32,965 nt of DNA, taken from the IMG/VR virus record IMGVR_UViG_3300029171_000031, positions 1 through 32,965 of that record, one strand, 5' to 3'. Within the stretch, counting starts at the first letter, position 1. The number at the start of each line of letters is the position of its first letter. Shown one piece after another: positions 1 through 32,965 of the stretch. The notes under the pieces are model-generated. The model was not told where the DNA came from. It saw nothing but the letters and a program-made list of their open reading frames with translations, and did no database searches. The DNA comes from a virus (taxonomy: Duplodnaviria; Caudoviricetes). The position numbers and the translations under genes were made by a program.

Positions 1-17
1 GTTTCCCAGTCACGATC
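1..17 (+). other. Random-amplification (Round A/B, SISPA-type) primer tag, library artefact
   Basis: GTTTCCCAGTCACGATC matches the fixed part of the widely used Round A primer; its reverse complement is at 32949..32965. Confidence 0.9.
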
Positions 18-250
18 CTAGCGATCGCCTCGAAGCCGGCCGAAGCGCCCCCCATGTCGGGTAGTGGGCTGACCGAGGGCATCTCCAGGCCAGTAGACAA
101 ACTCGGGAGACCCTGCGAAAGAGACTTGGGGACTTCGATAGCCTGTAGGTTCGCGTTCAACGCCGTGAACTGCGCATTCAGTTGCTCCATCGTGGAGCCA
201 AGACCCTTGTCTTCGCCCCCGAAGGAGAAACCCAAACCTAGGAAGTTCAT
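18..250 (-). CDS. Tape measure protein, N-terminal fragment (runs off the window)
   Basis: Not in the ORF track. ATG at 250 reads MNFLGLGFSFGGEDKGLGSTMEQLNAQFTALNANLQAIE... and stays open to the edge. Directly downstream of the frameshifting tail chaperone, the usual tape measure position. Confidence 0.7.
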
Positions 251-310
251 CGAAATGGCTACGGCCCTACTCTCTCGCCTGGGAGGCTAACCTAGCCTAC
301 CAGATCTAGA

Positions 311-514
311 TCACCGACGCGACCGTGCGCGGGACATTGCAGCGTTGTGATCGTTCGTTCGCTTCTTCTCCAGGTTGGTCTTCTCTAGGGCTAGCCGGTG
401 TCGGCGGGTCACCGGGATACTCATGATGCTTTCGTAGGTCTGCCCATTCCAGACCTCCATGAGGTAGAAGATCTCCTTCTCTAGGGAGGCTACTTCGCCG
501 AAGGGAAGAAAAAA
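311..514 (-). CDS. -1 frameshift extension of the tail assembly chaperone (gpGT-like / T4-type gp51-like segment)
   Basis: Frame LPFGEVASLEKEIFYLMEVWNGQTYESIMSIPVTRR... overlaps the end of 490..1269 in the -1 frame at T TTT TTC; predicted fusion about 319 aa. Confidence 0.75.
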   Translation of the reverse strand, partial: FFLPFGEVASLEKEIFYLMEVWNGQTYESIMSIPVTRRHRLALEKTNLEKKRTNDHNAAMSRARSRR

Positions 515-1269
515 CCTTGGGCCCCGATGTTCAGGTCCTTCGACCACTCGTTGCCGCAGCTCGCGCAGGTGAAGTTTACGGATGTCTCCACCCCACCCTC
601 AACTCGGGCGAACTCTGCGCGGAGGAAGTGGCGGTCCTTCATGCCCAGGCGCTTGATTGCCTCAAGCGTAGGGGGCTCGTCCCCGAGCAGCTCGATGCGC
701 ATCAGGAGGGCCTGAGACATAGCGTCTAGCGGGGTGCGCTTGATCTGCTTTCCGATGCGAGCTTCGTCCAAGCCTGTCGAGATCCGGAAGCGAGCCCGAA
801 GCCCTGAGGGCAAGACGGTGTCGTAGACACGCTTCGCAGGCTCGGGCATCTCCTTCACCTCTAGCTCCGTGCCGATGTCCACCATGAAGAGCCCCTTGAC
901 CTTGCACTTCGGGCACTCCTCACGCACGGGCAGCTCATCCCCGAGCGTCACGCGACGGATGGCAAACAGAAGAAACACACGGTCCCCGACCGGCAGGTTC
1001 TTCACGATCTGCGAGATCCTGCCCGGGGTGTCGTACTTCCCGATACGGGTCACGCAAGCCGCCAGCAGGTTGTCCATCTTCTCGTGCCCGGGGACTACCT
1101 GCGAAGCAAGCATGTCCTCCTCGAACCCGGAGATTTCTCGGACGACCACGTCCCGCACAACAACCTGGTCCCCCTCGTCCCAGTGCCCGCAAGGCAGCTC
1201 GAACGTCCCCACAGAGGCGTGAGGTGTCTCCATTTGATTGATTGTGACTGTAGTCTCGATGCCACTCAT
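490..1269 (-). CDS. Tail/baseplate hub assembly chaperone (T4 gp26-like, two CxxC pairs)
   Basis: FELP..., VREISGFEEDML, GDRVFLLFAIRRVTLG, CPKC and CASC, ending GFFFPS; lies between tube genes and tape measure. Confidence 0.75.
   Translation of the reverse strand: MSGIETTVTINQMETPHASVGTFELPCGHWDEGDQVVVRDVVVREISGFEEDMLASQVVPGHEKMDNLLAACVTRIGKYDTPGRISQIVKNLPVGDRVFLLFAIRRVTLGDELPVREECPKCKVKGLFMVDIGTELEVKEMPEPAKRVYDTVLPSGLRARFRISTGLDEARIGKQIKRTPLDAMSQALLMRIELLGDEPPTLEAIKRLGMKDRHFLRAEFARVEGGVETSVNFTCASCGNEWSKDLNIGAQGFFFPSAK
508..514 (-). promoter_or_regulatory. -1 ribosomal slippery heptamer T TTT TTC
   Basis: GGT TTT TTC in the chaperone frame fits X XXY YYZ, and the -1 frame is open for 65 further codons. 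Confidence 0.75.
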
Positions 1270-1844
1270 CCTGCGGACCTTTCTACGACGAACTTCTTGT
1301 GCTCGTTCTCGTACATTTGAATCAGGCTCTTCAGCGCGTCTGTCACCGTGACATTGCGCGCCTGCACCTGCCGCTGGAAGGCCTCATAGACCTCCCGGCT
1401 TACCCACACGTTGATCTTCACGTCAGAACCGCTGTCCTGGTAAAGGACTAGGTCATCCTCGAATCGATTCGGATCCTCGACGTACTTGGTCATCAGGAAT
1501 CGAACCAGAGAGGACACCGACCGGAAGCCATAGGCGGTGTTCAACCTGTCCCGCATCTTCGCATGCAGACCCTGGCTAACCCAGAAGTTGATAGGTCGAG
1601 TAGGCTCTGCGCTGACTCGGGTCTCTCGGTGGTGAATGTCCCTAGCAATCTCGCAAGTGCGACAGAGCAAGACACCGTTCGAAACCAGATCGTCTGAACC
1701 CCCCATAGCCACCGGAACTACCCGATGGACCTTCAGCTGCTGGTCCGAGCCGCAGCTGGAACACTTACCCCCCTGGGCTGCCCACACTCGGGTAGCCCAG
1801 GCCTCAGGGAGATCGCTACCAATAACCTCAACTTCAGCGGTCAT
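1266..1844 (-). CDS. HNH-like Zn domain fused to two ribbon-helix-helix-like repeats (probable DNA-binding regulator)
   Basis: CSSCG..LKVHRVVP..MGG...SNGVLLCRTC, then INFWVSQGLHAKM..SVSSLVRFLMTKYV and INVWVSREVYEAF..TVTDALKSLIQMY. Confidence 0.65.
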   Translation of the reverse strand: MTAEVEVIGSDLPEAWATRVWAAQGGKCSSCGSDQQLKVHRVVPVAMGGSDDLVSNGVLLCRTCEIARDIHHRETRVSAEPTRPINFWVSQGLHAKMRDRLNTAYGFRSVSSLVRFLMTKYVEDPNRFEDDLVLYQDSGSDVKINVWVSREVYEAFQRQVQARNVTVTDALKSLIQMYENEHKKFVVERSAG

Positions 1845-1888
1845 ACCCTCTCTGTTACATCAGAAGGTAGGTAACCGCAAGAGCAAGC

Positions 1889-2053
1889 TCAAGTTTTCTT
1901 GATCTTCAGAGTCTCGTACGGCTTGATCGGGAGTGGTCGCATGGGCTGGCCTACAAGAGGAACTGCGAAGCTACCTACCGAAGCGGAGGTGGTTTCGGTC
2001 TGAGTCAGGCTGCGGCGAACCACACTTTGGGTATCCAGGGTCTTCCAGCTCAT
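1889..2053 (-). CDS. Small hypothetical protein, 54 aa
   Basis: Absent from the ORF track. GGAG 5 nt before ATG; MSWKTLDTQSVVRRSLTQTETTSASVGSFAVPLVGQPMRPLPIKPYETLKIKKT; fills the gap between two genes. Confidence 0.6.
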   Translation of the reverse strand: MSWKTLDTQSVVRRSLTQTETTSASVGSFAVPLVGQPMRPLPIKPYETLKIKKT

Positions 2054-2061
2054 AAGTACTC

Positions 2062-2805
2062 CTATGCAATAGAAAGAGAGATCTCGTCGAAGTAGTCGTA
2101 CGCGATCTCCAGCTCTTGGATAGATACTTCTGCGGACGTTGCGTCGAAATCACTTCCGGTCTTGTACCGAACAGGCATGCACCCGTAGAGCATCCAAGCC
2201 TTGGCAGGGAATCGGGGGGAGAACTCCACCAGACCGAACCCTACGTTGACCGCTGCCACACCCGCAGTCAGGGCCCCCTGAAGCACAGCACCGCCTGCCC
2301 CTGTGTTCACGCCACCACCGGCCCCCGAGATACTCAGCACGGCGGCAGCCTGAGCAGCAGCAGCTAGGGAGGGGCTGGTACCTGTGGGCAGTGGAGAAGA
2401 CGATAGGAACTGGATGAGCAGCAAATCTCGCCGGGGTGTGGGCCCGCCCCGCTGGAACGTGCTGCTCATGGTCGCAGAGGTGGGGGTAGTCCGGGAGGGT
2501 TGCGGGGTTCCCCCGGTGTCACCTGTCAGCGCGGTCATCACCCAGCGGTAGAAGTCAGCATCCCACCAGGAAGCTGCACGCTGAAGAGTGAGGTTGGTCA
2601 CACTAGCCTTCTTCACAACGGACTTCGAGAAGAACCAGTTGGCCTCATTCACGTCGTACATCTCAAGCGTCATCTCCGGAGAGGTGATCGCCGAGAACCC
2701 TGATAGGGGGCTGAAGATCGGAAGGGCCAGCGGCTCAATCGGAGCCACGTCTGTCAGCCAGAAGGGGTAGGCCTGGAGGTGGTCAGCTAAGCTGGTGCGT
2801 GCCAT
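2062..2805 (-). CDS. Tail tube-like protein 2 (T4 gp19 family paralog, possible tube initiator)
   Basis: GFSAITSPEMTLE, TNLTLQR, FYRWV, PVRYKTGSDFDATSAEVSIQELEIAYDYF align with 2865..3416. Confidence 0.8.
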   Translation of the reverse strand: MARTSLADHLQAYPFWLTDVAPIEPLALPIFSPLSGFSAITSPEMTLEMYDVNEANWFFSKSVVKKASVTNLTLQRAASWWDADFYRWVMTALTGDTGGTPQPSRTTPTSATMSSTFQRGGPTPRRDLLLIQFLSSSPLPTGTSPSLAAAAQAAAVLSISGAGGGVNTGAGGAVLQGALTAGVAAVNVGFGLVEFSPRFPAKAWMLYGCMPVRYKTGSDFDATSAEVSIQELEIAYDYFDEISLSIA

Positions 2806-2812
2806 CTATCAG

Positions 2813-2818
2813 ATCTTA
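2813..2818 (-). promoter_or_regulatory. Candidate -10 element (TAAGAT) for a leaderless transcript
   Basis: 7 nt before the ATG of 2062..2805, no Shine-Dalgarno, directly after a terminator. Confidence 0.4.
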
Positions 2819-2835
2819 GGTATCAGGGGATCGAG

Positions 2836-2859
2836 AAAAGGCCGAACCGTAGTTCGGCC
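2836..2859 (-). terminator. Rho-independent terminator after the tail tube gene
   Basis: GGCCGAAC-TACG-GTTCGGCC followed by TTTT on the minus strand. Confidence 0.8.
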
Positions 2860-2864
2860 CCTGC

Positions 2865-3416
2865 TCAGGGCGTGGTGACTTCCTCAACTTCGAAGTACTC
2901 GAAGGCGATGTCCATCTCCATGATGGAGATTTCCGCAGCGGTCGCATCGAGGTCTCCGGCCACCTTGTGACGGATGGGGAATCCCTGGTTGATGTAGTAC
3001 CGGCGTGCGGGAACGCTGTCGGTCGCGATCTCCGTAAGGTTCGCCTGCGAGCCGTTGGCAGGCGTCGCGCGACGAAGCGCGGTGTCACGGTGATGGTGCT
3101 CAATGATGAGATCCTGGCGGTATTCGCCGTCGCCCTCGATCACGATTCGCATCCAGTCCCAGAAGGAGGAGTCACGACGGGCCACGCCTCGGCTGAGGGT
3201 GATGTCGGTGACCGTGGCCAGACCCGGGTACTTGCGAGTGTAGACGTAGTTACCCTCTCGGTACTCTACGGCTTCTACCGAAGCTTCCGGAGTCGTGACC
3301 ATGCTGAAACCAGCACCGACTCGACCGGGAGGATCGAGGCTCGGACGGTTTCCCTGGGTAGTGCGAACCAGGAATCGCATCGAATGTAGAAAGTCACTTG
3401 CTAGTTCGCGAGCCAT
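2865..3416 (-). CDS. Tail tube protein (T4 gp19-like)
   Basis: AGFSMVTTPE..VEYREG..RKYPGL...DITLSRG...FWDW...GDLDATAAEISIMEMDIAFEYFE; AGGAGG RBS; downstream of sheath. Confidence 0.9.
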   Translation of the reverse strand: MARELASDFLHSMRFLVRTTQGNRPSLDPPGRVGAGFSMVTTPEASVEAVEYREGNYVYTRKYPGLATVTDITLSRGVARRDSSFWDWMRIVIEGDGEYRQDLIIEHHHRDTALRRATPANGSQANLTEIATDSVPARRYYINQGFPIRHKVAGDLDATAAEISIMEMDIAFEYFEVEEVTTP

Positions 3417-3462
3417 ACATACCTCCTATCTGAAAACTGAACTGAAAGCCAATAGATCAGCT

Positions 3463-3816
3463 TCAGGTAGTGATGACACCCGCAGCATCGCGCCAGTTCT
3501 TACCGTCAGTCCACACAGCGTAGGCCGCATCCACCTGCCACACGGTAGTGAACAGGGGACGAGCAGACGCCGCAGGAAGAGCTGCCGCATCCGCAAAGGA
3601 CTCCAGCGTAGCCGGGTGTCCGATGGCGGCGCTGTCCCCGTCCTCTACGGCGAATGAGAGGCCCAGAGTACCGTCTTCAACGGACTTCATGAATCCCTGG
3701 TCATTCAGGTCCGTGAAGGTACGAGAGACCGTCACAGACTCACTGGGGGTCAGCTGCTTGTAAAGCATCGACACGAAGAAATCGCTCGATGATAGGTTCG
3801 TGATCGTTACCAACAT
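3463..3816 (-). CDS. Hypothetical virion-associated protein, 117 aa
   Basis: GAGGT RBS; lies between sheath and tube genes. Confidence 0.7.
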   Translation of the reverse strand: MLVTITNLSSSDFFVSMLYKQLTPSESVTVSRTFTDLNDQGFMKSVEDGTLGLSFAVEDGDSAAIGHPATLESFADAAALPAASARPLFTTVWQVDAAYAVWTDGKNWRDAAGVITT

Positions 3817-3829
3817 GTGCTTACCTCAC

Positions 3830-6346
3830 TTAGCTCTGAAGGGTCTTCTGCTGGAACCGGAACCGGACAAACTCAGCCGGACGATTCGGAGCAATACCGA
3901 CGTCGATGATGACCTGACCCTGATTGATCGAGTCCTCATCATTGTTGCTGCCGTCCACGATGACGAAGAAAGCTTCGCTCGGGGTGGAGCCTGCGAACAG
4001 ACCGTCATTGAACAGGCCGTTCAGGAACGACTGGATCTGCGACTTGATCTTGCTCCACAGTGCGGGGCCGTTGTTCTCGAACACGATCCAGGACGTGCTG
4101 TTGAACACCGACTTCTCCACGAACATGAAGAGACGGCGTGCGTTGATGTAGCGCCAGTCGCTCTGGAGGGAGGTAGTCCGTACACCCCACACAGCTAGGC
4201 CGGTGCTCACGCTGGAGATCAGAGGGTTGATGCGTGCTGGGTACACGAAGTCCCGCTCGCCCTGGGTCGGATTCATCTCCAGGCCTGCCAGGAAACGAAG
4301 TGCGCCGTCCACACTACCACCCGGGGACTTACCAACATTCCGCTGGGAGTCCGTGCGTGCGTAGATGCCTGCCACGTGCGCAAGCGGGGGGAAGGTGATC
4401 AGCCGGTTGTCCGCCAGAGGATCTGCCACCCGGACCCACGGCCAGTACATCGCCACCCACTTGGAGTTGCGCTGTAGGTCGAAGCGGAGGAAGTCCACCG
4501 CCTCCTGAGCTGTAGAGCCTACGGGAGTCGTGATGATGGCGAAACGGTCGCCACCCGAGGGCTGAGATTCCCGGGCATCCACGTAGTCCACGATGTCCTG
4601 CGTGATGGTGATGTCGCCGGCAAAATCAGGGATGATCACCTGCATCAGCTCTTCGACGCGGTCCAGGGCGTAGATACCCTGGTAGGCCGAAGCCAACGCA
4701 ACCGAGGTGAACTGGTTTCGACCGTAGTTGGCCGAGTTGGTGAAGGTACCATCGGAACCGGTGGAGAAGGTGTCCGTGTGCGTGGACTCTACGACCGGGG
4801 CCCGCCAAGTCACACGAACCAGAGACTCGTCACTCGCAGCCGATGCAATCGTGACGTCTACCGCTCCTGTGGCGTAGTTGATGGTGTTGACACCAGCACC
4901 ATCTACGTCCCCGATGAGATTTCCGGCACCGTCGTCGGTCACCGTCTGCGCGGCTCCCAGAGTGTCTGTGTAGGTGAGCAGGAACGACCGGCGAGCTACA
5001 GCGTCTGCCAGTGTGACTTCGATCTGCCGCGTACCTGCGTCCGCGCTCCCGCCCGCAACCACCTGGGTCCGTTCGTAGCCCGAAAGAGCCGCAGGGGCCT
5101 CGGCGGACAGTGCTGGATCTGTGACCGCAATGAGGTCAGAGAGGTCATTCACCACCGCAGGGAAGTACTGTGTGCTGGTAGTTGTGACGAAGTCCAGCTC
5201 GTCAAACGTCTCCAGAACATCGAAGCCGCCCGTAGAGGTATTCAACAGCAGTACAGACAGGTTGAACCGGCTGTAGGTGTTGGTCGAGGCGTCGAAGTAG
5301 TCGGGGTTTCCAACCAGCCGAACCCGCATGTCGTTCGCCCACGTACCTACCGAGGTAGGTGCAAGCTCCCAAGCGTTTACGGTGTAGGACACCCGCACAG
5401 GGCACTCGTCACCTACCAGCTGACCTGCGTCCGCCGTGAAGGTGTACGCGCCAGTAGCGTAGGTCACAGTGCCGGGAGCGGTCAGAGTGCCTGCGGTGAC
5501 TTCAGAGATCGCCCCTGAACCATTGTCCTGGATGACGCGCAGTGCGGTACCAGGAGTAAAGCTGAGGGTGATCGGGTCGCCGTTACCAGCGAGCACAGGG
5601 ATCTCAACGCCTGCGAACACGATACTGATGATGCCGGTGACGCAATCCAACACTGCGCTCGAACCTGCGCCCGTGGTGCCGGTAGCTACGAAGTCCGCAT
5701 CCAGCGTCAGCGACATGGTCGTCGGAGTCGCCCCATCCGGGTCCCATCCCAAGGTGATCGTCGCACCGGGGATGATCGAAGGATGAGCAAGATCGAGAGT
5801 TGGCAAACTCGTAGGATCGATTCGACCCTCGTAAGCCGCGACCGCTGTAGCCTGCACCAATGCAGTGGTACCATCACGCTCTACCAGCGGGTCAGCCACC
5901 AAGGGAGTACCGGCAGAACGCCAGCTCCAAGTGATGCCTGCGGTCCCGGGGGTAGCTGCGGGCGACACCAAGGGGCTTCCGCCCAACACCAGGTGAGTCA
6001 CTGTCGCAATGACGCCGTTTCCGACGTTGGTCTGAGCATCCTCACGGGTGCTCGTCACATACCCAACAGCCTCAGTAGCATCCGAGGGCATGACACGCGT
6101 GACGAAGGCTCGACGCCCGCCGTTCGCGAAGTAGGCCGCCATCGAGAGCGGCAGACGTGAGTCGGAGATCAACGGACCGAAGATCCGGTTGAACTGCGGG
6201 AAAGAGGTTACGAGTGTGGCTTCATTCGTAGGACCACGCTGGGTGGCGCCTACGATTCCGAGGTTGGATGTAGACACAGGCTGAACAACCTGGATCTGCG
6301 ATGGAACCTCTTCAATGAAGACTCCGGCTGACAGAAGCTCCGCCAT
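3830..6346 (-). CDS. Contractile tail sheath protein (T4 gp18-like) with inserted beta-rich domains
   Basis: GVFIEE, GATQRGP, YFANGG, AMYWPW, AGIYARTD, INPL, WGVRT, WRYINARRLF, FENN, APNRPAEFVRFRFQQ. Confidence 0.95.
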   Translation of the reverse strand: MAELLSAGVFIEEVPSQIQVVQPVSTSNLGIVGATQRGPTNEATLVTSFPQFNRIFGPLISDSRLPLSMAAYFANGGRRAFVTRVMPSDATEAVGYVTSTREDAQTNVGNGVIATVTHLVLGGSPLVSPAATPGTAGITWSWRSAGTPLVADPLVERDGTTALVQATAVAAYEGRIDPTSLPTLDLAHPSIIPGATITLGWDPDGATPTTMSLTLDADFVATGTTGAGSSAVLDCVTGIISIVFAGVEIPVLAGNGDPITLSFTPGTALRVIQDNGSGAISEVTAGTLTAPGTVTYATGAYTFTADAGQLVGDECPVRVSYTVNAWELAPTSVGTWANDMRVRLVGNPDYFDASTNTYSRFNLSVLLLNTSTGGFDVLETFDELDFVTTTSTQYFPAVVNDLSDLIAVTDPALSAEAPAALSGYERTQVVAGGSADAGTRQIEVTLADAVARRSFLLTYTDTLGAAQTVTDDGAGNLIGDVDGAGVNTINYATGAVDVTIASAASDESLVRVTWRAPVVESTHTDTFSTGSDGTFTNSANYGRNQFTSVALASAYQGIYALDRVEELMQVIIPDFAGDITITQDIVDYVDARESQPSGGDRFAIITTPVGSTAQEAVDFLRFDLQRNSKWVAMYWPWVRVADPLADNRLITFPPLAHVAGIYARTDSQRNVGKSPGGSVDGALRFLAGLEMNPTQGERDFVYPARINPLISSVSTGLAVWGVRTTSLQSDWRYINARRLFMFVEKSVFNSTSWIVFENNGPALWSKIKSQIQSFLNGLFNDGLFAGSTPSEAFFVIVDGSNNDEDSINQGQVIIDVGIAPNRPAEFVRFRFQQKTLQS

Positions 6347-6393
6347 TGTCTAGTACCTCCTCTGTCGGCAGTTCTGCCGCAAGTTTTCGTAAG

Positions 6394-6753
6394 TCACGTG
6401 TCAGACCCTGTAAGAAGGGTGAGGATCTCTCGCTTCGTGAGCCCTTCCACTGCGAACCCTCGTGTCTCCGCGAGGGTTACCAGATCGGCCTTGCGCCAGC
6501 TCGAATCGGGGGCTGGGTTGGCACTCACGACTTCAACCGGAGTAGGCTCCACCACGGGTACTACTTCGGGTACCAACTCTTGTGGGGTTGGGACCTCCAC
6601 TAGATACCCTTTAGAGACCTTCCTAGCAAGGTCTGAAGATCGTATTTGACCTACCTCAGGAGTGAAGTACGTGCGGGGAGGAAGAGCGACTGAGGAACCG
6701 TCCCGTAGGCTGAGGGTCAGAACGCTGCGAGTTTTGTTGTAGTAGCGAGGCAT
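6394..6753 (-). CDS. Hypothetical protein with C-terminal HeH/Rho-N-like helical domain
   Basis: Pro/Val/Glu linker, then WRKADLVTLAETRG...TKREILTLL. Confidence 0.65.
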   Translation of the reverse strand: MPRYYNKTRSVLTLSLRDGSSVALPPRTYFTPEVGQIRSSDLARKVSKGYLVEVPTPQELVPEVVPVVEPTPVEVVSANPAPDSSWRKADLVTLAETRGFAVEGLTKREILTLLTGSDT

Positions 6754-6762
6754 TCGGCAACC

Positions 6763-7569
6763 TTACCGTATTTGGGACCGGATAGTAGCGAGGGAACCAA
6801 CCGCCTTACGGGTCTCGGGATCGTGAAGATCTAGTTCCGCTTCTACTCTAACAGTCACTGCGAATCCGAGCACGCGCTCTGTGACTTCAGGTACTTCGTC
6901 TAGGTGTGACAGCGCCTCCATGAAGGCTTCATACGTTCGTTCATCGCCTAGGCTATCCAACACAGTCACGCTACTAAACGGATTGTAGACCCTTAGGATG
7001 TGGTCTAGAATCTGATTGACTTGGTTGCGAGGGGACCCAAGCGCAGCATCGAATCCCTGAGGGGTATCTCTACGCATCTCCCCACCTTTTCCACGATATC
7101 GTGCGAGGATCGACAGAGTGTAGGTGATGTCGAAGGGTACCGCTTGCTGCTTCTCTGTGTAGGTGTCAAACCCGGTTCGAGTTTGCCCAAGAACAGTCAC
7201 ACTCAGGGGATTGGCTCCGAGAGCAGGGTACCTACCTACGCGCATTCCAGGGTGCCATCTACCCATGGCAGGAGAAATATCGTCTCGTCGAACGACAATC
7301 ACGGGCTGCTTGTAGCGTTCCCATATGTCCTCAGGGTGGGAGAACGTGATGGGGATACCGGGCAACCCGGGAGCAGGAACAACGTCTGGGATGACCCCCG
7401 TGCGAATGAAGTAGTTCCGATGCCCGGACTCATCGGCTCGAAGGATCTCGGCACCCATGGTGGTGACGATGCCCTCATCGAAGTTGCGCAGACCTACAAA
7501 GCCACCCGGGGCGGTGCCATCCTGACGCGCTGCGGTGTCTACTAGAGGGGTCTGCTTATCCGATGCCAC
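6763..7569 (-). CDS. Tail completion / sheath stabiliser (T4 gp15-like)
   Basis: QAVPFDITYTLSILARY...NQILDHIL motif; position just upstream of sheath. Confidence 0.6.
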   Translation of the reverse strand: MASDKQTPLVDTAARQDGTAPGGFVGLRNFDEGIVTTMGAEILRADESGHRNYFIRTGVIPDVVPAPGLPGIPITFSHPEDIWERYKQPVIVVRRDDISPAMGRWHPGMRVGRYPALGANPLSVTVLGQTRTGFDTYTEKQQAVPFDITYTLSILARYRGKGGEMRRDTPQGFDAALGSPRNQVNQILDHILRVYNPFSSVTVLDSLGDERTYEAFMEALSHLDEVPEVTERVLGFAVTVRVEAELDLHDPETRKAVGSLATIRSQIR

Positions 7570-7888
7570 TGCCTACCTCATCTCTGACGACATCATCCGA
7601 CGCATGAGTGACGACACCCATGACAAACTCCGGTAGGTTCATGTCGATGGCCATACGAAGCCACGTGCGTGTCTGCTCCGAGGGGTCTCCAGGCTCTGGA
7701 AAGGCGGGGAGATCTCCCTCTTCTGCTAGGTGCTCGGAGATCCCGAAGATGGCCTCTAGGGCATCCTCGCTCGTCATCCCGGAACCTACCAGCATAGACA
7801 CCAGGCCATCGATCATTCGATCGAAGGCCTCTTGGATACGGTCCCTGTTCCTCAGCTCTTGAAGTGCTTCTGTACGGTCCATCGTCAA
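7556..7888 (-). CDS. Hypothetical acidic helical protein
   Basis: ORF overlapping both neighbours in the operon; start may be the ATG at 7882. Confidence 0.6.
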   Translation of the reverse strand: MTMDRTEALQELRNRDRIQEAFDRMIDGLVSMLVGSGMTSEDALEAIFGISEHLAEEGDLPAFPEPGDPSEQTRTWLRMAIDMNLPEFVMGVVTHASDDVVRDEVGSGIG

Positions 7889-8715
7889 CCTCTCACCTTG
7901 ATTCCGAGTTTTTGTTGGAAGGGCACATAGGTCTGTACATCCTTCTGAGACACATTGGCTTTCGCTTGGTTCTTAGGCCAGCGTACCCACCCCCGATACT
8001 CGGGGTCTGTCAGGGCCCGAACGAATCTAGGGGCGGAGCGGAGCCTTCGAACCAGTTCGCCGTTCGCTAGGGCTAGAACCGCAGGGCGCCAGTGCGGACT
8101 AGACCCTAGGCCACCCAACCCGAACTCCAACCGAATCGAATCGAAGGCGACGTCTGGGATGGCCTTGGCCTGCACCACGGGGTTGATTCGCAGGTCCTTA
8201 CGGACTTCCCGGATGCCAGCGTTCTGCATCTTCTTCAACCAGACCCTGCGGTCTTTCTTCCGGAGCTTTCGTACCTGAGCCACGGCCTTCGGGTTCACCT
8301 TCCTCGATACCACAATCGCCTGCTTCTCATCCGGCTGGTAGGGGAGGGTGTCCAAGGTCCAGGGGCTGTGCTCTACCAGGATCTTCGTGGCAGGGAGTAC
8401 CCGAGTGAGCATCTTCTTCTTCACCGTCACGTAGATGACCGTGGATGGTAGGTCTGAGGCGGGGACCGACCGGCCGCGACTGGCAGCTCGTACAGAGTAC
8501 GCGAAGCGCTTGCGACCCAGCCCACTTACGCCTCCCACTTCTAGGGCCTTGCGCAGCTCGACATAGGGCTTCGGGATACGCTTCAGGAGGATGTCCCGAG
8601 TCTCGACCGAGGCCTCGTACGGCACCTGGTCAATCACAGCCCTAACGCGCTTAGACCCCTCTCGAAGAAGAGCGGCTGCAAGGGCGTTCTGGGGGTGGGG
8701 TGTGACAAACTTCAC
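7885..8715 (-). CDS. Hypothetical basic protein in the neck module
   Basis: 276-aa K/R-rich ORF, ATGA-coupled to the upstream gene. Confidence 0.7.
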   Translation of the reverse strand: MKFVTPHPQNALAAALLREGSKRVRAVIDQVPYEASVETRDILLKRIPKPYVELRKALEVGGVSGLGRKRFAYSVRAASRGRSVPASDLPSTVIYVTVKKKMLTRVLPATKILVEHSPWTLDTLPYQPDEKQAIVVSRKVNPKAVAQVRKLRKKDRRVWLKKMQNAGIREVRKDLRINPVVQAKAIPDVAFDSIRLEFGLGGLGSSPHWRPAVLALANGELVRRLRSAPRFVRALTDPEYRGWVRWPKNQAKANVSQKDVQTYVPFQQKLGIKVRG

Positions 8716-9149
8716 TCGGACTCCGCTGCGCGAGCACGCTCTACCTCCGAGATCGTAGCAGCCAGCGACTTGAGGGGCTTACCGAGTAGGCGATCGATAG
8801 GTACCAAGCCACGGTCCCCTTGGACGGCGGTGATGCTTGGAGCCTGCGGTACCTTCGTGGCTCGGACCGCTCGAAGTGTATCTAGGTGGCTGGCACAGAC
8901 TCCGAACGCGGTACTCCCCCCTGGGACAGTGACCCCGTACTTGGATGTCTCTCCGCACACGAAGCACCACCGTTGGAAGTCAGTGATCGGACCCACATAG
9001 GCGGGGAAGGACTGTCCCGAAAGAGGTCCCCCACAGGGTTGGTGGCAAGAGTCGAGCCCTCGCGCGTGGGCGCGCTGCATGTGATCGCACGTCGCACACA
9101 CGATGGAGTACCCCGCGCGCACCAGTGTGGCCGTGACTTCAACGTTCAC
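8712..9149 (-). CDS. Cys/His-rich putative Zn-binding protein
   Basis: CATCDH, CHQPC, CFVC, CASH motifs; coupled overlaps with neighbours. Confidence 0.65.
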   Translation of the reverse strand: MNVEVTATLVRAGYSIVCATCDHMQRAHARGLDSCHQPCGGPLSGQSFPAYVGPITDFQRWCFVCGETSKYGVTVPGGSTAFGVCASHLDTLRAVRATKVPQAPSITAVQGDRGLVPIDRLLGKPLKSLAATISEVERARAAESE

Positions 9150-9718
9150 AGCCGACGCTCCGGGGTAAACTCAGTGCGCCGCATCACGCGGATTCGCAGC
9201 CCGACAAAGTACCCGGTGTCGAATACATGCCCCTCATCGTCCACGTTGGTCACGTCGAAGTAGTACCCAGACGCTGGGGGCCCTGTAACGGCGTCAGTGT
9301 CCTGATTGACCGCGTGCTGGTTGAAGAAGCGGTTGTTCCAGAACCGGAATACGTCCCCTTCGAGAGGTACGGGAGCGGAGATCGCCTCGACCGCAGCACG
9401 GGCAATCCAGATCGTACCCTGCCAACGAATCGTCAGCCCCTCCTCCTTCATTTGCGGCTGGCTCTCCATGTACTCCACGAAGCCCTTCAGCTGGTAAGGC
9501 CCATCCCAGGCCCGCTCAATAGGCTCGTCGTACAAAGGGTCTCGAACGGATCGGCTCACGTTCTGGTGCCAGTACATGATGTCGGTACCCACCGCACCCA
9601 TGTGCTCCTCAGCGATCGAGTCGAACATACAGGCTTCGGACGCGTCGAACGCGAACGGGCTACAGGTTGTGGGGCAGCCCGTAACCACCCGTGCAAACTC
9701 GCACTTCAACTTGCCCAT
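9146..9718 (-). CDS. Neck / head-closure protein (T4 gp14-like)
   Basis: EEHMGAVGTDIMYW...RDPLYDE, P.EGDV motifs; follows the gp13-like gene. Confidence 0.6.
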   Translation of the reverse strand: MGKLKCEFARVVTGCPTTCSPFAFDASEACMFDSIAEEHMGAVGTDIMYWHQNVSRSVRDPLYDEPIERAWDGPYQLKGFVEYMESQPQMKEEGLTIRWQGTIWIARAAVEAISAPVPLEGDVFRFWNNRFFNQHAVNQDTDAVTGPPASGYYFDVTNVDDEGHVFDTGYFVGLRIRVMRRTEFTPERRL

Positions 9719-9721
9719 GGT

Positions 9722-10462
9722 TCACCCCGTCACGAATCCGAGCGGGTACCCGCTCAAGGAGATCTCTTCCTCCAGCTTCTCGATCTCAGCCAACCCTACG
9801 TCCAACATGCGATCCCAGTTGAACCCTATGGAGTTACCTTGGGCGTTGGTGTACTCGGTGAAGTTCCCTCGGATCCAAGACAAGTCCACCATTGCCTTGG
9901 CCAGCGCGTAGCGCTTCACCAGCTCGTGATCACGCTCCTCAAGGATAGTGAGATCCGTGAAGTTGATCTTGGCCCACACAATCATCACCTGAGAGGACTG
10001 GGGAGGGGGAGATAGGTACAGCTGCTTGCCGATCTGCGTCCACTCCAGCTCGGCCCCGAGGATTCGCTTGGCCATCTCTACGTACTGCATGGACTGCACG
10101 TAGCTGGAGTACAGCCCGCCCGAAGACCCTGCGGCGAACACATCGTATGGGATCTTCTCCTCCATCCCGGTGTAGGGGCTGAAGATCAAAGACAGGTCCA
10201 TCTTGTTGGTGGTGAACGCCACATCTAGGACCTTGTCGATCTCGCAGTCGAGGTCGTAACAGACCTGCCGAGCGTAGGTCTGTACATTGAAGAGTTTTTG
10301 GACGCCCTTCTTCCCCGCGAACCACCTCACCGCCTGCTCAATGGCGTCGTCCACGTGCTCTTCGCACAGCTGGATCTTCCACAGAGGGGCGCCGAGCCTC
10401 CGCAGTATCCACTGCTTCAGCTCAGCACGGTCCATCAGTTGGTTGGATACGGGGCGGGTCAC
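9722..10462 (-). CDS. Neck / head-tail adaptor (T4 gp13-like)
   Basis: ELKQWILRRLGAP..IQL.EEHVDDAIEQA, VKRYALAKA, E.EKLEEE. Confidence 0.8.
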   Translation of the reverse strand: MTRPVSNQLMDRAELKQWILRRLGAPLWKIQLCEEHVDDAIEQAVRWFAGKKGVQKLFNVQTYARQVCYDLDCEIDKVLDVAFTTNKMDLSLIFSPYTGMEEKIPYDVFAAGSSGGLYSSYVQSMQYVEMAKRILGAELEWTQIGKQLYLSPPPQSSQVMIVWAKINFTDLTILEERDHELVKRYALAKAMVDLSWIRGNFTEYTNAQGNSIGFNWDRMLDVGLAEIEKLEEEISLSGYPLGFVTG

Positions 10463-10470
10463 GGGACTCC

Positions 10471-10635
10471 TTAGGAGAGTAGATCAGCCTTCCGGACTGG
10501 GCTGTCTAGTAACAGCTTACGTCCATCTCGATCCAAGATCTCTAGCAGACCGCACTTCTTGCAGCTAATCCGCTTGGCGCCTTCCTGCAAAGACTCCACC
10601 TGGACATCAGAGCTATGGCAGCGTGGGCAGTCCAT
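10471..10635 (-). CDS. Small Zn-ribbon protein, 54 aa
   Basis: MDCPRCHS...SCKKCG; ATG at 10635 in a TGATG overlap, so the track start at 10728 is probably too long. Confidence 0.65.
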   Translation of the reverse strand: MDCPRCHSSDVQVESLQEGAKRISCKKCGLLEILDRDGRKLLLDSPVRKADLLS

Positions 10636-10997
10636 CAGGCTAGGATCCTCTCCAGGATTTCTGCCTTGGTGCCTTCTCCCGAGAGCCCCTTCGACTCTGC
10701 GTAGGTCACCAACTCCGCGCGCGTCCACGCCCGACTCGGAATGGCCTCTTCGGGTGCTGGCTGCTCAGCTGGGGTAGTCTCCGGGACGGAGGGCTCCGGA
10801 TCAGTCGTAGTGACGACTGCCACAGGCTCAGCGACGGGCTCCAGAACGAGCGTAGGAGTCACAGCGGGTCCGCTGTAGTACCGAAGCTTTCCGGGCACGA
10901 ACCGCTCGAACTGCGGGCCTTCCAGGATTTGGTCTTGGACTACGCCGACACCGGGGATAGTCACATGAGATACATCAGGCCTCTTCACATAGCGCAT
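10635..10997 (-). CDS. Hypothetical protein with C-terminal HeH/Rho-N-like domain
   Basis: Pro/Glu/Thr linker, then WTRAELVTYAESKG...TKAEILERIL. Confidence 0.7.
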   Translation of the reverse strand: MRYVKRPDVSHVTIPGVGVVQDQILEGPQFERFVPGKLRYYSGPAVTPTLVLEPVAEPVAVVTTTDPEPSVPETTPAEQPAPEEAIPSRAWTRAELVTYAESKGLSGEGTKAEILERILA

Positions 10998-10999
10998 TG

Positions 11000-11665
11000 T
11001 CAGATCTCCTTAGGGTAGAAGGGGGCTACTGTTCCGAGCGAACGGATCGAAACCTCCTCGGAAACAGAGGCAGTGACACGTACTGCCCCAACGTATGGGA
11101 TGTCCTCTTCTTCCTCTGCGCTGGGCCCGACCCCTTCTAGAGGCTCGACCCCGTCCGAGGCAAGAAGCTTTCTGCGCACGCGCTCACGCGCTTCGAGGTA
11201 GGCCTGGTCACTCTCGGGACTTCGATCCGGCTGGATTCCAGGGGGAAGCCCGAAGGGAATAGGCTCCACCGTGACAGGGCGATGGAAGGGTGCTCGGGCC
11301 AAGTCCGCTGGAGCCCCGAAGGACGCTACCAGCTCTGCGAACGAGTCTCGGAGGCCCTGTACAGCGGCTTGTGTGGCTTCTAGGGCCTGCACAGTACGAA
11401 GTGCGTCCGCCGCGAGAAGGTCTAGCCCCTCGGCTACTTCGCTAACGGACCGATACAGCTCTCCGATCCTTCGCCGCAGTTCCTCAGGGGCTTCTGAGTC
11501 CTCTTCTACGTCCTCAAGGTCCTCCTCCTCTTCAATAGGGGGCGGCACTCGTCCGACTGCTCCGATTTTGGCCAGCTCCGCCAGCATCACATCTACGTCC
11601 ATGATTCGCCTCGTTAGGGGAAACTCACACAAGCCTACCATGCTTTGCAGCGGGATTGAAGTCAC
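11000..11665 (-). CDS. Hypothetical acidic coiled-coil protein
   Basis: E-rich tracts and a heptad-like central helix; coupled to neighbours. Confidence 0.65.
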   Translation of the reverse strand: MTSIPLQSMVGLCEFPLTRRIMDVDVMLAELAKIGAVGRVPPPIEEEEDLEDVEEDSEAPEELRRRIGELYRSVSEVAEGLDLLAADALRTVQALEATQAAVQGLRDSFAELVASFGAPADLARAPFHRPVTVEPIPFGLPPGIQPDRSPESDQAYLEARERVRRKLLASDGVEPLEGVGPSAEEEEDIPYVGAVRVTASVSEEVSIRSLGTVAPFYPKEI

Positions 11666-12072
11666 CGTATCCGACCCTTGATCGGGGCCTCTCCCAGAGT
11701 CGAGGTAGGCTTGTCCCCTTGGAGAGTGCTTTGAAGGTTGGTGAGACTGTTGGTTGCCGAGAGCGTGTCAGGGTTGGCGTCTAGCTGGGAGAACACCCCA
11801 GCTACAGCAGAAATCAACCCACTGAGCGGTGTGCCGGTGCGAATCGTGGCTGCGAGATCCAGGTCTGTGGCAGTCAGGGCCCCCAAACGAACCGCGTCGG
11901 CTAGGGAGCCAGCTAGAGAAGCCCATTGACGTAGCTGACCGCTGAAATCCGGTTCGGAACGAATCGTTCCGTACAGGATCAAGTTTGTCGTGTCTAGGAA
12001 CTCTTCTACGAGTCGAGGATTCAACCCGAAGGAGACTAGGCCTCCAAAGGCGTTGAGTCCGTGTGCGATCAT
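11662..12072 (-). CDS. Hypothetical virion accessory protein
   Basis: ATGA-coupled to the upstream gene; Gly/Leu/Thr-rich spaced repeats. Confidence 0.6.
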   Translation of the reverse strand: MIAHGLNAFGGLVSFGLNPRLVEEFLDTTNLILYGTIRSEPDFSGQLRQWASLAGSLADAVRLGALTATDLDLAATIRTGTPLSGLISAVAGVFSQLDANPDTLSATNSLTNLQSTLQGDKPTSTLGEAPIKGRIR

Positions 12073-13106
12073 AGGTCCGTAGGCACCCCGCGCTTCGTCT
12101 GCGACCCTCTCACGGTGGTTACGCTCTCACCCTGGTCAGTCTCCAGATCCCAAGCCCGCAGCTCCGTCACCCCATCATCATCGAACAGTACCAGCAGCTG
12201 CCGAGTGAAGTCGATCTCCAACCGGTTGTTCGTGACCTTGCGGATCAGGGCTACAGCATCGATGAGCGACAATGCAGTAGGATAGGACCAAACAGCTGCG
12301 GCTACTGCGGCGGTGTCGAGACCCCCACTGCTCTGCGTGATGTGCAGCTCCAGATTTCCTTGCGCAGTTCTCTGTAGGTCAGTGGTCAGCTCGGCTTGGA
12401 GATCCAGTTCCAGGTACCCGATAGCTGCCAGGTCCGCTGCAAACGCGCTGGTGGCATTCAGGGACAGGTCTAGGAACAAGGCTCCAATGGCCTCGGGTGA
12501 CAACGTCCCCACACCACTCAAGGTGAGGACCAGCTGCGCTGCACCCGTGGGTGCGAGTGTGGCGGTAGAAGCTGCTGCGATACTGAGGTCTAGAGCAGCA
12601 GAGCCTGTGAGGGTGTAGCTCGAAGCTAGAGAGGCTGAGAGCGACAGGTCTCCGTTCAGGGCCCCAAGGATCGAGAAGCTGGTGGTCGCCTGCCCAGCCA
12701 GAGAGATCTCCAGAAGCGCTAGGGCTTGGAGATCTAGAGAAGGGCTCAGAGCCGCGTTGAGGCTGAGGGTGGCGTCGGCCACACCGATCAGAGTCAGCGT
12801 CGAAACCCCCGACCCAGCCATGGCGAGGGAGGCTTCGATCCCTCCCGCTAACGCTCCGGTAGTCGAGCTTTCAGCAAGTGCCCGTAGCGCAATGGCTCCT
12901 GGCTTCAGAGGCATCGACCAGGTTGTAGGGTTCAGGTACCCAGAGAGGACTCCGCTGGTCTGTAGAAGGCCGGCGTCCCCCACGTACCGGCCCTTCATGG
13001 CCCCGGTGCTCCGCGCCTTAGCACGCTCCCCAGACAGTGGGGTCAGACCGGCCGAGAAGCGCATAGCGCCACCGCCAGTCCGAAACCCGCCGTCCACGAT
13101 AGCCAT
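12069..13106 (-). CDS. Ala/Leu/Ser/Gly-rich repetitive fibre-like structural protein
   Basis: Likely start MAIVDGG at 13106 (TGATG overlap); recurring L.LSL.A/G units and AAVAAAVWSY motif. Confidence 0.65.
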   Translation of the reverse strand: MAIVDGGFRTGGGAMRFSAGLTPLSGERAKARSTGAMKGRYVGDAGLLQTSGVLSGYLNPTTWSMPLKPGAIALRALAESSTTGALAGGIEASLAMAGSGVSTLTLIGVADATLSLNAALSPSLDLQALALLEISLAGQATTSFSILGALNGDLSLSASLASSYTLTGSAALDLSIAAASTATLAPTGAAQLVLTLSGVGTLSPEAIGALFLDLSLNATSAFAADLAAIGYLELDLQAELTTDLQRTAQGNLELHITQSSGGLDTAAVAAAVWSYPTALSLIDAVALIRKVTNNRLEIDFTRQLLVLFDDDGVTELRAWDLETDQGESVTTVRGSQTKRGVPTDL

Positions 13107-14263
13107 CACCCACCCCAAGCCACATCGACATGGCCAGTGATTGGACTCAAGTTCGTGGTAGCACCGGCTCCGAAGAGCATCAGTCCAAGGCAAGCCCCGT
13201 CGAGCACACGCGGGAACGAAGGAAGCATGTTCACGTAGTCACGCTCCTGAAGAACGCTCGTAACAGGGGTTCCGATATAGAACACCGGCTTCACGATCGC
13301 TAGGGCCACCACACCTGCGCCCGTGTAGGCCGTGCCGGCGCTCCAAGTGAAGCTATTGATGCGTGAGATTCCCGTAGAGCCACTGGCCAAAGGAAGGAAC
13401 GGACCGTAGTTGCCTGCGGCATTTCCTGAGTGCAGCACGCGTCCTGCGTAGGCGTTCGCTGTAGCTCCCATGATGGGGGTATGCGGAAACGATCTCGACC
13501 CGCTATCAGGACTTGCAGTATCGTAGTAGTCCGACGCGGAAAGCTGTGGACCACCTGCCGTGGGCTGAGTCACTGAGATGAAGGATGCGAAGCACCCCAC
13601 TCCATCAGGGCTCCTCATGCGAATCGTCAGCGTGTGAGTGCCCGTACCAGCGTCAGTGAACGGGATGACCGTGCCCGTTGTGTAGTCCTCATAGGAGGCT
13701 GCAACCCGAGCCGTCGTTGCGGATACGCGTACGAGCCAGTAGTCCGTGTTCAGAGACAACCCCGTGGGCAAGGTAGTGGTCGTCGTGAAACGAACCTTCG
13801 TGCCTGAGTTGAAGTCATTCGTGAAGGTCAGCAGCAGACCACTGGAGCTGGAGGCGGTGAAAGTGTTGGAGTTGATCAAGGACCTGGAGAGCACCCCTGT
13901 CACATCCGTACCTGTCAGCGGATAGTAGCCTTGCAGGTCTACTAGCATGGCCTGCCAAGGGGCTCCGGCCGCTGCCACGATTGACAAGCTCGCATTGAGA
14001 ATGTGCTTGGTCGCCGTACCTCCTGGAGGTCCGCCTACGTCAATACCGATACGGTTCGTACCGTCACCCGAGAAGTCGTCGCAGGATCGCCAAAGACGAG
14101 TCGTGCCTGGGAAAGTCGAAGCCACAGGGTAGCCCGCCAAGCCGAACGTCGAGTGCCACCCACCAGCAGTGTGAACCGGGGTAGTTAGCTTGGAGTAGTC
14201 TCGTCGCAAGAACTTACCGGCTGTGACCTGCGCCATTAGATCGTCGTTACTCGTAAATCCCAT
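13106..14263 (-). CDS. Beta-rich virion accessory protein, paralog A, with an inserted domain
   Basis: Shares AG.WH, L.D...YYP, DG.G, GPFL.LASG.TG, ALxxVKP and DGA.L blocks with 14267..15133. Confidence 0.75.
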   Translation of the reverse strand: MGFTSNDDLMAQVTAGKFLRRDYSKLTTPVHTAGGWHSTFGLAGYPVASTFPGTTRLWRSCDDFSGDGTNRIGIDVGGPPGGTATKHILNASLSIVAAAGAPWQAMLVDLQGYYPLTGTDVTGVLSRSLINSNTFTASSSSGLLLTFTNDFNSGTKVRFTTTTTLPTGLSLNTDYWLVRVSATTARVAASYEDYTTGTVIPFTDAGTGTHTLTIRMRSPDGVGCFASFISVTQPTAGGPQLSASDYYDTASPDSGSRSFPHTPIMGATANAYAGRVLHSGNAAGNYGPFLPLASGSTGISRINSFTWSAGTAYTGAGVVALAIVKPVFYIGTPVTSVLQERDYVNMLPSFPRVLDGACLGLMLFGAGATTNLSPITGHVDVAWGG

Positions 14264-14266
14264 GGG

Positions 14267-15133
14267 TCAGTCGCTCCAAATGAACTGGGCGGTCCCACCC
14301 AGAGTAGACGCAGAAACACCGGACTGCGATAGAACAATGAAGTTGAGATAGGCCCCATCTACAATCGGGACCGGCATTCGATCTCTACCGAATATGATCT
14401 CGACAGGGTTATTGATCTCGCGCGCAGCCAAGTCTACCAGAGGCTTGACGAGGACGAGTGCGATCAGGCCACCACTAGGTACCGTAAAACTCACGGTCTC
14501 GATGCTACGAACCCCAGTATCCCCACTGGCGAGTTTCAAGAAGGGCCCTCCAGGACTATTCACGGTGCCGACTTGGGCAGAGGTGTACAGGTTCCCGATG
14601 CCTCCAAAGGTTCCTGAAGAAGTACCTTGAATAGGGGAGGTGCGGATCACACCATCCTGGTTCACGTAGTCAAACGTGAAGGCAGCGCTGAGCACAGTTG
14701 CGGGGGCCTGCATCACTGCCATGACCCGGACACCAGCACCATCCACATATCGTGACAGGCTGGAAGTGGTGTTATCCATCACCTGTAGGTCAGTCGTATC
14801 TGCGTCTACGAACGGGTAGTAGAGCAAGTAGTCACACAGCCGGTAGGGACCTCCAAGAAGGTTCACCGTAGATGTCAACTCCAGCTGAGCGAGGTACTTC
14901 GTGGCAGGGGCTTGATCGGTTCCGTGCCAGATACCACGAGTCGAGAGCAGCTGCGCAGCCTCAAGAGGTGCTGAGGCGTAGTAGTTGGGGAGGGGACTAC
15001 CGGAGGACATAGACAGGTCGTGCCACCATCCCGCAGGAATACTCTGAGACAGAACCTTACGAAACGAACACGGATGCACACGCCCAGACTCGTAGGCGTT
15101 GCCAAAAACCCCGAACGTGCGAAGTGCGCCCAT
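14267..15133 (-). CDS. Beta-rich virion accessory protein, paralog B
   Basis: Likely start MGALRTF at 15133 (TGATG overlap); paralogous blocks shared with 13106..14263. Confidence 0.75.
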   Translation of the reverse strand: MGALRTFGVFGNAYESGRVHPCSFRKVLSQSIPAGWWHDLSMSSGSPLPNYYASAPLEAAQLLSTRGIWHGTDQAPATKYLAQLELTSTVNLLGGPYRLCDYLLYYPFVDADTTDLQVMDNTTSSLSRYVDGAGVRVMAVMQAPATVLSAAFTFDYVNQDGVIRTSPIQGTSSGTFGGIGNLYTSAQVGTVNSPGGPFLKLASGDTGVRSIETVSFTVPSGGLIALVLVKPLVDLAAREINNPVEIIFGRDRMPVPIVDGAYLNFIVLSQSGVSASTLGGTAQFIWSD

Positions 15134-15537
15134 CAGTTCAGTGTCAGCGTGAACGTGCCCGGATTGAACTGCGGCTGAATGCCCACGGCGACAGGCAGAG
15201 AAGACGCGAAGGCTCCGTGAGCAATGATCTGCGTCGATCCATTCGGCGAGATGCTCCCATGCGTGATCGTGTTCGAACCCGAGGAACACACGGGGAACTG
15301 GAGAAGGGCTGCGTTGGTTACGCTGTCACCAGTCACCGGAAGCGCCAGCGCCGACCGGTTCACCGTCACAACCGCGTACCCACCGTAGGTAGCCTCATTT
15401 GTCGTAGTCAGACCCGCATCAGTAGGATCGGCCGTGTGCAAATGGAGGTCGAACTGTGTAGCAGCTGCCCAAGGGAACGCGGTCCCGTTGAAGATCAACT
15501 GAAGAATCTGAGTCTCTGTTGTGTCGCCGAAGCTCAT
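15133..15537 (-). CDS. Minor structural / fibre-associated protein (LHTADP family)
   Basis: AGGAGG RBS; LHLHTADP..AG.TTNEATYGGYA, VTNAA...FP, ITH motifs typical of small phage fibre-module proteins. Confidence 0.7.
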   Translation of the reverse strand: MSFGDTTETQILQLIFNGTAFPWAAATQFDLHLHTADPTDAGLTTTNEATYGGYAVVTVNRSALALPVTGDSVTNAALLQFPVCSSGSNTITHGSISPNGSTQIIAHGAFASSLPVAVGIQPQFNPGTFTLTLN

Positions 15538-15613
15538 TGAAGGGTCCTCCTGGCAGAAACCCGAACCTACACAGGCAGGGCTAAGTATTCTCGTAGAGTA
15601 CTAGCCCACTACC

Positions 15614-15937
15614 TCAGGAGCAACTGATCCTCAGCACAACGTACTCACACGGGGTCGGTACTTGAATCGTTCGATCCACATGTATTAGGTCTCCCTCCAC
15701 CCAGTACCTATCCCGAACCACCGCAGCCCCTATCCGGTACTCATGACTCCCCGCGTCCCCTTGCGGTAGCTCAAACCGCCCAGTGCTGTACAGCCCCGAG
15801 AGACCCTTCCGGAGGATCGCAAGAACACGCCGCATCATCGGCACCAAGTACCACAGCCGCATCCGCACCGCGTGCCACTCTGCTAGCTTTCTCACCGCCT
15901 TCGCGCGCCTGCGACGGTTGTCCCGGCTCCGACTCAT
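15614..15937 (-). CDS. Hypothetical protein: Arg-rich N-terminus plus segment resembling the sheath C-terminal domain
   Basis: ATGA overlap with upstream gene; LSGLYSTGRF and VDRTIQVPTPCEYVVLRI resemble sheath LNGLFNDGLF and IDVGIAPNRPAEFVRFRF. Confidence 0.55.
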   Translation of the reverse strand: MSRSRDNRRRRAKAVRKLAEWHAVRMRLWYLVPMMRRVLAILRKGLSGLYSTGRFELPQGDAGSHEYRIGAAVVRDRYWVEGDLIHVDRTIQVPTPCEYVVLRISCS

Positions 15938-16209
15938 CGCACCCTCTGAATCCCGAGCAGGATGGCGCTGGGATCACAAGGGTCCTGGTCCACTACTACC
16001 TGAACCTTCCGAGCCCGCCACTCCGGAGGTAGCTGGATCTGGTCATCTCGGTCCGCCAAGTAATACGCCAGCACGTTACAGGCGGTCTCGATCGCCCTCA
16101 GCGTCTTTGGAGACGCTGGCAAACCGAAGTACGCCTGCACCGTAGAGTGCCGCCTCAGCGCATCCAGCAGATCCAGCTCAGACTCCGTTGCAGGGTATGG
16201 GAACCTCAT
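15934..16209 (-). CDS. Hypothetical protein, 91 aa
   Basis: GAGGAGG RBS before ATG; follows the capsid terminator. Confidence 0.65.
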   Translation of the reverse strand: MRFPYPATESELDLLDALRRHSTVQAYFGLPASPKTLRAIETACNVLAYYLADRDDQIQLPPEWRARKVQVVVDQDPCDPSAILLGIQRVR

Positions 16210-16254
16210 TGGCGAACCTCCTCAAAAACTCGGAAGAGGGTAGCCTCGCACATA

Positions 16255-16288
16255 AAATGGAAAAAGGCCCCACCGAAGTGGAGCCTTT
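16255..16288 (-). terminator. Rho-independent terminator after the major capsid gene
   Basis: AGGCTCCAC-TTCG-GTGGGGCCT followed by TTTTCCATTTT. Confidence 0.85.
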
Positions 16289-16323
16289 CGCCGTCATACC
16301 AGGAAGCCAGTAGTTACAAGGGC

Positions 16324-17814
16324 TTACAGGTTCTGGATCGTCATCTGACCGTAGAAGTCAGGACGAAGCAGCTTCTTCGCGTAGCGGGTACGGAGACCCT
16401 TGCGGAAGGAGAAGTCGCTCGGGTCGAGGAAGGTCGGGGTGACCTGGAGCGGCACGTACGGGGCCCAGACGTAGCCGGACTCCAAGAAGCTTCCGCCCTT
16501 GAGACCGATCATCATCTTGTCGCGCGTGAAGAACGGATCCTCATAGACGGTCCACTTGTTCATCAGCGTACCAGCCTTGTAGATCGAGAACGATCCATGG
16601 CCACCACGCGGACGCATCATGTCCATCTGCCCGTTCGGGTTCATGTCGGGCGACCAGATCGGCTTGAAGTCGCCGTGCGTGGTCAGCTGCGTCAACAGCG
16701 CCGACACCTCGGGGCTCGTCACAATCCAGTTCGCAGGCGCGCGGAGCGTCTTCTTGTGGATGAGGTTCGAGACCGTGCTGATCTGCGTCAGCATCGAGCG
16801 AAGGTGATCCAGCTCCGAGATTCCGCCCGGGGGGATACGGTCGAACGTAGCCGTCGTGTTCAACGAGTTCAGGAACAGGTCGTTGATGACCTCTCGGTCG
16901 ATCTCCAACGCGATCTCCTGAGCGATGATCGACACGATCTCCGTCTCAGCGTCCAGACCGTGGAAGGCCCGAAGGTCCTCAGCAGCTTCCGAAGACCACA
17001 GGGCCTTCAGACGACGAGGCATCGCCTCTACGGGGCTCTTCTTCACATCCAGACGTACCTCAGGCACGTTGGTGTTCAGCTCGCCGTCGTAGAAGTAGAA
17101 CGCCTTGATCTGGTTACCGTTCGCCGCCGCGTTCGTGAACAAGAAGCTCGCGACCGCACCGTTCGAGTAGTTGATCGTACCCGCCGAAACGTCACCCGTG
17201 AAACCACCGGTACCGTTGTCGGTAGCCTCCTGGACCGTCGCACCCGTCGTAGCGTTGATCTCGCGGATGATCACCGAGAATCCACGACCGGAGTCGAGAG
17301 GACGCACGGGAGTCCACGCCAGCACCGCCGAGAGGGCCGTACCAACACCACCGAAGGCAGCGCCGTTACCGGTGGCCAGAGGCTCACCGTTCACAAACTC
17401 GCTGCTGTAGTCGCGGTCGAAGTCGCGCGGGAACACGTTCCCAGCGGTCGTACCACCCTTCGTCGATCCGTAGACGTAATCGAGGAAGAACACAGCACCG
17501 ATTGGAGCCGTCATCGGCTGAACCGACACCAACTCGTTTGCGATCAGGTTCGGGAACACCCTCCGGAGAACCGGGAAGATGAACTTCGTGAACGAACCCA
17601 CGTTGACACTCCGCGTCTCCTCGTTGAGGGACTGGAGCCACATGGACTCATTCTCCATGAGCATCGCGGTACAACCGAGCACGTAGCGCTCATGCTCCGT
17701 GCGGTCCGGCAGACCTTCGAGGAACTCACCCCACTTGTGGATAAGGGCCCCTACATAGCTCTGGTCGGCGATGGTACGACGACCCTCTTCTTGAAGCATC
17801 GATCGAGCTTCCAC
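16324..17814 (-). CDS. Major capsid protein (T4 gp23-like)
   Basis: KW..FLEGL, LMENE, PVLRRVFPNLIANELVSVQPM, RRLKALWS.EAAEDL.A.HGLDAE.E, EIALEIDREVI, YVWAPYVPL, KGLRTRYA; AGGAGG RBS. Confidence 0.97.
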   Translation of the reverse strand: MEARSMLQEEGRRTIADQSYVGALIHKWGEFLEGLPDRTEHERYVLGCTAMLMENESMWLQSLNEETRSVNVGSFTKFIFPVLRRVFPNLIANELVSVQPMTAPIGAVFFLDYVYGSTKGGTTAGNVFPRDFDRDYSSEFVNGEPLATGNGAAFGGVGTALSAVLAWTPVRPLDSGRGFSVIIREINATTGATVQEATDNGTGGFTGDVSAGTINYSNGAVASFLFTNAAANGNQIKAFYFYDGELNTNVPEVRLDVKKSPVEAMPRRLKALWSSEAAEDLRAFHGLDAETEIVSIIAQEIALEIDREVINDLFLNSLNTTATFDRIPPGGISELDHLRSMLTQISTVSNLIHKKTLRAPANWIVTSPEVSALLTQLTTHGDFKPIWSPDMNPNGQMDMMRPRGGHGSFSIYKAGTLMNKWTVYEDPFFTRDKMMIGLKGGSFLESGYVWAPYVPLQVTPTFLDPSDFSFRKGLRTRYAKKLLRPDFYGQMTIQNL

Positions 17815-17865
17815 TGTTGCCTCCTGGGTAAAGTATCAGGTGGGTCGTCCCCCACCGTGAGTCAG

Positions 17866-19545
17866 TTAGTTACGGTTGATTCCGCTCAGCTGCCTGAACT
17901 CAGACACAGATTGTCCGAGTACAGGGTAGTCTCTATTAGTCGAGCCACCATGACCGCGACTAGCATCCTCTTGGATCGGGCTGTGCTCACGACCACCTCG
18001 GGTCAGTGTACGCACCCGCTGCCGAACGGACTCCATGCTGTCCGCATCCATGGCAGGCTCACGGAAGCCCTCCAACACAGCATCGATCTGCTCTGTGGAC
18101 TTGTATCCGGAGTTTTCCAGCATCTTCTTGATCTTAGCGGCCTGCGAATGGTTTGTCAGGCGATCTGCCGCGTACAAACGCAATCCGAGGTCCTTGTTCA
18201 ACAGTAGAGCGTTCTCCAGGCCCTCTGTCAGCTTCTGGACCCGCTCAGTCGAACGTCCGCGAGTCTCTAGGGACTCGGTCAACGAACAACTTCCGGTCTT
18301 CTTCTTGGCCTCTTCTACCTTGGCAGTCACCTCAGACGCCGAAGCGTAAGCAGTCACGTCACCAACCAGATCACGGATCAAATCCGCCTGAGACTCTCCT
18401 ACCAGCTGACGCTCCAAGTGGTACTTGTAGCCAGCCTCCTTGGCAGCCTCGGTCAGCTGGGTAATCACAGCCCCCAGCTCAGCAGACCGCTCTTCCAACT
18501 TCTGAACCCTAGAGCGCAACTGAGCGATCTCCGCGTTCTTCTCCTCTACCACCTCGTTCACATCGTCCGGAAGGACGTAGGGACGTAGAAGAGCCTTCAC
18601 ACCTTCGAGCGCAGCCTTGGCACCCGCTACCTCAGGATCCGCCAGCATCTCAGCCCGGATCTCAGCCTCGATAGCAGCCCGAGCCTTGCCCACCGCAGAG
18701 AGAACCTCCGCAGCAATCTCCTTGCGCATCGCCTCCATGTTCGGAGCATCAGGCGAGGCATCGGGCACACCTGGTGCAGCACTGACCGGAGGACCAACCA
18801 CTACGGGAGGCACGATCACCGAAGGCGTCTCGGTTCCGTAGGCCTTGGCAAGGAACTTCGCCGCTAGCGCGGCCTCTTCGGGAGATCCGGAAGCGACGCG
18901 AGGGCCCATGGACTCCTCAAGATCTTCCTTCTTCGGATCGCCGCTGACCTCGCCAATGCCCACATCCTCAGCCATCGTCTGTGCCTCCGCAGGAAACTCA
19001 ACGCCCTCGTAGAAGACCTCCGGGTAGGCCGTGTCATCCGCAGGCTCAGCCACGAAATCGAAGGTCACCAGGCGGTAGTCCTCCTGAACCACCTCGTTGC
19101 CACTGCCATCCGGCTTCGTAGACCCGAAGCCCCGAGAGCTGACACCCACGGGCACACCGGAAGCCAGGATAGCCTTCAGGTCACGCCCGAGCGTGGTGTC
19201 CAGGATCTCGCACTCCCCAATCACACGATCCCCCTCTAGACGAAGGTCCGTGATGACGTGGGAGGCCCGCTGCAAAGCCGTCCGGCCCGACTCGGGGTGG
19301 TCTAGCTCCCCCAGAACCTTCTTCCGAGCGAGATTGCCCTGAAGACGTGCGATGTTGGACTCCCAGATCTCATGCTTGTACCAACGTCCGTTGGCCGTTG
19401 GCTTACCCGCATGACCGAACTCACCACGCGCGAACACTCGGCCCGGAGCCGCTTCCTTGTTCTCGATCAGAGTCAGCTTCGCATCGTGAAGCTGCTCATC
19501 AATCAGCGTGTTGGTAGGCTTCTTCGGGGCTTCCAGAATAGGCAT
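17866..19545 (-). CDS. Prohead protease (T4 gp21-like) fused to a scaffold-like coiled-coil region
   Basis: NGRWY, GELDHP (His), GVSSRG.GS (Ser), TFDFVAEP; C-terminal about 370 aa Pro-rich linker and coiled coil. Confidence 0.92.
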   Translation of the reverse strand: MPILEAPKKPTNTLIDEQLHDAKLTLIENKEAAPGRVFARGEFGHAGKPTANGRWYKHEIWESNIARLQGNLARKKVLGELDHPESGRTALQRASHVITDLRLEGDRVIGECEILDTTLGRDLKAILASGVPVGVSSRGFGSTKPDGSGNEVVQEDYRLVTFDFVAEPADDTAYPEVFYEGVEFPAEAQTMAEDVGIGEVSGDPKKEDLEESMGPRVASGSPEEAALAAKFLAKAYGTETPSVIVPPVVVGPPVSAAPGVPDASPDAPNMEAMRKEIAAEVLSAVGKARAAIEAEIRAEMLADPEVAGAKAALEGVKALLRPYVLPDDVNEVVEEKNAEIAQLRSRVQKLEERSAELGAVITQLTEAAKEAGYKYHLERQLVGESQADLIRDLVGDVTAYASASEVTAKVEEAKKKTGSCSLTESLETRGRSTERVQKLTEGLENALLLNKDLGLRLYAADRLTNHSQAAKIKKMLENSGYKSTEQIDAVLEGFREPAMDADSMESVRQRVRTLTRGGREHSPIQEDASRGHGGSTNRDYPVLGQSVSEFRQLSGINRN

Positions 19546-19787
19546 CAGTGCTGCCTCCAGCGAAAGTTGGACTTGAAGGGGGTGAAAGCAATCGAAGAGC
19601 CGATACCGCCCAGCTTCGGGCGATCGAACGCAGGAGAGCCAGCACCCACCTTACGGGTCTTGCGTCTCACTGGGCTTTTCTCGGCTCCAATCACTTCTTT
19701 CCTTCCAGAGGAGTACGACGTACGTCGGTTTCGCCATGAGCCCTTGTCATTAGGGCTCTTCGGGGCGACCGACTTCAGGCGTTTCCC
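19545..19787 (-). CDS. -1 frameshift extension (78 aa, basic) of the acidic head-module protein
   Basis: Frame has no ATG, opens exactly at G GGA AAC (in-frame TGA immediately before) and ends in a TGATG overlap with the protease start. Confidence 0.75.
   Translation of the reverse strand, partial: GKRLKSVAPKSPNDKGSWRNRRTSYSSGRKEVIGAEKSPVRRKTRKVGAGSPAFDRPKLGGIGSSIAFTPFKSNFRWRQH
19724..19787 (-). promoter_or_regulatory. -1 frameshift signal: G GGA AAC, 7-nt spacer, three-stem hairpin
   Basis: Heptamer 19781..19787; hairpin GTCGGT/ACCGAC, CGCC/GGCG, GAGCCCT/AGGGCTC at 19724..19773. Confidence 0.8.
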
Positions 19788-20614
19788 TCAGCGAGCTTCA
19801 TGTAGATCTCTAGACCGCTCATCAACGTGTCGATAGCCTCCTTGAAGGTCGTACCAACCTCATCGAAATCGATGGTGTCCTCGTCCTCGGTCTCCAGGAA
19901 CTGAGACACCCCAGCCGTAAACTCGCTCATCGCGGCGAAGTTCTCGGCCATCTCCTTGTACGCCTTGCCGGACTGCCGACCGAAGAAGGCCGAGAGGCCC
20001 TGAGCGGTCTCCGCAATCCCAGCGAACGCCGGGCTGATACCTGCGGAGGTCTTGGTCGAGTCCTCAGTGAGCGACTCCACGATGGACTCGATCTGGGCTA
20101 CCGACTGCTGAAGAGCGGACTCCTCGTAGTCGTCGTCCTCGTCGTCGTCCTCGTCGTCGTCCTCGTCGTCATCCTCCGAGTCATCCTCGTCGTCGTCCTC
20201 ATCATCGTCCTCGTCGTCCCCCTCTTCGAGGTCCGCCGCCATCTCGACGGTCTCGCCGAGCTTTTCGAGACGACTCATCTCGTCCTCATCGAGGTCGAGA
20301 TCCCCCGACCCGATGGACTCCCAGTCCCGATCGAAGGCCTCGGAGAACGCGCGCTCTTCCGCCAGAGACTCTGCGTAATCCAAAGAAGAGTCCTTCCGGG
20401 CAGGAGCCTGCGGATTCAGGTTGTCCCCGCCAACCTTGTACTTCCCCGTCATGTCCTTGGGGGACCCAGGCTTGCGGGTGTGCGAACCAGGTTCGCCGCT
20501 TCCGACAGGGCCACCCGGAGAGGTGGGAAGAGACTCCGTCTTCGCAAGAAGACCGATGTTCTCGAAGTCTTCCTGAAGAGTGGTGAGCACGATGCGGTGG
20601 TGACCTAGAGCCAT
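19775..20614 (-). CDS. Highly acidic head-core / scaffold-like protein
   Basis: AGGAGG RBS; poly-(EDDD) tract; between portal and protease like T4 prohead core genes. Confidence 0.75.
   Translation of the reverse strand: MALGHHRIVLTTLQEDFENIGLLAKTESLPTSPGGPVGSGEPGSHTRKPGSPKDMTGKYKVGGDNLNPQAPARKDSSLDYAESLAEERAFSEAFDRDWESIGSGDLDLDEDEMSRLEKLGETVEMAADLEEGDDEDDDEDDDEDDSEDDDEDDDEDDDEDDDYEESALQQSVAQIESIVESLTEDSTKTSAGISPAFAGIAETAQGLSAFFGRQSGKAYKEMAENFAAMSEFTAGVSQFLETEDEDTIDFDEVGTTFKEAIDTLMSGLEIYMKLAEGNA
20129..20219 (-). repeat. Imperfect 12-bp coding tandem repeat (GAGGACGACGAC, EDDD)
   Basis: Directly visible; encodes about 30 consecutive D/E residues with one Ser. Confidence 0.85.
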
Positions 20615-20673
20615 TGGTTCCTCCTAGTAGCCAGTAGCCAGGCTAGTGGCCTGAGCATGAGTGGTGTAAGACT

Positions 20674-21585
20674 TCATTGCGAGATCGACTCGTTCAGCTG
20701 ACCTGCAACGGCCACAACAAATCGGCTAGCGATGTCGTAATCGTAGACCGATTCTGCAAGAACGTCACGAAGTTTGCCAAGAGCACGTACCCCCTCCAGC
20801 GTTGGAAGGGTACGTTCGATAGCGTTGAGCAGCTCTTTTAGGTCCTGAAATAGGCTAGTTGAGAAGGTCTCAAACACCGCTACAACTGGACTTGAGCCCT
20901 TGGTGGTTTCCACCACCTCGCGCACAGAAGTGTACGCGGATACCGCAGACTCAGTGATGCCTCGCAGACGGGATAGAACTGCGGACACGTCTTCACGAAC
21001 CACCTGAGCGTATCCTCGACACTGAGCCTCTGACAGAGTGCCCGAGTAGAGGTGCGCGTACTTGGGCGCACTCCGAGTGGCCTCCCATTCGACACCCTCT
21101 CCCAGGAACTTCGATAGGGCGCCACCCTGGTTCGGGAGGGTCTTCCAGGTACCGCTGTGAATCCGACTCTGCACAGCCTCAACCAACTTGAGCTGGTCAC
21201 GGAGTTTGTCAGCAGTCACCAGAGGAACCAAGGAAGCGAGGGCCTTTGATACGGAGGCCCCCTCTAGGAACTGTGTTGCGACCTCATCGGCACAGCGCTC
21301 GATGTACTGGGTCGGACTCAGAGCCTCAACCTCAAGAACGTCTGCGGACACCACTCGGATGTCGCCCGCGTCGGACTCCAGGAAATCCGCTCGATGGCAG
21401 AGACCCGTAGCCATGACTACGCAGTGGGTTGGGTGCGTAGCAACCACTTGAATCGAGGTACCCAGGGTACTCCGGAAGTAGCTCTCAACGGCCTCATGGA
21501 TCTTCTTCATGCGTGACTCGTAGGAGCCGGTCTGAAGTCGGATCTGCTCAGTCAGCGGAATGAGTTTTTTGACTGCCGTTGCCAT
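20674..21585 (-). CDS. Hypothetical head-module protein, 303 aa
   Basis: Long ORF between portal and core gene; several L-x-E motifs. Confidence 0.75.
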   Translation of the reverse strand: MATAVKKLIPLTEQIRLQTGSYESRMKKIHEAVESYFRSTLGTSIQVVATHPTHCVVMATGLCHRADFLESDAGDIRVVSADVLEVEALSPTQYIERCADEVATQFLEGASVSKALASLVPLVTADKLRDQLKLVEAVQSRIHSGTWKTLPNQGGALSKFLGEGVEWEATRSAPKYAHLYSGTLSEAQCRGYAQVVREDVSAVLSRLRGITESAVSAYTSVREVVETTKGSSPVVAVFETFSTSLFQDLKELLNAIERTLPTLEGVRALGKLRDVLAESVYDYDIASRFVVAVAGQLNESISQ

Positions 21586-21593
21586 TCGAAGGA

Positions 21594-21622
21594 ACCCTAT
21601 AGGGAGGTTAGATCAGTGTCAA
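21594..21622 (-). promoter_or_regulatory. Sigma70-type promoter TTGACA-17-TAGGGT
   Basis: Perfect -35, 17-bp spacer, -10 ends 8 nt before the ATG at 21585; no SD. Confidence 0.6.
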
Positions 21623-21626
21623 GTCA

Positions 21627-23438
21627 TCAACGATGACGACTGCTGGCTCTTTGAGCGTGGAGCACGTCTTGAAGAAGACCACCCACCTCACGTAGACGCT
21701 GGCTGTTCTGACCCTCCATCTTGAGGATCTGCTCCAGCTTCGCCTCAGCCCGCTTCTCTGACTCCCGGTTCCCTCGAAGCAGCTCTTCCTCTGTAATACG
21801 TGTTCGTACCGGACCAGCGGCTTGACGTAGACGGCGTTCCAGCAGCTTCAATCCAGAGGCCATCCCTGCGGAACTCTCTGCGGCCCCTGCGGAGGCAGGT
21901 GGTTCAAACTCGCGAGTGACTTCTGCCGCTGCTCGGGCGCTCATCTTCTCGACCGCTGCCTGAGCCATACCTTCGCGCTCCACGTCCGCAGCACGTTCCT
22001 TGAGTATCAGCTCAATGTCCGTGTCTGTGATCTGGTACACGTTGTTCAACACCCAGCGCAGAGACACGTGCTCCCGCATGCGCGTTGCCAAATCGGCCCG
22101 AGCGTTCCTGACCTCCAGCTGCGCCAGCTCGAAGATGGCGCTAGGCACAGTCATGTGGATGTCGTACTCGACGGCGTACGGGTCGATATTCAGAGCTGCG
22201 AGGTGTGTTCGCGCGATCTTACCTAGGCCGTTTCGCACCTCCCGCTGGACTCGCAACACGCTCCGAGCGAAGCGAACATCCTCACTAGACAAGACGGCTC
22301 GGGATGAGGACTCATCCTGAGCTAGGTACGCCTTGGGGACCTTGAGCCCCGCGAACATCTTGTTCTGAAAGTAGGCCACATCGTCCATGTGCTGCCAGGA
22401 CGGGCCACCGAGGGTCTCGATGCGTGTGCTGTCAGTACCCTTTCGACTGGGCACCCAGAAATCGTCATCAGGACTCAGGGTTTCGTACTTGAGATCGAGT
22501 TTCCCAGTCGCAGGGTTCACGAAGCGCTTCTTCTTGTGCTGCTGGCGCATCTTGTTCATGAACCCGAGCGCTTCAGCCGGGGGCATGTCGCCCACATCCA
22601 CGTAGAAGGCGAACCGCTCAGGGGCGCGCTGGAGACGGTAGATCATGGCCGCGTCCTCCAACAGGAGGAGCCGCTTCCAGATCCATCGCACAGGCTCCAA
22701 GACGCTGTATCCATAGACACTGCGACGGTGCTTCCCGCGCAGGCGGAAGTGCGCCACTTCCCAGGGCTCTAAGGCGGAGACGTGCTGAAGCAGGTTCCCG
22801 CCCGAGTTTGTGGTTCCCCCGGGCTGGTTGACCCCTCGAATAGCGTCGGTGCGCTGAGCCAGGATCTTCTGGAACTCCTGCGGGCTGTATCCGAAGCGCC
22901 CCTTGAAGTCCTGCACAAACCCATACAGCTCGCCCCTCGGGCCCTCGACTCGCCGGATGGTGGGTGCCGGCAGGAAGTTCAGACCAACGACTCCGTTCTC
23001 GTTGACCAGCATCTCCTCGAAGTTGTTCCCGTACTTCACAAGGGACCGAGTGATCTCCCAGATCTCCTCGTCCATACGCAACCGCTTGTGGAATAGGTCG
23101 TCAAGGATCCCCTGGAGAGTCTTGTCAGGACTCGTCACCCACACCGTCCTACCGATCTGGGTGTCGGGCTGGGAGGCGTCGTCTGCGTAGATGTCCACTG
23201 CCGCCGAAATCTCGGGGTAGTCGTCCATCTCTTCGTAGTCCACGTACCGACTGATGAGGTCGTGCTCCAGACGCAGGTAATCCGACAGAGCATCATAGCC
23301 ATAGGCCTGAAGGAGGTCGTACCCAGAGTCCGGGTAGGTGGGTGCTGTAGAGCCCTTGGCGAGCAAGGCAGCTCCGCGCTCCTTGTCCACCACGAAGGAC
23401 TGGCGCAGCCGATCAACTACGTTCTGAATAGCTCCCAC
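21627..23438 (-). CDS. Portal protein (T4 gp20-like)
   Basis: YEEMDDYPEISAAVDIYADD, WKRLLLLEDAAMIYRLQRAPER.AFYVDVG, DDFWVPSR, IETLGG, DDV.YF..K...LKVP. Confidence 0.95.
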   Translation of the reverse strand: MGAIQNVVDRLRQSFVVDKERGAALLAKGSTAPTYPDSGYDLLQAYGYDALSDYLRLEHDLISRYVDYEEMDDYPEISAAVDIYADDASQPDTQIGRTVWVTSPDKTLQGILDDLFHKRLRMDEEIWEITRSLVKYGNNFEEMLVNENGVVGLNFLPAPTIRRVEGPRGELYGFVQDFKGRFGYSPQEFQKILAQRTDAIRGVNQPGGTTNSGGNLLQHVSALEPWEVAHFRLRGKHRRSVYGYSVLEPVRWIWKRLLLLEDAAMIYRLQRAPERFAFYVDVGDMPPAEALGFMNKMRQQHKKKRFVNPATGKLDLKYETLSPDDDFWVPSRKGTDSTRIETLGGPSWQHMDDVAYFQNKMFAGLKVPKAYLAQDESSSRAVLSSEDVRFARSVLRVQREVRNGLGKIARTHLAALNIDPYAVEYDIHMTVPSAIFELAQLEVRNARADLATRMREHVSLRWVLNNVYQITDTDIELILKERAADVEREGMAQAAVEKMSARAAAEVTREFEPPASAGAAESSAGMASGLKLLERRLRQAAGPVRTRITEEELLRGNRESEKRAEAKLEQILKMEGQNSQRLREVGGLLQDVLHAQRASSRHR

Positions 23439-23441
23439 GTA

Positions 23442-23801
23442 TCAGCCTCTCATCCGTAGTTGCTCGATGAACGCTGAGCAGAACTGCTCAGAATCCGGCA
23501 GGTTGTCCACCAGGCGCTCCCGAAGCGCGTCCGCGCAGGCCTGGGTGGCGAAGTCCACCGCACGAAGCCCGTTTCGATCTAACTCGTCTGCCAGAGCCGT
23601 AGCAGCAATCGTACCCAGCCCACGATAGACCAGGTCCAAGGAGGTCAATGAAATGACCTTGTCCGCCAGCTCACGATCTAGCGTGGAGGTACGAGTCAAG
23701 ATCGCAGCGGTACCCCCAGGAGCAACCTGGCCGCCCCCGCCGAATACCTCTTCGAGTTTTCGCAGTACCTGACTCATTCTCGTATCCCTATCACGAAACA
23801 C
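23442..23801 (-). CDS. Hypothetical protein between terminase and portal
   Basis: Fills the gap; alternative start ATG at 23777 with AGGGA upstream. Confidence 0.65.
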   Translation of the reverse strand: MFRDRDTRMSQVLRKLEEVFGGGGQVAPGGTAAILTRTSTLDRELADKVISLTSLDLVYRGLGTIAATALADELDRNGLRAVDFATQACADALRERLVDNLPDSEQFCSAFIEQLRMRG

Positions 23802-23813
23802 TCGAACTATACA

Positions 23814-25847
23814 CTACCAGTCGCCACCTGACCCCCAGTCCCCCGACAAGAACGGTGGAAGGATGGTCCCGGGGTGCTGCGGCGCTGCGGTCTCCTCCGA
23901 AGAGTACTTCCGAGCCAGGGAGGCTTGTTGGTGCTCCGCCATCCAGGTGTCGGCGGAGTAGGGGGAGCTGCGAAGAATCGGCAGAGGCACGTGGGAAGTG
24001 TTCTCCGTCAGCGTGTACACGCACCCGGCCAGTGCGTCCGCTACGTCCTTACTGCCTGCTACGGGGTGGTCTACTTTGCCCTTTACTCGGTCATGCTCTA
24101 GGGACTTCAGCTCACGTAGGAGAGGCTCGTACTCGTAGTAGTGAATGCGGTTCTCGTACAGAGCCGTCTTCAGCAGATCGTACGGAGCCATGGTTCGGTC
24201 CACCGAGAGCTGCACACCGTTGAACCCGCGCTGAGTGAGTTTTTGGATCGCGTCGGCCGAGTTCCACGAGTCCAGAGACACGCACGTGATCATGTAGCCA
24301 CGGCGGCTCAGCTGGTACACCAGCTTACGCACGTCACCCAGTATGATCTCGTCTCCGATCGGCGGGAGGATCTGGAGCATCAGGTCCACGACGATGATGG
24401 GCGCTCGCTCGGGGTATCTGCCCTGCTCGTCGTCCCGGCGAATCACGTCCTTGTACCCGGCGACATGCGCCATGCAGAAGCCCGTGGCGTCACCTCGAAG
24501 TGAGGGGTCGATGTGGATGTGCCTGGGTATCTGAGGGTTCAGAAGAGGGCGTTCCAGCACCTCTGGCATCCCGGGGGCCATGTTCGGACCAACCAGCTTC
24601 GACCAGTAAAACTCCAGGGGCTGGGAGGTGTCCCAAGAGACGGTGTTGACCGGGTGTACACGAGTCGGATCGACGGCCTCGTAGATCTTGTCTCGCCGTT
24701 GGATGTACGGAGACACGGCCACGGTAGCCACACCCGCGAGGTCACGAACCGCACCCTCCAGGTTGGACTCGAAGTCCGCTCGGAAGTCCTTGGGCACCCT
24801 CAACAAGACACAGCCGTCAGCAAGCACCTCTTGCAGCGCTGTAGGGTCTTCGTTGTCTCGTACGATGCGAGAGGGTGACTGGTCGTTACCTACCACCACG
24901 TGGAACCACTCATCGGTGTAGTAGTCCTCGGGCTTCACGTCCCAGAGAGCGTAGTCACGTACGAAGATCGTCGGGTCAGACTTGGCAGCGTTGATTCGCT
25001 TGGCTGTGAAGTCGTCAGCTGTCTGCTTAGAAGACACCACGAATAGGATGCCTGGCAACTTCCCCTTGCGACCGAAGCGAGACTTCATACGACGCTGCAT
25101 AGCGTTGTAGAGATTTTCAGCCCGGTCCTCCAAGGCGAATCGGGGGTCCGCATTCTTCCTCGACTTGGGCATGAAGTTGGTCTCGTCCAAGAGACCACCG
25201 ATCACGTTCAAACCAAGAACAGAACCATCATTCGTGGCTCGCGCAGCCACCCAAACCTTCTTGGGGAATCGTAGTTCCTTCTTGGTCTTCTCGAAAGGGA
25301 AGTGCTCCTGGAAGTACGGAGAGGCTTCGATCTTCGTCGCAATGTTCTCGTAGGCAACCTTGGTGGCTAGCACCTCGTTCACGGAGAGACAGACTACGGA
25401 GATGTTGGAGTTTGCAGCAATACCAAAGGACCGGTGAGGATCCTTCATGCAGCTGATCTCATACAACAGCCGGCACACACCGATAGAGGCCGCGAACGTC
25501 TTACCCCAACCGATACTGCCGCTGAAGATCGCTTCTCGGTAGTCCCCCTCGAACAGGGTCACGAGGTCGTCCAGCAGTCGGGGGTATAGGTTGTCGCAAG
25601 TGTTCCCTAGGTAGTAGGGGTCCATCACGAACGTGCGCATGTCTACTGGAGGGCGTTCCCAATCCAGGTCTCGCATGTGCCGAAGCAGAGCAGCTCCACC
25701 CTCCTCATCATTGAGTCCATTCAGGATCTCTTCGAGCACCTCGCGTTCGGCAGGGTTGAGGTTCTCTAGGTCTAGCTGGAGGAGTTTTCGGTGCTCTTCC
25801 GGAGTCAGTACTGATCGGCTATGCCCCTCTTTCCACTCGATGGTCAT
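23814..25847 (-). CDS. terL: Terminase large subunit
   Basis: Walker A GSIGWGKT, Walker B GLLDE, RNase H-like HIDPS..DATG, DSWNS, DHP..GSKDVADA. Confidence 0.93.
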   Translation of the reverse strand: MTIEWKEGHSRSVLTPEEHRKLLQLDLENLNPAEREVLEEILNGLNDEEGGAALLRHMRDLDWERPPVDMRTFVMDPYYLGNTCDNLYPRLLDDLVTLFEGDYREAIFSGSIGWGKTFAASIGVCRLLYEISCMKDPHRSFGIAANSNISVVCLSVNEVLATKVAYENIATKIEASPYFQEHFPFEKTKKELRFPKKVWVAARATNDGSVLGLNVIGGLLDETNFMPKSRKNADPRFALEDRAENLYNAMQRRMKSRFGRKGKLPGILFVVSSKQTADDFTAKRINAAKSDPTIFVRDYALWDVKPEDYYTDEWFHVVVGNDQSPSRIVRDNEDPTALQEVLADGCVLLRVPKDFRADFESNLEGAVRDLAGVATVAVSPYIQRRDKIYEAVDPTRVHPVNTVSWDTSQPLEFYWSKLVGPNMAPGMPEVLERPLLNPQIPRHIHIDPSLRGDATGFCMAHVAGYKDVIRRDDEQGRYPERAPIIVVDLMLQILPPIGDEIILGDVRKLVYQLSRRGYMITCVSLDSWNSADAIQKLTQRGFNGVQLSVDRTMAPYDLLKTALYENRIHYYEYEPLLRELKSLEHDRVKGKVDHPVAGSKDVADALAGCVYTLTENTSHVPLPILRSSPYSADTWMAEHQQASLARKYSSEETAAPQHPGTILPPFLSGDWGSGGDW

Positions 25848-26518
25848 CAGGCTTCCTTAGCCCCCTCGACAGCGGAGAGGCGTAGGAAGCGCTCCACCAC
25901 ACCCTGCACCTTGCGTCGGGATTCGGGGTCCGAGAGCACCTTCTTGACGGCCGGAGACCCGAACTGGTCTGCGAGCCCGTCTGTGGTGGCAGTCATCGTG
26001 GCTTCGACCTCGACACTCACGTCATGCGAGTGCTTCTGAGCGACCCGGTCCATGAGGCCTAGGTCCATCTTCAGCTTCGCGAGGGATTCGAGGAGCTGCC
26101 GGGCTTCCTTCATCTCAGAGGTCATGGATGGTAGGAGTTTTCCGATGTTCTTCTCCGTCGTGAAGTCGGTGGTGATGCGGTGCATCTGGATCCGATACAG
26201 CTCCTCCAGCTCGCGGACCTCGTTGATGCCACTGATGAAGGTCTCCTTGGCAGCCTGGAACTCCTCTGGGAATCGCTTGGCTACCAGGTCCCCGGCAGGG
26301 ATCTCCTTGCGGAAGGCCTTCAGCACCTCTACTAGGCCCTTGTGCGGGATCTCCTTGTACTCCCCCCGCTCTTCCTGAATGAAGCGTGCCAGCTCCGTGA
26401 GGCCCCACCCAGCCGTTAGCCGGTCATACACCTCTTGGTAGCACTGCAAATGCCGCAACTTCTTGAAACGGTTCGGGCGCCCGTGCGTGGGTGTTACTGG
26501 GGTACGAGGATTGACCAT
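25847..26518 (-). CDS. Putative terminase small subunit
   Basis: HTH-like N-terminus plus coiled coil; TGATG-coupled to terL. Confidence 0.55.
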   Translation of the reverse strand: MVNPRTPVTPTHGRPNRFKKLRHLQCYQEVYDRLTAGWGLTELARFIQEERGEYKEIPHKGLVEVLKAFRKEIPAGDLVAKRFPEEFQAAKETFISGINEVRELEELYRIQMHRITTDFTTEKNIGKLLPSMTSEMKEARQLLESLAKLKMDLGLMDRVAQKHSHDVSVEVEATMTATTDGLADQFGSPAVKKVLSDPESRRKVQGVVERFLRLSAVEGAKEA

Positions 26519-26526
26519 ACCCAGCT

Positions 26527-26535
26527 AACCTACCA
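26527..26535 (-). promoter_or_regulatory. Extended -10 promoter TGG-TAGGTT, probably leaderless
   Basis: 8 nt before the ATG at 26518, after a terminator, no SD. Confidence 0.45.
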
Positions 26536-26571
26536 CAAAACTTCTGTACGCGGCACGCACCCTGAAACGAC

Positions 26572-26598
26572 AAAAGCCCGAGGTAGCGTCCTCGGGCT
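26572..26598 (-). terminator. Rho-independent terminator
   Basis: AGCCCGAGG-ACGCTA-CCTCGGGCT followed by TTT. Confidence 0.75.
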
Positions 26599-26605
26599 GG
26601 TCTCC

Positions 26606-26884
26606 TTAGAAGGTTGTGGGGCGGTTAGGGTCTCTACGTCTGAGGCGTCTCCAGACTGGTACCCACATCGACAGCGCACTACCTAGCCGTAAACACACGA
26701 CCCCCAAAACCACGGTGACGATCAGCAACAGGGGTGCCGGCCAGAACAGTAGAAGCGTAGGCCAAGAAATCCTAGCCCTGAGGGCGCGAGGGAGATCATC
26801 ATCCCAGGCTAGGGGGCTGAGGCACACGGCCGTCATCCCGCAACCGAAGACGTAGAGCGAAAACCAGCCGGTGAGGTCCATCAT
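26606..26884 (-). CDS. Small membrane protein, about 92 aa
   Basis: Start MMDLTGW in an ATGA overlap; two hydrophobic segments and a basic C-terminus. Confidence 0.55.
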   Translation of the reverse strand: MMDLTGWFSLYVFGCGMTAVCLSPLAWDDDLPRALRARISWPTLLLFWPAPLLLIVTVVLGVVCLRLGSALSMWVPVWRRLRRRDPNRPTTF

Positions 26885-27396
26885 GCGGCCTTGGCGATCA
26901 CGAAGGGACCCTTGGGACCGATGGCCAACTTGCCCGCGAAGGTGCCTGCGAGGGCATCCTGGACCGCAGCGCGGGCGGTAAGGGGGAAGGACCAGACCTT
27001 CTCCTCCTTGTGCCACTGGCGCCCCGGGATCTGGCGGATCGCGTTCAGGAAGTTCTCGTTGTAGGGGGTGACCAGCCGGAGGCGCCCATCCACCATGAGC
27101 ACGCGCACGGTGGCGATGCGCTTGGTGATCACGTCAGCCAGCAGCGGGAAGCCAATCTCCCGGAGGGCTTCCGCATTCTGGAGAGCCTTGAGGCCCTGCG
27201 GGTCGAGCGCGATGGTGTAGACGATGGTGTTGGCCAACTTGCGGATCGTCTCCGCCACCTCCGTGTTGTAGCCGTACTTGTCGCGGCAGATCGGACCCAG
27301 ACCGGTCTCGATGCTCACGGCATCCACAAGGGGGCGGCCACACGCAGCGCAGTGGGTGGCCAACATCTTCGTCGCGGGGGCGTTCTCGTAGCTCAT
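26881..27396 (-). CDS. Zn-finger (CxxCGRxL...GxGPxC, DUF6011-like) plus HARP-like domain protein
   Basis: GAAGGAG RBS before MSYENAP; CAACGRPLVDAVSIETGLGPIC; PYNENFLNAIRQIPGRQWHKEEKVWSFP. Confidence 0.7.
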   Translation of the reverse strand: MSYENAPATKMLATHCAACGRPLVDAVSIETGLGPICRDKYGYNTEVAETIRKLANTIVYTIALDPQGLKALQNAEALREIGFPLLADVITKRIATVRVLMVDGRLRLVTPYNENFLNAIRQIPGRQWHKEEKVWSFPLTARAAVQDALAGTFAGKLAIGPKGPFVIAKAA

Positions 27397-27437
27397 GACA
27401 GGCGTCTCCTTCGGTGAACACATCACCAATCCAAAGG

Positions 27438-27465
27438 AGAATAGCCGGCCCTAGGATCGTGTCAA
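27438..27465 (-). promoter_or_regulatory. Sigma70-type promoter TTGACA-16-TATTCT
   Basis: Perfect -35 in the intergenic region upstream of 26881..27396. Confidence 0.55.
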
Positions 27466-27526
27466 GGGCAAACAAAGGATTCGGACAGGCTTTGGTCGAT
27501 TTGTGCGCCTATGTAGGTGAAGGTAT

Positions 27527-29314
27527 TCACTTCGCCTCTGCCCAAGAGGTGCCGAAAGAGGCCTCGACCTCGACCGGCACGTTCTTGAGGAAGGTGCGGA
27601 TGCCCTCTTCCATTCCCGAAGTCAGGATACGTGCGGCTTCGGTACGCATTTCGGGATCGTTGTCTGCTTCTAGAATGATCTCGTCATGGACGTGGTGGAC
27701 CAGCGCGACAGGCCCATCCCCGTGCTCGGGTGGGGAAACTCCGAAGGCCTTGTCGAGATTGTCCTGTACGATCCGCAGCGACATCTTCAGGGCGTCAGCG
27801 CCCAAGCCTTGGATGGGGGTGTTCTTGAACTCGTTCCAGGACGTCTGGGGGTCCAGCCAGCGAAGCCGACCGGAGAGGGTCCGGGAGACTCCTGAGCGCT
27901 GACCCTCGCGCATGACCCGATCGTGCCAGCGCTTCACCCCGGCGTAGTTCTCGAAGTACTTCCGGTGGTAGCGCTCCGCATCCTTCAGAGACATGGACAC
28001 GCCGTAACCCGACTGCGCGTAGAGCACGAGCTTCGGGGGCATCATGCCGTAGATCAGACCGAAGTTTACGGGCTTCGCGAAGCTACGCTCGGTCTTGGTC
28101 ACCGCGCTCACAGGCTTGTCCGAAAGGATCGCAGCAGTGGCGTAGTGAGCGTCCTGACCCGACACGAAGACCTGGGTGAGGGCTGGATCGCCGCTTACCT
28201 CAGCTACGATTCGCATCTCGATACCGGGGTAGTCGGCGAGGATCAAGATCCTCCCGTCCTCTACTGCGAAGCAGTCTCGGTACTCGGGAGCGTGAGGGAT
28301 CTGCTGAAGGTTCGGGTCAGAGCAGGAGTACCGGCCCGACGCCAACATCGCGTAGTAGTCCGCGTGAATGCGACCGTCTGTGTCTAGGTGTCGTAGATAG
28401 TCATCCCCGAACGTCTTGATTCGCTGGTCGAACCCTCGCCACTCCAAAAACTTGGCTATCGCGGGAACGCTGCCCGCGAGCATAGCCAGGGTCATCTCCG
28501 TCGTGTCCGGAAGGTTGTGTCCCAGGCGCGCGAAGCTCTTCTTGACTTGTGGGGGAGATCGCAAGTTCCAGCTGGCGCCGATACCAGGTAGCCCGAGCTG
28601 TCCAAGGGGGTGCGGGAGCACGTCCATCAGCTCAGCCTGTAGGCGGGTGGCGGCCATCACGTTCGCGGCATCCAAAGCCAACCAGCGCTGCGCGTCGAGC
28701 CGGAAGCCGTTCAGTTCTACGCGGCCTTCAGCGAGGCCTACTCCGAACTCGATCAGCGCGGCCCGAAGTAGCCCCATCTCTTGCAGCTTCGCACGGAGTA
28801 CGGGGTACAACCGTAGGAGACGATACACGTCCTCTGCGGCGTAGTCCTTCTGGTGCTGCGTCAGCGGACCACTCCAGTCCGAGCCACCCTCTCCAACGTT
28901 GGTCGGAGTTTCCTTCAGCTCCCGGATGATGACGTTGTCCAGCTTATGGCTCAGCCCGTCGTGACCGTTGTGTAGGAGCGCGCTTGCGCGAAACGTGCAG
29001 AACACCGGCCACAACTTGAGGCGGTAGAACCACCAGAACCACTTCTGCTCGAACTTGGCGTTGTGGATGACGATGACCCCCTTCGTCTCTCGAAGGGCTT
29101 CGATCACGGGCCCGAGTGTCTTGGTCTCGAACACGTCGATGACAAAGATCGTCGGGTCGTTCGGGTCCCCCACAGCGAGCTGGACCAACCTCAGGCGCCC
29201 TTTCCGGGGGTCCAGGTGGGTAGCCTCTACATCCAGCCCGATGACGGGCGCACTGCTCACGAGGTTCGCAATCCCGCCAAGGTCGGCAGGATTGGTCACG
29301 TAGGTGTAGTTCAT
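27527..29314 (-). CDS. polA: DNA polymerase family A (3'-5' exonuclease plus polymerase, no 5' nuclease)
   Basis: ExoI LDVE, ExoII HNAKFE, ExoIII YAAED; GRYSCSDPNLQQIP; motif A DYPGIEMR, motif B RSFAKPVNFGLIYG, motif C VHDEI. Confidence 0.95.
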   Translation of the reverse strand: MNYTYVTNPADLGGIANLVSSAPVIGLDVEATHLDPRKGRLRLVQLAVGDPNDPTIFVIDVFETKTLGPVIEALRETKGVIVIHNAKFEQKWFWWFYRLKLWPVFCTFRASALLHNGHDGLSHKLDNVIIRELKETPTNVGEGGSDWSGPLTQHQKDYAAEDVYRLLRLYPVLRAKLQEMGLLRAALIEFGVGLAEGRVELNGFRLDAQRWLALDAANVMAATRLQAELMDVLPHPLGQLGLPGIGASWNLRSPPQVKKSFARLGHNLPDTTEMTLAMLAGSVPAIAKFLEWRGFDQRIKTFGDDYLRHLDTDGRIHADYYAMLASGRYSCSDPNLQQIPHAPEYRDCFAVEDGRILILADYPGIEMRIVAEVSGDPALTQVFVSGQDAHYATAAILSDKPVSAVTKTERSFAKPVNFGLIYGMMPPKLVLYAQSGYGVSMSLKDAERYHRKYFENYAGVKRWHDRVMREGQRSGVSRTLSGRLRWLDPQTSWNEFKNTPIQGLGADALKMSLRIVQDNLDKAFGVSPPEHGDGPVALVHHVHDEIILEADNDPEMRTEAARILTSGMEEGIRTFLKNVPVEVEASFGTSWAEAK

Positions 29315-29359
29315 AGGTCGCTCGAAGGGGCCAGCCTACCGAAAACTCCCGTCGAGGGC

Positions 29360-29390
29360 AAAGAAAAAGGCGAGCCCCGAAGGACTCGCC
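29360..29390 (-). terminator. Rho-independent terminator
   Basis: GGCGAGTCC-TTCG-GGGCTCGCC followed by TTTTTCTTT. Confidence 0.9.
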
Positions 29391-29411
29391 CTGACTACGA
29401 CGCTGCCGGGT

Positions 29412-29798
29412 TCAGGCGGCCTGCGCCTCCGCTGCCTTGGCCTCCCGCTGCAACTTCTTGCGGCCGGGCTCGGACAGGCGGTAGCTCCCCGTACCCATCT
29501 TCTCGACCAGCGCCCCACGGCACAGACGCCGCATGCTGTTGCGGGTCCAGCTGTAGGCCTTCTTGGCCTGCTTCGGGAACGCCTGCTCGGCAATCTCCTT
29601 CAGCGTGAAGGTGTTGCGGGGCCCCGTGAGGACCCCCTCGGACAGGACGTCGATCACCGCCCGCTCCTTGTCGCTCAGCTTCGCCAGCGGCAGGTCCACG
29701 AGAGGGCCGTTCTGCCCCCAGCCCTTGGGGTTGAAGTCCTCGGTCGTCTCGGTCGCGGTCTCGGTCGTCTCGGGCTTGGTCTTGGTCTTGGTCGTCAT
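29412..29798 (-). CDS. Winged helix-turn-helix DNA-binding protein
   Basis: AGGAG RBS; LSDKERAVIDVL..TLKEIAEQAF...WTRNSMRRL...LVEK...GSYRLSEPGR. Confidence 0.75.
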   Translation of the reverse strand: MTTKTKTKPETTETATETTEDFNPKGWGQNGPLVDLPLAKLSDKERAVIDVLSEGVLTGPRNTFTLKEIAEQAFPKQAKKAYSWTRNSMRRLCRGALVEKMGTGSYRLSEPGRKKLQREAKAAEAQAA

Positions 29799-29855
29799 GA
29801 TGCTCTCCTGCGGTTCTAAGCCCTAGGCCAGGGCTTTCGTTGTTAGGTGAGGAGG

Positions 29856-29884
29856 ATCGTAGCGAACGATCTGTCAAGGGTCAA
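29856..29884 (-). promoter_or_regulatory. Sigma70-type promoter TTGACC-17-TACGAT with overlapping palindrome
   Basis: Near-consensus hexamers; GATCGT-N5-ACGATC at 29855..29871. Confidence 0.6.
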
Positions 29885-29900
29885 GACATTTTTTCGAGGT

Positions 29901-30341
29901 TCAGATCAAGCCCCTCTCCTTGGCATGCAGCTCCCAGGAGGAATCCTCAACGAACTCTAGGGAGTAGAAGAGGTTTAGGGTAAACTCATCGGTCAGCGTA
30001 GCCTTGAGGTAGTTGTACCCTGTGATGGACCCTCGCTGCCCTAGCTGGTTCCAACGTTCGTAGGTTAGGCGTTGGATCTGCCAGATCACCGCAGACCCTC
30101 CGGGACCCGTCATCGTGTCTTGCAGCTCTAGCAGCCCGGGTTCCTCCCGAAGGACGGTGCCAATAAGGCGATGCTCGGACCCTGAGAGACTGCGGTACTC
30201 GATACCATCCAGTACCTGCCCATCTTCGAGGCGTTGCCGAACAGGGAGGAGTCCAATGACAAGCTGGGTGATGGGCTCCCCGAAGAAGGAGCCGCCAAGG
30301 TCGGTAACTGTGTAGAGTTTGTAGAAGTCGAAGGTCATCAT
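29901..30341 (-). CDS. Hypothetical protein coupled to the kinase gene
   Basis: 146 aa, ATGA overlap with the stop of the upstream large gene. Confidence 0.7.
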   Translation of the reverse strand: MMTFDFYKLYTVTDLGGSFFGEPITQLVIGLLPVRQRLEDGQVLDGIEYRSLSGSEHRLIGTVLREEPGLLELQDTMTGPGGSAVIWQIQRLTYERWNQLGQRGSITGYNYLKATLTDEFTLNLFYSLEFVEDSSWELHAKERGLI

Positions 30342-32948
30342 ACCACCGCCATTGCTTTCACGTACTTCTCGTGGACCTCACCGAACGTGAGAGCCACTAC
30401 GATGAAGTCCTCAATAGGAACACCATTCACCTCAGTTAGGCCCTCGTCCTGACACGCATTGATTGCAGTCTTACGGCTGCTCTCATCCTTACAAGCAACT
30501 CGTACGATCTTGGAGACTCCTATTCCCTTACGAAAGCTTACTTCCTGACCCATGATCGTCTTATGTCCGCATGCCGTAGCGGTTTCGTAGTTCTTGCTGG
30601 ACAACCACTTCACGGTATCTTCGATTGATCGGCGATCGCTCCACCCAAAACCAGAACTGGACCAGTCCGCTGGCTTGGTAGGGAGGGGATCGTCCGGAAC
30701 GGTAGTCCCGAACTTATCCGCAGGGAAAGCGTAGGCGTCGAGTCGGTCTAGTACGGAGGGGTGGATAATAAACTGGTAGTATCCGGACCCGTAGTGCCGG
30801 TAGTCCGCCAGTCTAGCGTTTGGTGCGGACAGTAGGCCGAATCTGAGGATTGATCCGTCTGCACTCCCAGAGGCTATATCCGCTTCGTAGGATCCTCCAA
30901 ACTTCTTAATACCCGCTAGGTTCCGCTCAACAATACCCATCATCCCGCTCCTTAGAATAGAGGTTAGGGCAACAGTGCTGTCAGTCCCACCCCACACAAA
31001 ACCTACTTTCATGCGCTTCCAGCGGTCGGGTAGTACATGACTCATGTGCCCCTTGATAACCTCCTGCTCCTCAATAGAAGCAATGTCTTCAGCTGTAAGT
31101 CCCTTAGACTTCAAGATCTCCAGGAGCTTCGCTGGTGTTCGATCAGCAGCGGGGAGTTTATCAGACGCCTGAGGGTCTACAGCCCAAAGTAGCCTGGACA
31201 TAATCATGGCCTGCTTTTCTTCAGGCTTAGGGTTTCTTACAGTTCGATCTCCCAGACCAGCTAGGACCTTGTTCAGTGCAGAGCGGATTGCAGAAGGTAC
31301 CTGGGAGTCCTTTAGGTTCCCTCGTACTTTCATAGACACCATTCCTGCGAACGCTCTTTGACTCGTTGAGGTTGTGGTACCCATGTAGCAGTGTGTGTCA
31401 CCATCAACCCAGTGACGTGACTCAACAGCCCATATTTTATCGGAAGTCTCCGTAAACCGGTCTGTCTTCGCGTCATAGTTGGCGACGTAGCTAATAAGGC
31501 TAGTAGTCGAAGTTGCTGAGCTTTTCTCTACAGCAACGGCTGTCTGATGAGTGAACTTGAAAGTGACGAAGAAGTAGTCCCCCTTTGAATCCCTCCACCG
31601 CTTCACTTTCGCCACCTGCCCCTCAACATCCGCACCATCTAGTGTGATGCGGTAGCCCTCCCGACCACACTTCTTGGAGGATAGGTCGCCCAAATCTTCG
31701 ACGTTAGCTGATACAGGTGAGTCGTCCGAAAAGTCTGGCCAGTACTTTGGCTTAGCGGGGCTCTTAGCGAATGTCGAGGTTACAGACTCTTCCTTTTCCA
31801 CTTCAGAGGCATAGAAGGCTTGCTTGTCTACACACACCAGCGCGTACTGAGACCCCATGATAAGAGTCTGCCCATTCGGGAATGGTAGGGCCGGGATACC
31901 CACTTCCTTGAGGAACTTCTCCAGGTTAGTAGTGTCGGAGCTGACGGGCACCTTCAGGGTGAGCTTGCTGTCATCTACGGTCTCAACACCGTTCTCGACG
32001 TACTTGTAAGGCTTCTCTTTCAAACCATAGTGGGATTCCGCTAGGTCCTTACCCTTGATCTTTACCTTCTTGAACTTGGTGGCCTTCAGATCGCCGGCCT
32101 TGACCCACCCGTACTCGAAGTCGAACGTACCGTCTTCCCCGGTGCGCTGCTTGTAGGCCTTCGTGATCATCGCCTCGAAGTCACTGCGAGTCCTCAGCTT
32201 CCGCATCAGAGCCTTTCGGAGGAATCGGGTCTGTGCGATCTTGTCTCCAGGGAACTTCGACTTCGCGTAGGGCTCCAGGGTCTGGACGTACTCTTCGGAG
32301 TCCAAGCCCTCCAACTTCTCCAGGGACGGGGCGAGTACCTTGGGATCTAGGTCGATCTTGCCCTCAGCGAACTTCTGCCAGATCACACTGGCGAGCGGGG
32401 GCTGCTCACCATAGGCCGCATTGGGGTGGTAGGAGGGATCCAGGGAGTCCGACCCGAAGTACTTGAACCCCTGCTCCTTGTCGATCGCTACGACATGCCC
32501 ATCCGAAAGCTTGAGTAGGTTGCCTCCGTGAGAGTCGTGCTGCGACATCACCCAGTCGAGCATGCCGTCTACGAGTACGTCAGTGCGCTGCGTCTCGGTC
32601 AGAGAGGTGACGGAGACACCGGTCAGGTCCCCCTCATTCGCTACCATAGGCTGAAGCGTTCCCAGCTTCTTCTTGTGGGTCACCACGGTAAGCGGGATGG
32701 CCTCCGGACGTAGCTGGGCAGAGATCGCAGCGTAGGCCGCTTGCGCGTGTGCGCGATAGGCCTCTTCCTTGCCGGCTCCCTTGGAGATCGCAGGCTTGAA
32801 CAGGTACTTCTGCCCGGTTGCTGGGTCTTCCAGCACGGTCTTCTTGCCAGCGCCCTTGAGTCCGAGGGCTGACCCGTCTCCGACCTCCTTGAGGGTCTTC
32901 ACGTCCGGGAGTTTGCCGGCTAGTACGGCGTCGTAGGCAGATCCCTTG
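30338..32948 (-). CDS. Large multidomain protein (5' truncated): HipA/PI3K-PI4K-like kinase domain plus possible ART-like C-terminal domain
   Basis: G-rich loop GLKGAGKK, YLFKP, DWVMSQHDSHGGNLL, AIDKEQGF; the frame stays open upstream of 32902 to the primer. Confidence 0.75.
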
Positions 32949-32965
32949 GATCGTGACTGGGAAAC
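32949..32965 (-). other. Random-amplification primer tag, library artefact
   Basis: Reverse complement of GTTTCCCAGTCACGATC. Confidence 0.9.

Follow-up and report, generated by a model that had tools for sequence, protein, structure and literature searches.

A DNA window of 32,965 nucleotides (the whole stretch that was analysed) from a T4-like phage carries, at the end of an acidic gene of the head module, what is very likely a programmed -1 ribosomal frameshift. Some of the ribosomes ending this gene would slip back one base on the heptamer G GGA AAC, a slip probably aided by a stem 7 nt downstream, and would append a conserved basic tail of 78 residues, giving predicted forms of 279 and 356 aa. 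Production of these two isoforms by a -1 shift, the central claim of a preliminary description of this DNA, is supported by sequence comparison: the comparative checks proposed there favoured the predicted products, and the stem was recovered in close relatives but not in distant ones. The features of the locus are as follows.

21627..23438, minus strand: T4-like portal (phrog_213)
20674..21585, minus strand: conserved 303-aa gene between the portal and the acidic gene
20620..20625, minus strand: AGGAGG ribosome-binding site of the acidic gene (anti-SD pairing -10.2 kcal/mol)
19775..20614, minus strand: acidic gene (zero frame), 279 aa, putative prohead-core protein
19788..19790, minus strand: -1-frame TGA directly 5′ of the heptamer
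19781..19787, minus strand: slippery heptamer G GGA AAC
19775..19777, minus strand: zero-frame stop of the acidic gene, one codon past the heptamer
19724..19773, minus strand: stem-loop, predicted stimulator, 7 nt 3′ of the heptamer
19545..19781, minus strand: basic -1-frame extension, 78 codons plus TGA
19554..19558, minus strand: GGAGG before the protease ATG, within the last Trp-Arg codons of the extension (-9.3 kcal/mol)
17866..19545, minus strand: gp21-type prohead protease, 559 aa, its long C-terminal part scaffold-like (PF03420, phrog_207)
17866..18988, minus strand: predicted nested in-frame scaffold gene, 369 aa (GGAGG 18988..18984, ATG 18975)
16324..17814, minus strand: T4-like major capsid protein (phrog_138)

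The acidic ORF (20614..19775) ends in GAG GGA AAC GCC TGA, and both the poly-D/E protein and its heptamer were found where the preliminary description had placed them. Recomputation returned the same -1 frame as well: a TGA just before the heptamer, 78 codons without an ATG, and 20 K/R against 4 D/E. Because of that TGA, ribosomes can enter the -1 frame no earlier than 13 nt before the end of the acidic gene. The tail has a pI of 11.9 and the 279-aa short form a pI of 4.05. The TGA of the extension (19547..19545) shares its A with the protease ATG, and the extension fills the gap between the acidic gene and the protease, which measures 229 bp and not 230 as described. G_GGA_AAC is named as a known shift site in the available text of PMC5009743, and that of PMC3483164 predicts it as a shift site in a phage tail gene.

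Relatives could not be collected with the acidic protein itself, which gave no match as query in a direct scan of viral contigs and, used alone in a protein search, returned 4 proteins, two of them ending E-G-N-x. We therefore gathered 161 loci via the prohead protease. Removal of duplicates on the 150 bases upstream of the protease match left 99 loci including this window, a step that also discarded some full-length copies and kept cut ones. The basic frame was present in 91 of the 99; five of the other eight were cut just upstream and three were uncalled. Of these, 13 were set aside for want of a callable acidic ORF and 2 for weak scores. In the 76 scorable loci, relative to the acidic gene, the basic frame lay at -1 in 70, in frame past the stop in 4 and at +1 in 2.

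Results showed that the slippery site is conserved together with the -1 arrangement. Of the 70 loci, 44 had a canonical heptamer X XXY YYZ in the reading phase no more than 6 nt from the stop; the count rose to 52 at 21 nt and to 57 at 70 nt. The two other phases gave 3/70 and 4/70 within 21 nt. As a control, the ends of 295 other long ORFs in the related loci were examined, and 1 of them carried an in-phase heptamer at that distance. After clustering of the loci by protease, the 21-nt count was 37/54 at 90% identity and 10/19 at 70%. Unlike heptamers (GGGAAAC, GGGAAAA, CCCTTTC, AAAAAAG) occupied the same place in different loci, and their types were scattered across a quick unrooted tree. The terminal Gly-Asn/Lys was coded G GGA AA in 29 of 36 loci, compared with 8 of 323 such sites elsewhere, a bias that amino-acid selection does not explain; three further in-phase G GGA AA examples were seen among 6 MAG contigs. 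Conservation of the heptamer, which had been proposed as a check, is thus borne out in 52 of the 70 relatives at -1.

The -1 frame itself behaves as coding sequence, in agreement with the purifying selection that had been anticipated. Over 44 non-independent pairs, its pN/pS was 0.27, and reading the same DNA in the two other frames gave 1.6 and 1.9. The -1 frame is open in the relatives, the other two running into stops in 53/54 and 51/54 loci. Among 8 changes listed for the extension of a diverged relative from another study, 7 fell at -1-frame third positions by hand count. The tail holds two conserved motifs, R-R-T-x-Y-S-S-G-R and P-F-x-S-x-F-R-W. Independent initiation of this frame had been named as an outcome that would speak against frameshifting, and no conserved start was found: from 90 nt before the stop to the conserved motif, 60 of the 70 loci contain no ATG, GTG or TTG.

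These data bear on the alternative reading of the basic frame as a small gene of its own, started at a near-cognate CTG (C-TGA, with GAGG upstream) or at an internal GTG. C-TGA is indeed the commonest stop context (24/70), a GTG follows the Y-S-S-G-R motif in this phage, and stand-alone ATG or GTG versions occur in other lineages, one of which overlaps the stop as GTGA in the -1 frame. Nevertheless, 36 of the 70 stop contexts give the non-starts GTA or CTA (33 loci: GTAG 16, CTAG 8, CTAA 5, GTAA 4) or ATAA (3), and the 3 ATAA plus 8 ATAG contexts would offer only ATA, a low-efficiency start. The start-stop overlap ATGA/GTGA was found at the acidic stop in 1 of 18 TGA ends, whereas control genes showed it in 32 of 90. 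Moreover, heptamers devoid of SD character (AAAAAAC, CCCTTTC) stand in for GGGAAAC. As for the internal position, it holds a start-type codon in 21/54 loci only, and the 14 codons upstream of it are themselves under purifying selection (median pN 0.27, pS 0.85). Altogether, a separate gene appears improbable, and a -1 shift at the end of the acidic gene remains the preferred reading.

An assembly error, or a decayed in-frame fusion leaving a pseudogene, was also considered. A sequencing indel had been listed among the possible refutations, and none was present at the site in contigs of two possible source runs or in the contig of one diverged relative from another study. Many samples contributed to the 70 loci that share the arrangement, purifying selection acts on the -1 frame, and no long in-frame fusion was found (52 profile matches, the longest of 202 aa), which leaves this explanation with a negligible probability.

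Downstream of the heptamer, in silico folding of the hairpin region, as had been suggested, returned a stem (19773..19724) beginning 7 nt away, with a free energy of -27.1 kcal/mol and a z of -5.1; 0 of 200 shuffles were as good. Measured against synonymous recodings of the -1 frame, the stem of this phage had a z of -2.4. When pairing of the first five bases was disallowed, 13 of 19 close loci were predicted to form a long stem starting 7 nt past the heptamer. In 16 close loci, 74% of the cells were paired and 25 showed a double change, values that 0 of 500 shuffles reached and to which all slid controls were inferior; the consensus structure for these counts was derived from 7 of the same 16 sequences, which favours the structure. 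RNAalifold on the 16 loci gave a weak consensus of only 7 pairs because registers differ between close loci, and this phage pairs one base off the consensus register, unlike most close relatives. Against synonymous recodings, the median z was -1.75 in the 16 close loci and +0.05 in 21 distant heptamer loci. The covarying hairpin that had been claimed thus holds for this phage and for 13 of the 19 close loci but not for distant ones, and the stem is a feature of the subclade. In distant loci, the adjacent stop codon may supply the pause. A Shine-Dalgarno-like stimulator 5′ of the site was considered and rejected, since its apparent signal was gone against synonymous controls (19/37 below expectation), and an Rfam search gave no match.

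In eighteen of the 70 loci at -1, the 21 nt next to the stop hold no canonical heptamer. Nine of these loci carry an in-phase C CCU (2 and 1 in the other phases), and several have a heptamer 27-78 nt upstream, among these G GGA AAA at 27-63 nt; a relaxed-heptamer test on the 18 loci did not separate the phases (9 vs 4 and 7). In two loci, L068 and L098, the tail lies at +1 with no start, and CCC-N runs precede the stop; +1 shifts at CCC are known from Listeria phages, as the available part of PMC5009743 states. Such loci, together with those that have no canonical site, would suit joining of the frames by transcriptional slippage or by another recoding event (readthrough, hopping) in place of ribosomal -1 slippage. 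Against this, the sites have the form of 3+3 heptamers aligned with the reading phase instead of long homopolymers, and their dependence on phase (52 vs 3 and 4) points to the ribosome; readthrough is excluded by the zero frame, which stops again before the tail end in 53/54 loci. We regard these other routes as very unlikely.

The basic domain also exists outside the -1 arrangement. In four of the scored loci the tail follows the acidic stop with its own start. The domain, or a diverged form of it, is a gene of its own in L028, L029, L107, L050, L078, L080, L157 and L161. Stand-alone genes of this kind often have a short leader ending in L-x-E, and one has a GTGA overlap in the -1 frame. A tail profile run against 1.84 billion proteins gave 52 matches, all of 202 aa or less, and many of the 33 inspected had L-x-E leaders; no long in-frame acidic-basic fusion occurred among the 52, nor was one found among longer proteins, the latter being a weak test.

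The neighbours of the locus are a T4-like terminase, portal, S77 protease and major capsid protein. From the gene position, it is likely that the acidic protein belongs to the prohead core and that a basic peptide enters the prohead in low copy number as part of its long form. A conserved motif marks the N-terminus of the acidic protein; the middle part is predicted to be disordered and acidic, and a helical bundle is confidently predicted at the C-terminus (residues 161-278). The label of T4-type prohead core gene used in the preliminary description agrees with position and composition, but homology to gp67/gp68 was not found: no homology to T4 gp67, gp68 or gp22 was detected, the hhalign probabilities in the gp67/gp68 comparison being 0.1, 0.4 and 19.6 (the last over one column), a weak negative given the single-sequence templates. 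No homology was detected between the acidic and the 303-aa proteins either. PHROGs and Pfam returned only scattered low-complexity matches, Foldseek gave no match at E <= 0.001, the Atlas search gave no usable match, and cultured phages gave no match to the tail.

The extension alone has no predicted fold (pTM 0.22), and its Y, S, G, R and W are kept in 54/54 aligned copies. Since the tail is unfolded alone and retains Tyr, Gly, Phe and Trp, these predictions suggest binding to a defined partner (the shell, the portal or a core protein) as a more likely role than mere neutralisation of DNA. The acidic protein contains 9 L/I-x-E motifs, one of which (L-A-E) lies directly before the shift site. 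A Glu stands just before the basic core in 35/38 distant loci and in 0/16 close ones, with a hydrophobic residue two places before it in 20 distant loci; release of the basic tail by the protease is a possibility consistent with these motifs.

The protease matches PF03420 with 56 bits (cut-off 27). In 44 of 58 relatives, the protease begins at an offset of -1..+2 from the -1 stop. Median anti-SD pairing was -5.0 for the protease (n=58), -8.9 for the acidic gene (n=40) and -9.3 for the capsid (n=46), computed against the standard anti-SD, which may not be that of the host. A Met following the protease domain fell inside a 19-codon window in 46/54 loci (24% expected), and median pairing at this internal scaffold Met was -7.8, compared with -2.3 for 256 other Mets. 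A scaffold start is hence predicted to be nested within the protease gene. In lambda C/Nu3 the scaffold starts in frame within the protease gene, and here too it is predicted to do so; the protease of this locus differs in belonging to the gp21 (S77) family and in having its start tied to a frameshift-dependent stop. A nested scaffold start would leave the protease free to be rare, as in T4, for which the accessible text of PMC9026906 gives 72 copies of the protease and 576 of gp22.

In most relatives, the weak-site protease would be made chiefly by shifted ribosomes re-initiating at the overlap, the abundant scaffold would be translated from the strong internal start, and the shift rate would thereby fix the protease-to-scaffold ratio; we give this scheme about an even chance. 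The coupling of frameshift and protease translation put forward in the preliminary description finds backing across the family, in the 44/58 abutting junctions and the weak protease sites, but the protease site of this phage is strong (-9.3 kcal/mol), and the effect of coupling is therefore probably smaller here. Its GGAGG, 8 nt upstream of the protease ATG, could indeed allow independent initiation, as had been noted. More tentatively, and with somewhat less than even confidence, we propose that one frameshift both makes a low-copy core form with a basic linker and gates the protease by termination-reinitiation, the scaffold escaping through its nested start, and that the basic peptide is an undescribed head factor delivered by its own L-x-E leader or by -1/+1 fusion and then released by the protease.

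Programmed frameshifting is a known mechanism, and the setting is new: an acidic gene of the head module, belonging neither to the tail-chaperone nor to the capsid-extension group. As in lambda gpG/gpGT, a -1 shift on X XXY YYZ near the end of an assembly gene would yield a minor long form with a second domain at a set ratio, and some gpG/gpGT counterparts use G GGA AAC or are predicted to do so (PMC5009743 and PMC3483164, in their available text). Whereas the lambda G/GT gene is flanked by those for the major tail protein and the tape measure, the present site lies in the head module, with the portal on one side and the prohead protease on the other. What would be added here is a basic peptide, short and unfolded, whose stop overlaps the start of the next gene. 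The capsid extensions of T7/T3 10A/10B, Lactobacillus phage A2 and Listeria A118/A500/PSA, as described in the parts available of PMC5009743 and PMC3185693, are similar in that some molecules of a head protein are lengthened at the C-terminus by a frameshift close to the stop of its gene. Those concern the major capsid protein and often an Ig-like domain, whereas here an acidic, probably internal protein gains a basic peptide. Lambda G/GT and the T7, T3 and A2 extensions are also covered as comparison systems in the accessible text of PMC5221750.

T4 genes 67 and 68 offer a further likeness, with acidic and then basic-ended coding units between the portal and a gene 21-type protease, and with the gene 68 stop overlapping the gene 21 start by one base, as at this tail/protease junction. 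In the available text of PMC9026906 and PMC9958956, gp67 and gp68 are core proteins cleaved by gp21 after L/I-x-E. Unlike here, the T4 units are two ordinary genes with their own starts; an extra 303-aa gene is present in this locus, and protease and scaffold share one ORF. Given that no homology to gp67/gp68 was detected, the likeness is an analogy only. A search of the open-licence literature found no report of this system or of a frameshift in a prohead-core or scaffold gene, in line with the preliminary description, which knew of no -1 frameshift in a T4-type prohead core gene; bioRxiv 10.1101/728261, considered as a possible prior report, proved unrelated as far as its available text goes.

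Besides tail chaperones and capsid shells, programmed frameshifting would now take in a gene that probably encodes a prohead-core protein, within a deep T4-like clade of uncultured phages. The comparison also uncovers a conserved basic domain that has no PHROGs, Atlas or cultured-phage match. The localisation of core proteins in T4-type proheads is stated as an open question in the accessible part of PMC9958956. The family presents a natural series (own start, GTGA overlap, three types of -1 heptamer, +1) in which the rise of a frameshift out of a coupled gene pair can be tested. If the coupling is true, the frameshift would moreover determine how much of an enzyme encoded downstream, the head protease, is made.

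Among the related loci gathered via the protease, the layout of the acidic gene, which encodes the putative prohead-core protein, and the basic domain varies. The acidic-gene ends of L026, L033, L053, L063, L081, L114 and L152 recurrently carry, in place of the heptamer, an in-phase C CCU, a possible site of single-tRNA proline slippage. In two other loci the basic domain is encoded in the +1 frame relative to the acidic gene and lacks a start codon:

L068:3247-3465, basic domain at +1, start codon absent
L098:1912-2337, basic domain at +1, start codon absent

CCC-N runs precede the acidic-gene stop in both, and these runs suggest that the basic domain is reached there by a +1 shift.

The basic domain also occurs as a stand-alone version, in L161, L078 and L080 as well as in the following loci:

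L157:3228-3446, stand-alone basic domain, with its start in a GTGA overlap (-1 frame)
L028:3160-3396, stand-alone basic domain, with a short leader ending L-x-E

These versions have short leaders with L-x-E at their end. Some homologs of the acidic protein (P0003 and L157:2152-3231) contain an internal Lys/Arg-rich insert that is absent from the protein of this phage.

The neighbouring head region of the window contains three further features:

18988..17866 (-), predicted nested scaffold gene, 369 aa, with GGAGG and ATG 18975 inside the protease ORF
20674..21585 (-), 303-aa gene upstream of the acidic gene, conserved in most loci
16289..16262 (-), strong terminator-like hairpin immediately 3′ of the major capsid gene

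The Met with a strong SD at the predicted scaffold start is kept in 46 of 54 relatives. Some protease homologs are ∼100 aa longer, such as that of L018 (P0009, 667 aa). A search for a family match to the 303-aa gene found none. By eye, the L001 portal ORF (L001:7-1881) begins with a long intein-like stretch.

The window holds a second -1 frameshift candidate:

514..311 (-), T TTT TTC followed by an open -1 frame

This heptamer lies 15 nt 5′ of the stop of a 259-aa gene (1269..490), and the open -1 frame has 65 codons. The region is directly upstream of a gene truncated by the window end, which may encode the tape measure, and the candidate resembles a tail chaperone shift of the G/GT type.
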